Shown here in pieces: positions 1 through 64,000 of a stretch of 64,000 bases of DNA. A program made the translations under genes and the position numbers. Below the pieces are notes generated by a model that did not search any database, was not told where the DNA came from, and was given only the letters and a program-made list of their open reading frames with translations. Source of the stretch: a virus. Lineage: Duplodnaviria > Caudoviricetes. The stretch is taken from the IMG/VR virus record IMGVR_UViG_3300005438_000006, positions 5,852-69,851 of that record. The stretch is one strand, 5' to 3'. Each line of letters begins with the position of its first letter. Within the stretch, counting starts at the first letter, position 1.

Positions 1-345
1 GGAATCTACACGAGCGCTGAAGTTCGCTATGGAGTCGTAATCCCCGAGGACGTAGACGAGGAGCAAGTCGAAAAGCTCATCGAGGATGTAGAGGGCCTGG
101 AGGTAATCAGCTTCGGTGAGCACGACTGGCTTGACGACATTCCGACCTGGGCGCTGGTTCTAACCAAGCCAAAGATAAGCGCTGGCGAATACGCCGTTCA
201 AAAATTCATGCCTCATGAGCTATCCGTTGGTCTTCCGCCCAAAATGGACGAGGCGCAGAATGCCGCGCAGAAGATCGCCCGTGAGCTATGGGACGGCAAC
301 TGGATCGCTGACGTAGCCTGGCTGCTCGTCTGGAGTCGGGGCTGA
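1..345 (+). CDS. 5'-truncated hypothetical protein
   Basis: Frame 1 is open from base 1 to TGA 343-345, which overlaps the next ATG. Confidence 0.6.
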   Translation, partial: GIYTSAEVRYGVVIPEDVDEEQVEKLIEDVEGLEVISFGEHDWLDDIPTWALVLTKPKISAGEYAVQKFMPHELSVGLPPKMDEAQNAAQKIARELWDGNWIADVAWLLVWSRG

Positions 346-623
346 TGCCGCCGCGCGGACGCCCGATGGCGACCTTTGGTATCTGGAGCACGGCGACGCC
401 GGGCGAGGATACCTACGAATTCGTACGTTGGCTGCACGATGATCGTGTGCCCGCTGATTCCAGCTTGTACCTGGCAGCCGACCACTTTGCGGAGCACTTC
501 GCCCAGCATCCCGGCAAGTACATGGTGCAGGTAGTGGGCCGCGGACAATCAGGGCCGCACCTTCAGGCGTTGACGTTCACTGTCGAGCCGGTACAACCAA
601 CCTTTACCGCGAGATTCGGCTGA
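345..623 (+). CDS. hypothetical protein
   Basis: 92 aa ORF with TGATG coupling on both sides. Confidence 0.6.
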   Translation: MPPRGRPMATFGIWSTATPGEDTYEFVRWLHDDRVPADSSLYLAADHFAEHFAQHPGKYMVQVVGRGQSGPHLQALTFTVEPVQPTFTARFG

Positions 624-778
624 TGGCTAAAGACAAAATCATCGAGGCCAAAGTCGAACTACCTGCGTGGCTTGTGAAGCGCGCAGGCGCGACCAACGGG
701 TACGAAACTAAGCGCGTCCTAGAAGACGAGGTCGGCCGCGAGGCAATCGAGCGGGCCATCAAGGAGGCGAAGGCATGA
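623..778 (+). CDS. small hypothetical protein (51 aa)
   Basis: Read by hand: MAKDKIIEAKVELPAW...; overlaps both neighbours. Confidence 0.55.
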   Translation: MAKDKIIEAKVELPAWLVKRAGATNGYETKRVLEDEVGREAIERAIKEAKA

Positions 779-1275
779 GCGACGCGCACTACGGTCACGA
801 CTTGTATGGCGCTTTGCGGAGCGGCTATATTCGCCGCTCTCGCGAAGCGTGCTTCAAGGCGCTGACTGAAGTGCGCGGACGCGTAGACCCAATAGGCGGC
901 GCCGAGGAAAAGCCCGGCGTCGTCTTCGGCCTTGCACTCAGCACGCTGATCCAGTGCGCTGAACGGCAAGGCATCCCCACGGCAACGATCCGCGAAAAGG
1001 TAAAGCGGGTAGCTGACCGATGGGACGAAAGCTTCGGCGGCCACCGGCCGCTAGAGGGTACGGCGCTACTCCAGTTTGACGAAAGCATGGAGGGCGCCCG
1101 CGAAGACCCAGTCGAGACTGGCAATCTGGGCTGGGAGAACTACGACGCCGAGGTTGACGCGATGTCTGAGGAGCGGGCCAAGGAAACTCTAAAGGAGGAG
1201 GCACGCTTACGCAGACAGGCGCAAATCGAGGCAGCCGATTTACGGGAGGGCGTAGACAAATCATCGCCAACCTAG
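775..1275 (+). CDS. hypothetical protein
   Basis: 166 aa ORF, ATGA-coupled, with SD-like AAGGAGG upstream. Confidence 0.65.
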   Translation: MSDAHYGHDLYGALRSGYIRRSREACFKALTEVRGRVDPIGGAEEKPGVVFGLALSTLIQCAERQGIPTATIREKVKRVADRWDESFGGHRPLEGTALLQFDESMEGAREDPVETGNLGWENYDAEVDAMSEERAKETLKEEARLRRQAQIEAADLREGVDKSSPT

Positions 1276-1322
1276 TAAGCTGTTCATGAGCTATCCATTC
1301 CCAACAAAGGAGGTAATCCAAC

Positions 1323-1604
1323 GTGGCACGTCCCGTTTTGGTTATCAAGAACATCGCTGATGCGCCGAAGCGCTACAGCAAAGTCCTGAAGCAGGGCGAC
1401 AAGGCAGTCCGGTTTGAGTTCGGGATTCCGTTCGCGCTACAGGACATCATCGCCGCGAAGCCGCGCGCCAAGAGCGCGATCTTCGGCGTCCTCAACGACG
1501 GCGACCGCTTCGACGGTCAGAAACTCGTTCGCCTGCTGGCGCGCGTGTCCGAGTTGACGATCCCCGAGGTCGTGACCGGCGTCGAGAAGGCCGTCAAGAC
1601 CTGA
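1323..1604 (+). CDS. hypothetical protein
   Basis: AAAGGAGGT SD; -10 TAAGCT at 1276-1281. Confidence 0.65.
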   Translation: MARPVLVIKNIADAPKRYSKVLKQGDKAVRFEFGIPFALQDIIAAKPRAKSAIFGVLNDGDRFDGQKLVRLLARVSELTIPEVVTGVEKAVKT

Positions 1605-1864
1605 TGCTCGCGGTCGGCATCGGCTTCATCGTCGTCCTGCTCCTGGGAGTTCTCTTCCGGGTCGGGCTGACGTGTGGAGCCGTCTACGTGCTGGAGGCGG
1701 TGACGAACCTGCCATCCGGCGTTGACACGATCCTCTGGATCGCGGCGATTCTGTACTCCGCCTACATCATCCTGGTGACGCTGTTCACTCTCGGCGTCGC
1801 GTTGTATGCGGCCAGCCAGGGCCAGTCGGTGCGGAAGGTCCGCGGCCGCCGGTTCCCTGGTTAA
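1604..1864 (+). CDS. membrane protein
   Basis: Two to three hydrophobic segments and a basic C-terminus. Confidence 0.6.
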   Translation: MLAVGIGFIVVLLLGVLFRVGLTCGAVYVLEAVTNLPSGVDTILWIAAILYSAYIILVTLFTLGVALYAASQGQSVRKVRGRRFPG

Positions 1865-2628
1865 GAGCAGTTCACGCTGATGACTCCCGGTACGCAGGCT
1901 TGTACCGGGAGTCCCGGCGCTTCCACACCCACGATAGGAGGTTTTGATGGCGACGATTCAGGCTCAGAAGGTGACGGTGGATTTGCCGACCCTGCTGGTG
2001 GATTCGGGCGGGAAGTCTCTGGGGACGATGGAGCCGGGGCTGGAGTCGATGGGCTACCTGGCTGTACCGGGGACGCTGGATTTTGCGGTTGACCTGGACT
2101 CCCGTCAGGATGATCCGAGCCGGATTTCCCTGACCCTCCGCCTCCTGGCGGCGCACTATTCCCCTCCGGCTGAAGCTTCCCCTGCGGTGCTGGAGACTGT
2201 GAACCGCGTGAACGCTGCTTTGGCGAAACGTCTGACTGGCCAATAACGTCGGTCCCGCGGTCGTGCTGGTTACGAGCTATCCGCAAGCAGTCCCGCGTGG
2301 CGACGCCGGTCAAATCCGGCCGCTTCGAAAGCAGGACGCAAAGCTGATAGTCCGTGATGGAGTCGATGGCCGCCTGGAAGGATTCGTGGCACTGTTTTGA
2401 CTGCGAGCCGTAGCGCAGGCATGGGGATTCGACCTTCGTGATCCGGCTGTTCGTGTCTCCAACTTCAAGCCGCGTCCAGATGAAGCTAGCGATGATGGCG
2501 ATGATGCACAGGATGATGAGCACGAGCTTCGCCTTGCTCACCGACTCCGCGTGCCGGTCGATAACGCCGAGATGCGGGTTCGCGTCGATAAGCTCCTGAG
2601 TCTCCTCTTTGTTCAACGCGTCGCTCAT
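1861..2628 (-). CDS. membrane-anchored Pro/Ser/Gly-rich protein
   Basis: One TM segment (LVLIILCIIAIIASFIW), a Cys-containing domain, then a long Pro-rich linker; AAGGAGG SD. Confidence 0.7.
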   Translation of the reverse strand: MSDALNKEETQELIDANPHLGVIDRHAESVSKAKLVLIILCIIAIIASFIWTRLEVGDTNSRITKVESPCLRYGSQSKQCHESFQAAIDSITDYQLCVLLSKRPDLTGVATRDCLRIARNQHDRGTDVIGQSDVSPKQRSRGSQSPAPQGKLQPEGNSAPPGGGGSGKSGSDHPDGSPGQPQNPASPVQPGSPSTPAPAPSSPETSRPNPPAGSANPPSPSEPESSPSKPPIVGVEAPGLPVQACVPGVISVNCS

Positions 2629-2723
2629 GAGCCTCCTTTAGCCATCATCGAGAAGAGTAGCAACTGCACGCCGATGAACCACACAAGGCAGGTCCGCGGA
2701 AGATGAACGGCAAGCCAGATCAT
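2625..2723 (-). CDS. 32-aa single-TM peptide
   Basis: MIWLAVHLPRTCLVWFIGVQLLLFSMMAKGGS; TAATG/ATGA coupling. Confidence 0.4.
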   Translation of the reverse strand: MIWLAVHLPRTCLVWFIGVQLLLFSMMAKGGS

Positions 2724-2902
2724 TATTTCAAATCCAGCTTCAGTGAGATGGTCGTGGCTGCCAGGATGATTGCCGCCAGGACGATGGTCCCGTCCGGCTT
2801 CTGGCCGTGTTTTGGTCCGATGACGAACTCGTAGAAGAGAATCCCAAGCGCCACGACGAAGAGGATCACGCGTCCGACCTGGGAGGGGGACAGTGACTTC
2901 AT
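2723..2902 (-). CDS. 59-aa two-TM holin-like membrane protein
   Basis: Read by hand (absent from the ORF track): MKSLSPSQVGRVILFVVALGILFYEFVIGPKHGQKPDGTIVLAAIILAATTISLKLDLK. Confidence 0.55.
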   Translation of the reverse strand: MKSLSPSQVGRVILFVVALGILFYEFVIGPKHGQKPDGTIVLAAIILAATTISLKLDLK

Positions 2903-2963
2903 TCATGCGCGGCGGTCAAAAGTGGGCTTGCCATATAGGACATCGTAGCGTAGAATAGTCCGA

Positions 2964-3233
2964 ATGGCCGCACGTCAATTTACCTACACCGACCCAGCCA
3001 GCATCGAAGGCGAACCCGCCGAGGTCGCAGAACTCGCGATCCAGCAGGTCCAGTCTCTTGCGGCGGTAGTGGCGGAGCTATCCACCAAGACCTTCGTCCA
3101 ACTCCGCGCCGCGGGCATTGACCCGGACGCCGACGACGCCGTGAAGGCGTGGCTGGAGACTGAGGACGGCAAGAAGGCTGCCGATCTGGTGTGGGGAGCG
3201 CAGGCTTTCGTTGAAGTGGCCCAGCAACTCTGA
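2964..3233 (+). CDS. hypothetical protein, leaderless
   Basis: TAGAAT at 2951-2956 lies 7 nt before the ATG. Confidence 0.65.
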   Translation: MAARQFTYTDPASIEGEPAEVAELAIQQVQSLAAVVAELSTKTFVQLRAAGIDPDADDAVKAWLETEDGKKAADLVWGAQAFVEVAQQL

Positions 3234-3316
3234 TTTGGCTCTACGAGGTCATTTCGCTCCTCTCTTTGACGTTACCGACACGATGAACCGCGCGCCATAG
3301 GCCGCGGCCGTGCGTC

Positions 3317-3344
3317 TTCATAACCAGTATGACACCTGTGTCAA
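3317..3344 (-). promoter_or_regulatory. TTGAC-N7 promoter-like motif, copy 1
   Basis: TTGACA-caggtgt-CATACT-GGTTATGAA; matches copies at 3731, 10056, 20559 and 53823. Confidence 0.55.
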
Positions 3345-3415
3345 GTCCTCCAGCGGCCGTCTCCGGTGACGTGGCCCGACGCCGCTGCTACCCCCTTCGG
3401 GGTCGCGAGGCGTCG

Positions 3416-3444
3416 AGCGTACACGTTCAAATTCCATTTGTCAA
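3416..3444 (-). promoter_or_regulatory. sigma70/SigA-type promoter
   Basis: TTGACA-17 nt-TACGCT. Confidence 0.6.
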
Positions 3445-3730
3445 ATAGTGGCTATTTGCAGGGCTTTTGGGCGACTGTGGCGGAAGGAAACTCAGAGCCG
3501 GTTTAAGGCTTTGGCCCTCTACGATTCGGCTTCGCCATAAAAATTTGGCTCTGCAACAGGGATTCCGGCGTTATCTGCCAATCCTAAACATAATTCCGAG
3601 GTCGTTGGGCTTTGGCCCTCTTCAGGTATAAGCGTATAGCTGATACTTCCCGATATATAAGCATATGGCTGATACCCACAACCCCACGCCGTTGTACCCG
3701 CCCCATACAACGTCCCAGGGTTGTGGGCGC

Positions 3731-3758
3731 TTGACAGGGGTGGGAGACTGGTTGTGAG
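3731..3758 (+). promoter_or_regulatory. TTGAC-N7 promoter-like motif, copy 2
   Basis: TTGACA-ggggtgg-GAGACT-GGTTGTGAG, upstream of the tRNA-like RNA. Confidence 0.45.
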
Positions 3759-3795
3759 CCAGGTGGTCAACTAGTCAACGCGCGGCCCGGCTCGC

Positions 3796-3880
3796 CCCGC
3801 GGTAACTCAACTGGTAGAGAGCCGACGACGCTGATTAGAAGGTGTCGTTGGCCGTGCGGGTTCGAGTCCCGCCCGCGGGA
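3796..3880 (+). ncRNA. tRNA-like RNA with an elongated anticodon arm
   Basis: 7-bp acceptor stem CCCGCGG/CCGCGGG, D arm, T arm GCGGG-TTCGAGT-CCCGC; 30-nt anticodon arm (10-bp stem plus 10-nt loop). Confidence 0.75.
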
Positions 3881-3898
3881 TTAACGAAAGGAGACCAT

Positions 3899-4213
3899 GT
3901 GGCATACGAAGGCAAAATCCCATTCGATCAGCATGGCAACCCGGTGCCCTTTGCGCCCAACGCCGACGCCGTCGTGTGGAAGGACAACGAGCCGTTCCGC
4001 GCAACGCTGATCTTTAAGGGCTTCCAGCGCGGCCGCTCAGCAGCGCACGCGATCTACGCCAAGGATGATGATCCAACTTGGGAGGTTGCCATGTTCCTCT
4101 CGGACCTGAAGACCGTGATCGAGCTTGGCTGTAAACCGCAGCGTATACAGGGTCGGTTCGCCTTCGTCAAGCGTGGCCAAAACTACGGCATCAAGCTATT
4201 GATCGGACCTTGA
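3899..4213 (+). CDS. conserved phage hypothetical protein
   Basis: AAAGGAG SD before GTG 3899; F-x-GFQRGRSAA motif recalled from other phage proteins. Confidence 0.7.
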   Translation: MAYEGKIPFDQHGNPVPFAPNADAVVWKDNEPFRATLIFKGFQRGRSAAHAIYAKDDDPTWEVAMFLSDLKTVIELGCKPQRIQGRFAFVKRGQNYGIKLLIGP

Positions 4214-4267
4214 CCGGCCTGCTACGCTGGTTGCGAGCCATGATCGTCAATCGAGGAGGATACTGTT

Positions 4268-5515
4268 TTGAGTCAGATTTCGGCCGCTGAGAAGCGCGCC
4301 ATCATCGAGCGGGCGCAGCAGTTGCTCGCCGAGCCAGGCGCCACCCAGCGCACCGTCGCTGACCAGCTTCCCATCGGTCAGTCAACGCTTTGTGAATGGC
4401 TGCGCGCCGAGGGTATCGAGAATTCCGGGCAGGCTGGTGGGCCTGAGCCAGCGGGCATCACGACTGACGGCACGGACGCCTCCATCGCGTCTGACCTCGT
4501 CGCGGATGCGAGCACGCTCACGCCTGAGCAGCTACTGGAAAAGCACGGCCTTGACGCCGATGACTGGATCGTCACGTCGATCCGGGCTAGCCGCTGGGGC
4601 AAGCCGGAGGAACCGCAGTTCCAGCTTCGGGTCAACGCAACCCGGCGCGAGGGTCTTCTCGTCATCCCGGACCTCGGCGACTTCGAGCCGTGGGAGTACG
4701 GCCAGATCGAAGAGTTCGCGCCGCGGCAAGTTGCCTTGATCCCCGACCTCCACGCGCCGTTCCACGACGAGCGGGCGTTGCGGGCGGTCTGCGACCTCCT
4801 GGCGGCGGAGGAACCGGAACAGGTCATCTTCTTGGGCGACGTAGCAGACAACTCAATGCTCTCCAAGCACCGGACGCATCGGCGCTTCAGCGCGTTGCTC
4901 AACGAGACGAACGACGCCGTCGTGAAGAATTTCCGTCGGGTCCGCGAAGCCGTGCCGGAGGCAAGCATCGTCTTTCTGCCGGGCAACCACGATGACCGCG
5001 TCCTCTACTACGCCCAGGACATGGCGCCCGAGTTCGAAGGCGTCCGCCCCGGCCGCCTGCCGGAGGACTTGGACGAGCCGCTGCCGAGCATTGGCTTCCG
5101 TCAGCTTTGGCGGCTGGACGAGTTGGGCATCGAGTTGGTGGACGAGGACTGGAAACTCGCGCAGTACGGCATCACGCCCGAGCTATCCGCTCGCCACGGC
5201 TACCTGACCGGCAACAACTCCGAGCGCAAACTGCTGGAGAAGCACGGCCGCTCGCAGGTCCACGGCCACGACCACCGCGGCTCGCTGGTCTACCGGACGA
5301 AGCACGATCCGCTGGACATCCGCGTCGCGATGTCCTGTGGAACGCTCTGCGAGATTAAACCGGACGGTCTCGGCTATGAGCCGGACCCCGACTGGACGCC
5401 CGGTATGGGCTGGTGTCAGGTCTGGGAGGATGGGCTGTTCCAACTGAGCTTCCTGCCTTACGTGAAAAACAAACTGCTGACCCCGTGGGGTATGGCATTC
5501 GAGGGGAAGGAGTAA
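4268..5515 (+). CDS. calcineurin-like metallophosphoesterase with N-terminal HTH
   Basis: Motifs IPDLH, LGDVAD, PGNHDDR, RHG, VHGHDH; HTH-like ATQRTVADQLPIGQSTLCEW. Confidence 0.85.
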   Translation: MSQISAAEKRAIIERAQQLLAEPGATQRTVADQLPIGQSTLCEWLRAEGIENSGQAGGPEPAGITTDGTDASIASDLVADASTLTPEQLLEKHGLDADDWIVTSIRASRWGKPEEPQFQLRVNATRREGLLVIPDLGDFEPWEYGQIEEFAPRQVALIPDLHAPFHDERALRAVCDLLAAEEPEQVIFLGDVADNSMLSKHRTHRRFSALLNETNDAVVKNFRRVREAVPEASIVFLPGNHDDRVLYYAQDMAPEFEGVRPGRLPEDLDEPLPSIGFRQLWRLDELGIELVDEDWKLAQYGITPELSARHGYLTGNNSERKLLEKHGRSQVHGHDHRGSLVYRTKHDPLDIRVAMSCGTLCEIKPDGLGYEPDPDWTPGMGWCQVWEDGLFQLSFLPYVKNKLLTPWGMAFEGKE

Positions 5516-5518
5516 ACC

Positions 5519-5653
5519 ATGATCGTTGCTGTTGTTTCCCAAGAGGTAGACGGACGCACGGTCGATGTTTTCCATGATGTTGACGAGGCAGTTGTCAACG
5601 GGGAGACCATCCGCCGCCCGGCCAACTTCGTCGTGCTGGTGGTGAACGGATGA
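5519..5653 (+). CDS. small hypothetical protein
   Basis: 44 aa with SD and ATGA coupling. Confidence 0.5.
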   Translation: MIVAVVSQEVDGRTVDVFHDVDEAVVNGETIRRPANFVVLVVNG

Positions 5654-5886
5654 CGTTCAAGCGGCAGCCGTTCGTCTGGGAGGTAACTCTTCAGGCGCAG
5701 GACGGCAAGGAATACACCGAGAAGGTCTCCGCATTCTGGTCGCCTAGCTTCGACGGCGTGAAGGAATCAATCGCTCTAGCGGCGCGGTTGAAGGCGTGGA
5801 TTCGCAACAAACGCAAAGTCGAGTTCGCTGTTCTCGGCGAACCCAAGCTGCTTGGTCGCTTGGGTGACGAGGGAGTAGCAGCCTGA
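5650..5886 (+). CDS. hypothetical protein
   Basis: Coupled operon ORF. Confidence 0.55.
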   Translation: MTFKRQPFVWEVTLQAQDGKEYTEKVSAFWSPSFDGVKESIALAARLKAWIRNKRKVEFAVLGEPKLLGRLGDEGVAA

Positions 5887-6062
5887 TGGCGAAGCTCCTG
5901 ACTCTGCCTGTCGTTGACGAGGCCGACAACATCGCTGCTGAGGATGTTGAAGCGCTGCTGGGAGAGATACTTGGTCTCGACTTCGAGGACACCGTTATCA
6001 CTGACTCCGGCCGCACGATCTACGTCGCTGAGAGCGTTGACCAGATCACGGTGAACCGCTGA
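5886..6062 (+). CDS. small acidic hypothetical protein
   Basis: 58 aa read by hand; TGATG coupling on both sides. Confidence 0.5.
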   Translation: MAKLLTLPVVDEADNIAAEDVEALLGEILGLDFEDTVITDSGRTIYVAESVDQITVNR

Positions 6063-6388
6063 TGACGGCTGACGGAGCTATCCAGGAGGAGGTCGTGGAC
6101 GCCGAGGTTGTGCCGGACGAGGCCGCCGTGGAGGAGCCGAAAGAAGTCCCCAGCGTCTTCTCGGTTACGAACCGCTACCTCGTTGGTGCGGCCGAAGTCT
6201 CGCCGCCCGCCGAGGACGGCAGCCGGGTCATTCGGCTCCAGTCCGCGACCGGCGGCGCTGTTGTCGAGGCCAATCTGTCTCCTGAGCTTTGCGTGTTCAT
6301 CTCAGGCAAACTCGTTGAGGTCGATGTCATCGCAGAAGAAGAGGAAGTAGACGGAGAGGTTGTTGAGGATGCCCGGTCAACGGAGTAA
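6062..6388 (+). CDS. acidic hypothetical protein
   Basis: Coupled operon ORF. Confidence 0.6.
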   Translation: MTADGAIQEEVVDAEVVPDEAAVEEPKEVPSVFSVTNRYLVGAAEVSPPAEDGSRVIRLQSATGGAVVEANLSPELCVFISGKLVEVDVIAEEEEVDGEVVEDARSTE

Positions 6389-6752
6389 CGCTCGCCGGGT
6401 TTCCTCTTTAGGGGAGTCCCCCGCTGAGGCCCGCCGCCGGATGTCGTCTGGTGGCGGGACTGGCGCTGTAGTCGAGTCTGAGACGAAGCCGCCGCTGGGC
6501 GAGGAGGTCGATGGGCCGCTTGGCGCGGAGCACATGGCCGCCATCCGGCAGGCCGATGAGGGCTTCAAGGACAGCGATAAGCGCGATGGCACGGTTGAGG
6601 AGGCCGAGGAGTTGACGGAGCCGCCGACGCCGTCGAAAGCGATGGACATGATCCGGCAACTCAGCCAGGATAAACTCCAGCTTTCCACGGAACGGGACGC
6701 CGCCCTCGACAAAGTTGCTCGCTACGAAGCGAAGTACGGGGAGCTTGACTGA
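6369..6752 (+). CDS. hypothetical protein with C-terminal coiled coil
   Basis: ORF track frame; ATG at 6369. Confidence 0.55.
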   Translation: MPGQRSNARRVSSLGESPAEARRRMSSGGGTGAVVESETKPPLGEEVDGPLGAEHMAAIRQADEGFKDSDKRDGTVEEAEELTEPPTPSKAMDMIRQLSQDKLQLSTERDAALDKVARYEAKYGELD

Positions 6753-6949
6753 TGCCGACGTTTACGTTCTTCAAACAGGAAGGCCCAGTCTTGACTATTC
6801 ACCTTCCTGTTTCCGAGGAGCTAATTCGGGATGCGCTTGACGGCGGGGCTGTTGCTGAGATGGCTGCTGATCTAGCGGCGCAATCGGCTCGCGATGCTGT
6901 TGTGCAGCAACGGCAAAAATTCGAAGAGGAGGGGGAAACTCCACAGTGA
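6752..6949 (+). CDS. hypothetical protein
   Basis: Coupled ORF. Confidence 0.55.
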   Translation: MPTFTFFKQEGPVLTIHLPVSEELIRDALDGGAVAEMAADLAAQSARDAVVQQRQKFEEEGETPQ

Positions 6950-7485
6950 TCGTTCACTTCATCGGCGGCCCGGCGCACGGGCGCTCGGAAGCCATCAAGA
7001 ATCCACACACCACGTATCGCGTGGCGGAGTTGAAGCGGCTGCCTGCCTTCGCGGCCCTGGAGTTCGAAGGCGACTTCTCTGCGGCCGCGGCTGGGCCTGT
7101 TGAGGAGCACGAGTACCGCATCACGCGCCGGACGCGTCGCTACTGCATTGCTGAGTGGCAGCCGCCGAAAGTGAAGGTGCAGGTTTCCGTGGCGTTCACC
7201 GGGCTGGCGTTTTGGGATCAGGGCGTTCACGAGAAGCTGATGAAGTTTGTCTACGAGGAGCACGACAAACCGCCGTTCCCCGGTCCCGGAGGAGGACTCC
7301 AGATGGAGCGCCATCACTATGGGACGGGCGTTCTCACGGTCGAATGGGCAGTCACGGTAGACGGACCCGCTGACCCCGAGGCCATTGCTGAGGCGATGGA
7401 GGTCGTGCAGCACCGGATCGACGTTGGGGTTGGCTTCCTGCCGGAGCGCTTCAGCACCATCGCCGCTCAGGTCGTGTCCGACTAA
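6946..7485 (+). CDS. hypothetical protein
   Basis: Coupled ORF; N-terminal FIGGPAHG motif. Confidence 0.6.
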   Translation: MIVHFIGGPAHGRSEAIKNPHTTYRVAELKRLPAFAALEFEGDFSAAAAGPVEEHEYRITRRTRRYCIAEWQPPKVKVQVSVAFTGLAFWDQGVHEKLMKFVYEEHDKPPFPGPGGGLQMERHHYGTGVLTVEWAVTVDGPADPEAIAEAMEVVQHRIDVGVGFLPERFSTIAAQVVSD

Positions 7486-7487
7486 CT

Positions 7488-9410
7488 ATGCCAGCACGCC
7501 TGATCCAAGGGGACGAAGTCCTCCTCGTCAAGCTTGGCGGGACCAAAGAGGAGTTTGCTGCGCAGCTTGCCCGCGTCAAAGCGATGTCGGGCAAGCGCTA
7601 CAACCCGGAGCATCCCGAGCACGGGAAGGTCTGGGAAATCCCCGACGACGATCAGGCGCTGCTGAAACTCGTCCACACCGTTGAGCCGGAGTTGCCGCCG
7701 GGCCTCCTCGCGCGGGTGCGCGCGGCGCGTCAGGAGCAGGCGACCGAACTGGTCACGCAGATTCCCGACGACGCTGAGTTGCTGGTGCCGTGGGCGCCGT
7801 TGATGGCGCCGAAACAGCGCGCGGGCGTGGAGTTCATGCTGACCACGGCTCTGGGTAAGGCCATCCTCGCGGACGACATGGGCGGCGGCAAGACGCTCCA
7901 GTCCATCACCGTCATCTACGAGAAATGGCTACGCGAAAATGGCGAGACGCCCTTCACCGGCCGCATCCTTGACATCGCCCCGGCCGCTGTGCTCGACCAC
8001 TGGCGGCGCGAGCTATCGCGGTGGCTGCTTGGCGACGGCCTCAACGAGACCCACCTGATGCAACTCTCCGACGACAAGGCCGAGCGCGAACGGCTGCTGC
8101 CGGAGTGGAAGGCCAAACTGCACGCGTGGGGCACGATGATGGGCTTCGCGCCCGAGAAGGTCAACATCATCGAAGCTTCCGGCAAGGACGCCGCCAAAAA
8201 ACGTGCGGAGCAGGTCGCCGCCACGCCGGACGGTGGATGGTGCCTCGTGAACTGGGAGAAGCTACAGAAACGTGTGAAGCTGGCAGGCGAGTCGGCGAAG
8301 AAAAAAGGCCCGCTTGACAAAGTCAAATGGTACGGCGTCGTCGCCGACGAGGCGCACCGCGCTAAGAACCACGACAGCCAGCAGAGCAAAGCCCTTCAGC
8401 GCCTGCGCGCTCCTGTCCAGATCGCAGCTACCGGCACGCCGGTCATGAACAACCCCGGCGAGCTATACGCCTTGCTGGCTTGGCTGCGGCCGGAGCAGTA
8501 CACGTCCTACTGGGCCTTCTACTACTCCTACACCGAGTTCTACAAGGGGTATCAGGGCCGCGACGTTATCATCGGCGTCAAGAACGCGGACGGCTTGCGC
8601 TTCGAGCTTTCAGACAAGATGGTGCGGCGGACGAAGCGGGAAATCCACCCGGACATACCCACCCCACTGGAACCCATTGTCTACGAACCTCCGATGGGCA
8701 AAAAGCAGGCGCAAATCTACGCCGAAGCAGAAAAAGACTTCTGGCTGGAGATTGCGCAAGCGCCCGACATCACCCCGGAGGCCAAGCAGGAGATGGTGGA
8801 CCTGCTTGAAGTCGAGGGCCACCTGACTCCCGAGACGCTGAAAATGATGATCCCGAACGCGGCCGCGCGGACCATGCGTCTGCGCCAGGTCGCCACGTCT
8901 CCCGCCATTCTAGGCGGAGAGGACGTGTCGTCCAAGCTGGACGAAGCCGAACAGATCGTCATCTCCAACGGTCTCGACCAGCCCTTCGTCTGGTTTACGT
9001 GGTTCACTGACACCGTTGATCTGCTCTGCGAGCGCTTCATCAAGCTCGGCGTCGATGCTCGCGGCTTCTATGGTCAGGGCGGAGACGGCCCGCGCGCCAC
9101 GAAGCGGGAGGAACGCGCGGTGCTCGCCAACGAATTCCAAGAGGGCGAGTTCCCCATCATCGTCGCGACCATCAAAACCGGCGGCACGGGCATTGACCTC
9201 TTCCGGGCGGCCGACTGCGGCTTCATCGAGGAGGACTGGGTACCGGGCGAAAACCAACAGGCGTTTGACCGCGTGGACCGGAAGGGCCAGACGTTCCACC
9301 CACAGCGCCACATTCTTCGTGTACCTGATACGGTGGACGTAGGAAAGATTGCACCGAAACTGGCTACCAAGCAACTGATTGTCGAGACGATCACTGGAGG
9401 TATGGAATGA
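7488..9410 (+). CDS. SNF2-family (SF2) helicase
   Basis: ILADDMGGGKT, VVADEAH, ATGTPVMNN, GGTGIDL, QAFDRVDRKGQ. Confidence 0.9.
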   Translation: MPARLIQGDEVLLVKLGGTKEEFAAQLARVKAMSGKRYNPEHPEHGKVWEIPDDDQALLKLVHTVEPELPPGLLARVRAARQEQATELVTQIPDDAELLVPWAPLMAPKQRAGVEFMLTTALGKAILADDMGGGKTLQSITVIYEKWLRENGETPFTGRILDIAPAAVLDHWRRELSRWLLGDGLNETHLMQLSDDKAERERLLPEWKAKLHAWGTMMGFAPEKVNIIEASGKDAAKKRAEQVAATPDGGWCLVNWEKLQKRVKLAGESAKKKGPLDKVKWYGVVADEAHRAKNHDSQQSKALQRLRAPVQIAATGTPVMNNPGELYALLAWLRPEQYTSYWAFYYSYTEFYKGYQGRDVIIGVKNADGLRFELSDKMVRRTKREIHPDIPTPLEPIVYEPPMGKKQAQIYAEAEKDFWLEIAQAPDITPEAKQEMVDLLEVEGHLTPETLKMMIPNAAARTMRLRQVATSPAILGGEDVSSKLDEAEQIVISNGLDQPFVWFTWFTDTVDLLCERFIKLGVDARGFYGQGGDGPRATKREERAVLANEFQEGEFPIIVATIKTGGTGIDLFRAADCGFIEEDWVPGENQQAFDRVDRKGQTFHPQRHILRVPDTVDVGKIAPKLATKQLIVETITGGME

Positions 9411-9646
9411 ACACGAGTTCGTTTGATGTTGCCGTAGCGTTCATGCAGCTTTTCCTGCTCGCGCTGTGGGAGGCCCTGGGCGCGCTCTACTTCGGGTGGT
9501 CGCCGCTAGCGATCTTCTTCTGCTGGCTTGTGGGTATCTTCACGCTCAACATCGGCGTCGCGACTGTTCTGCGGACGTTCATCAAGCTGACCCGCCCGGC
9601 GGCGGTCGTCAACAACGTCGAAATCACGGAGGACGATCTTGGCTGA
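9407..9646 (+). CDS. membrane protein
   Basis: Two hydrophobic segments. Confidence 0.55.
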   Translation: MNTSSFDVAVAFMQLFLLALWEALGALYFGWSPLAIFFCWLVGIFTLNIGVATVLRTFIKLTRPAAVVNNVEITEDDLG

Positions 9647-10052
9647 GGAGCTTCTAGAGACGCTGGCCCGGCGGGTCATTGACCGGCGCGAAGAATACGA
9701 GACCGCGCGCAAGGCCAAAGTCAAAAAGGAAAAAGCCATGAAGGCCGCCGAAGCTGAGATGAATGACGTGATGGCGAAAGCCAAGATGCCGGGGACGACG
9801 CTCGATCTAGGCGCTGGATACGGCCGCGTACAATTCAACCGCGAACAGAAGGTCAACTCTTCTGTTTTCGATGAGGCTGCGGCGATTCGGTATTTCGAGG
9901 AAAACGGCATGAAAGTCGGCTACGTGGAGGGGAAGGTCCGCAAGAAACCGTTGAACGCGCTGGTTCGTGAAGCGCTGGAGAATGGTCAGGAGCTTCCGCC
10001 GGGCGTCGAGCCGCGCGTAACCAAATTCGTCAAAGTGACGAAACGCAAGTAG
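9639..10052 (+). CDS. conserved phage replication-module protein
   Basis: Basic coiled-coil N-terminus; lies between the helicase and the SSB-like gene. Confidence 0.65.
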   Translation: MAEELLETLARRVIDRREEYETARKAKVKKEKAMKAAEAEMNDVMAKAKMPGTTLDLGAGYGRVQFNREQKVNSSVFDEAAAIRYFEENGMKVGYVEGKVRKKPLNALVREALENGQELPPGVEPRVTKFVKVTKRK

Positions 10053-10055
10053 TAT

Positions 10056-10083
10056 TTGACATCCCTTCTACACTGGTTATGAA
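10056..10083 (+). promoter_or_regulatory. TTGAC-N7 promoter-like motif, copy 3
   Basis: TTGACA-tcccttc-TACACT-GGTTATGAA. Confidence 0.6.
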
Positions 10084-10121
10084 CAACGAACAGGAGGTAA
10101 AGTGACTGAGTCATCGACCGA

Positions 10122-10938
10122 GATAGAGCAGGCCCAGCCCGGAGGCGCCCTTGCGGTGTCCGCCGAGGCGGAGGCTGCTGCGGCGGCCCGCGTCAAGGGT
10201 CAGGTTGATCGCACCAAACTCCAGCTACCTGCCATCAAGGTCGTGAACGGCCTGAGCAAGGAGGCGTCCGAGGGCGTCAAGCAGGGAACGCTGGTCAACT
10301 CGCTGACCGGGGAGGAGTACGGGGAGTCCGTGACCCTCGTCATCAGCGACTTCTACTACGGGCGTTTCTATGCGCCCAAGGGTGGAGGCAAGGCGTACAC
10401 CGCCCGCGGTGATATTGCGCCACAGAACTGGCCGGAGGAGTATGCCGGGCAGCGCTTCGTTGAGCTTGACGACGCCGAGGAGCAGTGGAAGGCGGCCGTT
10501 GACAACGACGAGCACCCCTGGGGGTCGGGTCCGCCGATCCAGACGACGATTAACTTCGTCGTGACCCTCGCGGAGAATCCGGGCTACCCGCTGCGGCTCA
10601 GCATGAAGTCCAGCGACACGCCTACGGCAAACAAGATTCTCCAGATGATCGACATGTCGCCGACTCCGTGGGCGGTCCTGTACACGGTTAGCTCCGAAGG
10701 GCGCCCGACGCCTAACGGTTCTGGCACCTACTACGGCTTCAAAGCCGAGCAGGCTGGACCCGCCAACGACGATCAGCGGCAGGCCGCGGTGAAAATCGCG
10801 CTGGCGTTCCAGAACGCCGTCGATTCCGGGGGCGTGGTTGAGGAGGTCGGCGAGGACGACGCCGATGCCAAGAGCCAGGAGAAACAGGCCCGCCGCCAGA
10901 AAGCGGCCGAGAAAGCGGACGAGGGCCTGGGGGTCTGA
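10122..10938 (+). CDS. putative single-stranded DNA-binding protein
   Basis: LQLPAIKVVNGLS...GTLVNSLTGEEYG pattern, acidic tail, replication context; CAGGAGGT SD. Confidence 0.55.
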
Positions 10939-11059
10939 CCGCGCAGCAGTAGTAAAGTGGTGGAGCCTGTTCGGGAGCGGCTGAAACCCGAGTCGAGCAG
11001 GCGGGATGGCGGAGCGTCGGAGGGGACACCGCCACAACTTCAACTGAAATGGAGGGCTG

Positions 11060-11671
11060 ATGCCGAAAATCGTAAGCGTTGATGTCGAGACGACCGGGCT
11101 GATTCCGGGGTACCACGAAGTCTGGGAGGTCGGTCTGGTCCCGGTGGACTCCGGCCGCGAGCACATGTACTTCCAGTTCCAGCCAACCGACATAGAGGTC
11201 TCCGAATCGACGGCCCTCCAGGTCGGCGGTTTCTACTCGCGCTTCGATTGGATTGGCGATCCTCGCTTCGCTCGCGACATGCTCGTAGAGGGCGTCGTCA
11301 AGGACGAGGAGGAGCAGACCGAAAAGCCAAGCGGGCACAAAGCCGTCACCCCGGCGGCCGAGGCGTGTTGGCGGATGGCGAAGGAGTTGGAGGGCGCCAC
11401 CATCATGGGGCTGAACCCACACTTCGATGCTGCCTTCATGGAGGCGCTGTTCAACAAGTACGGTCACGCGAAAACCTGGAAGCACCGCTTCATCGACCTG
11501 GGGAGCTACGCGGCTGGGGCGTGGGGTGCGAAGAACGTCCTCTCCGGCAAGGCCATCGCTGATCGCATGGAGGCGCACGGCGTCGTCAACGACGACATCC
11601 ACAACGCCTACGCCGACGCGCGCTGGAACGTGGATGCTTACCAGGCCATCCTGGAGGGCATCGGTGCTTAG
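11060..11671 (+). CDS. DnaQ-like DEDDh 3'-5' exonuclease
   Basis: VDVETTG, NPHFDAAF, HNAYADA. Confidence 0.88.
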   Translation: MPKIVSVDVETTGLIPGYHEVWEVGLVPVDSGREHMYFQFQPTDIEVSESTALQVGGFYSRFDWIGDPRFARDMLVEGVVKDEEEQTEKPSGHKAVTPAAEACWRMAKELEGATIMGLNPHFDAAFMEALFNKYGHAKTWKHRFIDLGSYAAGAWGAKNVLSGKAIADRMEAHGVVNDDIHNAYADARWNVDAYQAILEGIGA

Positions 11672-12102
11672 CGCTGGCTTCAGCGACGAGTCCCTCCGGA
11701 TACTCCTGAGTTGCCAGGAGTACCCAGAGGGCGACTTTGCGCAGGAAATCGAACTGGAGCAGGCCATCCGCCGCGCGAGAAAGGCGAACGCATGAACATC
11801 GACTACAACAACATCACGGCAGGCGACCTCTGGTTCGCCCGGTTTGTGTGGCTCGTCCTCGGCATCATCATCGGCGTGGCGGTCGGCGGGTGAGGTCGAA
11901 TTTTGAAAAGCAGCTTCACGAGTCGAAGGCGTCGGCCGAAGCTCTGGTGCGCGCTGAGCACGGCGACGACGCCCTAGAAATCATCTGCTCCTTCTCCGAG
12001 CTTGACTGCTACGCAGACGTGAAGCTGGAGGGGGAATGGATTCGCTACGCGCTCATGCAGAACGGGGACGACGAGGAAAACGAACTGAGGAGGATTTCAT
12101 GA
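11664..12102 (+). CDS. three small coupled ORFs (11664-11795; 11792-11893, single TM; 11890-12102)
   Basis: Read by hand; GTG/ATGA overlaps. Confidence 0.45.
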
Positions 12103-12431
12103 AGGGCGCCGCAGGAATGGTGGATCGGGTGAAGTCGCCCGCAGCGCAGCTTGGCGAGACGGCCGACCGGCTGACGAAGTGTCTGGCTGAGGGCTTCTGC
12201 AAGCGCTGCGACCAGGCCGTGACGGCGTTCGCCGTCGAGTACCCGCTGGACCACCCCGAGCACTACGACGGCACCAGCGAGTTCCAATGCGGTCGCTGCG
12301 GGCGTCGCGAGGGTCGCTGGACCGGCCGCGTGCTGACCGGCGGCGCCACCGAGCCGCGCCACGGCCGCGAACGGGAGGAGACGATTCCCGAGGAGCAGTC
12401 TCGCTTCATGGTGGGGAGCCAGCCGCGGTGA
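12099..12431 (+). CDS. Zn-finger protein
   Basis: CKRC...CGRC. Confidence 0.55.
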   Translation: MKGAAGMVDRVKSPAAQLGETADRLTKCLAEGFCKRCDQAVTAFAVEYPLDHPEHYDGTSEFQCGRCGRREGRWTGRVLTGGATEPRHGREREETIPEEQSRFMVGSQPR

Positions 12432-13414
12432 GGGAGGCGTCCAGCGCAGAGCTTCTGCGGCGGCTATTCGACGGCCGCCGCGACATCTACGGCATCAACA
12501 AGGGCCGGGTCGAGCGCTGCCCGAACGGCGATTGGCCGTCTGCGTACTGGGACATGCTGTTTGAGGACCACGTCGCCGGGAAAGACGAGGCTGACCTGGG
12601 CGTGTACCTCGTCCGCGACGACGACACTGTGACCTTCGCGGCCATCGACATTGACGAGCCGAACTTCGCGCTCGCTCTGGAGGTCGCCGACACCATGCCG
12701 GACGCCGTGCCGTGGATCGAGCGCTCGCGGTCGGGCAACTACCACGTCTTCGTCTTCTTCGATGAACCGCTGGAGGCGTACTACGCTCGCGCCGTGCTGC
12801 GGGGCGTCATCGTCGCCTGCGGCCGCCCGGACCTGGAGATTTTCCCCAAGCAGGATGGCCTCCGCGATGGGATGGTCGGCAACTACATCTCGATCCCCTG
12901 GCACGGCGACAACCGGCCCATCGTCTCGTGGCTGCCGGACTCCAAGGAGGAAGACGGTAGCCCGCGCCCGATTGTCGAGGACGACCCCCGCGGCTGGATG
13001 CTGGAAGCGCTGAAGTCGCGCACGTCGGCCGACCTGTGGCGCCGCCGCGGCCGGGCACTCGGCGGCAAGCCTCGCAGTGAAGTCCGCTCGGGCGAGTTCG
13101 GTGAGCGCAACAGCCTCCACGTCTGCGCCAATTACATCTTCGAACACCGCGCCGACAACCCCGTGACGGAGGGGCACCGCGCGACTGTCCTCTTCAACCT
13201 GGCGAAAATGTACGCGAACTGCAAGCACTACAGCCAGGACGAGGCGGAGCAGTTCGTTGAAGCCGTCAACCAGGCGGGCACCAATCCGATCCCACAACGC
13301 GAAGTCAGGCGCTTCGTGAACAACGCCTACGAGGGCGGCTTCACCAGCACCGGCTGCGACGACCCACTCATGTCGCCCTATGTCTCCCCCGACTGCAAGA
13401 TCGCGAATGCCTGA
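12428..13414 (+). CDS. archaeo-eukaryotic-type primase (AEP) with C-terminal PriCT-like domain
   Basis: FAAIDIDEP, ERSRSGNYHVFVFF, IFPKQD, GNYISIPW; C-terminal GHRATVLFNLAK. Confidence 0.85.
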   Translation: MREASSAELLRRLFDGRRDIYGINKGRVERCPNGDWPSAYWDMLFEDHVAGKDEADLGVYLVRDDDTVTFAAIDIDEPNFALALEVADTMPDAVPWIERSRSGNYHVFVFFDEPLEAYYARAVLRGVIVACGRPDLEIFPKQDGLRDGMVGNYISIPWHGDNRPIVSWLPDSKEEDGSPRPIVEDDPRGWMLEALKSRTSADLWRRRGRALGGKPRSEVRSGEFGERNSLHVCANYIFEHRADNPVTEGHRATVLFNLAKMYANCKHYSQDEAEQFVEAVNQAGTNPIPQREVRRFVNNAYEGGFTSTGCDDPLMSPYVSPDCKIANA

Positions 13415-13796
13415 GCCAGGCTGGATTCCTAAACATACTCAGCCGCCGGGGAGCCGTGAATGTATGCGGCTGGCGGTGTCGTGCGCTACTGGGATTCACT
13501 GGCGGCGCCTGCGCTTCTTCGACCCGGCTGATATGGGAATCAACTGGTGGGCTGAATGGGATAAGTTGCTCCAGGAACGTGGGTTCCGCATCGACCGCAT
13601 GACGCGTGAGGATGCGGAAGCCACCGGCGAGTTTTGGCTGGCGACCGTGGATAGCTTCGTCTACCCCAAGCCCATCACGCACGTCGTCGTGATGAAAGGC
13701 AGCCGCCTGCACTATGATTCGGCGCAGATCAAGCGTCAGCGGGCGCCGAGGGTACTCCGCTCCAACCCGATGCTGATTAGGAAAATCGGTGGATAA
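13407..13796 (+). CDS. putative papain-fold (C39-like) peptidase/amidase
   Basis: Cys-His-Asp spacing: ECMRLAVSC...THVVVMKG...YDS. Confidence 0.45.
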   Translation: MPEPGWIPKHTQPPGSRECMRLAVSCATGIHWRRLRFFDPADMGINWWAEWDKLLQERGFRIDRMTREDAEATGEFWLATVDSFVYPKPITHVVVMKGSRLHYDSAQIKRQRAPRVLRSNPMLIRKIGG

Positions 13797-14934
13797 AGAC
13801 TTCGAGAAGCAAGCAGCGGATTACTTTGCGGGCCTGAACGTCGATGACCGCAAGGAGGCGTTCTCGCGCGTCAATGCGACCATCAAGCTGTCGGCGCCCG
13901 TGGAGGAGGTTGACCCGCCGCCGCCCGTCCACACGCTTGAGGAGTATTTCGCGATGGACCTGAAGGAGCCGCCGAGCCTCGTCTCGGACTGTCAGGTCGT
14001 ACGCGGCGAAATCACGGCGACCATCGCCCGCGCTGGCCGCGGCAAGACCACGCTCCTCACGAACCGCATGATGCGGTGGGCGGCCGGGCTGCCGCTGTTC
14101 GATGACCTTCCCGACGTGCAGGCGCCCGACGCGCCGCTCCGGCTGCTGCTGATCGAGAACGAGGGAAGCGGCTACTACATGCGCGAAAACATGGAAAAGC
14201 TATACGAGCACATCGCCATTGACGAGGAGAAAAAAGCGTTGGCGAAAGAAAACCTGATGGTGTGGGGTGACGGTGGGTACACTGGCTTGAAGGTGGACCG
14301 CGACGAGGACTTGGAAATCGTTGAACGCGGTCTTCGCGAAAACACCCCCGACATCTTGCTTCTGGAGCCGTTCCGTGGCATTTGGTCCGGCGACGAGAAT
14401 GACAACTCCGCGATGGAGGAAGTGCTTGACCGGCTTGTGGGGCTGGCGAACACGTATGAGTGTGGGATCATGCTGAGCCACCACTCCAACAAGGCGCCGC
14501 TCGAAGGCGACTGGATGGGCGCGAGCCGTGGCGCGACCGCGCTGGAGGGTAAAGTCGCCGCGATGGAGGTTTTCTACCCGGTACACAACGATGAGTACCG
14601 GGAGTTGAAGTGGGCCAAGAAGCGGTACGGCAAAAAGCACGCGCCCGCGCCGATTCGCATGGAGTACGACTTCGACACGCGGTCGCTCAAACGTATCCCT
14701 GACTCAGAGATTCAGCAGGAAGTCCTCAGCTTCCTCGCGGGCGACGACCCGCCGGTCTGGTGGACGAAGGCGCAGATCGCCGAGGAAGTTGAGGAGACCC
14801 AGGATCGCGTTGACAAGAAGGCACTGCGGCCGCTGCTTGAACAGGGCCGTATAGTGAAGAAGAACAAAGAAGGGAATACCAATTACCGTCTTAAAGTTGG
14901 CGACAATGACAAAGGAGAGGAGCTTGACTTCTAA
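13789..14934 (+). CDS. RepA/DnaB-like AAA (SF4) helicase
   Basis: ARAGRGKTT Walker A, LLIENEG, LLLEPF, LSHHSNK, RGATALEG. Confidence 0.85.
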   Translation: MDKDFEKQAADYFAGLNVDDRKEAFSRVNATIKLSAPVEEVDPPPPVHTLEEYFAMDLKEPPSLVSDCQVVRGEITATIARAGRGKTTLLTNRMMRWAAGLPLFDDLPDVQAPDAPLRLLLIENEGSGYYMRENMEKLYEHIAIDEEKKALAKENLMVWGDGGYTGLKVDRDEDLEIVERGLRENTPDILLLEPFRGIWSGDENDNSAMEEVLDRLVGLANTYECGIMLSHHSNKAPLEGDWMGASRGATALEGKVAAMEVFYPVHNDEYRELKWAKKRYGKKHAPAPIRMEYDFDTRSLKRIPDSEIQQEVLSFLAGDDPPVWWTKAQIAEEVEETQDRVDKKALRPLLEQGRIVKKNKEGNTNYRLKVGDNDKGEELDF

Positions 14935-15200
14935 TGGATGACGACCGTACGAAGGAACCGAAAAACCTGACTGACGACTTCAAGGCGGAGATTCAGAAAG
15001 CCACGGAGGAAGCGGCCGCGCAGATCGCGTTCTGGAAAGAGTTCTGGAAGGAGTGGATTCCGGGTGGGCTGCGGAAACGCAAGCGGTACCGGACTCCCGG
15101 CCACGGGAAGCGCAAAGGCATCCGGCGGCGCAAGAACAAGGCAGCGAAGATCGCGCGTCGCGCGAATCGGCGGGCCAAAAAGAAGGGGAGGCGCAAATGA
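14934..15200 (+). CDS. protein with highly basic C-terminus
   Basis: Arg/Lys-rich tail. Confidence 0.5.
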   Translation: MDDDRTKEPKNLTDDFKAEIQKATEEAAAQIAFWKEFWKEWIPGGLRKRKRYRTPGHGKRKGIRRRKNKAAKIARRANRRAKKKGRRK

Positions 15201-15937
15201 GTGCAGGAGACCAGGCAGCCGTCGCTCAGCGGCTAGCTGCTGAACGGCAGGTTGAAGAGGAGGAGATGCGCGAGCGCCCCGCTCACGGGGAGCGTCCCAC
15301 TGCCCCACGGAGCGATGCGCCGTCTCCGCACGAGGACGGCCGTGATCCTTGGAGCGAGGCTGTCGGCAACATCGAGACGGCGTCCGGGCTGCGCTATGAC
15401 TTCCAGAACCCCAAGCCGGAGACGATCCGCCTGGAGGACATCGCGCACGCTCTCTCAAACGTGTGCCGGTTTGCGGGTCACATTCGGCGGTTCAACTCCG
15501 TAGCCGAGCATTCAGTGTTGGTCAGCCGGATCGTGGAGGCGTATGCCGGGGAGGCGTTCCTGGATAGCGAGGAGAATCGTCACGGCATCATCCGCGCGGC
15601 GCTGCTGCACGATGCTCACGAGGCGTACATCTGGGATGCACCGTCGCCGGTCAAGCCGCTGCTGGGCGACACCTTCAAGCGGTTGGGACGCATCGCCGAC
15701 GAAGCCATTGCGTCCAAGTTCTTGAAGGAAGGCTACAGCGCCGACACCTTCAAACATGACCTCATCAAGAAAGCTGACCGCACCGCTCTCGTTGTGGAAG
15801 GCCGGGCACTATTGCCGGTCGGCCCCACCGACGACGAATGGGAGCCGCTGCCGCCGGGTGTGCAGTGGGACGGCGGCCTGTCGCCCTATGAGGCGAAAAC
15901 TCTATTCCTACAACGTGCAAAGGAGCTAGGACTGTGA
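15197..15937 (+). CDS. HD-domain 5'-deoxynucleotidase (YfbR-like)
   Basis: IRLEDIAHALSNVCRFAGH, SVAEHS, ALLHDAHEAY, KKADRTAL. Confidence 0.88.
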   Translation: MSAGDQAAVAQRLAAERQVEEEEMRERPAHGERPTAPRSDAPSPHEDGRDPWSEAVGNIETASGLRYDFQNPKPETIRLEDIAHALSNVCRFAGHIRRFNSVAEHSVLVSRIVEAYAGEAFLDSEENRHGIIRAALLHDAHEAYIWDAPSPVKPLLGDTFKRLGRIADEAIASKFLKEGYSADTFKHDLIKKADRTALVVEGRALLPVGPTDDEWEPLPPGVQWDGGLSPYEAKTLFLQRAKELGL

Positions 15938-16563
15938 AAATCATCGGACTAACGGGGAAAGCTGGCTCGGGGAAGGACACTGTCGCCCAGCTTGCCCTGG
16001 AGTGGTGTGAGGAGAACGACATCAACGCAGAGCGCGCGGCCTTCGCGGACCCACTGAAGCTCTCGGCCGCTCGCGCGCTGGGCGCGTCGAAGACGGTTAC
16101 GCAGGAGCAGGCGGTGCAGTTCTGTAATGAACTGAAGGAGAGCGGCCGCATCAAGGTCGAACTGCCGACTGAGCCGCTCGACCCCATCCGGGAGTATGAG
16201 ATTTCGGGCCGGGAGTACCTCCAGTGGTACGGCACGGAGGCGCATCGCGACGTGTTCGGCACCGAATTCTGGGTGAACGCCACGATGGAGCCGCTTGACA
16301 ATCGCTTCCGCGAACTGCGGGCGCCGGACGTGGTCTTCATCACGGACTGCCGGTTCCCCAACGAGGCGGCCGCGGTCAACGAGCGGTCGGGCGAAGTCTG
16401 GGAGGTTGTGCGGCCAGGTGTAGCCGCGGTTGCCGCGCACTCATCCGAGGCGGGCCTGCCGGAGGGCGCCATCGAGTTCCAGATCAACAATGACGGCGAC
16501 CTGGACGACTTGCGTTCACTGGTACGCTCGATATGCGAGAGCAATCTGAAGGGAGACGCGTGA
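15934..16563 (+). CDS. deoxynucleoside monophosphate kinase
   Basis: IIGLTGKAGSGKDTVA, FADPLK, REYLQWYGTE, ITDCRFPNE, HSSE. Confidence 0.9.
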   Translation: MKIIGLTGKAGSGKDTVAQLALEWCEENDINAERAAFADPLKLSAARALGASKTVTQEQAVQFCNELKESGRIKVELPTEPLDPIREYEISGREYLQWYGTEAHRDVFGTEFWVNATMEPLDNRFRELRAPDVVFITDCRFPNEAAAVNERSGEVWEVVRPGVAAVAAHSSEAGLPEGAIEFQINNDGDLDDLRSLVRSICESNLKGDA

Positions 16564-16775
16564 GCACCGCCACCATCTACACGGACCAGCACGCCCCAGA
16601 CGGGCGGACCATCCGCTTCAACGTGGACGAAGGAACCAGGGCAGCAGCCCAGCGGGTCCGGGATGCCTTTGAGGGCACCGCCATGTTGGAAATCCCCAAC
16701 GAGAACCCCGACGAGGAACCCATCTTCGTCAACCCAGAGCGCGTGGCGACCATCACGCCCGGAAAGGAGCTTTGA
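16560..16775 (+). CDS. hypothetical protein
   Basis: GTGA-coupled ORF. Confidence 0.55.
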   Translation: MSTATIYTDQHAPDGRTIRFNVDEGTRAAAQRVRDAFEGTAMLEIPNENPDEEPIFVNPERVATITPGKEL

Positions 16776-16777
16776 CC

Positions 16778-17449
16778 ATGAGCCAATTCAAAGCGTGGCC
16801 GAAGACGCCGCGTCTCAACCGCAACTGCATCGCGACGGAGAAGATTGACGGCACGAACACCGCCGTCATCATTCAGGAACTGGAGCACGAGGGCGACTAC
16901 GACGAGAGCACCGCGCTCGCCATCATCCAGGTGCCCGACGAGCGCTGGTTCGCGGTCTACGCCCAAAGCCGGAAGCGGCTGCTGACGGTCGGCAAGTCCA
17001 CCGACAATTTCGGCTTTGCTGCGTGGGTGAAGGAGCACGCTCTGGAGCTTGCGGCCGGGCTTGGCGAGGGCTACCACTACGGTGAGTGGTGGGGCGGGAA
17101 GATTCAGCGTGGTTACGGGCTAGAGGAGAAGCGTTTCTCCCTGTTCAACGCCGGGCGCTGGAAGGACAGCGAGGGCAACGGTCTGGGCACTGATCTGGTG
17201 CCGGAGTGCTGCTACGTGGTGCCCGTCATCGCTACCGGGACCAACATCAGCGCCGTCGCTGAGGGTGCGCTGGCGGAGTTGAAAGAGTGCGGATCGTTCG
17301 CGGCGCCGGGCTTCGACAACCCCGAGGGCATCGTCGTTTACCACACGGCCGCTCGTCAGACGTTCAAGGTGACGTGCGAGGATGACGAGTCGCCGAAGGG
17401 TATCTACAAAGGGATGCACTCCGCGCCTGAGCCGGAGGCCGTCGCGTGA
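16778..17449 (+). CDS. RNA ligase (Rnl2-type adenylation domain)
   Basis: ATEKIDGTN (motif I), QSRKR, YGEWWG, FSLFN, PEGIVV, TFK. Confidence 0.85.
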   Translation: MSQFKAWPKTPRLNRNCIATEKIDGTNTAVIIQELEHEGDYDESTALAIIQVPDERWFAVYAQSRKRLLTVGKSTDNFGFAAWVKEHALELAAGLGEGYHYGEWWGGKIQRGYGLEEKRFSLFNAGRWKDSEGNGLGTDLVPECCYVVPVIATGTNISAVAEGALAELKECGSFAAPGFDNPEGIVVYHTAARQTFKVTCEDDESPKGIYKGMHSAPEPEAVA

Positions 17450-18560
17450 AGACGTTCCTGATTCAACTCGCGGCGTCCGTCGCGGTCGCTCTGGCCTTTA
17501 CGGCTATCGGCCGCGCCGACCTCACTGCCGGACAGGAACTTGTCGCCATATGGGCGGCACTCATCCTCCTGCGTGCCCTGTTTATTCCACGCTACCCGAA
17601 GAACGCCGCTCTGCTGGAGTTTCTTCACAAACTAAAGCCAGGCGAAAAAGTGGAGGTTGAAGGTAAGTGAGTCTCCGTACGGGCATCGTCTGCCTCCAGG
17701 CGGCGACCTTCGTGGCCCTGTTCTTTCTCCTGCTTGCGCAGGGGGAAGACTGGCGCCTCGCGCTAGCTCAGGGGCTGCTTGCCATCATTACCGTGCTGGT
17801 GTACATCTGATGACGGTCCACGAGTTCGTGAGCCAACTTCAGGATGCTTTGGACGAGGCGGCCGCGCGGAGGCGGTCGAGCAAGGAGGTCATCATCTCCT
17901 TCATTGCTCCAAGCTCGGGCTTCTGTGGCCCCACCATCCGGCCGCGGTTCCTGGGCTACACGGATGAGACGAAGACGATCAAGCGGGGAGTCCCGGCCGA
18001 GGGTCGCTACGGCCTCACGCGCTCGCAGGTCGAGCGGTTGATGGAAGCCTTCAGCGTGACGTTGCCGCCGGAGTCTGAGTTCGCATGAGCGAGTCCGGTG
18101 AGCAGCCGGTAGCGCGGCGCTGCACGATCTGCGGCCTGAGCTACCCCAACGACCCCAAGTGGGAGAAGTGCGCGCAGTGTGGGGAGCCGACTGCCATCAT
18201 CGGGAACGCAGAACCAAATATCACTGACGAGGCCGCAACGACGCTGCTGCGGAATCGTGAATTCGAGGAGTACCTGGAGAAAGAAGGGAAGGCATGAAGG
18301 GCAAACTCATCACCCGTCGCATCGAGTTGGACTACACGACCGTCGCCGAGCCGCTACCGATTGAGGCCGTGATGGCTGACATCGAAGAGTGTTGCACGCG
18401 TTACTTCGAGTATCCAGAGGTTGTCGTGTTGTGGGAGCACCAGTGGGACTGGATGACCAGGCACGTAGACAACACCGGCAGCTATATGTATGGCGCCCCC
18501 GACGAGCGTGTTGGTTACAAATCCATTATCGGCATCCGGGTGAGGTTCGCGAATGCCTGA
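17446..18560 (+). CDS. run of small ORFs: 17446-17670 (TM), 17667-17810 (TM), 17810-18088, 18085-18297 (CxxC Zn finger), 18294-18560
   Basis: All overlap by 1-4 nt. Confidence 0.5.
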
Positions 18561-20484
18561 GAAAATCACTGAACGTCGCATTATCGAGTTCGATGTTGAG
18601 ACCACGGGTCTCCAGTGGTACGCCCACGAATTGTTCATGGCGCAGTTCTACGATCCCACCGACGAGGAGTGCGTCACCTACCCACGCTACTGCTCAAACT
18701 GCGGCGGTGACGTAGAGGACAGCGGTTGCATGAAGTGTGGAGAGCCGATTGAGCCGCACACGGAGGCCGTCATTCTCCGCCATCCCCAGGACAAAGATGA
18801 AATTCAGCGCTGGCTGAACAAGGACGCCTACTTCCGGGCGTGGAACTCCAAGTTCGATCTTCACCATCTGGAGTCGGCGGGCTACACGCTACCGCCGCGG
18901 GATCGCTGGGAAGACGGGATGCTCATCGCACACGTACTGGATGAGCGCCGCAGCGTGGCCCTCCAGGCGGTCGGCGACAAGATGTTCGGCACGGATAACC
19001 CGTGGCCGGAGGGCGCAGGCATTGAGTTGGAGAAGGCCGTCAAGGCGTGGATCAGCGCCGAGAACAAAAAGCGCCGGAAACACAGCAAGGACACGGGCGA
19101 GAAATTCGTCATCGCGAACTACTCTGACGTGCCCGCCGAGTTGATGGAGCCGTACGCAGGCCACGACGTTGAACTCCAGCGCCGCATCTGCGATGCCATC
19201 GGTCCACAGTTGGAGTCGAACCCCGACCTCGAAGGCGTCTACGAGTTGGAGCGCAAAGTGCTGTCGGCGCTCTACGATGTGGAGGCGCTGGGGATGGGGA
19301 TTGATGAGGCTGGCGCCCGCAAGCTGGAGGTCGAACTTGAAAACGAACTGACCAAGATTCGTCTCGACCTGTTCGAGTTGGCAGGCAACGATGAGTTCAA
19401 CCCGAACTCTCCGATCCAACTCGCGGAGGCGTTCGAACGTCGGGGTGTGGACCTGAGTCACGTCGAAAAATCTGGGAAGACCGGCCGCCGGTCGATGGCT
19501 GCCGACGTGCTGGAGGGCCTGGACGACGACCTCGCCCGGCGGATTGACGACTTCCGCGGCGCGGACAAGATGATGTCTACCTACGTCTGGCCGCTGTTGC
19601 ATGACCAGCCGGACACCGACATGGGCTACCGCTACGCCACGCTCCACACGGATGGGCGTCTGCACACGGACCTGCGCCAGGTTGGCGCCCGCACCGGGCG
19701 GATGTCATCCAGCCCGAACGTGCAGAACTGGCCTCGCGACGATCTGCGTATGCGGCATTTGGTGTGCGCGGATGAAGGCAAAAAACTCGTCGCCGTTGAC
19801 CTCGACAGCATCGAGCTTCTGATCTTCGCCGCCTTCCTGGGGTCGGAATCCATCATCCTCGACATGATGAAAGACCCCGACGCCGACATGCACACCCACA
19901 CTGCCAACATGATCGGCTTGAAACCCCGCGACCGCGGCCTGGGTGTGGTGGAATCTCCGCGCCAGCGCGGCAAGAAGTTCAACTACGAACGCATTTACGG
20001 CGGCGGCATCAAAGCCATCAAGAAATGGCACGGTGTTGACACGCCGACTGCGCGGAAATGGCTGCTGCGTTACTACGAAGCGTACCCGGAAGTCGAAGAG
20101 TTCCAGGACATGATCGAGTTGCGTCTAGAAGAACGTGGGTTCGTGAAGACGCCGTTTGGACGGCGCCACCGCGCCTACAACCCACAGTTCGCTGACCGGG
20201 AGTCCTACAAGTTCGTCAACTACCTCGTACAGGGCACGGCCGCCGACCTCTTCAAGGAAGCCGTAGTACGGACGCATGAAGCAGGCATCCCGATGATCGC
20301 GCTGACGCACGACGAGATTCTGGCGGAAGTAGACGCGGCCGATGCGGAGGAAGCCAAACACGACATCCAGACGTTCATGTGTGACTTCCCCAACATCAAC
20401 AAGCTGATTCAGATCAGCGCTGAGGGCGACATCGTTGACAGGTGGAGCCAGGCTAAAAACCCGAAGTTCGATCCGGGATGGTGA
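18553..20484 (+). CDS. polA: family A DNA polymerase with 3'-5' exonuclease domain
   Basis: FDVETTG, WNSKFD, RTGRMSSSPNVQN, DLDSIEL, KKFNYERIYGG, QGTAAD, THDEI. Confidence 0.95.
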   Translation: MPEKITERRIIEFDVETTGLQWYAHELFMAQFYDPTDEECVTYPRYCSNCGGDVEDSGCMKCGEPIEPHTEAVILRHPQDKDEIQRWLNKDAYFRAWNSKFDLHHLESAGYTLPPRDRWEDGMLIAHVLDERRSVALQAVGDKMFGTDNPWPEGAGIELEKAVKAWISAENKKRRKHSKDTGEKFVIANYSDVPAELMEPYAGHDVELQRRICDAIGPQLESNPDLEGVYELERKVLSALYDVEALGMGIDEAGARKLEVELENELTKIRLDLFELAGNDEFNPNSPIQLAEAFERRGVDLSHVEKSGKTGRRSMAADVLEGLDDDLARRIDDFRGADKMMSTYVWPLLHDQPDTDMGYRYATLHTDGRLHTDLRQVGARTGRMSSSPNVQNWPRDDLRMRHLVCADEGKKLVAVDLDSIELLIFAAFLGSESIILDMMKDPDADMHTHTANMIGLKPRDRGLGVVESPRQRGKKFNYERIYGGGIKAIKKWHGVDTPTARKWLLRYYEAYPEVEEFQDMIELRLEERGFVKTPFGRRHRAYNPQFADRESYKFVNYLVQGTAADLFKEAVVRTHEAGIPMIALTHDEILAEVDAADAEEAKHDIQTFMCDFPNINKLIQISAEGDIVDRWSQAKNPKFDPGW

Positions 20485-20558
20485 AGGCTATGCTTATTGG
20501 TGCGGGCGTTGGGCTAGCGGCCGGTGCCTACGCCTGGGCGCTGGTTGGCCTTGCGTTG

Positions 20559-20586
20559 TTGACGCGGGCGATATTCTAGTTATGAA
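20559..20586 (+). promoter_or_regulatory. TTGAC-N7 promoter-like motif, copy 4
   Basis: TTGACG-cgggcga-TATTCT-AGTTATGAA, at the head of the HD-exonuclease-RtcB-ligase run. Confidence 0.6.
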
Positions 20587-20601
20587 GACGATGAAAGGAG
20601 A

Positions 20602-21114
20602 TTGATGCAGCGCTACGAAGCCCTTAGACATGCAGTCCGCGCCCACGGTAGCGATACCGATTGGGGTGGTCAGCTTTACGTGCTGCATCCGATGGCGGTA
20701 GCGGAACGCGTTGAAGCGAACTGGCTGCGCGTTCCAGGGATAAACGAATTCGGCGCGCTGCCGAACGGGGCTAGCTATGAGTCCGGCGCCATTGTGGCGC
20801 TCCTTCACGATGTGTGGGAGGACACCGACTATGAGCTTCGCCGCGAGTGGTTCACGCCGGAGCAGTGGGACGCGCTGAATCGCGTCACCCGCTGGCCGAC
20901 TGAAACCTACCGCGAGTACATCGAGAAGGCCGCTGGGTCCACGCTCTCCACCATCGTCAAGCTGGCAGACCTCTCCCACAACATGAGCGACGAGCGCAAG
21001 GTAGGGCTAACGGAGAAGCAACTGGAAGCAGCCGCGGGGCTTCAGGAGAAGCGCTACGAACCATCGCGGGACCGGCTCTGGGAAGCGCTCGGCGCCGAGT
21101 GGTGGCCCGAGTGA
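20602..21114 (+). CDS. RelA/SpoT-type HD hydrolase (small alarmone hydrolase-like)
   Basis: YVLHPMAVA, ALLHDVWEDT, ETYREYI, IVKLADLSHNM. Confidence 0.75.
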   Translation: MMQRYEALRHAVRAHGSDTDWGGQLYVLHPMAVAERVEANWLRVPGINEFGALPNGASYESGAIVALLHDVWEDTDYELRREWFTPEQWDALNRVTRWPTETYREYIEKAAGSTLSTIVKLADLSHNMSDERKVGLTEKQLEAAAGLQEKRYEPSRDRLWEALGAEWWPE

Positions 21115-21728
21115 CCGGCCGCGAGCCTGAAGGCCGTCGCCGCGACGGTGAGATTTACATCTCCGTTGATGTCGAGACTGATGGCCCGATTCCCGGCGAC
21201 TGCAACATGGTCAGCGTGGGAGCGTCGCTCTGTGGGAAGTTCAAGTCGTTCTCGGGGTTCTCGCGCATCGACAACGGCGCGACCTTCTACCGCGAGTTGA
21301 CAACGGAGTTCACCGGCGATCCCGACACGAAACGGTGGCTGGCTGGGCAGGGTTTTGAGATAGACAGCCCACAGGCGGTTCATCCCGCCACGGCGATGCG
21401 CCACTTCAAGGAGTGGGTCGAGCGGCTGTCGGATTCCTTCGAAGCGCGGGCGGTGTACGTGGCCTACCCGCTGGGGTTCGACTGGTCCTTCACCCACTGG
21501 TACTTCGAGCACTACCTTGGCCCGAAATCCGATCCCTTCGGGTTCAGCAACGCGCTCGACATCAAGACGATGTTCATGGCGAAGTCCGACCGCGCTCTGC
21601 TCGGCAGCCTGAAGCGCAACATGCCTCGGGAGGTCAAGCGCGTGAAGACCCCGCACACCCACAACGCCAAGGACGACGCAGTCGGCCAGGGCGAACTGTT
21701 CGCAAACCTGATGGAATGGAGGCCCTGA
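21111..21728 (+). CDS. DEDD 3'-5' exoribonuclease (Rv2179c-like)
   Basis: ISVDVETDGPIPG, AYPLGFDW, HTHNAKDDA. Confidence 0.82.
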   Translation: MTGREPEGRRRDGEIYISVDVETDGPIPGDCNMVSVGASLCGKFKSFSGFSRIDNGATFYRELTTEFTGDPDTKRWLAGQGFEIDSPQAVHPATAMRHFKEWVERLSDSFEARAVYVAYPLGFDWSFTHWYFEHYLGPKSDPFGFSNALDIKTMFMAKSDRALLGSLKRNMPREVKRVKTPHTHNAKDDAVGQGELFANLMEWRP

Positions 21729-23077
21729 TGTACAGGATGACGACGCCGTATCGAGACTTGACGATCTTCGGGGACGCTGACGACAACACGGTCGCGCAGA
21801 TGAACAACTGCCTCGACGTGCAGTCCGGCTCCAAAGGTGTGCTGTGCGCCGACAACCATCTCGGTTACGCGCAGCCGGTTGGTGGGGTTGTGGCCTACCT
21901 GGAGCGCATCAGCGTGAGCGGCGTGGGGTACGACATCGGCTGCGGCAACAAGGCTGTCGAGACGAACCTCATGGCGGCCGACGTGGACATTCCCGCGGTT
22001 ATGGATGAGATTGAGCGCCGCGTCGCCTTCGGCATCGGGCCGAACCCAGGCGAGAAGGCGCCCGACCATCCAGTCCTCGACTCCATCCGCGAGGCCGACT
22101 TCGCCCCGCAGCGGGCGCTGCTCGACAAGGCGGCGAACCAGCTTGGCACGGTCGGCGGCGGGAACCACTACGTGGACCTCTTCGAAGATCAGGATGGGAA
22201 GCTGTGGATCGGGGTCCACTTCGGCAGCCGCGGCTTCGGCCACACGACCGCCAACGGCTTCATGTGGATGTCGCGCGGCAAACCGTTCCAGACGAAGGCG
22301 GAGTTCAAGGAGGACTTGATGGCCGATCCCATCACCTTCCGCACCGACTCCGCTGAGGGCGAAGCCTACCTCGCCGCGATGAAGCTGGCGGGTGAGTACG
22401 CCTACGCCGGGCGCGACGTGGTCGTGGGCCGCGTCCTCGAAATCCTGGGCGCGGAGGCCGTCTTCGAAGTCCACAACCACCACAACTACGCGTGGGTCGA
22501 GGAACACTTCGGTGAGACCTGGCACGTCGTGCGCAAGGGCGCCACGCCCGCCTGGCCGGGACAGCTTGGCTTCGTGGGGTCCACGATGGGCGAGAACTCC
22601 GTCATCCTGCGGGGCGCGGAGGGTCTGGGGCACCGCGGCGAGCGCTCCGACCGGCAACTAGAGGCGCTGTTCTCGACGGTCCACGGTGCTGGGCGCGCGA
22701 TGTCGCGGTCCCGCGCGGCCGGGAAGCAGAAGAAACGCTGGACCTGCAACAACCGGGACTGTGACTGGTTCCAGCCGAAGGGCACGCACAAACCGGACGA
22801 TGGCAATTGCCCGAAGTGCGGCCACCCGAAACTGTCGAAGCAATGGGTGCAGATGGAGCAGGGCGAGATAGACTGGAACGCTGAACACGAGTACGTCACG
22901 CAGGCGAACAAGGTGGAGCTTCGCGGCGCTGGCGCCGAGGAGGCGCCGGGAGCCTACAAGCGGCTGCCGGAGGTTCTGGAGGTTCTGGAGGCGATGGGCG
23001 AGACCATCGAGGTCATCAACACGCTGCGCCCGTTGGGCGTGGCGATGGCGCCGAACGGGGTACCCGCCGATGATTGA
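21728..23077 (+). CDS. rtcB: RtcB-family RNA 3'-phosphate/5'-OH ligase
   Basis: CADNHLGY, GYDIGCG, GTVGGGNHY, HFGSRG, HNHHNYAW, VVRKGAT, HGAGR, EEAPGAYK; start taken at ATG 21728. Confidence 0.93.
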   Translation: MYRMTTPYRDLTIFGDADDNTVAQMNNCLDVQSGSKGVLCADNHLGYAQPVGGVVAYLERISVSGVGYDIGCGNKAVETNLMAADVDIPAVMDEIERRVAFGIGPNPGEKAPDHPVLDSIREADFAPQRALLDKAANQLGTVGGGNHYVDLFEDQDGKLWIGVHFGSRGFGHTTANGFMWMSRGKPFQTKAEFKEDLMADPITFRTDSAEGEAYLAAMKLAGEYAYAGRDVVVGRVLEILGAEAVFEVHNHHNYAWVEEHFGETWHVVRKGATPAWPGQLGFVGSTMGENSVILRGAEGLGHRGERSDRQLEALFSTVHGAGRAMSRSRAAGKQKKRWTCNNRDCDWFQPKGTHKPDDGNCPKCGHPKLSKQWVQMEQGEIDWNAEHEYVTQANKVELRGAGAEEAPGAYKRLPEVLEVLEAMGETIEVINTLRPLGVAMAPNGVPADD

Positions 23078-23216
23078 CCCCGATGAGGAGATACGGCGCG
23101 ACTTGGAAGAACAGGCGCGCGAGGAGCAGTATCAGGAAGAACGCGAAGCCGAAGAATATCGGCGTCTGGAAGAGGAGGAATATTACCGTGAGCTTCAGGA
23201 AGCAGGTCTAGCATGA
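23070..23216 (+). CDS. 48-aa very acidic (Glu-rich) peptide
   Basis: Read by hand; overlaps rtcB and the ligase gene. Confidence 0.5.
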   Translation: MIDPDEEIRRDLEEQAREEQYQEEREAEEYRRLEEEEYYRELQEAGLA

Positions 23217-24121
23217 CTGATTTCAAGCCGATGCTGGCGCACTCCAAGTCGCCCGACCCGGAGACGCTTGACTACCCCGTGCTGGTGCAGCCCAAGCTCG
23301 ACGGCATCCGCGCCGTCGTGAAGGGCGGCCGCCTGCTCTCGCGGACGCTGAAACCGATTCCCAACGCTTCAATTCGCGCGGTGCTGGAGCAGCCGCAGTT
23401 CGAGGGTTTGGACGGTGAGCTAATCGTCGGCGATCCCACGGCGGATGACTGCTACCGGCGGACGTGCTCGTTCGTGATGGCGGAAGACAAGACTGACGAG
23501 GAGTGGACGTTCTACGTCTTCGACAAGCATGATTCCGATGCTCCCGTAGAGATACGTATCGACAGTGTTGTTCGCACTTTCGGCGCTACCGCCCCCGTTA
23601 AGCATCCCAACATCGAAACGATTATGACTAGTCCGGCGCTAAGTGCTGAGGCGTTGGCAGCCGTCGAGGCTTCCTGTATAGCGCACGGCTATGAGGGCGT
23701 AATTATTCGCACGCTTGGCAGCGCCTACAAGTTCGGCCGCTCCGGTAAACGCGGGCCGCTGCTGAAGCTGAAGCGCTACATCGACTACGAGGCCGAGGTT
23801 GTGGGGGTGGTCGAGGAGCTACACAATGGCAACGAGGCTCGGACGAATGAGCTTGGCCGCACTGAGCGGTCATCCCACGCCGAGAACAAGACCGGCAAAG
23901 GGACGCTGGGCGCGCTGATCGTTCGCGCCATCAACGGCCCGCATGAGGGCGTCGAGTTCAAAGTCGGGACCGGCTTCACTGCCGAGCAGCGCGCTGATTT
24001 GTGGTACGCAGAAGACTGCATCGGTCGCGTCGTCAAGATCAAGTCCTTCCCGGTCGGCACGAAAGACCGGCCGCGGCACCCGGTTTGGTTGGGATGGCGC
24101 GACCTGTCAGTGGACGGATGA
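23213..24121 (+). CDS. ATP-dependent DNA ligase
   Basis: QPKLDGIR, GLDGEL, FYVFD, YEGVIIR, LLKLK, FKVGTGF, RHPVWLGWRD. Confidence 0.93.
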   Translation: MTDFKPMLAHSKSPDPETLDYPVLVQPKLDGIRAVVKGGRLLSRTLKPIPNASIRAVLEQPQFEGLDGELIVGDPTADDCYRRTCSFVMAEDKTDEEWTFYVFDKHDSDAPVEIRIDSVVRTFGATAPVKHPNIETIMTSPALSAEALAAVEASCIAHGYEGVIIRTLGSAYKFGRSGKRGPLLKLKRYIDYEAEVVGVVEELHNGNEARTNELGRTERSSHAENKTGKGTLGALIVRAINGPHEGVEFKVGTGFTAEQRADLWYAEDCIGRVVKIKSFPVGTKDRPRHPVWLGWRDLSVDG

Positions 24122-24312
24122 TGGGACTGAGCAAGGCACATAAGGAACTCATCAAGGATGCAGAAGAGGCAGGCGGCCGTGTCGTCAAGAAGGCAAAGGG
24201 CCTTATGATCCACGGACCAAATGGAAGCGCGATGATTCACACTACTACTTCAGACAAGCGGGCGCTCGCCAACGCGCGTGCTGACATCAAGAGAGCGGGG
24301 TTGGAGATATGA
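24118..24312 (+). CDS. HicA-like dsRBD-fold protein
   Basis: KELIKDAEEAGGRV...HTTTSDKRALANARADIKRAG, like actinophage HicA-like proteins. Confidence 0.6.
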   Translation: MMGLSKAHKELIKDAEEAGGRVVKKAKGLMIHGPNGSAMIHTTTSDKRALANARADIKRAGLEI

Positions 24313-24820
24313 AGAATTATCTTTTCGTGAACGTTGATGAATGGTACGGTCTGTATGACGATACGGACCTAGTAAGCGAGCATCACTCGCTCAGTGTGCG
24401 CGAGCTTGCGCGCATCACTGGAGACAAACCATTCACCTTGCGTGCTCCAGAAGCGGAACTAACGGAGTTTGATGATTACGTCACCAACCACGGCGGCTGC
24501 CCGAAGACGCGGGCTGAGGCAGAGAAATTACTGGCAACGGAGGTCGGCGGGTGAGTAATCCCACCATTGCCGCCTTCCACACGATTCGCGCGGCCGCGGG
24601 CCTCACTTCCCAGCGGCCGCCTCGTCCTGGTGTACATACGCTGCCTGCCATCATCAAGGGACCATTTGTGCCTTTCTGGCGGCACCCGATTTGGTGGTGG
24701 AAGATGCGGCACTTGCGCGCTGATATACGATTGTTGGAGAGCGAAGTTGACCCGGCATTCTCGAAGCGGATGCGGGAACTAGAAGACGAGGCATTTCTCT
24801 ACGGAAAGGGGGACGTATGA
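24309..24820 (+). CDS. two hypothetical proteins (24309-24554; 24551-24820)
   Basis: Coupled ORFs. Confidence 0.5.
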
Positions 24821-25302
24821 GCAAAATCGACACGCGCCCGCTGTGGCTCTGCGTGGACCCCGGCGAGACGACGGGCTTCAGCCTGTGGGACGAAGACGGC
24901 AATCTCGTGTGGGCTGACCAGCTTCCGATGTGGAACTTCATCGACGCTGTGTACCAGTGGGCCACGGACGGCCTCATCCCGCGGACGCTGATGGAAAATG
25001 ACGAGCATCTGGATCACGACCTTGGCGCCGTGGTCTGCGAGGAGTGGCAGCTTTACCCCTGGGAGCTTCAGAACCTGGCCTGGGATAAATGCCGCACCGC
25101 CCGCGCCATCGGCGCGCTAACGCTGATCTGCCGCCAGTTCGGCAAGAAGCTGGTCTTCCAGGGCGCTGACATCAAGAACCCCGCGCAGGCCGCCGGGGCG
25201 GAGGCGCTGTACCTGGAACCCGTCCACGAGAACCGTCACGCCAACGACTCCATTCAGCACGGCGTCTTCTACCTCGCCAAGAACGGAGGCCCGCCCGCGT
25301 GA
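24817..25302 (+). CDS. RuvC-like Holliday junction resolvase
   Basis: LCVDPGETTG, VVCEEW, HANDSIQH. Confidence 0.8.
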   Translation: MSKIDTRPLWLCVDPGETTGFSLWDEDGNLVWADQLPMWNFIDAVYQWATDGLIPRTLMENDEHLDHDLGAVVCEEWQLYPWELQNLAWDKCRTARAIGALTLICRQFGKKLVFQGADIKNPAQAAGAEALYLEPVHENRHANDSIQHGVFYLAKNGGPPA

Positions 25303-26540
25303 TTGACGGAGTTGCACAACCGGCCGCCTTGAAGCAAAACAACAACGGCGTTGCTACGGTGACTGCACAGCAGCTTGCCGGACAGTATGGCGGGAAGTGG
25401 GGCAAGCGCGCTGTGACTGCCGCCGCCGTGGCGCAGTTGGCTTGGCCCGCAGTGAAGGCGGCGCGGGAATGGTACCGCGGCCGGAGCGGTAGCTACACCC
25501 TCACGGTGCAGGGCGAAGACACGCTGTACGCCGACATCCACGCGTGGGTGATGAAGCAAATGCCCGACATTGATCGGCGGGCGTTGACGGCTAGCACCGA
25601 AATCGACTACGACGCCGAAGACAACGAGGTACCGAGCATTCGGCTGGGCTTCGATGGCAACATTGAGCAGCAGATCACCATCGCTGGGCATCCGGTAGTG
25701 GTGAAGGTTGCGCGGGAGAACCTGCCTGACCGCATCAGCTTGTCGTCGGACAACTGGCGCATGAGCATGGAGAAAATCCTCTTCACCACTGACACGCTGG
25801 CAGCGCGCGAGGCCGTTGTGGAGGCTCTGGGCGCGCTCGCCGAGGAGAAGTACAAGAACGATGAGCCGCCCCCGTTGATGATGCCGAGCCGCTGGGGTGG
25901 TGGATGGCAGAAGCGTGCCGATCTGCCGACGCGCGGGATCGACTCCGTCATTCTGAAGGCGGGGCAGTTGGAGACGCTCTACACGGACCTCCGCAGCTTC
26001 CTGGACGCTGAGGAACGCTACGTGACGATGTCGCAACCTTGGCACCGTGGCTACCTCTTCCACGGACCACCTGGGACCGGGAAGACCTCCATTGCGCGGG
26101 CGCTGGCAACCGAGTTCGATCTGCCAACGTACTATCTGCCACTGGGCGACATCGCGAAAGACTCCGATCTGATGCAACTGGTCGCGGGCATCAAACCGCG
26201 CTCAGTCCTCCTGCTGGAGGACGTGGATAGCTTCCACGCGGCTACCGACCGCAGCGATGAGAAGGACCACGCCTCAGTGGCAACGCTGCTCAACGCTCTC
26301 GACGGCGTGTGGACGCCTCACGGCCTCATCACCATGATGACGACGAACAACCGCGAGGCACTGGACCCAGCGCTCATTCGGGCTGGCCGGATCGACGTGG
26401 ATGAGGAACTAAGTGTGCTCGATGCAGATCAGGCAATGCGGCTCGCTGAGCGCTTGAAGCCTGGCGGACTGGACAACGCTGCTAAGTTTGTAGGGAGAGC
26501 GCCGTCAGAGTTGATCGAGCACATCCGCAATAACGAGTAA
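25299..26540 (+). CDS. BCS1-like AAA+ ATPase
   Basis: WHRGYLFHGPPGTGKTS, LLLEDVD, LLNALDG, TTNNREALDPALIRAGRID. Confidence 0.9.
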   Translation: MIDGVAQPAALKQNNNGVATVTAQQLAGQYGGKWGKRAVTAAAVAQLAWPAVKAAREWYRGRSGSYTLTVQGEDTLYADIHAWVMKQMPDIDRRALTASTEIDYDAEDNEVPSIRLGFDGNIEQQITIAGHPVVVKVARENLPDRISLSSDNWRMSMEKILFTTDTLAAREAVVEALGALAEEKYKNDEPPPLMMPSRWGGGWQKRADLPTRGIDSVILKAGQLETLYTDLRSFLDAEERYVTMSQPWHRGYLFHGPPGTGKTSIARALATEFDLPTYYLPLGDIAKDSDLMQLVAGIKPRSVLLLEDVDSFHAATDRSDEKDHASVATLLNALDGVWTPHGLITMMTTNNREALDPALIRAGRIDVDEELSVLDADQAMRLAERLKPGGLDNAAKFVGRAPSELIEHIRNNE

Positions 26541-26549
26541 AGGAGAATC

Positions 26550-28018
26550 ATGTTCAAGGCAATCGGCAAGGTAGCGCTCAATTTGATCCTGATCTTCATG
26601 GTTGAAGACCTCGTGCGGAAGGCCGTGCGCTTGGTTCGTGGGAGGCGGCCGAGTGCAGTCTGAGCCGCCGGTCGGATTCGCTGAAGTTGAGGAGCATCAC
26701 GGTGGTGCCGACTTCGAAGCGCGTATTCGGGAGTTATTGGTGGAACAAGATCGGCTGTTGACCCCTGAGCAACGCGAGCGGCTGGAGAAGCGCGCGGCAG
26801 CCGCGGCGAGGGCGGCATTGGAAAAGAAGGTGGAGGTCAACGGCGTCCTAATGACGCGCCGGGAGTGGAAGCGCTTTATGGACGAATGTCCACACGAACA
26901 CTTCGAGCACCCCGGCGTAACGTTGATGGACGGGAGCCGGATGTCGATCTGCAAACGCTGCAAACAAATCCAACACGAGGCCATTGCCAAAATGATCGAA
27001 AAAGGAGACTTTGATGACTGAGAGTGAGAAACTTCAACTGGTCGGACTCGCAACCCTCGTCATCGAGGAACGCAAGAAATTAGATCGCACTGAAGCTTCG
27101 ATCTGCGCGTTTCTAAAAGAACACGATGTAGATGAAACCGATGCTCAGAACTGGGCTGGGGAACTCGTCTACAACGAGGGTGATGACCCCGCGGTGGCTG
27201 TGGAGCGCATTCTGAGTGTACTTGACCTGAAGGTTAAAGAGTGATTCGCGTCAAGGTTGAAATCGTTCCACACGGTAACGAGGACCGCGCTGAGGTTCTG
27301 GACACTATTCTCATCATCAACGATGGGACGATCCAGGCTCTCGGAGAGGATGAAGGCGGCTTCGGTAACTATGAAGTCCACGATGGCGGCTCAGCAGCGC
27401 ACCTAAACAACGTGGACTACCCACATATGTATGCCTCTGGCTTCATCAAACACGTCGAGCGGAACCCCGACCACCGCACCTTCCTCGCTGAGCAGGCACT
27501 TGGGGTTGCCCTGGAAGCACGCAAACTGGAGAAAGAGGGCTTCTTCAACAAGCCACATAACGTCTTCGAGCGGCCGACGCGCGACTTCAAAGATGCTCCG
27601 AACACGACTGGACATGGCTCAGATGGTGAGGGTCAGTGATCTGGCCGTGGGTCAACCCCGTGGCCTGGCTGCGCGCCGTCGTTGAAGGGGTGTGGGGATG
27701 AGCCAGCCGGATCAAGAAGCTGCGGCGGTGCGACGGGCCTGGAGCTTTCTCTTGGGCCTCAGCAGCGGAGAGATAAAGCTGCGTCCCGCGGCTGACGTGC
27801 GGGCGGAGGCGCGCGACATCGTCAGACACTTCCCACTTGGCGGCGATCTGACCGAGGCTGCTAAGCGACACGCGCCTGAACTGCTCGGCAAAGTCGAACG
27901 TGAAGCTAATCAGCTTGCACATGAAGCGGCGAAAGAATCGGCACGCGCCGACGCCGCCGAGGAGGCTCTAGCGGAGGGCGCACGCCCTATTCCAGAGTAT
28001 TTCCTCAATATGCCCTGA
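26550..28018 (+). CDS. run of hypothetical ORFs: 26550-26663, 26653-27021 (CxH/CxxC), 27014-27244, 27241-27639, 27692-28018
   Basis: SD motifs and overlaps; the last stop abuts the terL stop. Confidence 0.5.
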
Positions 28019-29497
28019 TTAACTGGTGAAGAATCCCCGCCCAGTGCCCTGACCGCCAAGCGCGAAGTCAGCTAGAGCGTGGTTGTCCCACGCCTCCGGG
28101 CGGTTCATGATGTCCTGGGGACTGTCGGGGACCGTAAAGCGGGCGGGGTCGAGGATCGTCTCGCGCAGGCGAGCCTCCGCGCTGGGATCGTCGCGCTCGA
28201 TAGCGACAATCTCGATGTCCTGGCCGCCTTCGTGGACGCGACCCCAATGCGCCAGCATCTTGGCGGCGACCATGTCGTCGTGTCCAGTGGCGGCCTCGAA
28301 CTGATAGCGGCCGCTGGCCGTCAACGTGAACTCGTAGCTCTCGAACTCCTCACGCATGTCGCTGAGGATGCGCGCGCGGCCGTGCTCCAGATCGGCGGCC
28401 AGCAGACGGGCCATCTGCTCCTTCGACTGGTTCGTGAACTGGATGGGCTTGACTTCAACGCCTGCGGCGGTAAGGTTGTCGTAGACCACGTCGCCGATGC
28501 CAGTGGAGTCCAGCAGCGCAGTGACGCCCTCTACGCCGGGTTTGTTTTCCAACTCTTCGATGGCAACGGCTATGCGGTTCTGCTGCGTCGGCCAGTCCAG
28601 TTCCTGGAAGCGCTCGAAGTAACAAGGCATCCCGTCAGCCTCCCTGTCGGCGGTGATGACGGTGAAGTCCTGCTTCTTGGCGAGGTCGATGCCGACGAAT
28701 ATATTCCCCTGCGGCTCGACAATCTCATCAATGATGGAGCCGTCGCGTTCCAGGCCCATCCCGAAAATAGAGGCGCCAGCGGCCAGGAATTCGGCCATAA
28801 TCTCCTGCCGGAAGATAATGGTCGGGAGTTCTTCCTGAGCGGCGTCGGTCTCGGCCTGTGGGATGTATGGGTTGTCGGTCTGCGCGAAGCGCCACGACTC
28901 GTAGCCGCGCTTGCCTTCCTGGCCGAGTTTCCACATCTGCCAGAACCAGTTGTGTCCACGCGGCGTGCTGATGATGAAGGCGTCGCCCCCGGTGTCCATG
29001 AGGGTCGGGCGGATAAGCTGCTGCCAGACGTTGTCCGGGATCAGGGCGGCCTCGTCCACGACGACGAAGTCCACACCCTCGCCTGCAAGGGAGTCCGGCG
29101 AGCCGCCGGAGTAGAACTCAATCATCGTGCCGTTCTTCAACTGGAGAATCTTCGTCGTGCTGGTGTAGGCGGGCGCCGGTTTCGCCAGCCACGACGGCGG
29201 AATCTGGTTGACGACCTCGCGGTATCCACGCGAGACGTTTTTGTACGTGTTAGCGATCCACCAGATCATCTGGTTAGGCTTGCGCGCCCGGCGCACGATT
29301 TCGTGGGCGGCGACCTTCGTCTTGCCCCAGCGCCGCCCGGCGGCCAGGGTGCGGAAGCGCGCCTCCGAGTTGAGGATGTCTTCCTGGCCGCCGCTGTGCG
29401 GGATCAGGAGGCGCTTGCGGAGTTCGTTGCGAGCGCGTTCTAGCGCTTCCGGGTTGTCGTGCGCTAGCGCTTCAGCGCGAGCGCGCTCATTCGCCAT
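28019..29497 (-). CDS. terL: terminase large subunit
   Basis: AAGRRWGKT Walker A, VVVDEAA, ISTPRG, GIDLAKKQDFTV, HDDMVAA. Confidence 0.95.
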   Translation of the reverse strand: MANERARAEALAHDNPEALERARNELRKRLLIPHSGGQEDILNSEARFRTLAAGRRWGKTKVAAHEIVRRARKPNQMIWWIANTYKNVSRGYREVVNQIPPSWLAKPAPAYTSTTKILQLKNGTMIEFYSGGSPDSLAGEGVDFVVVDEAALIPDNVWQQLIRPTLMDTGGDAFIISTPRGHNWFWQMWKLGQEGKRGYESWRFAQTDNPYIPQAETDAAQEELPTIIFRQEIMAEFLAAGASIFGMGLERDGSIIDEIVEPQGNIFVGIDLAKKQDFTVITADREADGMPCYFERFQELDWPTQQNRIAVAIEELENKPGVEGVTALLDSTGIGDVVYDNLTAAGVEVKPIQFTNQSKEQMARLLAADLEHGRARILSDMREEFESYEFTLTASGRYQFEAATGHDDMVAAKMLAHWGRVHEGGQDIEIVAIERDDPSAEARLRETILDPARFTVPDSPQDIMNRPEAWDNHALADFALGGQGTGRGFFTS

Positions 29498-29933
29498 CGG
29501 CGGCGTCGCCCGCGATCTTGCGTGCCAACTCCGGGTCGTCTATGGCGGCACCAAACAGATCGTCGGCCGCCTGCGCGGGGTCGATGCGCTCCGACTCGTC
29601 TAGGGCGTCGCGGGCGGGCGCAATCTCTTTGCGGATTTTGATTATCTCGTCCACCGTCAGTTCGTCGGGGTTTTCGAGCCGCGCGGCGATGGCGGCGTCG
29701 GTGCCGCGGACGATGCGGCTGACGCGTTCACGCATGAGGGCGTGGATTTTGTTCGTGACCTGAGAGTCGTGGCGCCAGTTGATGATGGTGTTCTTGACCG
29801 GCACGTCCTCGATTTCGGCGAACTCGCTGTGGACCGTCTCGGCGATCTGTTTGTTCGTGGCGCCGTCAACCCAAAGCTCCGCAATGCGGTCGCGGAGACC
29901 GTCAACCCGATCCAGGGTGTTCGTCATGCCCAT
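29487..29933 (-). CDS. putative terminase small subunit (HTH), leaderless
   Basis: Immediately upstream of terL; HTH-like ATNKQIAETV; TATACT 6 nt before ATG 29933. Confidence 0.65.
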   Translation of the reverse strand: MGMTNTLDRVDGLRDRIAELWVDGATNKQIAETVHSEFAEIEDVPVKNTIINWRHDSQVTNKIHALMRERVSRIVRGTDAAIAARLENPDELTVDEIIKIRKEIAPARDALDESERIDPAQAADDLFGAAIDDPELARKIAGDAADGE

Positions 29934-29950
29934 CCATCCAGTATACCGCA

Positions 29951-30025
29951 AGCCCACTGCCGGGATTGAACCGGCGACCTCTCCGTTACGAAGGGAGCGC
30001 TCTGAGCCGTCTGAGCTAAGCGGGC
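29951..30025 (-). tRNA. tRNA-Thr(CGT)
   Basis: Full cloverleaf; loop TT-CGT-AA; no encoded CCA. Confidence 0.9.
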
Positions 30026-30041
30026 AAGGCCAGGGTACCAC

Positions 30042-30081
30042 GAAGAAGGACCGCCCCTATCCCACGGCGCTTAGGGGCGGT
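30042..30081 (-). terminator. putative intrinsic terminator
   Basis: 10-bp stem ACCGCCCCTA/TAGGGGCGGT followed by CCTTCTT. Confidence 0.45.
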
Positions 30082-30205
30082 GATGCTGGCGGGAGGCGAC
30101 AATGTCGCGTCTACTTGGGACCAGCGGCAGCGTGAGTCCAGGGTCTAGAAACTCCCGGCTCTGGAGGTTTAGCCTTCCCTCCAGAACCAGCGTATCACGT
30201 AGGGC

Positions 30206-30239
30206 AAACAAAACTCCCCCTATCCCACATTTGGGGGAG
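30206..30239 (-). terminator. intrinsic terminator
   Basis: CTCCCCC/GGGGGAG stem followed by TTTTGTTT. Confidence 0.65.
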
Positions 30240-30300
30240 AACAGCGGCCGGAGGGCAGTGGGACCGGCTAATGTCGTGCCTTAATCGGACAGACAGTGTA

Positions 30301-30522
30301 TCACGCCGAGAGGTTCGGGAACTTGACGGGCGTGACCTTCTTCCGTGCCTTGATCGCAGCGACGATGTAAGAGCCGAATCCGACCGCGGCCAGCGCGAAG
30401 GTGACGAGCGTACCCGGATCGACAGTGACGCCGACGACGCCAGCGGCAAGCGCTACAACGGTAGCGATGGCCGTATAGGCGGCTACAGGCTCGGTCTCAG
30501 TTACAGTGGGCTGAGTGGACAA
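30301..30522 (-). CDS. holin
   Basis: Two TM segments, EPV...RKKVTP pattern of actinophage holins, next to lysins. Confidence 0.75.
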   Translation of the reverse strand: MSTQPTVTETEPVAAYTAIATVVALAAGVVGVTVDPGTLVTFALAAVGFGSYIVAAIKARKKVTPVKFPNLSA

Positions 30523-30539
30523 TTTTACCTCCCCTCTAG

Positions 30540-31034
30540 TCAGTGGGTGATGTGGCGATGCTCGATGATAGCAAGGGTGTTGGGCGTCCGGTTGTGCTTG
30601 ATGTCGTCAAGCACCGCGAGAACCAGGGAAAGGGACGTGCCCCAACGCGATTCACCAAAGCCGCGGACGATGGCCGTCGCGGGCGCGTTGGCGCGCAGCC
30701 GCCGCCGGATGACCTCATAGCCGAAGCCGTTCTGTTTCAGGGTGAGGATGGTGGCCTTGATGCCGTCCTGGGGCGTGTCGTAGTTGCGGACGCAGACTGA
30801 ATTGGCGCAGGTCGAGCCGGGTAGCGGCCAGGTCGTGTTGTAGGGGTTATTGATCCCGCCCGGACCCTCAGTCTGCTGCTCGGCGGCCAGCGCGCGGCGC
30901 GTATGCAGCGTGACCTCCGCTCCGAGTCCTTTGGTGATAGCAGCGTTGAAGTTGCCGACCGTGTAGGCACCCGCAGACGGCGCCCCAAACAGCAGGGCGA
31001 AGACAACCGCGAGTGAGACGAGGAAGCGCTTCAT
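30540..31034 (-). CDS. secreted lysozyme/transglycosylase-like protein
   Basis: Signal peptide (...APSAGA), catalytic-like QTEG, NPYNTT...VRNYDTPQDGIKATILTL. Confidence 0.6.
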   Translation of the reverse strand: MKRFLVSLAVVFALLFGAPSAGAYTVGNFNAAITKGLGAEVTLHTRRALAAEQQTEGPGGINNPYNTTWPLPGSTCANSVCVRNYDTPQDGIKATILTLKQNGFGYEVIRRRLRANAPATAIVRGFGESRWGTSLSLVLAVLDDIKHNRTPNTLAIIEHRHITH

Positions 31035-31765
31035 GGCCGCAGGAGCACTATGTCGCGCTTCCGGCGCTTCCGGCCGCCGGTCTTGATCTGGGGCAGTTTC
31101 CGCTTGTGGTCGCGAACAATCCGCTTACGCTTGTTGCGCGCGACGTACTGCTTGTGGAAGACTGCGGAGATGCGGTGTGCGGTTTCCTCGCCGATCTTGC
31201 CGTCAACCTCCAGGCCCTGGTCACGCTGGAAGTCCTTGACTGCATCGACAACGGCGTCCTTGTACTTCCAGAAGTTGCGCGACAGGTAACCGTGTTTCTT
31301 GCCTTTGGGATGGATGAAGGTGAGGCGTTTGGTGTACCAAACGACGCGTTTGCCCTTCATCCCATGCTTGAGCACCTTGAACGGACCAGGGAAGTCGCCC
31401 GGTTCCGCGGTGCAGTTGACGTGCCACCACTCAGAGAAGGCTTCGGTCTTGAACCACTTGAAGCGCGCGCCGTGGTCATCAATCCAAGAACGCATCCAGG
31501 TGAGCTTCAGGTCTACGGCCCGGCCGCAGCCATGCTCAGACGTGCCAGGCACCGCTGCCGGCGGCCCACCGGCCTGGAAGACGGCCCAAGTGTGGTTTTG
31601 GCCCGGAAGGTCGCGGTACGTGCTCAGTTCTGGCCCAGTCGGTTCCAGTCCAGCCTTGGCGGGACCAGCTTCCCAAGCGTACGCGCAAGGCTTCAGCAGA
31701 CGGCCGTAGGGCTTGATGGGCGCCAGTTGCGAGTCCGGGAAGCGGCCGTTATTCGAGCAGGGCAT
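31031..31765 (-). CDS. endolysin: M15/VanY-like peptidase plus PG-binding domain
   Basis: TYRDL..Q, PGTSEHGCGRAVD, EWWH; AVKDFQRDQGLEVDGKIGEET. Confidence 0.88.
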   Translation of the reverse strand: MPCSNNGRFPDSQLAPIKPYGRLLKPCAYAWEAGPAKAGLEPTGPELSTYRDLPGQNHTWAVFQAGGPPAAVPGTSEHGCGRAVDLKLTWMRSWIDDHGARFKWFKTEAFSEWWHVNCTAEPGDFPGPFKVLKHGMKGKRVVWYTKRLTFIHPKGKKHGYLSRNFWKYKDAVVDAVKDFQRDQGLEVDGKIGEETAHRISAVFHKQYVARNKRKRIVRDHKRKLPQIKTGGRKRRKRDIVLLRP

Positions 31766-31846
31766 GAAGCTAGTCTAGCAGTTCTGCGGTTGCATGATCG
31801 TGCGAGATTGGCTCAAAACGTGGCATTTTGCCATGTTTTCGCACGA

Positions 31847-32737
31847 TCATGCAGGAACGCGGAGCTTGGCGCCGAGCGTGAAATTGGGAACCGCGCTGTA
31901 GTAAGGCAGTGCGAGACCAGCCTTGTAGGCTGCCTGCGACGCCGAAGACGACTCAATCGGCCACTCCCAAGTGCGGTTCTTCTCGAAGATGTTCCAGTTG
32001 AACCAGATCAGCGCCTTGACGGCTGGGAAGCGTTCCGGTAGCGCCTTCGTGAGGAGGTTCGTCAACCAGGCGGCCTTATTGCCGCCATTCTCGACGCAGC
32101 CCGTCTCGCAGATCATCATCGGCCGATTGGGGGCGAGTAGGCGCAGCCGGTCGTACGTTGCCTTGAAGACTTCGTAGGGCGAGTGCCACGGTTCAGCGCG
32201 GTTGTAGCCGTCGATGCCGACCCAATCGACGTATGCCTCGCCGGGGAAGTAGGGCGCGGGATCAGAGGCAGAATCCCAGATCGTGTTTGGGCACCAGACG
32301 AAGCTGACGTTGGGCGCAATGGCGCGGATGCGGGAGACGTAGCGCCGCCAGGCAGCCACAAAGCCGGACTTGCGTCCCCAGCCGAACCACGTTCCGTTCA
32401 TCTCCCACCCCGGCCGCAGGAGGATCGGGTAACCCCACGCCTTGCACTTGGCGGCGAAGGCGTCGATGGTCGCATCAAGCGAGCCGGAGTTGATGCTATC
32501 TACCGGGAAGTCCACGGAGATGAGTGACACGGCGCCACGCGTTTTGGCAATGTTGAGGGCGTTCGTGTCGAGCGCGCCGAACGGCTGTCCCCAATGCAGG
32601 ATCGTGGGGGCGCGACCGGCGTGCTGCGTCCAAAGGTCGTAGGTCTGCGTATTCCAGGGGGCGTCGCTGAGGCCGTAGGGTTCGCCGTCTGCGCGGGCGC
32701 CCTGATAGATGGCCTTGGTGGAAGTCTTGAATGCCAC
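31847..32737 (-). CDS. glycoside hydrolase family 26
   Basis: LLRPGWEMNGTWFGWG, YFPGEAYVDWVGIDGYN, PMMICETG. Confidence 0.88.
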   Translation of the reverse strand: MAFKTSTKAIYQGARADGEPYGLSDAPWNTQTYDLWTQHAGRAPTILHWGQPFGALDTNALNIAKTRGAVSLISVDFPVDSINSGSLDATIDAFAAKCKAWGYPILLRPGWEMNGTWFGWGRKSGFVAAWRRYVSRIRAIAPNVSFVWCPNTIWDSASDPAPYFPGEAYVDWVGIDGYNRAEPWHSPYEVFKATYDRLRLLAPNRPMMICETGCVENGGNKAAWLTNLLTKALPERFPAVKALIWFNWNIFEKNRTWEWPIESSSASQAAYKAGLALPYYSAVPNFTLGAKLRVPA

Positions 32738-32746
32738 AGAGCTAGC

Positions 32747-33226
32747 TTAGCATGCAATCCACTGAATTTTGACGTTGGTATTGAGCGTGCCGCCGCTGAC
32801 GGTCGCTTGAATTTTGAAGGTGGTAGAGCCTGGAGTGCCAATGATATTTGGAATAACAAATATGCTGCCCGACTTAACGGGACCAAACGCTATTGCCGTT
32901 GGGGTCGTTCCAAGCCCGTGGGTAACGGTAACTTCGTTTGAGAAAGCGCTCGAAGAGAAGGTTACTTCAGCAACCCCCCGAGCGATTGGGATTTCCGAGC
33001 CAGCCGGTCCCTGCGGACCAACTGGACCTTCCGGTCCTTCTGCACCGTTGGCGCTGCCGAAAGCGCGGCCGCCGCTGCGGGCTAGATCATCAGTCTCGGA
33101 GACCTTGCGAGCGCCACGCTCAGCGCCGGACACAGACATATCACGAGGATCACGCGCCAAATTCTTCACCGCCTTCATCAATAAGTACCGGCACCGTCGT
33201 TGCGGCACCTGACTCGCTAATGTCAA
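32747..33226 (-). CDS. tail-tip/fibre small protein (short collagen-like repeat plus beta-domain)
   Basis: GPEGPVGPQGPAG; VTVTHGLGTTP...WIA. Confidence 0.6.
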   Translation of the reverse strand: MTLASQVPQRRCRYLLMKAVKNLARDPRDMSVSGAERGARKVSETDDLARSGGRAFGSANGAEGPEGPVGPQGPAGSEIPIARGVAEVTFSSSAFSNEVTVTHGLGTTPTAIAFGPVKSGSIFVIPNIIGTPGSTTFKIQATVSGGTLNTNVKIQWIAC

Positions 33227-34247
33227 AGCGAACCTGATAGATGCGAACTTTACCGTTGAAGAGAGTTACGTTACCAAATACGGCGCGAGCCGTTGCCGTG
33301 TCGCCCAAGTTGAAGTCCGTCCCATAGATAGGCACACGACCTTCGTTATCAGCCCGATCAAGCGTCATGGCAACGACGTACCGCGGGTTCTTTTTGATGC
33401 GAATGACCTCTTCCAGCCATTTTTCACGCAAGGTAGAGTCGCTAAGACCGTAGGCATCAGCAATAGCTTCAAAGCGGCCGCGGTAGGATTCTGACGTGGC
33501 ATCGTTCTTCACCTTGACAATCGAGCCTTCCGTCTCTACACCATCGTCAGGGAGATGGAACGCACGGTTAGTGAGGTTGGAGAGGTCGCGCACGTAGTTC
33601 ATGGAACGCACGTTCTTCTTGCCCCAACCCCGCTCAAACGAAGCTTTCGTTTCCACACCGATAGTTGGTTTCGCGACGAACAGCCCGGTTTTAGTTTCGG
33701 GTTCAGCGAGGTACGGTTCCATGCGCCAGTCGAAGCCATCGAACCCGTGCGCTAGATCGTTGACGCACGATAGCGCCGTCTTGTAGGGACCAGCCTTGTA
33801 GTTACCTGATCCAGAAGCGCTGTATTCGCCTTCAGCCGCCAGCTTAACGCCAGAGTCACCTTCACCGTTTACTTCGTTGATGATTTTGCGCGCCGTTTTT
33901 GCCTTGTCTCCGCTGTGAGCAGTTCCACCAGAAGACTTGCCGGTAAGCCGCCGGGAAAGCTTCCAGGCCGCGTCCGCGGACGTGATCTTCACGGTCGGCA
34001 TTAGCTGCCCATCGTCCTGCGCCAACTCAGACGTGATGACATAACCGTAGTACCGGAGTTCTTTATCCTGATATACCCGAAGTTTAGTATCTTCTGCCAT
34101 CAGCGGGACCAAAAGATCGTTATCTGCCCGGACACTGAACGATGCGGTTGACGCACGGTTCAGTGCAAGCGTCACCGTGCGATCCTTTGCATTCAATACC
34201 TCACCGATACGTTTGCCATCCAGTTGGCACAACTCAAACGTCCACAT
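33150..34247 (-). CDS. minor tail protein (siphovirus hub/Gp37-like)
   Basis: Follows the distal tail gene; start ATG 34247 overlaps the upstream TAA. Confidence 0.75.
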   Translation of the reverse strand: MWTFELCQLDGKRIGEVLNAKDRTVTLALNRASTASFSVRADNDLLVPLMAEDTKLRVYQDKELRYYGYVITSELAQDDGQLMPTVKITSADAAWKLSRRLTGKSSGGTAHSGDKAKTARKIINEVNGEGDSGVKLAAEGEYSASGSGNYKAGPYKTALSCVNDLAHGFDGFDWRMEPYLAEPETKTGLFVAKPTIGVETKASFERGWGKKNVRSMNYVRDLSNLTNRAFHLPDDGVETEGSIVKVKNDATSESYRGRFEAIADAYGLSDSTLREKWLEEVIRIKKNPRYVVAMTLDRADNEGRVPIYGTDFNLGDTATARAVFGNVTLFNGKVRIYQVRFDISESGAATTVPVLIDEGGEEFGA

Positions 34248-36073
34248 TAGAGATAGGTATCGTAGTAGGAAATTACGCAGCGCCCATTCGGGCAAAGCAG
34301 CTTCGTTTTACCTGGGCGCAACTTGAACCAATTGCTTTTTTCAAATTCTAGCCAATCGTAAATGTTGCCAAATACATTGCTGAGAAAGATCGTACGGTTT
34401 TTGGTGTCAATGGTTACAGTAGCGCCTTCTTCAAGAACACCAAATTCAATAGATAGTTCCTCACCAGTGCTTTCGTTTATAAGCCGTAGAGGCCCTGCCA
34501 TTGGTCCATACAGCACCGCTTTGAAATCTGCTGGAGCATCACCGGCATTTTCGATTTCAATCGGCGTGGTGTAGTAAACGGTCGTTGAGATAGCATCAAC
34601 TTCAGCAACAACTGCTTCAATGTTAAGCTGCTCTGATACGCTTATCGCCAGACCCCAGTTAGCCGATTCAACATCAGCTTTAGTGAGCGTGTTGCCCCAA
34701 AGATGCCATTTACCCCACCCCGGAGAAATTGCCGGGTTAGGTATAGGCATCACAGCCTCCGTGCCGGGGAAGATCGTAACGGAAGCCTGATTTTCCCCGC
34801 CAATTACGCCGTTCTTGATGATCTGACCTTTAGTGAGGCGAACCTGGCCAACACCGCTTGCCAAACGCCCCTCCACGAATCCTTCGATACCGAGCATTGA
34901 CGCTCCCGTGGGGAAAACGTGTCCGAATGACGTACCGCGCAGCCAGTTGCTGATTGAAGATTTTGGAAGGTTGACAGATGCGCGAACATTGTCAGAGAGT
35001 TTAATGTTACTCGGGTTCGTCCACGCCACCGTTCCGATCCCCGCTTCGGTCGCCCCCGCCCCAGCGAATTTTGGACCAGAGGTAAATACTGGCAGTTCTT
35101 TCACGTTTTCAACGGTGGAAAACATCTCAGCGTCGTTGCTGTATAGCGGAACCTGGAACTCTTTGACGTACCCTTTCGTAATACGCAGCGGCTGTTGCCG
35201 CCGAACATTGAGGCGCACGCCCGCGGTCGGGCCACCGAGGGGATAATGCGTCAGTTTGGCATCCGCGCGCATCGCGTTAGCGGATGCCTTCAACTTGCCG
35301 ACCTTGGTATTACGGTCGGTCGCCGATGATGCAATAATGACGCCGCCAAGAACGACCGGCCGCCCCGCGAAGAAGTTGTTGCCCTGTACCTGGCCGTCAT
35401 CTTCCGTGCGGTCCTGTACGTCCTCACGAATATCAGGGCTATCTAGTCCTGAAGATTTTTCTGGGTCAAGCGATCCAACGAAATCGGGATCGCTTGAGTC
35501 GTTGAACACTGCCCGTGGACCGTTTTCCCGGTAGGTAACGTTATCGACCTGCACGTTATAGGTGTCATTAGCGACAGCGGAAGTGCCAACTACGACGAGC
35601 GTGGCACGAGTAGCGTTGGCAGGGGCGGTCGCCAGCGGCACCGTAAGCTCAGTTACCCCAGTGCCAGTAAACAATTCACCCTGCGTCGTACTAAGGAACA
35701 CGCCGCCGTTATACCAGTCAATGCGCAGACGAATGCCAGATTCAAGCTTGTCGATGACGTTCACAGCGGCCGTGGCAGTGTACTTGTTTCCTGGCTGCGT
35801 GTCTCCTTCTGGGGTAGTAGTCGAGTAGGACATCGTCCGCGCAGTAGCCGTGTTGTCCTTTTTTCCTTTCAACGCAGCTACGAATCCGCCGCTGCTACCT
35901 GCGAAAGTCGCAGCTTCGCGCGTCGCGGTAGCTTCCGTCCAGCTTGCGGCAACCAGCGACCAATTAGCCAAATCAGTCTCAAAGCTTGGATTCAGCGTTT
36001 GATTATCACTTGAAATTGGCGCTGGTCCTTCAAGCACAAATTTGCAGCCGTATTCTACGCCGAGCGAGGTCAT
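34247..36073 (-). CDS. distal tail protein with inserted carbohydrate-binding-like modules
   Basis: Follows TMP; LNPSFETDLANW CBM-like start; C-terminal IENAGDAP...WFKLRPGK Dit motif. Confidence 0.78.
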   Translation of the reverse strand: MTSLGVEYGCKFVLEGPAPISSDNQTLNPSFETDLANWSLVAASWTEATATREAATFAGSSGGFVAALKGKKDNTATARTMSYSTTTPEGDTQPGNKYTATAAVNVIDKLESGIRLRIDWYNGGVFLSTTQGELFTGTGVTELTVPLATAPANATRATLVVVGTSAVANDTYNVQVDNVTYRENGPRAVFNDSSDPDFVGSLDPEKSSGLDSPDIREDVQDRTEDDGQVQGNNFFAGRPVVLGGVIIASSATDRNTKVGKLKASANAMRADAKLTHYPLGGPTAGVRLNVRRQQPLRITKGYVKEFQVPLYSNDAEMFSTVENVKELPVFTSGPKFAGAGATEAGIGTVAWTNPSNIKLSDNVRASVNLPKSSISNWLRGTSFGHVFPTGASMLGIEGFVEGRLASGVGQVRLTKGQIIKNGVIGGENQASVTIFPGTEAVMPIPNPAISPGWGKWHLWGNTLTKADVESANWGLAISVSEQLNIEAVVAEVDAISTTVYYTTPIEIENAGDAPADFKAVLYGPMAGPLRLINESTGEELSIEFGVLEEGATVTIDTKNRTIFLSNVFGNIYDWLEFEKSNWFKLRPGKTKLLCPNGRCVISYYDTYL

Positions 36074-39000
36074 CAGAGGTTCGCCAACTCGAACGCCTGC
36101 TGACGCGTCCAGGTGTGGGGATCAGGCGGTGGGGCGGCGAAGTAGTTGTTCACTTCGTTAACGGTACCAGTTCCCCCGCCCTGCGTCAAAGATGCGAGAG
36201 CCGCGCTTGACTGGCTGACGGCTTTCGTGATCGCGGCGGGGGTGTAGTTAGGCGTGCCTGCTGGCTGAGAAGCCGCCGAATAAATCGACGTGTCAGGAGA
36301 GACACCCCGGAACTGGACACCCGTGCCAGTAATGTTGCTGGCGAAGTCTTTGTAGAGGTTTTCGCGCGCCTCGCTAAGCGAAGCGGTCTGCTCACCGATA
36401 GTTCCCTGGCCGCCGTTGGTCAGCGATTCTTCGCGAAGCTGCTTTAGCTGTTCTCCCTTTTCAATGTCGTCCGCTACATTAGGCGTTCCAAGCGCGGCGT
36501 TGTACTCACGTTCTGCAATCTCCACCATCTGCTTGCGGGCGGCTTCTTCATTGCCCGTGTTGCGTTCGATTTCAGCTTTGATTAGCCCAGCACGCGCTGA
36601 TTCCATCTCAGATGATTCCCCAGCAGCTTCAGAGTACGGGGCATCAATCACGCCGGTTTCAATATCGGTCAGTTCCTGAAGGTCGCCGCCGGTTTCGAGC
36701 AGCGAGTCTTTCAACTGCGGCTCGGTCTCCGTTTTGAGTTCGTGTAGCTGTTCTTTCGCTTCCTTGATGATTTTCAGCGCGGCGTCGCGTTCTTCTTTCA
36801 GTTTCTTCTGGCGCTTTTTCCATTCGTTGATAGTGAATTTTTTGGCGCGTTTCTTCGCGTTGAAATCCTTAGTGGATTCGTTTTTGTTCTTTTCCATCGC
36901 GCTGTAGTCATGTTCCAGGCTGCCGAGCGTCCCGCCGACGTGGCTCAGTTCTTTGCGGATGCCTTTGACCGTCTTGGAGGCGGTATTTTTCTGTGCGTTG
37001 ATCTGTTTGACAACTTCCGGGAGTACCGGGCTGCGGATCGTTTCGTAATCGCGCATGACTGCGGTTTTATATTTACGCAGCAATCCGAAATTCCATTCGT
37101 TCATACGCCCAGCGGCAATCTCCCGTTCCTCGTGTTCCAACTCCGAGCCATAATGCCCTTCTTCGATTTCAGCGTCTTTTTCTAGCTGGTTGAACCGCTT
37201 GCTATATACAAGCGCATCGCTCGGGATGTAGTGGTGGCGCTTCGGGTTGATGGGCGGCGGGTGCGGGCCTGGGCCTTTTTTTGCAGCAGTGCCTTTTTTG
37301 CCCGAAGATTTTTTGCCTTTGCCTTTTTTGTACGCAGGGATGACTTCATAGCCAAGGTCGCCCGCAGCATCTTCAAGGTACTGTTCGTTGGAGGACCGGA
37401 ACGCCGGGTTAGTAGCGATCACGTACTCAGGATGCTGCGGTGCCTGCTCACCAACCAGCATCGTCGGCCGGTTGACGCGACGCGACGGTCCCGACTGACG
37501 CGTGACTGCCTGTTCGTTCGCCCGCTGAAGTTCGCGGTCGTTGATTCCACCCGTGGCGAAGTTAGAGTAGTAGCCAACCGCCGGGCCACCAGCGAAGCCG
37601 CCGCTCTTGTGCGTAACGACGTTGACGGTAACGGTTTTGCTTGACGGTAGCGATGCCAGGGCGCTCTGCACGGAGGAGATTGCGCCGAGTGCCTGCGAGT
37701 TGGTGGCAGTGATGTTCAATTTGTAGTTCTTTGCGGCACGCTTACCCGCGCCTTCCGCCGTCTTTGCCTTCGCGCTCGCATCATCAATAGCCGTGATGCG
37801 TGCCTGGTATTTTTGAGACGAAACGCGCTGTACGTTGTGGTGAAATGCGTTAGCCGCCGCGCCAGACTTGTCTTCAGCTTTCAACTCCGCTTTGTACTGT
37901 TTAGTGACAACCGCCGTCAGGTGGCTGCGCAGCCGCTGGATAGCCTGCTCAGCAGAGCTAGAGTTGGCAAGAATCCGCACCGTTGATTTAGTGCCAGACA
38001 GCCGCTGCGATAGCGAGCTTAGCCGTTTCAGTTTCGTCTGCGCCTGCGTGTCATTAGCGCCAACTTTGATCGTGGCGCGCGCACCTTCAACGCGGTTCGT
38101 CTGTTTCTGAAGCCGCTGAAGTTTAGAAATCGTCTGGTCGGCGCCCTGGGATTTAACGGCAATGTTTTTTACATCACCGCCGCGGCCGAGTTTAGTCAGC
38201 CGATTGCTAAGCGTAGTGACGCGCTCGATGTCCTTCGGGTCAACGAAGTTGCCGACCTTCCGCGCGACGTTCTGGCCCTGCGCCTTCGCCATTTCCCGCA
38301 GCCCTTCAGCGGCCTCATGCGTCAGCGGAGCGAGGTTCTTTGCCTGCCGTTCGAAGGGAATACGCGATAGCGTGACTGCGCGTTCCAACCCCGGCAGTTC
38401 CCGCATAACCTGTGCGCGCTCGCGCTCTCCCTCGGCCGCTTCTTTTGCGGCCTGGCCCTCTTTGCGGTAGGCGCCCGCGAGACCCTGACCAAGAACGCTG
38501 CTTGGCTTCGGTCCTTTACCTTCGCTGCTTTTCTTCGCGACTTCAATCGTCCGTTCGGCGGTTTCGAGGCGCGCTTTGGCTGCCTTGAGTCCATCTTTGT
38601 CCGCACGCACGGCTACGGCAGCGGCATGGCCGCGCGCCTGTATGGCCGCTGCCTGCTGCCGTTCAGCAGCGTTGAGGCGTTCAACAGCCGCCGTCTGCTT
38701 GGACATTGGAGCGCCCTGGTTGGTGACTTTCATCAAATGCGCGCGAGCTTCAGCGACGCTCTCTGAGACCGACCCCGAGCGCTGCAAGGAGGCAGTGTAG
38801 TTATCGGATGCCACCGCGATGTGATTCAGCGCATTGGGGATTTCATTGCTGCCTGCCTTGAAGGCCGTGACAGCCTGTTCGAACTGCGATTCTGAGTCAG
38901 CGAGGCTGGCAATCAAGAATCCCATGCTGGCCAGCGCGACCGGGGCGACCAACGGCGTTGCCAGGAGGCTCGTGAAGAGGCCAACGCGCGTCGTAGCGGC

Positions 39001-41052
39001 CGTGGCGGCGGCACCGGAGCGGCCGAGTCCCGCAACCAATTCTCCACCGCTGGCGGCAGCCGCTGCCGTGGATGCCGTGCGGAGCAGGCCGAGGCGGGTG
39101 GCGAGCGTGCCGATGGCATCGGCGTAGGACATGACTTTCGAGGAGACCCACAGACCGGCCAGTGCGATGCCGACCCCCTGGAAGACCTGCTTCAGCCCAA
39201 CGAGGTCGTCGGCGGCGCTGACGAGGTCGCCGATCCAGGTGACAACCTGGAGTAGTCCGTTGGCGACAGGGGCGGTCGCACGCGAGAACTCGAACAGGAG
39301 CTTGGTCAGGTGGCCCAGCGAGGACATGAAGTCTTCGGTGGCTACCTGAGAGTCATCGAAGAATTCAGACAGCCCACGTTTGCCGGACGCCGTCTGCGTC
39401 CACTTGTCCCAGCGCTGGATGACCTGATCCAGCGATTTGACCAGGCCATCGCCGGAGTCCGCGGAGGCGTCAAAGATGTGGGTGAGCAGCGAGCCGGTGT
39501 GCTGGGTCAGATGTCCGAAGTCCCGCATCTGATTGACCATCCCGCCGACATCGCTCTGCAAGTCCTTGCCGCCGCCAACCGCCCGCTCCAGGTTGTCAGC
39601 CCACTCAGCAAAGCCATTGGACAGGCTTGGGAGGAAATGCGCCCCCGCGGCCGAGAGGCGGCCGAACATTGCAATGAGTGATCCAAACCCACTGGCGAGG
39701 TCGGGAATCGACGCCCGGAAATCGGACATGATGTTGCCAAGAATCTGTTTCGCCTCCGGGGAGCGGAGCGACTTCATCCAACCCTCCCACGCCTTGCCTG
39801 CGACCTGCGTGGTTTTAACGCTTTCATCGGCGAAGGCAGGCAGTAGCGCCTGCGCCGTCTTGATGCTCTGGCCCATCGCATCGAACACCGCGGGGCGGGC
39901 GCCCTTGGTGAGGGTCTTCCACTGATCCTTCAGGCCACCGAGAGACTGGAACGCCTCACGCGCTACCGGACTGACACCGTGCAACTCATGGTTCAGCCGT
40001 TCCTGCGCCGTGGCGACCTCATCGCTGCCCTTGCCATATTTCAACTGCGCTTTATGCAACGCCTCGCTAGCTGCCGAGACTTCTTTGAATTCACCGATCA
40101 TCGGGCCAATGACGAAGCCGACGCCTGCCGCCGACAGCGTCAGGCCCGTGAGGGCGCCCGCACCAACGGTAGCGGCGCCGACCAGGCCCTCTCCAATGGT
40201 GCCAGCCAGTGCCGTGAGGCCGCCGCCCAACTCGAAGATCAGCGGGCCAAGCAGCGCGAGGCCGGTCCCCAGTCCTTTGAAGCTCGTGGTAAGCGGTCCA
40301 ATGCGAATGCTAGTGTCACCCAAACGCGACAGCCACCGTCCCCAGACGGTATTGTTGCGCTGAATCTCCGGGTCAAGATCAGCGACGCTGCCGCCCAAGC
40401 GCTCGATTTTATGTTTGACGTAGTCTGCCTCAGCGGCGACCCGCTCCAGCTTGCGCGCCTCCTTCTCAGCGGTTGCAATAGAGTTAGGTGAGAACACCCG
40501 GCGGCTGGACTTTTCCAAACCAATTTGGCGGCCGCGTAGTTTCTCGTACTCCGCGGAGAGCCGTGCGACCTCGGCGCGATGCTTGATGACATTGTCGGTG
40601 GCACGGTCGCGCTCTACAGACAGACGATGCTCTGCTTTGGCCTGCTGGAGCGCAGAACGTTCGCTAAGCGTCCGCTCCTTGGCGAGCAGGCGCTCAGCGT
40701 CGTGCGCTGCTTTGACCTGCCGCGAGTCAATTTGAATCGTGCGCTTTTTATCCGTGAGCGCTTTAAGCTGCGCCTCCGCCGTTGCGATTTCTTTGTCGAA
40801 GTGTTTCTTCGCCAGGTCGAGCGTTGCCGTCGCACGACGCATTTTGAAATAGTCTAGTTCGCCTTTCGCCTCGTGGATTTGTTTATCGAAGTCCGTCTTT
40901 TTGAGGTTAAGCGTTGCCTCCGCTTTCTTGCGCGCAAGCTCGGCGAAGTCACGGTCAACTTTCGCCTTGAAGGCAGCAAGCTCTGCCTCCCCAGGACCAG
41001 CGTTGACGTGGATGTCAACGTACGCCTCGCCAACGCGGTCCCCAGGGGGCAT
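36073..41052 (-). CDS. tape measure protein
   Basis: 1659 aa; MP..DRVGEAYVDI start; Ala/Gly-rich hydrophobic core; position after the chaperone genes. Confidence 0.92.
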   Translation of the reverse strand: MPPGDRVGEAYVDIHVNAGPGEAELAAFKAKVDRDFAELARKKAEATLNLKKTDFDKQIHEAKGELDYFKMRRATATLDLAKKHFDKEIATAEAQLKALTDKKRTIQIDSRQVKAAHDAERLLAKERTLSERSALQQAKAEHRLSVERDRATDNVIKHRAEVARLSAEYEKLRGRQIGLEKSSRRVFSPNSIATAEKEARKLERVAAEADYVKHKIERLGGSVADLDPEIQRNNTVWGRWLSRLGDTSIRIGPLTTSFKGLGTGLALLGPLIFELGGGLTALAGTIGEGLVGAATVGAGALTGLTLSAAGVGFVIGPMIGEFKEVSAASEALHKAQLKYGKGSDEVATAQERLNHELHGVSPVAREAFQSLGGLKDQWKTLTKGARPAVFDAMGQSIKTAQALLPAFADESVKTTQVAGKAWEGWMKSLRSPEAKQILGNIMSDFRASIPDLASGFGSLIAMFGRLSAAGAHFLPSLSNGFAEWADNLERAVGGGKDLQSDVGGMVNQMRDFGHLTQHTGSLLTHIFDASADSGDGLVKSLDQVIQRWDKWTQTASGKRGLSEFFDDSQVATEDFMSSLGHLTKLLFEFSRATAPVANGLLQVVTWIGDLVSAADDLVGLKQVFQGVGIALAGLWVSSKVMSYADAIGTLATRLGLLRTASTAAAAASGGELVAGLGRSGAAATAATTRVGLFTSLLATPLVAPVALASMGFLIASLADSESQFEQAVTAFKAGSNEIPNALNHIAVASDNYTASLQRSGSVSESVAEARAHLMKVTNQGAPMSKQTAAVERLNAAERQQAAAIQARGHAAAVAVRADKDGLKAAKARLETAERTIEVAKKSSEGKGPKPSSVLGQGLAGAYRKEGQAAKEAAEGERERAQVMRELPGLERAVTLSRIPFERQAKNLAPLTHEAAEGLREMAKAQGQNVARKVGNFVDPKDIERVTTLSNRLTKLGRGGDVKNIAVKSQGADQTISKLQRLQKQTNRVEGARATIKVGANDTQAQTKLKRLSSLSQRLSGTKSTVRILANSSSAEQAIQRLRSHLTAVVTKQYKAELKAEDKSGAAANAFHHNVQRVSSQKYQARITAIDDASAKAKTAEGAGKRAAKNYKLNITATNSQALGAISSVQSALASLPSSKTVTVNVVTHKSGGFAGGPAVGYYSNFATGGINDRELQRANEQAVTRQSGPSRRVNRPTMLVGEQAPQHPEYVIATNPAFRSSNEQYLEDAAGDLGYEVIPAYKKGKGKKSSGKKGTAAKKGPGPHPPPINPKRHHYIPSDALVYSKRFNQLEKDAEIEEGHYGSELEHEEREIAAGRMNEWNFGLLRKYKTAVMRDYETIRSPVLPEVVKQINAQKNTASKTVKGIRKELSHVGGTLGSLEHDYSAMEKNKNESTKDFNAKKRAKKFTINEWKKRQKKLKEERDAALKIIKEAKEQLHELKTETEPQLKDSLLETGGDLQELTDIETGVIDAPYSEAAGESSEMESARAGLIKAEIERNTGNEEAARKQMVEIAEREYNAALGTPNVADDIEKGEQLKQLREESLTNGGQGTIGEQTASLSEARENLYKDFASNITGTGVQFRGVSPDTSIYSAASQPAGTPNYTPAAITKAVSQSSAALASLTQGGGTGTVNEVNNYFAAPPPDPHTWTRQQAFELANL

Positions 41053-41286
41053 TACCGACTACCTCCTTCCGTCAGGCCCATCTCTTTGGCCCAATCCTTG
41101 TGAGTCGCCATCCAATCCTGGCGCTCACGGTCTTTAGTCACTTCCTGCTTTTCTACCGCAGCCCGAGTGACCAGCGCCTCAGTGACCAAGAAGTTGGTCA
41201 CGTCATCTTCGCTGAATGTCGGGAGCGGCATTCCTGACTCCTTACAAGTCCAGAATATCCTCGTCGCCAGACTCGATCCCACGAAA
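41052..41286 (-). CDS. tail assembly chaperone extension (frameshift product)
   Basis: Open +1 frame overlapping the end of the chaperone gene, reachable at TTT-CGT. Confidence 0.6.
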
Positions 41287-41715
41287 CTTGCGGAAATCGG
41301 CGGAGACCTCCAGGCCGCCAATGTGGTGCCCCTTCACGTCCATATCGCGCCGCCGCGAAGCAAGTTCGACCAGGACTTCCAGGTCTGGCGTCGGGACCGT
41401 CTCTTTGACCTCCTCCGGGGTCAGCGACGGCTCAACGAGGGTTTTGCTAACGAGCCACTGGTGGAAGCCCGCGAGCTTGGTCAGGTTCTCCTTTTTTTCC
41501 TCCGGCGTCGGCTCCTCATCTGGGGCGTCGGCCTTCGGCAGCGTTGGAACAGCGTACTGAAGCAGATCGTTGTCCAACTCACCGGCCTGCGCCATCTTGG
41601 CGAGGTTGGGGATGGTGATGTTGACGACGGCTCCCGAGGGGAGCGTCACGGTGTGGACGCCTGCTTTCTTCCAAGCGCTCTTACTGACGGGTTTTGGTGC
41701 GGTGCTGCTGGTCAC
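41242..41715 (-). CDS. tail assembly chaperone
   Basis: Between tail tube and TMP; AAGGAGG SD. Confidence 0.8.
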   Translation of the reverse strand: MTSSTAPKPVSKSAWKKAGVHTVTLPSGAVVNITIPNLAKMAQAGELDNDLLQYAVPTLPKADAPDEEPTPEEKKENLTKLAGFHQWLVSKTLVEPSLTPEEVKETVPTPDLEVLVELASRRRDMDVKGHHIGGLEVSADFRKFRGIESGDEDILDL

Positions 41716-41866
41716 TTGTGTCCTCCTTGGACTGTAGTTTGTCGATGCGGTCGCGGAGTGCGGCCGCCTGCTGGTTCACCCAACGCGAGTCCCGATACAG
41801 CTTCTTGGCATCAGCGGCCAGGGCTGCGGCGTCATCGCGGAGCGTGTCTAGAGTGACTGCCTCCAT
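41681..41866 (-). CDS. small coiled-coil protein, leaderless
   Basis: TATGCT 6 nt before the ATG. Confidence 0.5.
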   Translation of the reverse strand: MEAVTLDTLRDDAAALAADAKKLYRDSRWVNQQAAALRDRIDKLQSKEDTSDQQHRTKTRQ

Positions 41867-41885
41867 TCAACTAGCATAGCAGTCA

Positions 41886-41910
41886 AGAAGAAGACCGCCC
41901 GAAGGCGGCC
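41886..41910 (-). terminator. intrinsic terminator after the tail tube gene
   Basis: GGCCGCC-TTCG-GGCGGTC-TTCTT. Confidence 0.75.
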
Positions 41911-41941
41911 TTAGTGACACGCAAGCTAGGTTGAGCGGGGA

Positions 41942-42910
41942 TCAGGTAGCGACCTGATTTTTGACGGTGGCTTTGACGAAGCCTTCCGCGTGACGCTGCG
42001 CAGCGCCGCGAACGGCGGCCGTGACTGGCGCCCCACCGGCATCCGGCTCGATGGGGAACTCGGTGTACGCCGTTTTGGGGATGACCAGGGAGAGGCTGTT
42101 GTTGACCGAGGCGCCCGCGAATTCGAAGGTCAGGTTTTCGGTCGTGAAGATCGACGCGCTCTGCGTCGTTCCAGCTTCCGCGCCGTAGTGAAATTTGTTG
42201 TACTCTTTCAGGTCTTCGACAATGTAGTCGAAACCGAGCGTGACGGCCAGCGGACCCTCAACGATGTCGAATGGAACCGAGTCGTCCGTCTGCTGGACGG
42301 TCAGGTTGTTCGAAATCGTGAGTTCGAACGAGGAAACGAGGCGGGTTTCCGCGCCGCCGATTTTGACGGTCGCGTTGTTGAAGTTGAGCGGGGCGGCAGT
42401 GGAGGTTGCCGGGGGCGCAAGTTCCGCAGACCATTCCGCAGCTTTCCGCACCGCGGAGCGGCCCTGGAAGCTGGCAGCGACGGTCCCCGGCTGGCCGGTG
42501 GCCCAGGAGAGCGAAAGCTCATCAACTTTGAGGTCGTTGAACTGCTCGAAGAGGGTTGCGCCCTGGCCCTTGCCGACCGTGACGTACGGCAGGGCAGCGG
42601 CCGCGGAGATTTTGTGCGTGAAGTTGGTCGAGCCTTCGTGGGTCGCTGCCCCGAGGGCGTATTCCAGAAGGTGGTGAATCGAGGCGTCGCGAATGTACGC
42701 CGCGGGCTGACCCTCAGACCCGGTCTGCGTGACGAAGAAGTCACCAGAGTTACGCGAGGAGTCCGTCTCGGAAAGCTGATCGGTCTGACGCGACGGGCTG
42801 ATGTTGCCGTCCGTGAACAGCAGGGTGTCCTGCCATTTCGTCGGTTCGACGCCTTTAGCGGACTGCTTGGCGACGGTCCAGAATGCCTGATTTCCGCGAA
42901 GACCAGTCAT
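41942..42910 (-). CDS. major tail tube protein
   Basis: 322 aa, beta-rich; followed by a terminator; canonical position. Confidence 0.82.
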   Translation of the reverse strand: MTGLRGNQAFWTVAKQSAKGVEPTKWQDTLLFTDGNISPSRQTDQLSETDSSRNSGDFFVTQTGSEGQPAAYIRDASIHHLLEYALGAATHEGSTNFTHKISAAAALPYVTVGKGQGATLFEQFNDLKVDELSLSWATGQPGTVAASFQGRSAVRKAAEWSAELAPPATSTAAPLNFNNATVKIGGAETRLVSSFELTISNNLTVQQTDDSVPFDIVEGPLAVTLGFDYIVEDLKEYNKFHYGAEAGTTQSASIFTTENLTFEFAGASVNNSLSLVIPKTAYTEFPIEPDAGGAPVTAAVRGAAQRHAEGFVKATVKNQVAT

Positions 42911-43245
42911 TAGGAAATAACCTCAACGTTCGTGAGGTACGTGACCTGCTCGGCAACCTCCGGCGGTACATCAACGTAGGAATTCTCGTCCTCGAAGGTG
43001 ATGTCCTCAGTGTTGGCAAGGCTGACTACCAGTGGGTAGTCAATCTCAACGTCAGCGGCCGGGGCGAGCGTGACTTCGGGAGCCTCTTCGACCGGGGAGT
43101 CCTCTGCTGGCGACTCGTCACCAGCGGGCGAGCCTGCGATCTTTGGCGTCGTCTCAACTAGGTCTTTGGCGATGGCTTCCTGCTCAGCCACTTCGGCGGC
43201 GCGCTCCTCGTCAGAGACGAGAGAGGTCTGGGACGACGGGGTCAT
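42910..43245 (-). CDS. acidic virion-module protein, leaderless
   Basis: TACACT 7 nt before the ATG. Confidence 0.55.
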   Translation of the reverse strand: MTPSSQTSLVSDEERAAEVAEQEAIAKDLVETTPKIAGSPAGDESPAEDSPVEEAPEVTLAPAADVEIDYPLVVSLANTEDITFEDENSYVDVPPEVAEQVTYLTNVEVIS

Positions 43246-43267
43246 GCTCCGCAGTGTAGCACAGGCA

Positions 43268-43732
43268 TCAAGCAGAAGTCTCGATGAGGGCCGAGTTCTG
43301 GGCCTTGCCCGTGACGGTCGCCATCAGGCGGCTGATGTTGCCGCCGGGGTCAGGTGGGAAGTCGATACGCGTGATCTGGTAGAACCAGAGATGTTCGTCG
43401 GCGCCGACCGCGCCCTGGTTGCCATCGGCCTTCAGCGCGCGGCGAATACGCTCCGCCCATTCCTCAACTGGAGCGGGGTCAATCGTGCGATCTGGGTCCA
43501 CTTCGGGCGCCCACTTGCCAAACAACTGAATGTAGATAGTGGGTTCCAGCACCAACTCGTTGCCGAGCGGAGACGAAGTCGAACCCGGATAGGTAGCACC
43601 AATTGCGCCTTCGCGACCTTTCGAATCATGCAGTTTATCGTCAAGGAATTTGATGCCCTCAGTCGAAAACTCAGCTTCGAGCGCCGCCTTGATGCGCTGG
43701 CGCAGTTTGGTCTCGGGGGCGGTGACAGCCAT
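43268..43732 (-). CDS. tail terminator-like protein
   Basis: Position in the neck gene block. Confidence 0.6.
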   Translation of the reverse strand: MAVTAPETKLRQRIKAALEAEFSTEGIKFLDDKLHDSKGREGAIGATYPGSTSSPLGNELVLEPTIYIQLFGKWAPEVDPDRTIDPAPVEEWAERIRRALKADGNQGAVGADEHLWFYQITRIDFPPDPGGNISRLMATVTGKAQNSALIETSA

Positions 43733-44136
43733 CAGGGCATGTTAGCGCGAATGATGCCCATGATGCGGGCGGTGACGAAGCGAAGCGCGTTGCGCATGAA
43801 GTGGGTTGCCGGGTTGCCGGGGTGCAGGACCGGGCCGCGCACCGGGCCGAATTCGTCGCCCATCAGCGTCTCCGACTCCCAACCGATCCAGTGTGGTGCG
43901 GCGCCCTCCTCCTGCGGAATCGCGTGCGGGAGGGAGCCGGTCGCAAAGCCTTTACCGGTAGAGTGAACCGATCCCGCCAGGCCACCGGAGCGCTTTGGCG
44001 CCAGCATGGCGGCAACCTGCGCGCCCAAGTTGCTGGCATCGCGCTGCGAGCGCTGGGCGCCGACCGATAGGGCCGCCGCGAAGCGCCCAAACTCGTCACG
44101 CCACTGGACGCTCGTGCTGATTCCGATGTCAGCCAT
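43732..44136 (-). CDS. HK97 gp10-like tail completion protein
   Basis: APKRSGGLAGSV, EEGAAPH, HPGNPATHFMR. Confidence 0.75.
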   Translation of the reverse strand: MADIGISTSVQWRDEFGRFAAALSVGAQRSQRDASNLGAQVAAMLAPKRSGGLAGSVHSTGKGFATGSLPHAIPQEEGAAPHWIGWESETLMGDEFGPVRGPVLHPGNPATHFMRNALRFVTARIMGIIRANMP

Positions 44137-44138
44137 GC

Positions 44139-44810
44139 TCAGAGCGCGATGCGCCGGTACGGCTCTAGCAGAGCGGTGATGCGTGCCGGAAGCTGCGACT
44201 GTTCGTTCATCCGCTGGTAGACGAAGTTAAGGTCAGCGATGCCTTCGGCCTGAATATCTCCCTGCGTGCCCTCTTTCTTGCGGAACTCATCCACAAGCCA
44301 CACAACCGCCTGCTTGACGCTCGCCGGAGCGCCGCCAGGCCAGCCAAATTTCGCGGCGACCTGCACGCTGGCGTACTGGCGGGCGCGACCTGGAGTCGCG
44401 AGCAGTACGTCTTCGTTGCGCGTGAAGCCCATCAGTGGCGACTGCCGCGGGACGCCGGAGAAGTCGATGAAGTAGAACGTCTCGCCCTCGCGCGGGCCGG
44501 GGATGAAGTTCTGCCCCGTCAGAGGCTGCCCTCCCACGGTGACGGCCGTCACGTCCACGAAGTCGTCGGTCTCCAAGATGCCTGAGCCATCGTAGTTGTA
44601 GGTACGCGTTTCGATGGTGCCCGCCTGACCGAAGTCGCGGCCGGTATAGCGCAGAACGGCATCTTCAGCGGACGCCAAGGCAGCCTCCGTGGCTTCGTCG
44701 CGCTCCGCAGACGCTTCAGTGATTTCACGCCGTTTCTTGTATTCGTCCAGCGTGATAATTTTGCTCCCGCCGCCGACAGCAGAGGGTTTCGTGTAGATGA
44801 TTTCGCTCAT
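44139..44810 (-). CDS. head-tail connector/adaptor
   Basis: ITLDEYK, AEDAVLRYTGRDF, GWPGGAPASVKQAV, LLEPYRR. Confidence 0.8.
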   Translation of the reverse strand: MSEIIYTKPSAVGGGSKIITLDEYKKRREITEASAERDEATEAALASAEDAVLRYTGRDFGQAGTIETRTYNYDGSGILETDDFVDVTAVTVGGQPLTGQNFIPGPREGETFYFIDFSGVPRQSPLMGFTRNEDVLLATPGRARQYASVQVAAKFGWPGGAPASVKQAVVWLVDEFRKKEGTQGDIQAEGIADLNFVYQRMNEQSQLPARITALLEPYRRIAL

Positions 44811-45148
44811 CCAAGCTCCTCCACGATTTCCAGTTCCTTGTAGGAATCGTTCGGGATCGACTGTACCTTGCCGGTGGCCCACGTAATCTCGAATTCCATT
44901 TTGTAGACGCCAGGCGTCCCAGTGTCGGCGGGTTCTTCGCCCGCGGCAGCCTCCCATTCATATGAGATTTTGCCGTTGGGGGCATCCGTGATGTCCACCG
45001 GGCCGGTTTTGACCGTGACGGTGTCAGATTTCAACAGGATGCGAACTTCGGAGGCTTCCGTCAGGTCGATGGCCACATCGCCGTCGCCTTTCAGCGTGGC
45101 CGTGAGCGGCGGCCAGGTGTCGTTCTGCTTGATGATGAAGTCGGCCAT
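44807..45148 (-). CDS. BppU-N-like Ig-fold structural protein
   Basis: FIIKQNDTWPPLTATL, GKISYEW, DTGTPGVYKMEFEITW. Confidence 0.7.
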   Translation of the reverse strand: MADFIIKQNDTWPPLTATLKGDGDVAIDLTEASEVRILLKSDTVTVKTGPVDITDAPNGKISYEWEAAAGEEPADTGTPGVYKMEFEITWATGKVQSIPNDSYKELEIVEELG

Positions 45149-45405
45149 CAGTCTATGGTAGCGGTAGTGGCCGAAGACGGCTCGATGTCAGCGTCGCTAT
45201 CGCTCGGGAGAGCCACAGCGACGCTCGTGGTGACATCCGGGGCGGCGGAGGCGCCGTGGGCGTCTACGGCGGCGCTGGCGGCGCGAGAGAGGGTGTCTGC
45301 CGCGCTCTCGGCGCTCTCGACGGCCGCCGCAGGATGCTCCTCAGCAGGCAGCGGCTGTTCGCCCAGCGGGAACGGGAGCTTCAGGTGTCCGCTGAGGCGG
45401 CTCAT
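45148..45405 (-). CDS. Ala/Ser-rich small protein
   Basis: ATGA-coupled ORF. Confidence 0.4.
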   Translation of the reverse strand: MSRLSGHLKLPFPLGEQPLPAEEHPAAAVESAESAADTLSRAASAAVDAHGASAAPDVTTSVAVALPSDSDADIEPSSATTATID

Positions 45406-46433
45406 ACTTCGCTCGGCACCAGCCAAGGGTTCTGGCTTCCTGCGAAGCCGCCTTCCAAGGTGGACGGGAAGGCACCCGATTCAGTGCGGATGAGGAAGAT
45501 GCGATTGCCCAGCGTGCCGGTTCCAGCGATGTCGCCGACGTTCGCGTTGTTGCTGACAACGGCAACAAGCTGCGGGGTACCAGTGACGGTTTCCGGCTGG
45601 GCGCCGACGTAGTAGACCGAGCCAGGTTCGCAGACTGCCGCCGCGGTCATTTCAACGGCCTTCGGACCAAGCGTGGTGGTGTTGACGGCTTTGTAGCCTG
45701 CGCTGGCGAGGCGTTCGAATTTGGACCCGTTGAGTTTGAAGATCGCTGCATCGTATTTGTCTTCGGCGCCGTTCACTACAGCAACGCCGAACCGAACGAA
45801 TTTGAATTCGCGTTTCTTCGCCACAGTAAAGCGGCTGAAGTAGCCGCGTTTGGCGGTGAGCGTCGTGGTGGTCGAGCCGTGGTAGCCCATCGGCACGATG
45901 TAGGGGAGGCCGTCGTAGGGATCGTACTGTGGCAGCGCAAGCGCGTCGGCACCACCGAACTGATGGGCAGATGCGTGAGTGGCGGCCGCGGCGTTCGTGA
46001 TGGTGCGGAGTTCGGCTGAGGAGAGCGCCGCCAGGAGGCTGCGGCCGAGCGTCGTGGTGGTGAGGGCGGCGATGGCCGTTAGGTCGGAATCGAGCGGCTG
46101 GCTAGCGGCCTGGGCGGCGGCGGCAGCGCCCGCGGCGTCGAAGGCGCCAGTTGACTGGGCGGCCGCGGTGCCAAGAGCAAGCGCTTCCCGAACGGCGGCG
46201 GCGCTGGCTTTCGTCAGGAGTTCGCGACCAAAGGACGCCGTCGTCAGCGCGGCGATGGCCGTCAGGTCGGCGTCTTTCGGCTGCATCGTCGCTTCGACAG
46301 CTTCGCCGAGTTCCGTGACCATCGTGTCGGCGTAGTCGGTCGTGCGGGTTTCGATTTCCGCGGCCTCCGCAGCGTCGAAGACCGTTGCTTCAGGATCGGG
46401 GAGGTCTTTCCGTTCTTTCGGGGCGATGGGCAT
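45402..46433 (-). CDS. fibre/decoration-like protein with QPxDxDLTAIAALTT repeats
   Basis: Two repeat units plus a C-terminal beta-sandwich; leaderless (TAGACT, 6 nt). Confidence 0.6.
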   Translation of the reverse strand: MPIAPKERKDLPDPEATVFDAAEAAEIETRTTDYADTMVTELGEAVEATMQPKDADLTAIAALTTASFGRELLTKASAAAVREALALGTAAAQSTGAFDAAGAAAAAQAASQPLDSDLTAIAALTTTTLGRSLLAALSSAELRTITNAAAATHASAHQFGGADALALPQYDPYDGLPYIVPMGYHGSTTTTLTAKRGYFSRFTVAKKREFKFVRFGVAVVNGAEDKYDAAIFKLNGSKFERLASAGYKAVNTTTLGPKAVEMTAAAVCEPGSVYYVGAQPETVTGTPQLVAVVSNNANVGDIAGTGTLGNRIFLIRTESGAFPSTLEGGFAGSQNPWLVPSEV

Positions 46434-46453
46434 AGGACAAGTCTACTTCAACG

Positions 46454-46480
46454 AAAACCGGCCGCACGATGGCGGCCGGT
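46454..46480 (-). terminator. intrinsic terminator after the capsid operon
   Basis: ACCGGCCGC-catcgt-GCGGCCGGT-TTTCG. Confidence 0.7.
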
Positions 46481-46509
46481 CAGGTAGGGGGTGGACAGGA
46501 GAAGGTGGA

Positions 46510-47007
46510 TCAGGCGTCGCCGAAATCGCTTCCGTGGTTGTCGCGCCGCTCGGCCGGGCTTTCGCCAGTGAGCAGGGACTCCTCGCCCTCGCGGTCTGCG
46601 AGGCCCTCGCCGCGCTGGACAGCGGGCGGTCCCTCCGGGCTGACGCCGGTCGAGACGACGGTGATGACGGGCGCCGCACCTTCAGCGGCCGTGGCCGTGA
46701 GGGTCGGGACGTTGTCATCCTCGAAGGACTCGGCATCGAAGACGACGATGAAGGGTCCGCCGGTCGCGCCAGAGACGTTGACGCCTCCGTCCGGGATCGT
46801 CTCCAAGTCTTCCAGTGCCTGCTGCACTTCCGCCGCGGTCAGGGCTGCCTTCGCCGCCAGGTTGCCGGTCTGGTCGCCGTCGAAGGCGAGCGTCGTGGCT
46901 TTCCCCGCGGTGACGCCGGAGTAGTCGATTTTCTGAACCTCGCCAGTACCCGCTGCCTCAGCGAGGACGATGGGCTGGTCGAGAACGGTGGTTGGGGTAT
47001 CGCTCAT
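46510..47007 (-). CDS. capsid-associated/decoration-like protein
   Basis: Directly after MCP; AAEVQQALEDL...VNVSGATGGPFIVVF motif. Confidence 0.6.
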   Translation of the reverse strand: MSDTPTTVLDQPIVLAEAAGTGEVQKIDYSGVTAGKATTLAFDGDQTGNLAAKAALTAAEVQQALEDLETIPDGGVNVSGATGGPFIVVFDAESFEDDNVPTLTATAAEGAAPVITVVSTGVSPEGPPAVQRGEGLADREGEESLLTGESPAERRDNHGSDFGDA

Positions 47008-47022
47008 AGGTCTGGGTTCTCC

Positions 47023-48456
47023 TTAGTGCCCGGCGAGTCCGTCGCCCTGGATTACCGCGAAGGCGTTGGGGTACCGCCCGGCGGTGAAGCCGAGGCGCTC
47101 CTCCGAGCGGAACACGGTCTGGTTGGTCGTGAAGAAGACGTGCGAGCTAGTGTCCGTGACAATCCCCTCGCGGTCCAGGACCAGGCCCTGGGAGAAGTCG
47201 CCGACGATGACGGCGCTCTCGTTCTGCGCATCGCCCAGGTTAGTGGGGATGTTGGGGGTCGTGTACACCGGCAGGCCGAACAGTTCTCCGCGGGGGAGCG
47301 TGCCCTGGCCGTAGCCCGGAATCTTTTCGTTCGGACGCCGCTGGGTGCCGTTGGCGCCCGAGCCGAGGATGTAGGTACCATCCGTCCCGTCGCGACCCTT
47401 TGCCAGCCAGCCCCAAGTCTTGGGGTGCATGACGATAGCGTCCGGGAAGCCGAGGAACTCGGTCTGGACCGACGTGATGGCGTCGCTGATCTTGTCAACC
47501 AGTGCAGCCTGTTTCGGCGAGCCTTCCGCGTAAGCGATGCTCTGAACACCGGGGGTGTTCATGATCCCGAGCGGCTGGCCGTTGCCGGAGCCGTTGATGA
47601 AAGCCTGCTCCTCCAGGTGGACGAAGCGCTTTGCCAGGTCGCTGGTGATTAGCTGGTCAACGTTCCACTTCGCGTCTTTCAGAAGCTGGTTGGAAACGGT
47701 GGCCAGACCGGCGGCGGTGTAGACGTGTGCCTCGAACTCCGAGAAGCTCAGGTCAGACTTGATCTTCTCTGCGAACTCGGCGGTCCACGCGACTGCCAGA
47801 CCAGAGTCCTGGGCGACAAAGCGGATCGTGTCGCTCTCGATTGGCTGGGACGTGAAAAGCTGACGCAGGACGCTGACGCTGTCACGGAGCGGGATCAGCG
47901 TGTCGCTGACCTCCGGCGGCACGAGGAAGCCTCCGGCCGAGTCAACACCCTCGCCCATCGCTTTGCCCTCGAAGTAGTCATCAATCCGTTTGCGCGCCTT
48001 CGGGTCGCCGTCGCGAGCGCGCCGCACGTCGTTGAAGTAGGAATGTTCGCCGCTCTCACCGTAGACATCCGGCTCGGCGTCGCCCTGCGAGGAGAAGAAG
48101 GTGGGAAGCGCTTTGCCCTCAGCGGCCGCAGAGACGGCCTCGCCCAGAGTGTTCATCTGGTCGATCATCGCTTTACGCTCCAACTCGGCTTCAGCAGCCT
48201 TGCGGTCGTCAGCGATGCGGGAAAGCTCCGGCTGAAGCTCCTCGAATTTGCTCATCAGATCGGAGACGGCTTTGCCCTCAAGCTCACCTGCACCCTCCGT
48301 AACCTTCGTGCGAAGCTCTCCGAATTCCGTCTGAAGGCCGTCAACCGACTCCTTCAGGGAAGCGAGAGTCTCAGCGTCAACGCTTTTCCCCTCTAGGGTG
48401 GTCGAAATCTCTTTCGCCTTCTCTAGGAGGGCGTCGATCTGCTCGGTGAAGTCCAT
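47023..48456 (-). CDS. HK97-fold major capsid protein
   Basis: Coiled-coil delta domain, SAGGFLVPPEV, GSGNGQPLGI, LFGLPVYTT, IVGDFS; start ATG 48456 (TACTAT 7 nt upstream). Confidence 0.93.
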   Translation of the reverse strand: MDFTEQIDALLEKAKEISTTLEGKSVDAETLASLKESVDGLQTEFGELRTKVTEGAGELEGKAVSDLMSKFEELQPELSRIADDRKAAEAELERKAMIDQMNTLGEAVSAAAEGKALPTFFSSQGDAEPDVYGESGEHSYFNDVRRARDGDPKARKRIDDYFEGKAMGEGVDSAGGFLVPPEVSDTLIPLRDSVSVLRQLFTSQPIESDTIRFVAQDSGLAVAWTAEFAEKIKSDLSFSEFEAHVYTAAGLATVSNQLLKDAKWNVDQLITSDLAKRFVHLEEQAFINGSGNGQPLGIMNTPGVQSIAYAEGSPKQAALVDKISDAITSVQTEFLGFPDAIVMHPKTWGWLAKGRDGTDGTYILGSGANGTQRRPNEKIPGYGQGTLPRGELFGLPVYTTPNIPTNLGDAQNESAVIVGDFSQGLVLDREGIVTDTSSHVFFTTNQTVFRSEERLGFTAGRYPNAFAVIQGDGLAGH

Positions 48457-48510
48457 GCGCCGCATAGTAGCACATGTGTAAAGCACCCCAGGCAGGGCAC
48501 CATGAATGGC

Positions 48511-49119
48511 TTACTTCTGGGGCGTCTCCGGCTCAGTAGGAGCAGTACCTACTGCTTTTCCAGCGAGGTCTTCGAGCGTGTCAAACAGTTCACTGAGGGC
48601 GGCGATGGCCTTCTCTTCCTCTGCATCATTCCCGAACGCTTTGCCCGCGAGGGCGAACAGGCTGCCAGCCTCCAGCGGGAGCGGCGTAACAGAAATCTCA
48701 GCGAAGTCAGCTTCGTGAACGCGGACACCATGCGGCGTCATTTTGCGCTTGAAAATGCCACCGATGGAGAAGCCTTTGATGGTGCCGGACTTGACCTTGT
48801 TGTACACATCCTCCGCCCAGGAACCTGGCGCGGGCGGATCGAGGGCGGCCTTGACGAATAGCCCTTTCTGGTCAAGCTTCACATCCTCCACAGTGCCGAG
48901 CGCCTTGTCGTACTGGTGGTGGTAGAGGAGGACGGGGTTGTCGCGGAAGTATTTGTCGAGACCCTTCTCGAAGACGCCTGGCAGGAATGCCTCGTCCTTG
49001 CGATCCAGTCCCAGCGTGGCCGCATACCCTTCGATGCGCAGCTTACCGTCCGGTGCCTGCGCGGTGACGGCTTTGCCGTCAAGGGTGAATCCCAACTCGA
49101 AGGGAGCCTGCTCTTTCAC
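48511..49119 (-). CDS. HK97-family prohead protease
   Basis: IEGYAA, PVLLYHH, GLFVKA, IKGFSIGG, EISVTPLP. Confidence 0.92.
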   Translation of the reverse strand: MKEQAPFELGFTLDGKAVTAQAPDGKLRIEGYAATLGLDRKDEAFLPGVFEKGLDKYFRDNPVLLYHHQYDKALGTVEDVKLDQKGLFVKAALDPPAPGSWAEDVYNKVKSGTIKGFSIGGIFKRKMTPHGVRVHEADFAEISVTPLPLEAGSLFALAGKAFGNDAEEEKAIAALSELFDTLEDLAGKAVGTAPTEPETPQK

Positions 49120-49297
49120 GCTCCGCAGTGTAGCGGATTACGCCTGCGCCGTTAGTCGCCACACGGCGTAGTGTGGAGTTGCATCATCCAGAACCAAGCA
49201 TATTTCGACTTGCCCTTTCGATCTTGGTAGCGACCCCAGACCCACCCATCGTCACAATCACCAATGACCTCAACCGGCTCATCGGTGAAATAGAGCG

Positions 49298-49633
49298 TCA
49301 CGCTAGCGCCTCCGTGGCGTAGGGCCACAGGTGAACGGCGTCGCAAACGACGCAGACCTTCAGCGGCTCATCGGCCACGTCCGTCAGCGTGACTTGCGCG
49401 CGGCGGCGGCATTCAGCGCGGGGAACCTGCTTGCGAATGCGCGTGCCGGGCACGGCGCCGTTGGGGAACTCCATCACGACGCTGCGGTCAGCGTGCGCTT
49501 CCTTCGCCGCGCGGCCGCCGCGGGAGATGACGGTCTTCCCAAGCTCCTCGACAACGCCTGCATCTGGAACGGACGTGACCGGCCACTCGTAGTTCGGGTC
49601 GCTCCACTCCTCATTCCAGTCCAGCGTCTCCAT
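49298..49633 (-). CDS. hypothetical protein with CxxC
   Basis: AAGGGAG SD; CVVCD. Confidence 0.5.
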   Translation of the reverse strand: METLDWNEEWSDPNYEWPVTSVPDAGVVEELGKTVISRGGRAAKEAHADRSVVMEFPNGAVPGTRIRKQVPRAECRRRAQVTLTDVADEPLKVCVVCDAVHLWPYATEALA

Positions 49634-49657
49634 GCTCTCCCTTCGTCGTTTGGTTAG

Positions 49658-49730
49658 TGGACAAGGAGGGATTCGAACCCTCGGCCTCCTGCTTGCAAAA
49701 CAGGCGCTCTGCCGACTGAGCTACTCGCCC
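49658..49730 (-). tRNA. tRNA-Ala(TGC)
   Basis: Cloverleaf; G3-U70 pair; TT-TGC-AA. Confidence 0.93.
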
Positions 49731-49889
49731 AACTACAGGGTACCGCAGGCGTCAATCCCAGGTCTTGTCGTCCGCGGCTTCGCGGAGCGTGACGCCCGCG
49801 GTGCCCTGCCCAATCGGCGGAACCTTGCTCCCGCCGGGGAGCGGTTTCGGCGCAGTCTCAGTCATCGAACCTCCTCTCGTCTGTCGGGA

Positions 49890-49961
49890 ATCCGGCCCAG
49901 GGACTTGAACCCCGACGACTTGGCTCAGAACCAAGCAGGCTGCCAATTACCTCATGCCGGA
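49890..49961 (-). tRNA. tRNA-Gln(CTG)
   Basis: U1-A72; TT-CTG-AG. Confidence 0.85.
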
Positions 49962-49962
49962 G

Positions 49963-50046
49963 TGGACCTGGCCGGAATCGAACCGGCGTTATCGCGCTCC
50001 TCCAGCGGGTTAGGCAAGGGACACGCGACCTGAACCTGTCAGGCCC
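49963..50046 (-). ncRNA. tmRNA tRNA-like-domain-only RNA (mini-tmRNA candidate)
   Basis: GGGCCTG/CAGGTCC-A with G3-U70; stemless D loop ACAGGTTCAG; 7-bp P2-like helix; 3-nt AAC connector; T arm; no tag ORF. Confidence 0.7.
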
Positions 50047-50117
50047 AAGTCCAGTGTAGCGCGCATGTAAAGGATCGGCCCGCAACCTTAACGAGTGGCG
50101 GCCGAGCATAAAGCTTA

Positions 50118-50192
50118 TCGGGCGAGTGGGATTCGAACCCACGGCCTCTCCCTCCCGAAGGGAGCGCGCTGACCAGACTGCGCTACCGCCCA
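50118..50192 (-). tRNA. tRNA-Pro(CGG)
   Basis: Cloverleaf; TT-CGG-GA. Confidence 0.9.
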
Positions 50193-50193
50193 G

Positions 50194-50267
50194 TGCCGCC
50201 CGCGGGAGTCGAACCCGCAACCTTCCGCTTCTGAAGCGGATGCCTCTGCCAGTTGGGCTAGAGCGGC
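50194..50267 (-). tRNA. tRNA-Leu(CAG), short variable loop
   Basis: Cloverleaf; TT-CAG-AA; 5-nt variable loop. Confidence 0.85.
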
Positions 50268-50276
50268 AGGTCTAGT

Positions 50277-50432
50277 TTAGCGCTTGGCTGGCTTGGAACG
50301 CCGGTAGCCGTCAACGCGGACCTTCGATTTCCCGCGGTTGCTGCCGCGCGGGGAACGCTGGTGGCCTTTGACACCTACAGCAGTACCCGAGCCAGGTTTG
50401 CGTGAGCGCTTGCGGCGTCCGCGAGTAGCCAT
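50277..50432 (-). CDS. 51-aa very basic protein
   Basis: 19 of 51 residues are Arg/Lys; VKGHQR and VDGYRR motifs. Confidence 0.55.
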   Translation of the reverse strand: MATRGRRKRSRKPGSGTAVGVKGHQRSPRGSNRGKSKVRVDGYRRSKPAKR

Positions 50433-50714
50433 CAGGTCTCCAGGAGGTCTTTCCACTCGCGGTACGAGCGGATCGGGTGGAACAGGAAGCGGAAGAACAG
50501 CTTGACGTAGGCCATCAGCGTTCGTCGGTGAATTCGCCGTGGGCGAGGTAGTTGTACGTCGCGATGCCAAGGTGGTAGAGGCCGCGCGGGATTTCCCAGA
50601 TGAGGCTCAGGTACTTCATACCGTCGCCAGCCGTTCGAGCGGACCCGGCGCCGACTCGCTCCGCGGGCGAAAACGCTTGCGGAAGCCGAAGAGGGTGTCA
50701 AGCAACTCGATCAC
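50432..50714 (-). CDS. three coupled peptides (50616-50714, 50515-50619, 50432-50515)
   Basis: Read by hand; TAAGCT 7 nt before GTG 50714; ATGA/TGATG overlaps. Confidence 0.4.
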
Positions 50715-50843
50715 GTCGGAAAGCTTAGCACTTATAGCCCGGCGCCGGTATTCAGGAAGCCAATCATGTCGTCTTCTGCTTCCTCCTGCATTTCTTCCAT
50801 CTCGTCAAGCTCGGAGTCCACTATGGGCCTTCCCGTTCGCCGC

Positions 50844-52271
50844 TCACGCCGTCGCCGTGCCTTTGCGCTGGGCCTCTTCATCGAAGGTCGCCGTGTGGGC
50901 GGGGTCTGGGGTGCGACCAGGCTCACCCGGCAGCGGGCGGTCCTTCACGTCGGAAGCGTTGTCGTTTTCGCCGGGCAGGTTCAGGACTTTTTCTTCGATT
51001 TCCTTCGCCATCTTCTCGTCCTCCATGACGCTGACCAGCGGCTCCAGGTTGAACTGCTTGCGGACCTCCTTGACGAGGACGCCGGGCACCTTGGCGAATT
51101 CGCCGCCAAGCTTGAACTGGTCCTCGATGGGCATCTGATATTCGTAGTCGATCTTCAGTTGCAGCCCGAAGTCCGCGGTCAACTCGCGGGTCAGGAGTTT
51201 CTGGAGCGTGTTGAGGATCGGCCGCATCCGCTTGTTGTCGAAGTTGCGGCGTTCCTCGCCCGGCTGCGTCGTCGCAGACGATTCGTTGCTGAGGCCCAGC
51301 ATCACTTTCGGCACGCGGAACAGCGCCAGAATGCGGTCGCGCGACTGGTCGGACATGAGGCCGAACTCGGCGTTCTTGGCGTCGGACTGGATCGCCTTGT
51401 AGCTGAGGCCGCGGCCGAGGACGGCGACCTGAAATGCCTGGCGGGCGCCAGCGTAGATACCCGCGAACTGGCGGCGCAGCTTGTTGGCGGTGGAATCGGA
51501 GATTGCCTGTTCGGCCTCCAGCACGCCTTCGAGGCGGGCGCCGTTTTCGTAGTAGGCGGCCTTCGTGTCGGTAAGCGCAATCTCGCCGTCGAAGACCCGC
51601 GGACCCATCGCGATGATGCCCGCGCCGCGGTAGTCATCGTGGGGGTTGGCGCCCTTCCAGTGGATGATCTTCTCCGGGGCGATGTTGATGGGCACCTGGC
51701 CGGGGCGTTTGTATTCGTAACTCTCGATGAGTTCGCCGCGTTTGCCCGGCACGACCTCCACGTTCTGGGGCGGCAGGCGCAGAATCTGAAGCGGGCGGCC
51801 CAAGCTGTCTTCCCCGCGCTTGTAGAGGAAGCCGTCGCCGGTGATGTAGCGGTCGATGACGAAGAGTTCGATCAGTTCTTCCCAGGACTGGTAGCCGTTC
51901 GGTTCCTCCAGAAGCTGGACGAGCCAGGGGTCGGCGAGGCGGGTACCCTTCTCCGCTTCGGCGCGGGTACGTGGGGCGGTTTTGCCGTCGTAGTCCTCCA
52001 GATGCCAGTCGGCGTGCGCGGCGGTCTCCGCGATGACGCCCATGCAGTCGGCGACCCAGTCCATTGCCTTCTCGGTGCCCGACCCGTAGGCTTCAAGCTG
52101 GCGCTTGGCGGATGCGGCAGCGAAGCGAGAGCCGCTGGTCGCGCGTCCGGTCTGGGTGCCGTAGACCTCCGGCGCGGACTCGCGTAGGCCGGGGATCGCC
52201 GAGGAGCGCACTCCGGCGGCTTTCCCCTCTAGGGAAAGTGCGGAACGCAGGGTGGCGAAGGGAGAAGCCAT
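50844..52271 (-). CDS. HK97-family portal protein
   Basis: WVADCMGVIAETAAH, YITGDGF, IIHWK, GARLEG, VAVLGRG, LFRVPKVMLG. Confidence 0.93.
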   Translation of the reverse strand: MASPFATLRSALSLEGKAAGVRSSAIPGLRESAPEVYGTQTGRATSGSRFAAASAKRQLEAYGSGTEKAMDWVADCMGVIAETAAHADWHLEDYDGKTAPRTRAEAEKGTRLADPWLVQLLEEPNGYQSWEELIELFVIDRYITGDGFLYKRGEDSLGRPLQILRLPPQNVEVVPGKRGELIESYEYKRPGQVPINIAPEKIIHWKGANPHDDYRGAGIIAMGPRVFDGEIALTDTKAAYYENGARLEGVLEAEQAISDSTANKLRRQFAGIYAGARQAFQVAVLGRGLSYKAIQSDAKNAEFGLMSDQSRDRILALFRVPKVMLGLSNESSATTQPGEERRNFDNKRMRPILNTLQKLLTRELTADFGLQLKIDYEYQMPIEDQFKLGGEFAKVPGVLVKEVRKQFNLEPLVSVMEDEKMAKEIEEKVLNLPGENDNASDVKDRPLPGEPGRTPDPAHTATFDEEAQRKGTATA

Positions 52272-52487
52272 CTAGCAGGCCAGTCTAGCAGTGAAACGGC
52301 CATCCGTATAGCACATCGCGCAAGCGCGCGGCGTCGAAGCGAGGAAGCGGGACCGGAGTGTGGGGTCAAGCGCGCCGGGACGGTCGCGACGTGGGGTTGT
52401 TGGCTCCCGAGTGGTTTTCTTCAAGCGGCCGAGGAGCGTGTGCCGTCAGGGCCGCTGCTCCGCCCCGCGGGGCTGCGCGAGGCCCTG

Positions 52488-52517
52488 AGCGTAGCACATT
52501 CGGATTTTTCATGTCAA
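52488..52517 (-). promoter_or_regulatory. SigA-type promoter upstream of portal
   Basis: TTGACA-18 nt-TACGCT with extended TG. Confidence 0.6.
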
Positions 52518-52707
52518 ATCTGGCTCTGTGGCTCGGTTTGAGGGCCGTAAGGTAATTTTGCTGCGAATTTGGCCTTTGGCCCTCTAGATTTCGCTCTATA
52601 ACGCCGTTTTCGGCACTTTTGCGTACAGAAACAGGAAATTCTGGGTTTTGTTTCCTTGAAAGTCGTGCCTGGAAGAGGGCCAATTGCTGTGCTACGCTGT
52701 ATGTGGA

Positions 52708-52998
52708 ATGAGCCAACCACGCCCAACTCACGAGCAGATTGCGGATGGAGTCCGCGACGCGGAACAGGCAACGGCCGCCGCGAGCGATGTGCGCGCCCGC
52801 TACCATCGTCGGCGCTCGCCTCGCCGCCAGCCGTCACTCGAAGCCGCGAAGCAACGCTGCGAGGATGCGGCCGCCCCGCTGCGGTCCTGGATTGGTATGG
52901 TTGCCTGGGACGGCATCAGCCTGGCCGATGAGTTGGCGATGAAGAAAGCGATGGAGGGGCTACGCTACGAGCGGCGGCAGATCGCCAAGATGCTCTGA
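52708..52998 (+). CDS. hypothetical protein
   Basis: tgtgcTACGCT -10 at 52693, the mirror of the portal promoter. Confidence 0.55.
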   Translation: MSQPRPTHEQIADGVRDAEQATAAASDVRARYHRRRSPRRQPSLEAAKQRCEDAAAPLRSWIGMVAWDGISLADELAMKKAMEGLRYERRQIAKML

Positions 52999-53099
52999 TG
53001 GACGCGCTCATTGAAATCTGCACCATCATCTTCGTTTCCTCCTGGCTGTTGTACCGGGCTGGCCGCTTCGTCTGGAGCTTCATCGACTGCTTTCTCTGA

Positions 53100-53172
53100 T
53101 TGCCCCGCCGGGATTCGAACCCGGAACCTTGCGGTTAAGAGCCGCCTGCTCTACCAGTTGAGCTACGGAGCA
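53100..53172 (-). tRNA. tRNA-Lys(CTT)
   Basis: Cloverleaf; CT-CTT-AA. Confidence 0.9.
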
Positions 53173-53173
53173 A

Positions 53174-53246
53174 TGGAGCCGGTCGGATTTGAACCGACGA
53201 CCTCCCGCTTATCAGGCGGGTGCTCTAACCGCTGAGCTACGGCTCC
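53174..53246 (-). tRNA. tRNA-Ile(GAT)
   Basis: Cloverleaf; CT-GAT-AA. Confidence 0.95.
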
Positions 53247-53248
53247 AA

Positions 53249-53322
53249 CTCCCCACCCAGGACTTGAACCTGGAACCTCCCGGTTAACGGCCGGGCGCTC
53301 TGCCAAATTGAGCTAGTGAGGA
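53249..53322 (-). tRNA. tRNA-Asn(GTT) with C33
   Basis: Cloverleaf; CC-GTT-AA; G73. Confidence 0.88.
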
Positions 53323-53404
53323 TGGGGTACGGTGGACTCGAACCACTCGCCAGAGGCACCGGATTTACAGTCCGGCCGCCGGTTCCGACCGGCTGACGCA
53401 CCCC
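53323..53404 (-). tRNA. tRNA-Tyr(GTA) with atypical D arm
   Basis: CT-GTA-AA; long variable arm. Confidence 0.8.
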
Positions 53405-53425
53405 GCAGATATTCTACTTCAACAA

Positions 53426-53499
53426 GGCGACCGGCGGGATTCGAACCCGCATTTGCCTGCACCACAAGCAGGAGCCATTTCCATATCGGCCACGGCCGC
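53426..53499 (-). tRNA. tRNA-His(GTG)
   Basis: TT-GTG-GT; C73; G-1 not encoded. Confidence 0.85.
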
Positions 53500-53500
53500 A

Positions 53501-53574
53501 CAGGGAAGCCGGGATTCGAACCCGGAACCGGCCGCTTTGGAGACGGCTGCTCTAGCCAGTTGAGCTACTTCCCA
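53501..53574 (-). tRNA. tRNA-Trp(CCA)
   Basis: CT-CCA-AA; G73. Confidence 0.9.
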
Positions 53575-53575
53575 T

Positions 53576-53646
53576 CGGCGCAGGCGGTTCTCGAAACCGC
53601 AATCACCGGCTCGACCCGGCGGCTTTTCCTCTTTGCCTACTGCGCC
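53576..53646 (-). ncRNA. tRNA-like RNA with a shortened anticodon arm
   Basis: Perfect acceptor and T stems; arm CCGG-GTCGAG-CCGG (14 nt). Confidence 0.7.
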
Positions 53647-53648
53647 AG

Positions 53649-53721
53649 TACCCCGGACGGGATTCGAACCCGCGTCACCGCCATGAGAGGACGGCATCCT
53701 AGACCGCTGGACGACCAGGGC
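53649..53721 (-). tRNA. tRNA-Glu(CTC)
   Basis: Cloverleaf; CT-CTC-AT. Confidence 0.9.
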
Positions 53722-53723
53722 AA

Positions 53724-53798
53724 TGGCGGGAGCAGGATTCGAACCTGCGATTTCGAGCTTATGAGGCTCGCGAGATGACCTGGCTTCTCTACCCCGCC
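53724..53798 (-). tRNA. tRNA-Met(CAT), elongator type
   Basis: CT-CAT-AA; G1-C72 paired; lacks the three G-C pairs of initiators. Confidence 0.85.
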
Positions 53799-53823
53799 AC
53801 GACCAGTATATCGCTGGCGTCAA
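53799..53823 (-). promoter_or_regulatory. TTGAC-N7 promoter-like motif, copy 5 (tRNA array)
   Basis: TTGACG-ccagcga-TATACT-ggtcgt-G1 of tRNA-Met. Confidence 0.6.
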
Positions 53824-53964
53824 GTCCAAATTTTGGAGAAGTTTGGAGATGGCTGGGAATATCCAAAGTTAGCTCGGCCGGAGCAGTGGAAGAGAGGACT
53901 ATTTGGCAAGTTCTCCAGCAGAAAAACGGCGTCTTGACGCTCATGCTAGAACACGGAAATGCAT

Positions 53965-54018
53965 CGCTACAGCATCTGTCAAGCCGTAAGCAAATTGAAC
54001 GCTACAGCATCTGTCAAG
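53965..54018 (+). repeat. 19-bp direct repeat
   Basis: CGCTACAGCATCTGTCAAG at 53965 and 54000. Confidence 0.85.
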
Positions 54019-54343
54019 TGGCCTGGAGAAGGGGGTTTTATGCCTTTGGCCCTCTAGGTTTCGATCTTTGGGTGGGTGCAAGCCCCGCCCCACATCCCCA
54101 CGACCCGCACATTTTCGGGATTTACGCTTGACAAGCGGGCTGAAATGTGGTAGCGCCGGGTTGTGGGTTTGACGCGACACTGGTGTCTGACGAAATCGGC
54201 GCAAGGAGTTGTGGGGTTGCGGCAACTACCACAACCCCACATCCCTGTCAAGTATTCGTTGTGTGCATATCTCACATTGCGTACGTTAATCGCCTGCTAG
54301 GTTTGTGGGGTCGCAGTAACCAAACAATCGAAAGGAACGCGAC

Positions 54344-54730
54344 ATGAACACGAACCGACCGGCCTACATCGTGCAGTGCGCCATCTTCGCGCTGCTCATC
54401 ATTGGCTGTCTGGCCTGCGCCACTGCCAAGGGCGCGACCTCCACCCCCACCGCTCACGCCTGCTTCAGGGCTGACCACTGGGGACCGGCACCCGACACCA
54501 TCCGCCCATGCGTGACGCTGAAGGGCAACACGCCTGAAGCCGGGGCGCTGGCCTTCAAGGTGTACGACGCGCGGGGTACCACCCGCTACACGGGGTTCAT
54601 CAATACCCCCTTCCATCGCATCGCCCGCGTGGCCGTGGTCTATCTGGGCGAGGATGGCAGCGTTCAATACTACGTTGCCAACTTCAACGGCCGCCACGTA
54701 CAGGGCACCATCGGCAACTTGGAGGACTGA
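54344..54730 (+). CDS. secreted/membrane-anchored protein
   Basis: N-terminal signal-like hydrophobic segment; GAAAGGA SD. Confidence 0.65.
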   Translation: MNTNRPAYIVQCAIFALLIIGCLACATAKGATSTPTAHACFRADHWGPAPDTIRPCVTLKGNTPEAGALAFKVYDARGTTRYTGFINTPFHRIARVAVVYLGEDGSVQYYVANFNGRHVQGTIGNLED

Positions 54731-54732
54731 GC

Positions 54733-54910
54733 GATGGGTATCCGCATAACGAATACCCGCACTGGCAAGAGCACTGAGGCCAAGGATGGCAAGGACGCGG
54801 CGCTCATGGCGCGCATCGAGCTTGACAGGCGTACCGGGATCGAACTCACTGAGACCGAGCGCAAGGCCGAGATGTCGGAGGAGAACCGCCGGGAAAGGCA
54901 GGCAGCATGA
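54733..54910 (+). CDS. small hypothetical protein
   Basis: Read by hand: MGIRITNTRTGK...RQAA. Confidence 0.5.
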
Positions 54911-55018
54911 AGGGCAAGAGACGTAAGCCAGCTTGGGCGCAGAGCCACCATTCGAAGCCCAAGCGAGTGGGCGGCCGACGTGAGCGGTCGAAGCTCCGGC
55001 AACTCAAGGCCGAGCGCT

Positions 55019-55534
55019 ATGCCTAGCCCCAACAACCCCACGCCGCGGATCATCCTCGCGGCGTGGGGACTGCTCGCCGCCCTCATGCTGTGGATTCCCC
55101 ACACCGCGACGGCCGCGCAGTACCCGCCGCCCGCTGAGGGCTGGGGCGCCGCGATCTGGCACACCGCCGAATCTGTCTACGGCGGGCCGCCGCCGCTCTG
55201 TGGAACGCTCACGGTCGAATACGACCGCGCGCCGGTCTTCCACCCCGGACGGGGCGGGGAGGCCAGCATCCCGGCGAAGCCGGGGACCGAATGTTTCGCC
55301 CACCTAGCGCCGATGCGCCCCGGCGCGGGGGAATATCTCTGCAACGTCACCTTGCACGAGTACGGCCACCTGATGGGACTGGGGCACGTCCCCGACCCGC
55401 ACGCGCTCATGTATGGCGACCCGTGGGCGGAAGCCGCCCCGTGGGAATACGTGGGGCATCCGGCCTGCTGGAAGTTCGGACACTGGCAGCGCTGGCAGTC
55501 ATACCTAGCCAGCGAGCGCGCGGCCGGGGACTAG
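55019..55534 (+). CDS. secreted metzincin (matrixin-like) Zn peptidase
   Basis: Signal peptide; HEYGHLMGLGH (HExxHxxGxxH); Met-turn ALMY. Confidence 0.75.
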   Translation: MPSPNNPTPRIILAAWGLLAALMLWIPHTATAAQYPPPAEGWGAAIWHTAESVYGGPPPLCGTLTVEYDRAPVFHPGRGGEASIPAKPGTECFAHLAPMRPGAGEYLCNVTLHEYGHLMGLGHVPDPHALMYGDPWAEAAPWEYVGHPACWKFGHWQRWQSYLASERAAGD

Positions 55535-55540
55535 CGCCAG

Positions 55541-55583
55541 TGTGACCAACGTCACACACAAACCCGCGCCGCGGCGCTAGTCT
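55541..55583 (+). promoter_or_regulatory. Crp-type box plus -10 (class II geometry)
   Basis: TGTGA-ccaacg-TCACA; TAGTCT at +37. Confidence 0.85.
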
Positions 55584-55589
55584 GTGTCC

Positions 55590-56147
55590 ATGAAGTCAAC
55601 CCCACGAAACGGAGATACCACGATGAAAGCATGTCAAAACTGCGGCGGTACTGAGTGGGTTCGCTGCGAAGACGGGACGGCCTGCGGTAACTGCGGCCTC
55701 CTCCCCTACGTCGAGCCGAGCGCGGAAGAAATCGCGCAATCCGAGCGGGAGGCTGCCGACGCGGGCGATCCCGCCATGCGCAAGCGAAGCGCAGAGCGTA
55801 CCCAATTCCTAGCGGATGTTCTTGTCTCCATCGTGGAGGACGGCGGATACAACGGCTGGCGGCGAATCAAGGCCGGGACGTACCAATACGACCCGCCCGC
55901 CGAGGCGCGAGCCGAGATTTTCTGTATCGGCGACGGCCGACCCGAGGAATACTCAGATCACGACGTGACGTTGGAGACCGTCGCGCAAGGCATCGCCAAG
56001 CTGCAAAGCGGAGACATTCAGGTCAACTCGGAATTGCTCGGCTGGATTCTGGCGGGCAACGCCAAGAACGACGGCGGGGACATCGACGCAGAGGCCGCAG
56101 ACATCATCTTGCAGGCGGCGCTGTTCGGGGAACTCGTCTACGGCTAG
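55590..56147 (+). CDS. hypothetical protein with N-terminal Zn ribbon
   Basis: CQNC...CGNC; the start may be 55590 or 55623. Confidence 0.6.
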   Translation: MKSTPRNGDTTMKACQNCGGTEWVRCEDGTACGNCGLLPYVEPSAEEIAQSEREAADAGDPAMRKRSAERTQFLADVLVSIVEDGGYNGWRRIKAGTYQYDPPAEARAEIFCIGDGRPEEYSDHDVTLETVAQGIAKLQSGDIQVNSELLGWILAGNAKNDGGDIDAEAADIILQAALFGELVYG

Positions 56148-56190
56148 TGTGACCAACGTCACAGACGGCGCGGGCGATCCGCGCTAGGGT
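56148..56190 (+). promoter_or_regulatory. Crp-type box plus -10
   Basis: TGTGA-ccaacg-TCACA; TAGGGT at +37. Confidence 0.85.
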
Positions 56191-56223
56191 ACTGGAAACG
56201 TCACTCGTACGAAAGGAATCAAA

Positions 56224-56589
56224 ATGCAGCGAGAGCTTTTGAACAATTGGCTGGAGGCGCTTCGATCCGGCAAGTACCCGCAGACGGTCGGCGTAATGCG
56301 CGGCCTGCTGCACGAGGATGACGACGGCACGCCGTTGGACGAGCCGAAAATGGGTTACTGCTGCTTAGGCGTCCTCTGTGACGTGGTCGATCCGAAAGGA
56401 TGGGAGAACGAGGAAAGCGGCGATCACGCGCTTGAATCCGATACCGAGGCGTACCTACGCCCGTCAGCGTTGGAGACGGTCGGCCTGACGGACACGGTGC
56501 AGCGCGAGTTGGCGACCATGAATGACGACGGCGCACCGTTCACGGAGATTGCCGACCAGATCGAGGAGAGCGTCAAGGCGACGGACTAG
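56224..56589 (+). CDS. conserved phage hypothetical protein
   Basis: WLEALRSGKYPQT...YCCLGVLCD...MNDDG.PF.EIAD pattern. Confidence 0.7.
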   Translation: MQRELLNNWLEALRSGKYPQTVGVMRGLLHEDDDGTPLDEPKMGYCCLGVLCDVVDPKGWENEESGDHALESDTEAYLRPSALETVGLTDTVQRELATMNDDGAPFTEIADQIEESVKATD

Positions 56590-56717
56590 GCCACGCGGGA
56601 GCGCTACGGCGCTCCCCGCTAAGCCGCAGAGTTTCCCCGGACGATTCGACCGGCGAGCGCTCCAGCGGCTTAGCGGGGAATCCTCCCCACGAATCAACGC
56701 GAAAGGAATCTCATACA

Positions 56718-58264
56718 ATGAGCACCTACTACGGAAGACTTCAAGGCAACCGGGGCGGCGTCACCCGCTGCGGTAGCGCGTCGTCTGGCATCCGCGCCAG
56801 CGTGGAGGTCACGGACAAGCACGGCAACCAGACCGGCCTACGGTTTGACATCGACGCGGACGGCCTAGCGCGCTTCGCCCGTGGTGGCGGAGTCGGCGGG
56901 GAGTACGGCGGCGACGATGTCGAAACCACGGCTCGGCTAGACGAGATACGCGAGGACATCGACGCCGGAATGCGCGAGGCGGCCGAGCGGATCAACGCGG
57001 CGCTGAAGCTGGAAGCCGAACTGGAAGACGGGGCAGAACTGTGAACCGCTGGGTAGACAGAGAAATAACGAGCATTGAGCGGCTGTCCTGCACCGTCAAC
57101 GGAAACCCGCGCTTCAAGATCGGCCTTGACGGGGAGACGTACGTTACGTCCTCTGACGCGGCATTCTGTTATGAGGTCGGAAACCCCGGCTACCGTTGCG
57201 GCTCACATGTACGCGTGCAGTTCACGCGGGCGGAGCGGATTGCCAATATGGAAACTAAGGAGTTCGGATGATCGACGGCCGCCAGATCAAAGCAGGGGAG
57301 GTAGAGGAGGGCAACGAGATTTTGCTCACGGCCTCCCCCGAGCGCTGGGGCGTAGTCGAAGACGCGCGCACACTCCCGGACACGTCAGGATCGAAGTCTG
57401 CGGACTGGCGACGCGCCATCCCGCAGACCAGACTGTGACGGTAGCCGCATGATCGGGCTACTGGAACGCTACCTGTTCGGTCCCCCGACGCCGCTACCGC
57501 TTGCCGGTTGGGTCTGCGCCAATCCCGCCTGCCGGGAACCGCTGAACACCGCGCAGAGCGTCCACCGTCACGGCCGCTTGCTGTACTGCGGTCGATGCGG
57601 AAGGCGGAGCGGATGACGCCCCGCACCTACCCCGGCCGCGACAAGGCGCGCCTGATTCGCCGGGCGAAGTCGATCCAGCGGCATCACGCGAACCCCGCGA
57701 ACGAACGCGCTCATTGCTGCGATGCGCCCGACCACGTCGAGCAGCGCAACTCCAGCGGCTTGGCGACGCTCTGCCGCAACTGTGGGGCGGTTGTCTGATG
57801 CACGCGCGAGCCGGAAGACAGCGCCGCCGTCCAACTGACGGACGCTCAGTCTGGGCGTTCGGCGGACGCGCTGGATACTGGCCTTGCCTGCGGGCGTTCT
57901 TCGCCAAGTTCGATTTCGGGCCGGTCTTCGTTGAGTTGTGTCTAGGGGGCAAGACTGCCCCGCCTTGGTGGAAGGAGGCTTGACCATGAACCGCTACAGT
58001 ATGCGAGTGCCAACGCTCGCGGAAACCTGCGCCGACTTCATCGGGCCGCTGAATCCCCACGTCGGCCGGTTCGTGCGCGTCCACCGTCACGAGCGCGGCC
58101 CACGCGTCTACCTCGCAGGACGGCGCATCCACCACGGACCCGCGTTCGGCCTCGCCGCGATCCTCTGCTGGCGCGGACGCTGGCGGCGCTTGGCAATCGC
58201 TCTGGGTGCATACGCGGCCACCGACTACAGGGATTTCCCGTTCACCGACAAATGCAACCATTGA
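56718..58264 (+). CDS. run of small early ORFs (56718-57044, 57041-57271, 57268-57452, then further short coupled ORFs to 58264)
   Basis: GAAAGGA SD and ATGA/GTGA overlaps; the boundaries of the later ORFs are uncertain. Confidence 0.45.
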
Positions 58265-58271
58265 GCTATCC

Positions 58272-58400
58272 ATGATGCAATCGTGTCCACACTGCGGAAG
58301 TACCGACATCGTCGCCGTTGAGCTATCCGAGGAGGAGCGCGACTGTCTATATGAGTGCGAAGACTGCGAGGAGCAATTCAACGGCGACGAGTTTGTGTGA
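58272..58400 (+). CDS. small Zn-ribbon protein
   Basis: CPHCGS...CEDC. Confidence 0.55.
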   Translation: MMQSCPHCGSTDIVAVELSEEERDCLYECEDCEEQFNGDEFV

Positions 58401-58438
58401 CGAAGCTCACACACGACAACCCCACAAACTGATAGCCT
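58396..58438 (+). promoter_or_regulatory. Crp-type box plus -10
   Basis: TGTGA-cgaagc-TCACA; TAGCCT at +37. Confidence 0.85.
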
Positions 58439-58467
58439 GAGCTATCCACTAGGAAAGGAAACTGAGA

Positions 58468-58749
58468 ATGCGAACTTGGAAGCGGCAACCCCCTTGGAAA
58501 GTCACGGCCTTCTACCTTGACCGCCCGCCATACGATCCGAAATTCGGCAGTCTGCGCTGGGCGAGCAGCTTTGAGACGCGCGACCTGAGCGGCAATATCT
58601 TGATGCGCGAATTCGCGAAGACGAGCCCCGCACCTGGGCGCTATCTCCTAGTAGGCGGTCCTGGGCCTGTGGACAACGTCAACCCGGTTATCGTGAAGGT
58701 CGAACCAAAACGCTGTAAGGTTCGCGTCAATTTCGATAATCCCTGCTGA
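58468..58749 (+). CDS. hypothetical protein
   Basis: GAAAGGA SD. Confidence 0.55.
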   Translation: MRTWKRQPPWKVTAFYLDRPPYDPKFGSLRWASSFETRDLSGNILMREFAKTSPAPGRYLLVGGPGPVDNVNPVIVKVEPKRCKVRVNFDNPC

Positions 58750-58933
58750 GCTATCCATGCACGCGCGCCGAGACAAACAACGAACGCGTCCCCGCGACGG
58801 GCGCCCGGTCTGGGCGTTCGGGATTAGGGCGGGCTACTGGCCTTGTCTCGGCGCGCTGTTCGTCAAGGTCGATTGCGGCCCGATCTTCGCTGAGTTCGTC
58901 ATCGGCCATCGTCGGCCACCGTGGTGGGAATAG

Positions 58934-58976
58934 TGTGACGAACGTCACACACAAACTTCAACCAAGCTGTTAGCAT
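58934..58976 (+). promoter_or_regulatory. Crp-type box plus -10
   Basis: TGTGA-cgaacg-TCACA; TAGCAT at +37. Confidence 0.85.
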
Positions 58977-59020
58977 CGAGCTATCCCAAAAGTAAACGAC
59001 CCCCCCCCTAGCGGGGAGGA

Positions 59021-59545
59021 ATGGAGGGCATACATATGAGGAAGCAGCACGATTTCAAGGTCGGTGACAAAATCAAGCGTTACGATGGCGTCACGGCCAC
59101 GGTCGAAAGGATCGACCCGTCCTGCAACAACGTCTACGCCAAGGATTTCTCCAATGGCCGCCGCGACGGCGAGGAAATCTACGCGGTTGGCGACTGGCGG
59201 GTTGTGGCATCCACTCCGGCCGCCACGACCACTGCTCGCGATTTCGTGGACCACTACGACAAGTTTGAGGTCACGATTCTGCGGGACACGTCGGGGAGTG
59301 ACGCGTTCGCTCTGAGCGACAGCTTCGGCGCCCGCTTCGTTCATCGCGCGACGGTGGACAAGCGCGGTCAGGGGCTGTCCTACCCGACGCAGGTACGCGA
59401 GTATCTGGAGGAGGTCGGTCAGACGCTGGACGTTCCCGGCAAATACATCGCCATCGCGGTCTACGGCGACAATGACACGATTTGCGCCAAGTTCTCAACC
59501 GAAAAGATTGAGCAACCCATCGCAGTCAACTTCGACGCCGCCTAA
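59021..59545 (+). CDS. hypothetical protein
   Basis: ORF downstream of a boxed promoter. Confidence 0.6.
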   Translation: MEGIHMRKQHDFKVGDKIKRYDGVTATVERIDPSCNNVYAKDFSNGRRDGEEIYAVGDWRVVASTPAATTTARDFVDHYDKFEVTILRDTSGSDAFALSDSFGARFVHRATVDKRGQGLSYPTQVREYLEEVGQTLDVPGKYIAIAVYGDNDTICAKFSTEKIEQPIAVNFDAA

Positions 59546-59560
59546 TCGCCGCCCGGCGTG

Positions 59561-59603
59561 TGTGACCAACGTCACACACGCCGGGTAATCAAACTGCTAG
59601 TGT
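59561..59603 (+). promoter_or_regulatory. Crp-type box plus -10 (rIIA/B promoter)
   Basis: TGTGA-ccaacg-TCACA; TAGTGT at +37. Confidence 0.85.
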
Positions 59604-59646
59604 CCAGTTATCGAATCGAAACCGAGTGAAAGGAATCTGACCCCAC

Positions 59647-61713
59647 ATGATCCCCGAGCGAACCGCAATCGAGGTAACGTCCACCGTGAAGGGCGAGGAC
59701 GTGGCGATGACGATTGACGAGGCCGCCATTCAGCATCTCATGAACGTGCTGACCGACCTCTACGAAGACCCGCTGCTGGCTGTCATTCGTGAGTACAGCA
59801 CGAACGCGTGGGACTCGCACGTCGAAGCCGGACAGACGAAGCCGATTGAGGTTTCCACGCCTACCGACCTGCGCCCGCTGTTCACGGTGCGCGACTACGG
59901 GGTTGGCCTGAGCGCTGAGGACATCCGCAACATCTACAGCCGCTACGGCGCCAGCACGAAGCGCGCCTCAAACGATGCGGTCGGGATGCTCGGCCTTGGC
60001 TGCAAGTCGGCGCTCGCCTACTGCGACCAGTTCACCCTCTGCGGGATCAAGGACGGCAACCGCATTCTCGTCTCCATCGCACGCGACGAAACCGGCGCGG
60101 GCACGATGACGGTTCTGGAGTCGGGCGAGACTGACGAGCCAAACGGGGTTGAAATCTCCATCCCCGCCAGCGCCGACAGTGAGTTTGAGGCCAAAGCGGC
60201 CGATTTCTTCGCCTACTGGCAGCCGGGTTCGGTCCTGCTGAACGGCCAGCCGCCCGCCGAACTCGCGGGCTACCGCGTGGGCGACTACATCGTGGCCGAC
60301 CGCGTCCGTAACGCGTGGGACGCGAGCGGGCGGCACGACTACCGGCCGCTGACCATCGTTATGGGGAACGTCAGCTACCCGCCACCGGATGGCTTCCAGA
60401 GCGATGCGGTGGACTCCCTGCCCGCCGACAAGCGGCTTGTCGTCACCGTCCCCATCGGCGCGGTCCACTTCACGCCTTCGCGAGAGGGCTTGCAGGACTC
60501 AGACCGCACGCGTGCAGCTATCCACGCGGCGCTGGAGGATTTCCAGAGCGAGGTCGCGGCAGCCGTGAAGGATGCCATCGAGGGTGCGCCCGACCGCCCC
60601 GCTGCCGCTCGCGCGTTGATCGAAGCTCGCGCGGCGTTCGGGAAGGCCAACGTCTTGGAGTTGGAGTGGCAGGGCGAGGAGATTCCCGTTGTCCTCTCCG
60701 CCGAAGACTTGGCGCCCATCGTGGAAGACGAAGGAAAGAAAGAACACGCGGCGCAACTGTGGGCGGCGAAGGTAGTCAGCGGCTACCGCGGCGGCCAGTC
60801 GCATCGCTACCCGGCCGGGCAAATCACGCTGGACGATGCCGGAAAGAACCCGTGGATTCTCGGCTACTCAAACAGCAAATGGACGGCCGCCCAGCGGCGC
60901 AAGTTCCAGCGCTACCTTGAACACCATGAGCTACACGAGAATCCCTCGCAGGCCACGTTCTTTATTACGGATGGCAGCGCCGTTCCGCGTACGGAGTGGC
61001 TTGGCGGTGCCGTGACTGCCGTCACCTGGCAGACGGTTCGCGAGTGGAAAGACCCGGTTGCCAAGAGCGCAGGCGGAGTGGGCGGCGTCTCCTACGCGGG
61101 CACCTACCCGACCTACTACAGCGGTTGGCGGACGCATGGCAAATTCCCCGCCAGCGAGTTGGCCGAACTCCCGCAGCGCAAGGTCTTCTACGTCGAAGGC
61201 GAAAAGTGGAGCGAGCGCGCGCAAGCGGTTGCCGCCGCGCTGGACCCGGACTGTCACGTCGTCTGCCTGTCTCCCACGCGAGCAGCCAAGTTCAAGCGGA
61301 CGTTCCCAGAAGTCAGAGATGGCATTCCCGTCGCGCGCAAGGCCATCAAAGGCAGGATGCGTCAGCTATCCGATCTGGAGCGGGCCGCGCTCGCGCTGGA
61401 AGGCGGATGGTGGCGGCCGAACTCCATCCTCTCCCACATCGACCCCGACGAACTGAACGATCCAGAGCTAGCCCGCGCGGCGGCCATCTTCCGCATCATC
61501 GACGCGGGCGAACTGCGGTCGCGGACTGAGGAATGGTTCCCGCTCGTGGACCGGCCGACTGAGGAGGAGACCGATACGGAAAATATCCGCGAAGTCTTGA
61601 ATCCGTACGCGTTACTCGATAGCATCTCTACCTATGAAGCGAGAGCCAAGCTGGATCATGTCGTGCTGTACGCAAACGCGGTCTACGCCGCCAATCAGAA
61701 TGAGGAGGACTAA
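59647..61713 (+). CDS. rIIA: rIIA-like protein (GHKL/HSP90-type ATPase N-domain)
   Basis: LYEDPLLAVIREYSTNAWDSH, VRDYGVGLS, YGASTKR, GMLGLGCKS. Confidence 0.88.
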   Translation: MIPERTAIEVTSTVKGEDVAMTIDEAAIQHLMNVLTDLYEDPLLAVIREYSTNAWDSHVEAGQTKPIEVSTPTDLRPLFTVRDYGVGLSAEDIRNIYSRYGASTKRASNDAVGMLGLGCKSALAYCDQFTLCGIKDGNRILVSIARDETGAGTMTVLESGETDEPNGVEISIPASADSEFEAKAADFFAYWQPGSVLLNGQPPAELAGYRVGDYIVADRVRNAWDASGRHDYRPLTIVMGNVSYPPPDGFQSDAVDSLPADKRLVVTVPIGAVHFTPSREGLQDSDRTRAAIHAALEDFQSEVAAAVKDAIEGAPDRPAAARALIEARAAFGKANVLELEWQGEEIPVVLSAEDLAPIVEDEGKKEHAAQLWAAKVVSGYRGGQSHRYPAGQITLDDAGKNPWILGYSNSKWTAAQRRKFQRYLEHHELHENPSQATFFITDGSAVPRTEWLGGAVTAVTWQTVREWKDPVAKSAGGVGGVSYAGTYPTYYSGWRTHGKFPASELAELPQRKVFYVEGEKWSERAQAVAAALDPDCHVVCLSPTRAAKFKRTFPEVRDGIPVARKAIKGRMRQLSDLERAALALEGGWWRPNSILSHIDPDELNDPELARAAAIFRIIDAGELRSRTEEWFPLVDRPTEEETDTENIREVLNPYALLDSISTYEARAKLDHVVLYANAVYAANQNEED

Positions 61714-61715
61714 CC

Positions 61716-62918
61716 ATGTATCCGATTCACCACGTTAAACGCGAGAGCGGCGCAGAGAGCTTGACGGTATTCATGCCGGACGGGCCGCCTGTAGTCGTTA
61801 ATCACGAGCACCCCCACTTCGCCAAGATTCTGGAGTACGCGATGGCGGGCGAGGGCAGCGTCACGGTCTACGGCGCTGAGGAGATTCGCGACCTGGCCGA
61901 CCTGAGCGGCAAGGTAGCGGAGCGCTTCGACACGCTGAGCGAGCGCGTCTCGGTTGCGGCCGGGCACGTCTACTTCGACGGCGACAAGGTCGATTCGACC
62001 ATTACCCAACAGATCATCCGCTGTCTGGAAGACGAGGACGCCGGAGACTGGAAGCCGCTCGTCCTGTTCATGGAGAATGTGGCGGCGAACCCGAATCCGC
62101 ATTCGCGCGAGCAGCTTTTCGACTGGTTGCGGGACCGCGATTTCACGATCACGTCGGATGGCTGCTTCATCGCCTTCAAGGGTGTCCACGCCCGCGACGG
62201 CGAAGCTGAGGATGGCTATCCGTATCAGTCGGCCAGCCGGGGCGCGGCCATCGTTGACGGCCAGCCGTACAGCGGCGCGATTCCCAACGGCGTCGGCGCG
62301 GTGGTCGAGATGCCGCGCGGCGACGTGCAGCACAACCCGTCCGCTGGATGCTCAACCGGCCTCCACGTCGGCACGCACAACTACGCCCAGAGCTACGCGC
62401 GGGCGGCCCTGCTGACCGTTCACGTCAACCCGCGTGACGTTGTGTCGGTCCCGACCGACTGCAACGCCGAAAAGATGCGCGTCTGCCGCTACCGCGTACA
62501 GGATGACGATCCGACTCCCCCGGAGGAGGCGGCAGCCATCGACTACGGCGAGGAGGTTGACGAGTCGCCTGAGTCAGAGGGACGGCGGCTCTATCCGGCC
62601 CTGAACGGTGCCTGCACTCCCGAGTATGAGGGTAAGGACTGGTTCGTCGCCACCGGCGAGAGGGGCGACTGCGGCGGCAAGTTCTACCTGCATGATGAAC
62701 AGGCGGTCTACGGCTACGTCGGTGGAGGTAACGAAATCATCCTCGTGCCGACTGAGCCGCAGCACGGCGACGAAAAGGTGGAGAACGGCAAAGTCCACTT
62801 CTACCTTGACGATCCTGTGTCGTCGCGCGAAACCAAGGGCGCGCACTGGGTTCCCGCAGACGGTAGGACGCGGGCTGAGTTCATCGACGCCCACAAAGGC
62901 TGCTTCGGGAAAAGCTGA
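61716..62918 (+). CDS. rIIB: rIIB-like protein
   Basis: ITSDGCFIAFKGV, CSTGLHVG, VNPRDVVSVPTD, KMRVCRY. Confidence 0.88.
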   Translation: MYPIHHVKRESGAESLTVFMPDGPPVVVNHEHPHFAKILEYAMAGEGSVTVYGAEEIRDLADLSGKVAERFDTLSERVSVAAGHVYFDGDKVDSTITQQIIRCLEDEDAGDWKPLVLFMENVAANPNPHSREQLFDWLRDRDFTITSDGCFIAFKGVHARDGEAEDGYPYQSASRGAAIVDGQPYSGAIPNGVGAVVEMPRGDVQHNPSAGCSTGLHVGTHNYAQSYARAALLTVHVNPRDVVSVPTDCNAEKMRVCRYRVQDDDPTPPEEAAAIDYGEEVDESPESEGRRLYPALNGACTPEYEGKDWFVATGERGDCGGKFYLHDEQAVYGYVGGGNEIILVPTEPQHGDEKVENGKVHFYLDDPVSSRETKGAHWVPADGRTRAEFIDAHKGCFGKS

Positions 62919-62939
62919 CGGGGGTCAGACGGCGCCGTG

Positions 62940-62982
62940 TGTGACCAACATCACACACGGCGCCACAAACTTCTGATACATT
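62940..62982 (+). promoter_or_regulatory. Crp-type box plus -10
   Basis: TGTGA-ccaaca-TCACA; TACATT at +37. Confidence 0.85.
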
Positions 62983-63156
62983 AACTGCACTTGACCGGGG
63001 CACTCTCCCACAAAGCGAGAGTCACACAGGCAGCGCCCGCCCCGCGAATAACGAAGTGACTAGACCGGCCGATCAAGCGACGGACTAGGGCTGGCGGAGA
63101 GGCCGAATACAGCGCCTCTCCGCCACACAGAAAACAAAGCGAGAGAGGAGGATGCG

Positions 63157-63759
63157 ATGACCCAGAAGCAGAAGCAGGCCAAATACGCCGCCGAACACCG
63201 ACATATGCGCGACCGTCTGCTGGACATCTACGCTGGCACTGACGCTGACACGCGCCAAGCCGGGCGGCTCTGGTACCCGTCTGCGGAAGGCGTCATCGCA
63301 TCCCTTTCTGACTCGCACGGGATCGGGCGGCCGAGGGTGGCGGGCATTGTCGCCGTCCTCTCGCCGCAACAGCGCTGGCGGACGAACGTTCGCAGCGCCC
63401 GCGCGATGCTGGAGGGCGAGGACTGGCTGGCCGCCGGGTACGCGCAGAACCGCGATAAGGCGCGGGCGCTGCTGGAGGGGGCGCCGGTCCTCGCCGTAGT
63501 CGGCGGAGACAAGGTGACGAGCTTTTGGGCCAACCTGATTGGCTCGCGTACGGCGGTGACGGTGGACGTGTGGGCGCAGCGCGCCGCGCTGGGCCGCCAC
63601 CATCCGCATCAACCGAAGGGTGCGCGTTATCGGCGCATCGTCAACGCTTACCGGGCGGCCGCCGCGAAGGTCGGCGAGTTGCCGCGCGAGTTCCAAGCCA
63701 TCGTCTGGCTGGGTACGCGCCCCGCTGCCGAACACGACCGCGATTGGAGGGAAAATTAA
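63157..63759 (+). CDS. conserved phage protein (helical, glycosylase-like family; function unknown)
   Basis: WYPSA, AVLSPQQRWRTN, KVTSF, VTVDVWA, AYRAAA, QAIVW. Confidence 0.65.
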   Translation: MTQKQKQAKYAAEHRHMRDRLLDIYAGTDADTRQAGRLWYPSAEGVIASLSDSHGIGRPRVAGIVAVLSPQQRWRTNVRSARAMLEGEDWLAAGYAQNRDKARALLEGAPVLAVVGGDKVTSFWANLIGSRTAVTVDVWAQRAALGRHHPHQPKGARYRRIVNAYRAAAAKVGELPREFQAIVWLGTRPAAEHDRDWREN

Positions 63760-63760
63760 C

Positions 63761-64000
63761 CATGCCACCGCATCTTGACTCCGCAGAGCTAGTGACCCGC
63801 GCTGTGGCGGCCGAGGAGAGCCGCAAAGCTCGGATCAAGGCCGACCGCGCGGAGAATGAGGCGCGCATCCGCGAGCAAGTCGAACGCGACGCGCCGTCCT
63901 ACGTCACGGACGAAGACGCCGCCGAGCAGAGGCGCGGCGAACTGGAAGACTGGGGCAAGGAAAATCTTTCTCCAGAGGAGCTTTACCCCGAGCACTTTGG
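63761..64000 (+). CDS. 3'-truncated hypothetical protein
   Basis: GGAGG SD; open to the window end. Confidence 0.5.

Follow-up and report, generated by a model that had tools for sequence, protein, structure and literature searches.

The locus and its setting

The sequence analysed here, referred to as the window, is a stretch of 64,000 nucleotides that makes up most of the 69.8-kb IMG/VR viral contig IMGVR_UViG_3300005438_000006 (Duplodnaviria; Caudoviricetes), the completeness of which is estimated at about 59%. The contig comes from a siphovirus-type phage. Genes identified in the window include those for portal, protease, major capsid protein, tail tube, Dit, terminase, family A DNA polymerase and RtcB, and the major capsid protein, portal and DNA polymerase share no more than 33% identity with proteins of cultured phages.

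Between the portal and protease genes is a tRNA cluster that contains the gene for an 84-nt RNA, the mini-tmRNA (Table 1). The order on the minus strand is tRNA-Leu, tRNA-Pro, mini-tmRNA, tRNA-Gln, a short ORF and tRNA-Ala; the phage has 14 tRNAs. Downstream of A73 there is a single C and then U1 of tRNA-Gln, and the mini-tmRNA is likewise flush with tRNA-Gln in the related contigs L019, L021, L022, L023 and L024, which are described below. The ordinary tRNA-Ala(UGC) is 233 nt downstream of the mini-tmRNA, in agreement with the initial annotation, which had placed a separate normal tRNA-Ala about 230 nt away. A BLAST search of the locus against cultured phages returned matches to ordinary tRNAs alone and none to the mini-tmRNA, and no prophage relative was found by a portal search of prokaryote genomes.

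Table 1. Features of the mini-tmRNA and its surroundings (window positions)
Feature	Position	Strand	Remarks
Portal gene	50844-52271	-	
Promoter-like motif TTTACA-N7-TACACT-GG	50051-50071	-	-10-like TACACT at 50053-50058, 6 nt before G1
Mini-tmRNA (TLD-only RNA), G1 to discriminator A73	49963-50046	-	84 nt; RF00023 32.4 bits; model R1 47.2 bits
Acceptor stem, 5' strand GGGCCUG (G3 = 50044)	50040-50046	-	pairs with 49964-49970
Stemless D loop ACAGGUUCAG, 10 nt	50030-50039	-	unpaired in MFE fold; GG aligns with GG of tmRNA consensus
P2 helix GUCGCGU/GCGCGAU, 7 bp	50023-50029 with 49991-49997	-	encloses 25-nt variable hairpin 49998-50022
Connector AAC, P2 to T arm	49988-49990	-	
T arm GCCGG-UUCGAUU-CCGGC (5 bp, 7-nt loop)	49971-49987	-	
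Acceptor stem, 3' strand CAGGUCC (U70 = 49966) and A73 (49963)	49963-49970	-	CCA not encoded
tRNA-Gln(CUG)	49890-49961	-	ARAGORN; RF00005 41.6 bits; 1-nt spacer to mini-tmRNA
tRNA-Ala(UGC), ordinary	49657-49730	-	71.8 bits; own copy of promoter-like motif
Protease gene	48511-49119	-	

Structure of the 84-nt RNA

The MFE fold reproduces the layout of the tRNA-like domain (TLD) of tmRNA, with the 5' and 3' ends of the RNA (G1 at 50046, A73 at 49963) forming an acceptor stem of 7 bp, but its energy is ordinary for a sequence of this composition (z = -1.7), so that the argument has to come from related sequences. The alanine identity set is present as the G3·U70 wobble and A73. The parts that had been listed in the initial annotation, including the length of 84 nt, G3-U70, A73, a P2-like helix and a 3-nt connector, are all found on the minus strand, and the D loop is stemless with its GG at the tmRNA position, as had been described.

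The D loop reads GGUUCAG(G) and does not match the consensus GGxUUCGAC, a motif that is typical of the family of TLD-only RNAs and not universal there. In the window and in its relatives P2 closes 3 nt before the T arm, and only 3% of shuffled inner sequences matched the 7-bp helix and AAC of the window. The components required of an mRNA-like domain (resume codon, tag frame, stop codon and pseudoknots) are lacking, and just 25 nt lie within P2. A conserved anticodon loop is also absent.

Promoter-like motif

The motif upstream of the mini-tmRNA belongs to a set described by TTGACN-N7-TAnACTGG, of which there are 13 in the window against 1.75 expected. TACACT was found exactly 6 nt before G1, as had been stated, and the motif lies at this identical distance from the homologues in L019, L021, L022, L024 and the 5' copy in L023. 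Copies in the window include those at 3324-3344, 3731-3751, 4210-4230, 10056-10076, 49735-49755, 50051-50071 and 53803-53823. The spacing between TTGAC and the -10-like hexamer is only 7 nt. In the copies upstream of tRNA-Met, tRNA-Ala, tRNA-Leu and the mini-tmRNA, the RNA starts 7 nt past the hexamer. A search of 49500-50400 for promoters with sigma-70 spacing gave none.

Homologues in related phages

Relatives were gathered through the portal protein, giving seven related viral contigs. A homologue of the mini-tmRNA is present at the same position in five distinct contigs (L019/L020, L021, L022, L023 and L024). Common to all six members of this clade, the window included, are G1-G2-G3-C4, G3·U70, A73, the AGG and the final G of the D loop (about 10 nt long), a connector of the form RAY and the T arm. 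The inner hairpin varies from 17 to 39 nt and is unrelated in sequence among the relatives, save for a loop common to the window and L023.

In the six syntenic sequences 95.6% of the cells expected to pair do so, against 31-46% with slid partners, and 12 pairs have changes on both sides, with the proviso that the clade and family alignments were fitted to the model and so lean towards the TLD structure. The acceptor stem is paired in 100% of cells, and its pairs 5:68 and 6:67 covary both here and in 84 family members; G3·U70 is present in 6/6. In P2, 6/8 pairs have changed on both sides within the clade and 8/8 in the 84-sequence family, and 4/5 pairs of the T arm covary within the clade. The search for phage TLD-only homologues with covariation that was proposed with the initial annotation is answered by these five contigs and 12 compensatory pairs. 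Judged on such comparison, the mini-tmRNA feature exceeds chance, and 49963-50046 is a real, conserved RNA gene.

Two of the related contigs have further arrangements at this site. In L023 the mini-tmRNA gene is present twice around a homing-type gene (L023:2895-3404). The 5' copy bears the promoter-like motif and breaks off within the T loop; an HNH endonuclease ORF follows at 2978-3316 (Pfam HNH 1.4e-7), with a complete copy next to it at 3329-3404. This suggests an HNH element that targets, or has landed in, the mini-tmRNA gene. In L025, whose portal is the most distant among the relatives (63% identity), the position ahead of tRNA-Gln is taken by a different tRNA-like gene of 80 nt (L025:431-510). 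Its anticodon loop is of the CAU type, its D arm is irregular and its third acceptor pair is C3-G70; it scores 16 bits with R1, the covariance model introduced below, and is not a mini-tmRNA.

An attP-type fragment of a host tmRNA gene was also considered and rejected, as the gene has both halves of the acceptor stem as well as the promoter-like motif and is conserved within the structural module.

Model scores

At gathering thresholds, Rfam makes no report at the position of the mini-tmRNA. Scored directly with the tmRNA model RF00023, which expects an mRNA-like domain, the RNA has 32.4 bits, against 24-27 bits for the ordinary tRNAs of the window, and the homologues in L021, L022 and L024 have 27-31.5 bits. 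The gathering score of 47 bits is missed by the window RNA (23.9 bits in cmscan) and also by an accepted member of the TLD-only class, that of Mycobacterium phage DS6A, at 43.2 bits. With the upstream bases omitted, tmRNA is the best Rfam family of the tRNA clan for the window RNA. In the alignment to the tmRNA consensus, the GG of the D loop and the segment from ACG through the T arm to the acceptor match, and about 300 model positions are skipped. The mitochondrial tmRNA model RF02544 has no match to the window RNA and is equally silent in all controls.

A covariance model, R1, was built from 15 canonical phage TLD-like RNAs, with DS6A and the clade of the window left out. It finds the window RNA end to end over exactly 49963-50046 (47.2 bits, E 4e-9) and gives 41-52 bits to the other five clade members, 61 bits to the DS6A RNA and 27.3 bits to the best ordinary tRNA, a gap that is in part built in, the pattern used to gather the source family having come from the clade of the window. 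The DS6A RNA does not fit the collecting pattern, yet its R1 score is high. The earlier identification as the TLD of tmRNA without the mRNA domain is upheld by these scores, with tmRNA the best clan family and with 32.4 bits (RF00023) and 47.2 bits (R1).

A wider family of TLD-only RNAs

A first DNA pattern, built on the D loop of the window, returned three chance matches only and no tRNA-like genes. A pattern derived from the clade matched at least 120 stretches in viral contigs, which correspond to 88 unique sequences; in many, the D loop is the classical one of tmRNA, GGUUUCGAC, and the connector is GGAC. Connectors in the family are GAC (20), AAC (18), CAC (7) and TAC (3), and the D loops are 9-12 nt, including GGUUCGA forms that are one base below the consensus length. 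The caveats raised in the initial annotation, that the D loop reads GGTTCAG and the connector AAC, are correct as to the sequences, but both departures prove harmless, AAC being the second commonest connector and D loops of 9-12 nt being common.

A second pattern fixed the D loop, the GGAC connector and the T loop and left the acceptor stem untouched. It gave 66 unique RNAs of about 70-80 nt, of which 66/66 have G3·U70 and 66/66 have A73, while the pairs 4:69, 5:68 and 6:67 each occur with four or five pair types. From this pattern of conservation and change, the alanine identity of TLD-only RNAs is taken to be under selection. These searches show the class to be frequent in uncultured phages, and the gene of the window is a somewhat divergent member of this known type. 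Its branch is marked by a short D loop, a promoter-like motif of its own and a 3' end that is probably set by tRNA-Gln.

There is no sign of a hidden tag in the family. Frames of the form GCN...stop occur in 16/90 members against 18.8 expected from shuffles and are thus not enriched, in line with the earlier statement that neither a resume codon nor a tag ORF is present. A one-codon tag, GCC-UAA (Ala-stop), in the apical loop was considered and rejected, being common only to the window and L023, with frames at chance level. An inner hairpin AAA(G/A)CCGCACGCGG inside P2 is found in DS6A and in many members from uncultured phages (L146:1010-1030; L030, L036, L038, L042 and others). This conserved hairpin is absent from the clade of the window.

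Candidate RNA-repair genes and other tRNA-like RNAs in the window

Candidate RNA-repair genes are present at 4268-5515, 21413-23077 and 23213-24121, encoding a metallophosphoesterase, an RtcB ligase of 554 aa, for which the match falls into two stretches, and an ATP-dependent ligase. Together with the 14 tRNAs, they suggest a kit against host defences that cut RNA.

Two other RNAs of the window have the shape of a tRNA. The first, at 3796-3880 on the plus strand, is 85 nt with an over-long anticodon arm; it scores 38.4 bits with RF00005, is missed by ARAGORN and has a copy of the promoter-like motif about 45 nt upstream. The second, at 53575-53647 on the minus strand, is a tRNA-like gene that forms part of the second tRNA array. 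Its anticodon loop has 6 nt and its T loop is irregular; ARAGORN reports it as 'tRNA-???', and Rfam at gathering thresholds does not list it.

Proposed function

The mini-tmRNA, a tag-less, TLD-only RNA of the tmRNA type, probably interferes with trans-translation by the SmpB and tmRNA of the host. It would be transcribed from its own promoter-like motif, jointly with the abutting tRNA-Gln, with a 5' end at or near the transcription start, close to G1. A cut by RNase P at tRNA-Gln would leave a 3' end of A73 and one C, from which the CCA enzyme would finish the CCA end. The TLD layout and the conserved identity set lead to the prediction that the RNA is charged with alanine by the host AlaRS and bound by SmpB at the elbow of the D loop and T loop. 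The 69.8-kb contig, of an estimated completeness of about 59%, yielded no gene for SmpB, RF-1/ArfB or Pth, and with no SmpB gene there the partner would be the SmpB of the host. The mini-tmRNA may then compete for SmpB with the tmRNA of the host; in its charged form it may also compete for EF-Tu and for stalled ribosomes with an empty A site. Host ssrA tagging and rescue would thereby be lowered during infection. An RNA with neither a resume codon nor a stop codon cannot complete trans-translation, which makes interference the best-supported outcome. This reading matches the sole experimental report on the class, the inhibition seen with DS6A (PMC11915505). Against it stand the D loop without the UUCGAC consensus and the score under the Rfam tmRNA threshold of 47.

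In the account of TLD-only RNA given in PMC4131195, inhibition of tmRNA does not depend on alanine charging; on that account, simple titration would leave the invariant G3·U70 unexplained. The invariant G3·U70 suggests an additional action on the ribosome, for example competition at empty A sites or rescue without a tag.

An aberrant or decaying ordinary tRNA is a highly improbable explanation of the same RNA. It would be either a tRNA-Val(AAC) with an over-long anticodon arm, and ARAGORN does label the gene as an 85-nt tRNA-Val(AAC), or a cloverleaf with an insertion in the anticodon loop, as in the RF00005 match to 49963-50052 (31.3 bits, just above the threshold of 29). In that match GGACUUG (50046-50052) takes the place of the 5' acceptor strand and CCUG/CAGG forms the D stem, and both pair perfectly in the window and in L022. 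They are missing in L019, L021, L023 and L024, however, and RF00005 has no match for the homologues in L021, L022 and L024, nor for the DS6A RNA, so that the reading as an odd tRNA is unsupported. The supposed anticodon loop exists only in the window and L023, with hairpins of 17-39 nt and unrelated loops elsewhere, and positions 8-9 of the cloverleaf would be GG rather than having U8. Compensatory changes have maintained the helices, and the gene is thus not in decay. A better fit to a decayed ordinary tRNA had been named in the initial annotation as a result that would overturn it; in the comparison of Infernal models that it proposed, RF00023 has 32.4 bits and RF00005 31.3 bits, the latter reliant on the upstream strand. 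The RNA could also be an alanine-type tRNA mimic that acts outside trans-translation. It might, for instance, serve as decoy or sink for host defence nucleases that target tRNAs, bind AlaRS or the CCA enzyme, or supply activated alanine. The drift of the clade D loop from the tmRNA consensus, the two RNAs with defective anticodon arms (3796-3880 and 53575-53647) and the encoded RtcB, metallophosphoesterase and ATP-dependent ligase, which fit a kit against tRNA damage, are in favour of such a mimic. It is nonetheless doubtful, since a decoy for anticodon nucleases should retain an anticodon loop and this region is wholly unconserved here, and since the layout is that of a TLD point by point, with intermediates that connect it to canonical and DS6A-type members.

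Productive rescue without a tag is a tentative alternative, and rather unlikely. In this case the alanyl mini-tmRNA, together with SmpB, would enter stalled ribosomes and accept the nascent chain, release of the peptidyl-RNA would follow by drop-off with Pth or through an ArfB-type factor, and ribosomes would be freed with phage proteins left unmarked for proteolysis. The strict alanine identity suggests charging and hence delivery to the ribosome; tag-less organellar tmRNAs, which co-occur with SmpB, are thought to aid with incomplete mRNAs (PMC11915505); and the RNA-repair genes and many tRNAs of the phage fit a setting of RNA damage. There is, on the other side, no stop codon and so no normal termination, Pth, RF-1/ArfB and SmpB genes are among those not found in the contig, and the sole experiment on the class was of inhibition, not rescue (PMC11915505). 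A broader proposal, offered as speculation of low probability, is that the invariant alanine identity marks RNAs that are charged and act on the ribosome, and that the mini-tmRNA is part of a counter-defence kit with RtcB, the ligase, the phosphoesterase, 14 tRNAs and the two anticodon-defective tRNA mimics. Such a kit would sustain translation when host nucleases cut tRNAs and mRNAs, with the mini-tmRNA clearing or shielding non-stop ribosomes without ssrA-tagging of phage proteins.

Trans-translation is the main bacterial ribosome-rescue system, and its bearing on phage growth has been studied for phages such as lambda-P22 hybrids and Mu. A phage RNA that consists of the tRNA-like end of tmRNA alone is a simple candidate for an inhibitor or hijacker of this system. 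The TLD-only class is little studied and documented in one cultured phage, DS6A. Standard tools miss or mislabel it, with ARAGORN reporting a tRNA-Val and the Rfam thresholds rejecting it. The frequency of the class and its invariant alanine identity make the reason for charging a question that can be tested directly. To what is known of the class, the RNA of this window adds a modest amount.

Comparison with known systems

The TLD of tmRNA is characterized by alanine identity, a reduced stemless D loop to which SmpB binds, and a helix H2 that occupies the place of a long variable arm (PMC3968760, PMC3985003). With tRNA-Ala and the alanine acceptor-T minihelix, the window RNA shares G3·U70, A73, a 7-bp acceptor stem and the T arm. 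Features of the acceptor-T minihelix are expected to suffice for recognition by AlaRS, according to the statement in PMC3968760 for which Hou and Schimmel are cited. The window RNA differs from tRNA-Ala in having no D stem and no anticodon arm, and the phage has its separate, normal tRNA-Ala(UGC).

Forms without a CDS have been reported from organelles (PMC11915505). The tag-less organellar tmRNAs (jakobid and oomycete mitochondria, RF02544; Mallomonadaceae plastids) resemble the window RNA in having little beyond the TLD and no tag frame (PMC11915505), but they are organellar, AT-rich and of separate descent. Full-length tmRNA (RF00023), as in the mycobacteriophage Bxz1 group and Bacillus phage G, shares with it the acceptor stem, the alanine identity, the stemless D loop with GG, the T arm and a P2 that replaces the anticodon arm (PMC3968760). 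By contrast, the window RNA is without pseudoknots, resume codon, tag frame and stop codon, and about 300 model positions are missing. Since these mRNA-like parts are missing, the mRNA half of trans-translation is not possible for the mini-tmRNA.

The closest counterpart is the RNA of Mycobacterium phage DS6A, which is given as "TLD only" in the papers of the tmRNA Website and has little sequence beyond the TLD (PMC4131195). It was located at JN698994 28478-28557 (tmID 11587 / Phage__Mycobacterium.9). The initial annotation took the phage tmRNAs described so far to be full length, which does not hold, as the DS6A form has been in the literature since 2009-2014 (PMC4131195, PMC11915505), and the novelty of the window RNA was therefore overstated. 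A passage of PMC4131195 that cites Mao et al. 2009 has a DS6A-like molecule, whether chargeable or not, as a strong inhibitor of tmRNA, perhaps through titration of SmpB, and a database paper of 2025 states that the DS6A form expressed in E. coli inhibits the endogenous tmRNA (PMC11915505). The two RNAs are alike in their length of about 80 nt, an acceptor stem with G3·U70 and A73, a stemless D loop and a P2 that ends 3 nt before the T arm. Neither has a tag frame or an encoded CCA, both are matched end to end by R1, and both fall below the RF00023 threshold. The DS6A RNA differs in that its D loop retains the UCGAC end and its inner CCGCACGCGG hairpin is shared with many members from uncultured phages, whereas in the window RNA the D loop is shorter (GGUUCAG), the connector is AAC and the inner hairpin is unrelated, and its gene is sited in a tRNA cluster between the portal and protease genes.

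Follow-up and report, generated by a model that had tools for sequence, protein, structure and literature searches.

Perfect CRP-type boxes at class II spacing form a predicted promoter class in an uncultured, apparently actinobacterial phage

One block of genes in an uncultured, apparently lytic actinobacterial phage of ~70 kb is served by a single predicted promoter class, in which a 16-bp CRP-type palindrome occupies the usual -35 position and is followed by 21 bp of variable DNA and a usually TGN-extended -10 element, with no usable -35 element. Measured to the predicted -10, the spacing of the palindrome is that of class II (-41.5) activation. The most economical explanation, which we hold with moderate confidence, is that a host dimer of the Crp/GlxR family binds these boxes and would activate this phage's promoters in the class II manner. 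The phage encodes no recognisable transcription factor and therefore probably borrows host Crp/GlxR.

Results

We analysed a window of 64,000 nucleotides (positions 5,852 to 69,851 of the IMG/VR record IMGVR_UViG_3300005438_000006). Because the alignment of relatives continues over the end-to-start junction of this ~70-kb contig, the genome, judged from that alignment, is complete and circularly permuted at ~70 kb, not 59% of one. The closest isolates are actinophages with 27–37% protein identity. No cultured phage matched the box region by megablast, and a close cultured phage was not found; judged by rIIA, the nearest isolate is Streptomyces phage Mildred21, whose 132 kb contain no box. A blastn match of one promoter to Gordonia phage Ranch was intragenic and due to chance, and Ranch has no box. 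A scan of IMG/VR with the rIIA protein alone returned nothing, and a pattern scan for the box plus -10 returned only two extra matches, both low-GC and attributable to chance. Two scans of bacterial genomes, one with an RtcB-like protein and one with a portal alignment, found no relatives, so they neither point to a host nor supply a genome-wide reference for box density. Close homologues of DUF7178 are encoded on Logan contigs of 50–67 kb.

Six exact copies of TGTGA-N6-TCACA lie in the window (Table 1), where chance would give a mean of 0.02 and none of 100 shuffled sequences reached six. In each of the six, a TANNNT hexamer begins 37 nt after the box start, so that box and hexamer are 21 bp apart; from base composition, such a hexamer is expected at one fixed offset in ~0.007 of sites. 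Five hexamers read TAGNNT and one TACATT, and TGN precedes four of them. Both the six boxes and their constant offset had been put forward in the original prediction, and they are confirmed here. A seventh perfect box with equal geometry is located at contig position 3891, 1960 nt before the window start, so that the 21-bp spacing holds in all seven perfect boxes of the genome. All seven point in one orientation, on the coding strand, within one ~19-kb block of small genes and rIIA/rIIB. Together with the imperfect P0, they make eight such promoters, which head every operon of the block (small genes, rIIA/rIIB, DUF7178). The P6 operon, with DUF7178 as its first coding gene, crosses the contig end into contig positions 1–3568.

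Table 1. Predicted promoters of the box class and associated genes, in window coordinates
Feature	Coordinates	Strand	Sequence features	Predicted target or similarity
P0	54261..54303	+	Imperfect box with an intact right half-site but the left half displaced by 1 nt; 21-bp spacer; predicted TGN-extended -10 at 54298-54303	First promoter of the + strand block; predicted to drive 54344-55534
P1	55541..55583	+	Perfect box 55541-55556; predicted -10 at 55578-55583	Gene ending at 56147, start 55623 or 55590
P2	56148..56190	+	Perfect box 56148-56163, immediately 3' of the upstream gene's stop codon; predicted -10 at 56185-56190	About 10 small genes, 56224-58400
P3	58396..58438	+	Perfect box 58396-58411, overlapping the upstream gene's stop codon; predicted TGN-extended -10 at 58433-58438	58468-58933
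P4	58934..58976	+	Perfect box 58934-58949, immediately 3' of a stop codon; highest PWM score of the boxes; predicted TGN-extended -10 at 58971-58976	59021-59545
P5	59551..59603	+	16-bp perfect hairpin 59551-59586 with perfect box 59561-59576 as apex; predicted TGN-extended -10 at 59598-59603	rIIA, rIIB
rIIA-like gene	59647..61713	+	688 aa	33-37% identity to Streptomyces cluster BE phage proteins
rIIB-like gene	61716..62918	+	400 aa	PHROG 609, RIIB, E 5e-54
P6	62931..62982	+	14-bp hairpin 62931-62964 capped by perfect box 62940-62955; predicted TGN-extended -10 at 62977-62982	
Conserved stretch 3' of P6	62984..63112	+	Untranslated; mostly invariant in three lineages; in a wider alignment, column identity averages 75%	
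DUF7178 gene	63157..63759	+	Conserved in G001 and G002	Pfam PF23802, E 2e-40

Two details of the original prediction stand only in part. The degenerate site at P0 is real, with an intact right half-site and hexamer at the common offset, but it is weaker than claimed: its left half is displaced, and it scores below the PWM cut-off. At P1, the box centre does lie 41.5 nt before the ATG at 55590, but the argument for a leaderless start there fails in a relative, where the equivalent ATG opens only a 10-codon ORF. The start at 55623, which has a Shine-Dalgarno sequence, is more likely on sequence grounds.

A consensus scan found no sigma-70-type -35/-10 promoters in 53500–64000, and at 17-bp spacing the -35 position agrees with no more than the final three bases of the consensus hexamer. 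Reading the box itself as an ECF-sigma element or as a long-spacer -35 was rejected, because neither suits spacings of 21 and 27 bp. The published hallmark of class II promoters is 22 bp from the CRP site to the second base of the -10. The original prediction of a CRP consensus at class II geometry is thus borne out by the invariant 21-bp spacing to the predicted hexamer, which recurs in four lineages. Since the replication and tRNA/late regions have a second, different class of promoters, the box class appears to define a separate transcription programme, presumably an early one.

Across four related lineages, we counted 20 perfect boxes, all of the same geometry, whose inner spacers are of 12 kinds. 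All ten core positions are perfect in 20/20 boxes, so the half-sites are invariant, while the inner spacers vary and the flanks diverge; the P3 orthologue in G002, for example, has a different inner spacer. Spacers are similar within one genome, and position 6 is C in 18 of the 20. In a PWM scan, no site scored between the perfect boxes and background. TA occurs at +37 in 19/20, the full TANNNT in 18/20 and TGN before the hexamer in 15/20; the hexamer is poor in one P1 orthologue and one P6 orthologue. P0 is imperfect in all four lineages, its orthologues in G001, G002 and L035 having exactly one mismatch with the spacing kept. Gene content between the boxes differs strongly among lineages, and the boxes persist. 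In G002, a tRNA-Leu is inserted after the equivalent of the conserved untranslated stretch downstream of P6; an Rfam search of the window returned tRNAs only. Several records among the cluster BE matches of the rIIA-like protein are named rIIA-like or RIIA lysis inhibitor.

The absence of a Crp-family gene, first noted for the window, extends to the whole, essentially complete genome. In six frames, no match was obtained to any of seven domain models (cNMP-binding, HTH_Crp_2, Crp, HTH_3, HTH_17, Sigma70_r4 and WhiB), with PF00027, PF13545 and PF00325 giving none at E<=1; PF13545 is absent from G001 and G002 as well. As the genome is complete and has no such gene, the suggested alternative of a Crp-family factor encoded outside the window is largely closed. 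Pfam and PHROGs searches of about 80 proteins revealed no regulators, and six proteins compared with PDB sequences gave nothing significant. Of two proteins compared with the ESM Atlas, one matched DUF7178 alone and the other gave weak leads resembling Rv2632c/Gp49. A metallophosphoesterase at 4268–5515, a candidate cAMP phosphodiesterase, has no PDB relative by sequence.

Discussion

Under the host Crp/GlxR reading, the boxes would serve a single class of promoters as its upstream activator site. A host Crp/GlxR dimer on a site centred at about -41.5 would recruit the host RNA polymerase holoenzyme as at class II promoters of the galP1 type, acting as an activator rather than a repressor. Host parts alone could then switch on the genes of the block, and the phage would need no transcription factor of its own. 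The box is the consensus for E. coli, mycobacterial and corynebacterial Crp; half of the boxes carry G at position 11 and so also agree with the Streptomyces coelicolor motif GTG-N6-GNCAC. In published mycobacterial examples, Crp activates from sites at -62.5 to -95.5, and the same papers document no class II activation by an actinobacterial Crp. Cyclic AMP alters DNA binding by mycobacterial Crp only about 2-fold, and GlxR retains residual DNA binding without it. Gating of the block by cAMP or host metabolic state, part of the original prediction, is therefore weakly founded, as the DNA binding of actinobacterial Crp depends little on cAMP.

The uniformity of the boxes speaks against host Crp: all 20 are perfect with no intermediates, position 6 is mostly C, and spacers are alike within a genome. 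Recent cassette duplication or a phage-specific protein would also be expected to give this pattern. A phage-encoded dimeric DNA-binding protein, unrecognisable to profiles, is a serious rival that we consider possible. Such a protein might be expressed from the less dependent P0 and activate the other promoters, or it might repress the block later. Phage activators of promoters without a -35 are familiar from P2 Ogr, P4 Delta and T4 MotA, and the likeness is that an upstream protein-binding element stands in for the -35 and sets a temporal class apart. In those systems, by contrast, the phage proteins are known and their sites lie at about -55 (TGT-N12-ACA) or -30; here no such protein is detectable. 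The conserved imperfection of P0 fits a bootstrap promoter, and the lack of graded affinities and the strand-specific preference at position 6 also favour a phage protein. The block is rich in conserved small proteins of unknown fold, including a basic 61-aa Cys/His protein, a 58-aa protein of the P0 operon and a highly conserved basic 93-aa protein, and a DNA-binding protein could hide among the dozens of small phage proteins without detectable fold or family. Against this rival stand the negative six-frame searches of the complete genome for HTH, sigma, WhiB and Crp-type domains. The candidates also give it little help: the model of the 93-aa protein is uninformative because its pLDDT is 65 and no fold matches it, the P0 operon products other than the 58-aa protein are signal-peptide-like, and the AF2 model of DUF7178 (pLDDT 95), with weak matches to HhH-GPD glycosylase-like folds, looks like an enzyme instead of a regulator. 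A phage protein would further need to have arrived by convergence at precisely the consensus of host Crp and the spacing of class II promoters, and would be absent at time zero for the first promoters unless packaged in the virion.

Five of the 20 boxes cap hairpins of 14–16 bp with fold z-scores of -5.6 to -7.9. The P5 hairpin, in which the palindrome extends outwards by 9 bp, folds at -33.9 kcal/mol (z -7.9) and that of P6 at -29.7 kcal/mol (z -7.5); with their orthologues, these stems span -30 to -34 kcal/mol and have no U tract, and a simple terminator scan listed none on the + strand. After rIIB, the flank sequences of G001 and G002 differ yet stay complementary, so that the stem co-varies in three lineages. 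These stems could be taken to mean that the palindromes are mainly hairpins or recombination cassettes (terminators, processing sites or modules like PeSLs) whose half-sites are read by no protein, and the variable gene content between persistent boxes does resemble T4-type PeSL cassettes. We consider this improbable. The outer palindrome extends by only 0–4 bp in 15/20 boxes, and two ordinary boxes were no more stably folded than shuffled sequence (z about -1.1 and -1.2). The five-base half-sites are still invariant where positions 6 and 11 are unpaired (11/20 boxes), and the fixed 21-bp distance to the -10 hexamer is left unexplained. Because the five long hairpins are kept by compensatory change, we predict instead that they are terminator-promoter cassettes, a new arrangement in which, at several sites, the palindrome would form the tip of a long hairpin ending the preceding transcript, so that terminator and promoter are fused; at P6, a terminator-like stem after rIIB is predicted to be joined in this way to the next promoter. 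Another host regulator with an equal core, such as a Crp paralogue or the redox repressor Rex, whose Streptomyces and Staphylococcus operator TTGTGAA-N4-TTCACAA also matches the generic TGTGA-N6-TCACA, would tie the block to redox or other signals, but is very unlikely: Rex requires position 6 to be A and position 11 to be T, each found in 0/20 phage boxes, and it is a repressor, whereas -41.5 on a promoter lacking a -35 is an activator position.

If host Crp/GlxR is the binder, the closest architectural parallel would be the enterobacterial class II CRP promoters of the galP1 type (CRP at -41.5, extended -10, no -35), with which the predicted phage promoters share the 16-bp site, the 21 bp to the -10, a mostly present TGN and the lack of a usable -35. 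They differ in that the phage host is an actinobacterium, all phage copies match the consensus perfectly, and the sites make up the main promoter class of a genome block instead of serving single cellular operons. The same consensus is used by the actinobacterial regulons of Mycobacterium tuberculosis Rv3676, M. smegmatis Crp1, Corynebacterium glutamicum GlxR and S. coelicolor Crp, but cellular sites are degenerate and occupy many positions, whereas the phage boxes are perfect and occupy one.

NtcA is a member of the CRP/FNR family. Multiple phage sites for a host global regulator would also link the boxes, if host Crp binds them, to the NtcA promoters of cyanophages. Those promoters differ in motif (GTA-N8-TAC), host phylum and signal (2-oxoglutarate), were predicted by a probabilistic model and are scattered over many functions. 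T4-like cyanophages carry 1–16 NtcA sites per genome, read by the authors as exploitation of a host regulator (Sullivan et al. 2010, PMC3037559). In T4-type phages, PeSL (promoter-early stem-loop) cassettes are small regulatory units, repeated in hyperplastic regions, that pair an early promoter with a terminator stem-loop and sit among small genes that are not essential (Arbiol et al. 2010, PMC2839356). The phage block, with its predicted promoters and terminator-like stems, has a similar layout, and its gene content between cassettes likewise varies among relatives. However, PeSL promoters are strong and sigma-70-type with a -35, which the phage boxes lack; in the phage, the tip of the stem-loop is itself the activator box, and only 5/20 boxes have a long stem. 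Our literature searches found no report that early promoters of actinophages, or of any other phages, are based on CRP boxes.

Tentatively, this lineage of lytic actinophages may outsource its whole first block to host Crp through perfect class II promoters; the replicating sites could then soak up Crp and rewire host metabolism. The order of the cassettes and their insulation from each other would be set by the imperfect P0 and the terminators capped by boxes. If host Crp is what activates the promoters, infection by phages of this family would depend on one host global regulator, which would open a route to host-state sensing, limits on host range and resistance through crp mutation. It would also demonstrate class II activation by an actinobacterial Crp and offer compact, strong Crp-dependent promoter/terminator cassettes for actinobacteria. 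More generally, phages may build promoter classes on host regulators of the CRP family, an idea for which the cyanophage NtcA sites are the published analogue.

Conservation of the box promoters

All six TGTGA-N6-TCACA palindromes (boxes) of the original prediction are present in the window as exact matches, and a TANNNT hexamer, the predicted -10, begins 37 nt after the start of every one of them (6/6; box-hexamer gap 21 bp). Dinucleotide-preserving shuffles of the window contained 0.02 boxes on average and never reached six (0/100), and the probability of TANNNT at a fixed offset, estimated from base composition, is ~0.007 per site. The hexamer takes the form TAGNNT in 5/6 of these promoters and is directly preceded by TGN in 4/6. 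A seventh perfect box with identical geometry lies outside the window. On either genome strand, only perfect sites scored above 12 with a PWM of the whole 49-nt unit; thus, the class is sharply bounded. A consensus promoter scan of 53500–64000 found no sigma-70-type -35/-10 promoter within the box block.

The same architecture recurs in three further uncultured phage lineages from IMG/VR and JGI metagenomes, namely G001 (with its near-twin L029), G002, and L035. Together with the contig under study (G000), they hold 20 perfect boxes, in which the core is invariant (10/10 positions) and 12 versions of the inner spacer occur. TA is found at +37 in 19/20 boxes, the complete TANNNT in 18/20, and TGN before the hexamer in 15/20; box position 6 is C in 18/20, and position 11 varies among G, A, and C. 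The predicted degenerate site retained its geometry and stands first among the promoters of the block (P0), with the amendment that its left half-site in G000 is shifted by one base. Its orthologues in G001, G002, and L035 carry exactly one mismatch each and always keep the 21-bp geometry. The imperfect state of the first promoter is therefore itself conserved.

Genome layout

The window takes in bases 5852–69851 of the contig, an IMG/VR virus record 69,851 bp long. The CheckV completeness estimate for the contig (59%) is too low. Both G001 (69.1 kb) and G002 (63.6 kb) span its end-to-start junction uninterrupted, with similar sequence length there, which makes the contig an essentially complete genome of ~70 kb in circularly permuted form. 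Every box of this genome falls in the small-gene block and is oriented toward the genes of the block, and the six window boxes occupy minimal gaps, 0–21 nt past the upstream stop codon. The closest cultured phages are actinophages with a protein identity of only 27–37%, and the closest isolate by rIIA, Streptomyces phage Mildred21, has zero boxes in its genome. A GC-rich inverted repeat directly 5' of P0, conserved in G000, G001, and G002, separates the divergent - strand promoters from the + strand block.

Features of the genome and of related sequences (window positions unless contig or another sequence is named)
Feature	Position	Strand
Replication and nucleotide genes	1–27,000	+
Terminase, lysis, tail, capsid, and portal genes with 15 tRNA-type genes	27,400–53,800	-
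Box block: ~45 small, mostly unknown genes with rIIA, rIIB, and the DUF7178 gene	54,300 through contig end to ~contig 5,200	+
GC-rich inverted repeat	54208–54241	
Imperfect box, P0	54261	+
Perfect boxes, P1–P6	55541, 56148, 58396, 58934, 59561, 62940	+
Seventh perfect box	contig 3891	+
P0 operon	54344–55534	
P1–P5 interval	55590–59545	
61-aa protein	57613–57798	
Untranslated stretch 3' of P6	62984–63112; L015:2591–2719; L018:11824–11952	
DUF7178 protein	63157–63759	
93-aa protein	contig 1323–1604	
116-aa protein	contig 4345–4695	
87-aa protein	contig 4925–5188	
GAGCTATCC past a box-promoter -10	58439, 58978, others	
Second promoter class	4210, 10056, 20559	+
Second promoter class	53823, 54017, 49755, 8581, 3344	-
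TACGCT as TGN-extended -10	4220, 16520, 52690	+
TACGCT as TGN-extended -10	52517, 3444	-

Candidate binders of the boxes

The predicted promoters have exactly 22 bp from the site to the second base of the -10, a distance described in a review as exclusive to class II CRP promoters, which bears out the proposed class II geometry; by analogy, their design would work like that of a galP1-type class II promoter. The same consensus has been reported for the Crp of E. coli, mycobacteria, and corynebacteria, and the Streptomyces coelicolor Crp motif is matched as well by those boxes that have G at position 11. The lack of a Crp-family gene, originally noticed for the window, extends to the complete genome, in which a six-frame search returned no match at E<=1 to cNMP_binding, HTH_Crp_2, Crp, HTH_3, HTH_17, Sigma70_r4, or WhiB; no regulator was found among ~80 predicted proteins with Pfam and PHROGs. 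Because geometry and consensus match and no phage regulator is detectable, host Crp/GlxR would be the most economical candidate binder. However, the activating Crp sites described in the mycobacterial studies consulted lie at -62.5 to -95.5, which counts against a host Crp or limits this reading. A private phage protein that reads the boxes would also suit the data, as all sites are perfect and box position 6 is asymmetric. Rex operators share the core of the boxes, yet the A (position 6) and the T (position 11) that they require are both absent from all 20 boxes. Within the host Crp/GlxR reading, the original idea that cAMP gates the promoters is the weakest link, since cAMP increases the DNA affinity of mycobacterial Crp only ~2-fold and DNA binding by GlxR persists in a strain without cAMP.

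Promoter classes and timing

A second promoter-like class consists of TTGAC(A/G), 7–8 nt, TANNNT, and then often GGTTATGAA. It stands before replication genes on the + strand and before tRNA/late and other genes on the - strand; no member occurs in the box block or carries a box, and the two classes partition the genome. This unusual geometry should not be readable by ordinary holoenzyme and therefore suggests that the class is served by a phage-modified polymerase, whereas the box class combines a predicted ordinary extended -10 with a host-type site. This difference supports, but does not prove, the assignment of the box block as the early block. At least two distinct promoter classes thus exist in a genome in which six-frame searches detected no HTH, sigma, WhiB, or Crp-type domain, and phage regulators, if any, must belong to unrecognised families.

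TACGCT also recurs as a TGN-extended -10, in two copies with a canonical TTGACA 16–17 bp away, one of them directly upstream of the portal gene. These sites may represent a third promoter type.

Leaders and proteins of the box block

The polar 9-mer GAGCTATCC often begins 0–1 nt past the -10 of box promoters, including those in L035 and in sequences L008 and L012. It is also present in leaders and, in G002, within a box-to-hexamer spacer, and is therefore an independent element; it usually lies 10–30 nt 5' of a Shine-Dalgarno sequence. The ~125-nt untranslated stretch 3' of P6, shared with sequences L015 and L018, is conserved far above the level of other intergenic DNA, and its predicted fold contains three compensatory pairs. 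In G002, a tRNA-Leu(caa) is inserted 3' of this stretch, and G001 carries a tRNA-like insert there that ARAGORN does not call.

Structure prediction was applied to two conserved basic proteins. The AlphaFold model of the DUF7178 protein reached a pLDDT of 95, and its best PDB fold matches, HhH-GPD 8-oxoguanine DNA glycosylases, are weak (TM 0.5–0.56, E 0.1–0.4); the 93-aa protein gave a poor model with no fold match found. More than 90 DUF7178 homologues, mostly on uncultured phage contigs, indicate that Logan assemblies contain numerous additional genomes of the family. All lineages conserve the P0 operon, which encodes 128-aa and 184-aa proteins, both with signal-peptide-like N-termini and the latter with a HExxH matrixin-like motif, and a 58-aa protein conserved over its first ~40 residues. 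Other small conserved proteins are a basic 61-aa protein with an HNH-like DH..N..CxxC pattern, a basic 116-aa protein with a KOW-like motif, and an 87-aa protein consisting of a WYL domain only (Pfam E 8e-8).

Box-capped hairpins and gene cassettes

The box 3' of rIIB is the tip of a perfect 14–16-bp hairpin in G000, G001, and G002 (-30 to -34 kcal/mol; z-scores -5.6 to -7.5), and each of these lineages has its own arm sequences, with complementarity kept. A similar extension is found in the G000 box before rIIA and in one L035 box, so that 5/20 boxes have 7–10 additional paired bases per side. No U tract was found after the box-capped hairpins, which we interpret as stems that resemble terminators and are joined to the promoter that follows. 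Of the ordinary boxes, two were checked and fold no better than shuffled sequence, and positions 6 and 11 are unable to pair in 11/20 boxes. Hence, the hairpin is an added feature and not the cause of half-site conservation.

The boxes persist across lineages that differ widely in the genes lying between them, and in this the block resembles the promoter-early stem-loop cassettes of T4-type phages (PMC2839356). With box promoters at both ends, the P1–P5 interval forms a hyperplastic cassette region. Most of its genes have no homologue in G001 and G002, whereas the P0 operon and rIIA/rIIB on its flanks are conserved. The host regulator NtcA belongs to the CRP family. Its exploitation by phages has a precedent in published computational work on T4-like cyanophages, which predicted 1–16 NtcA sites per genome (PMC3037559); no description of a promoter class based on CRP boxes was found in the literature for actinophages or other phages. 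Specific to this lineage are two additional features, the conserved imperfect first promoter and the box-capped hairpins that carry compensatory changes.
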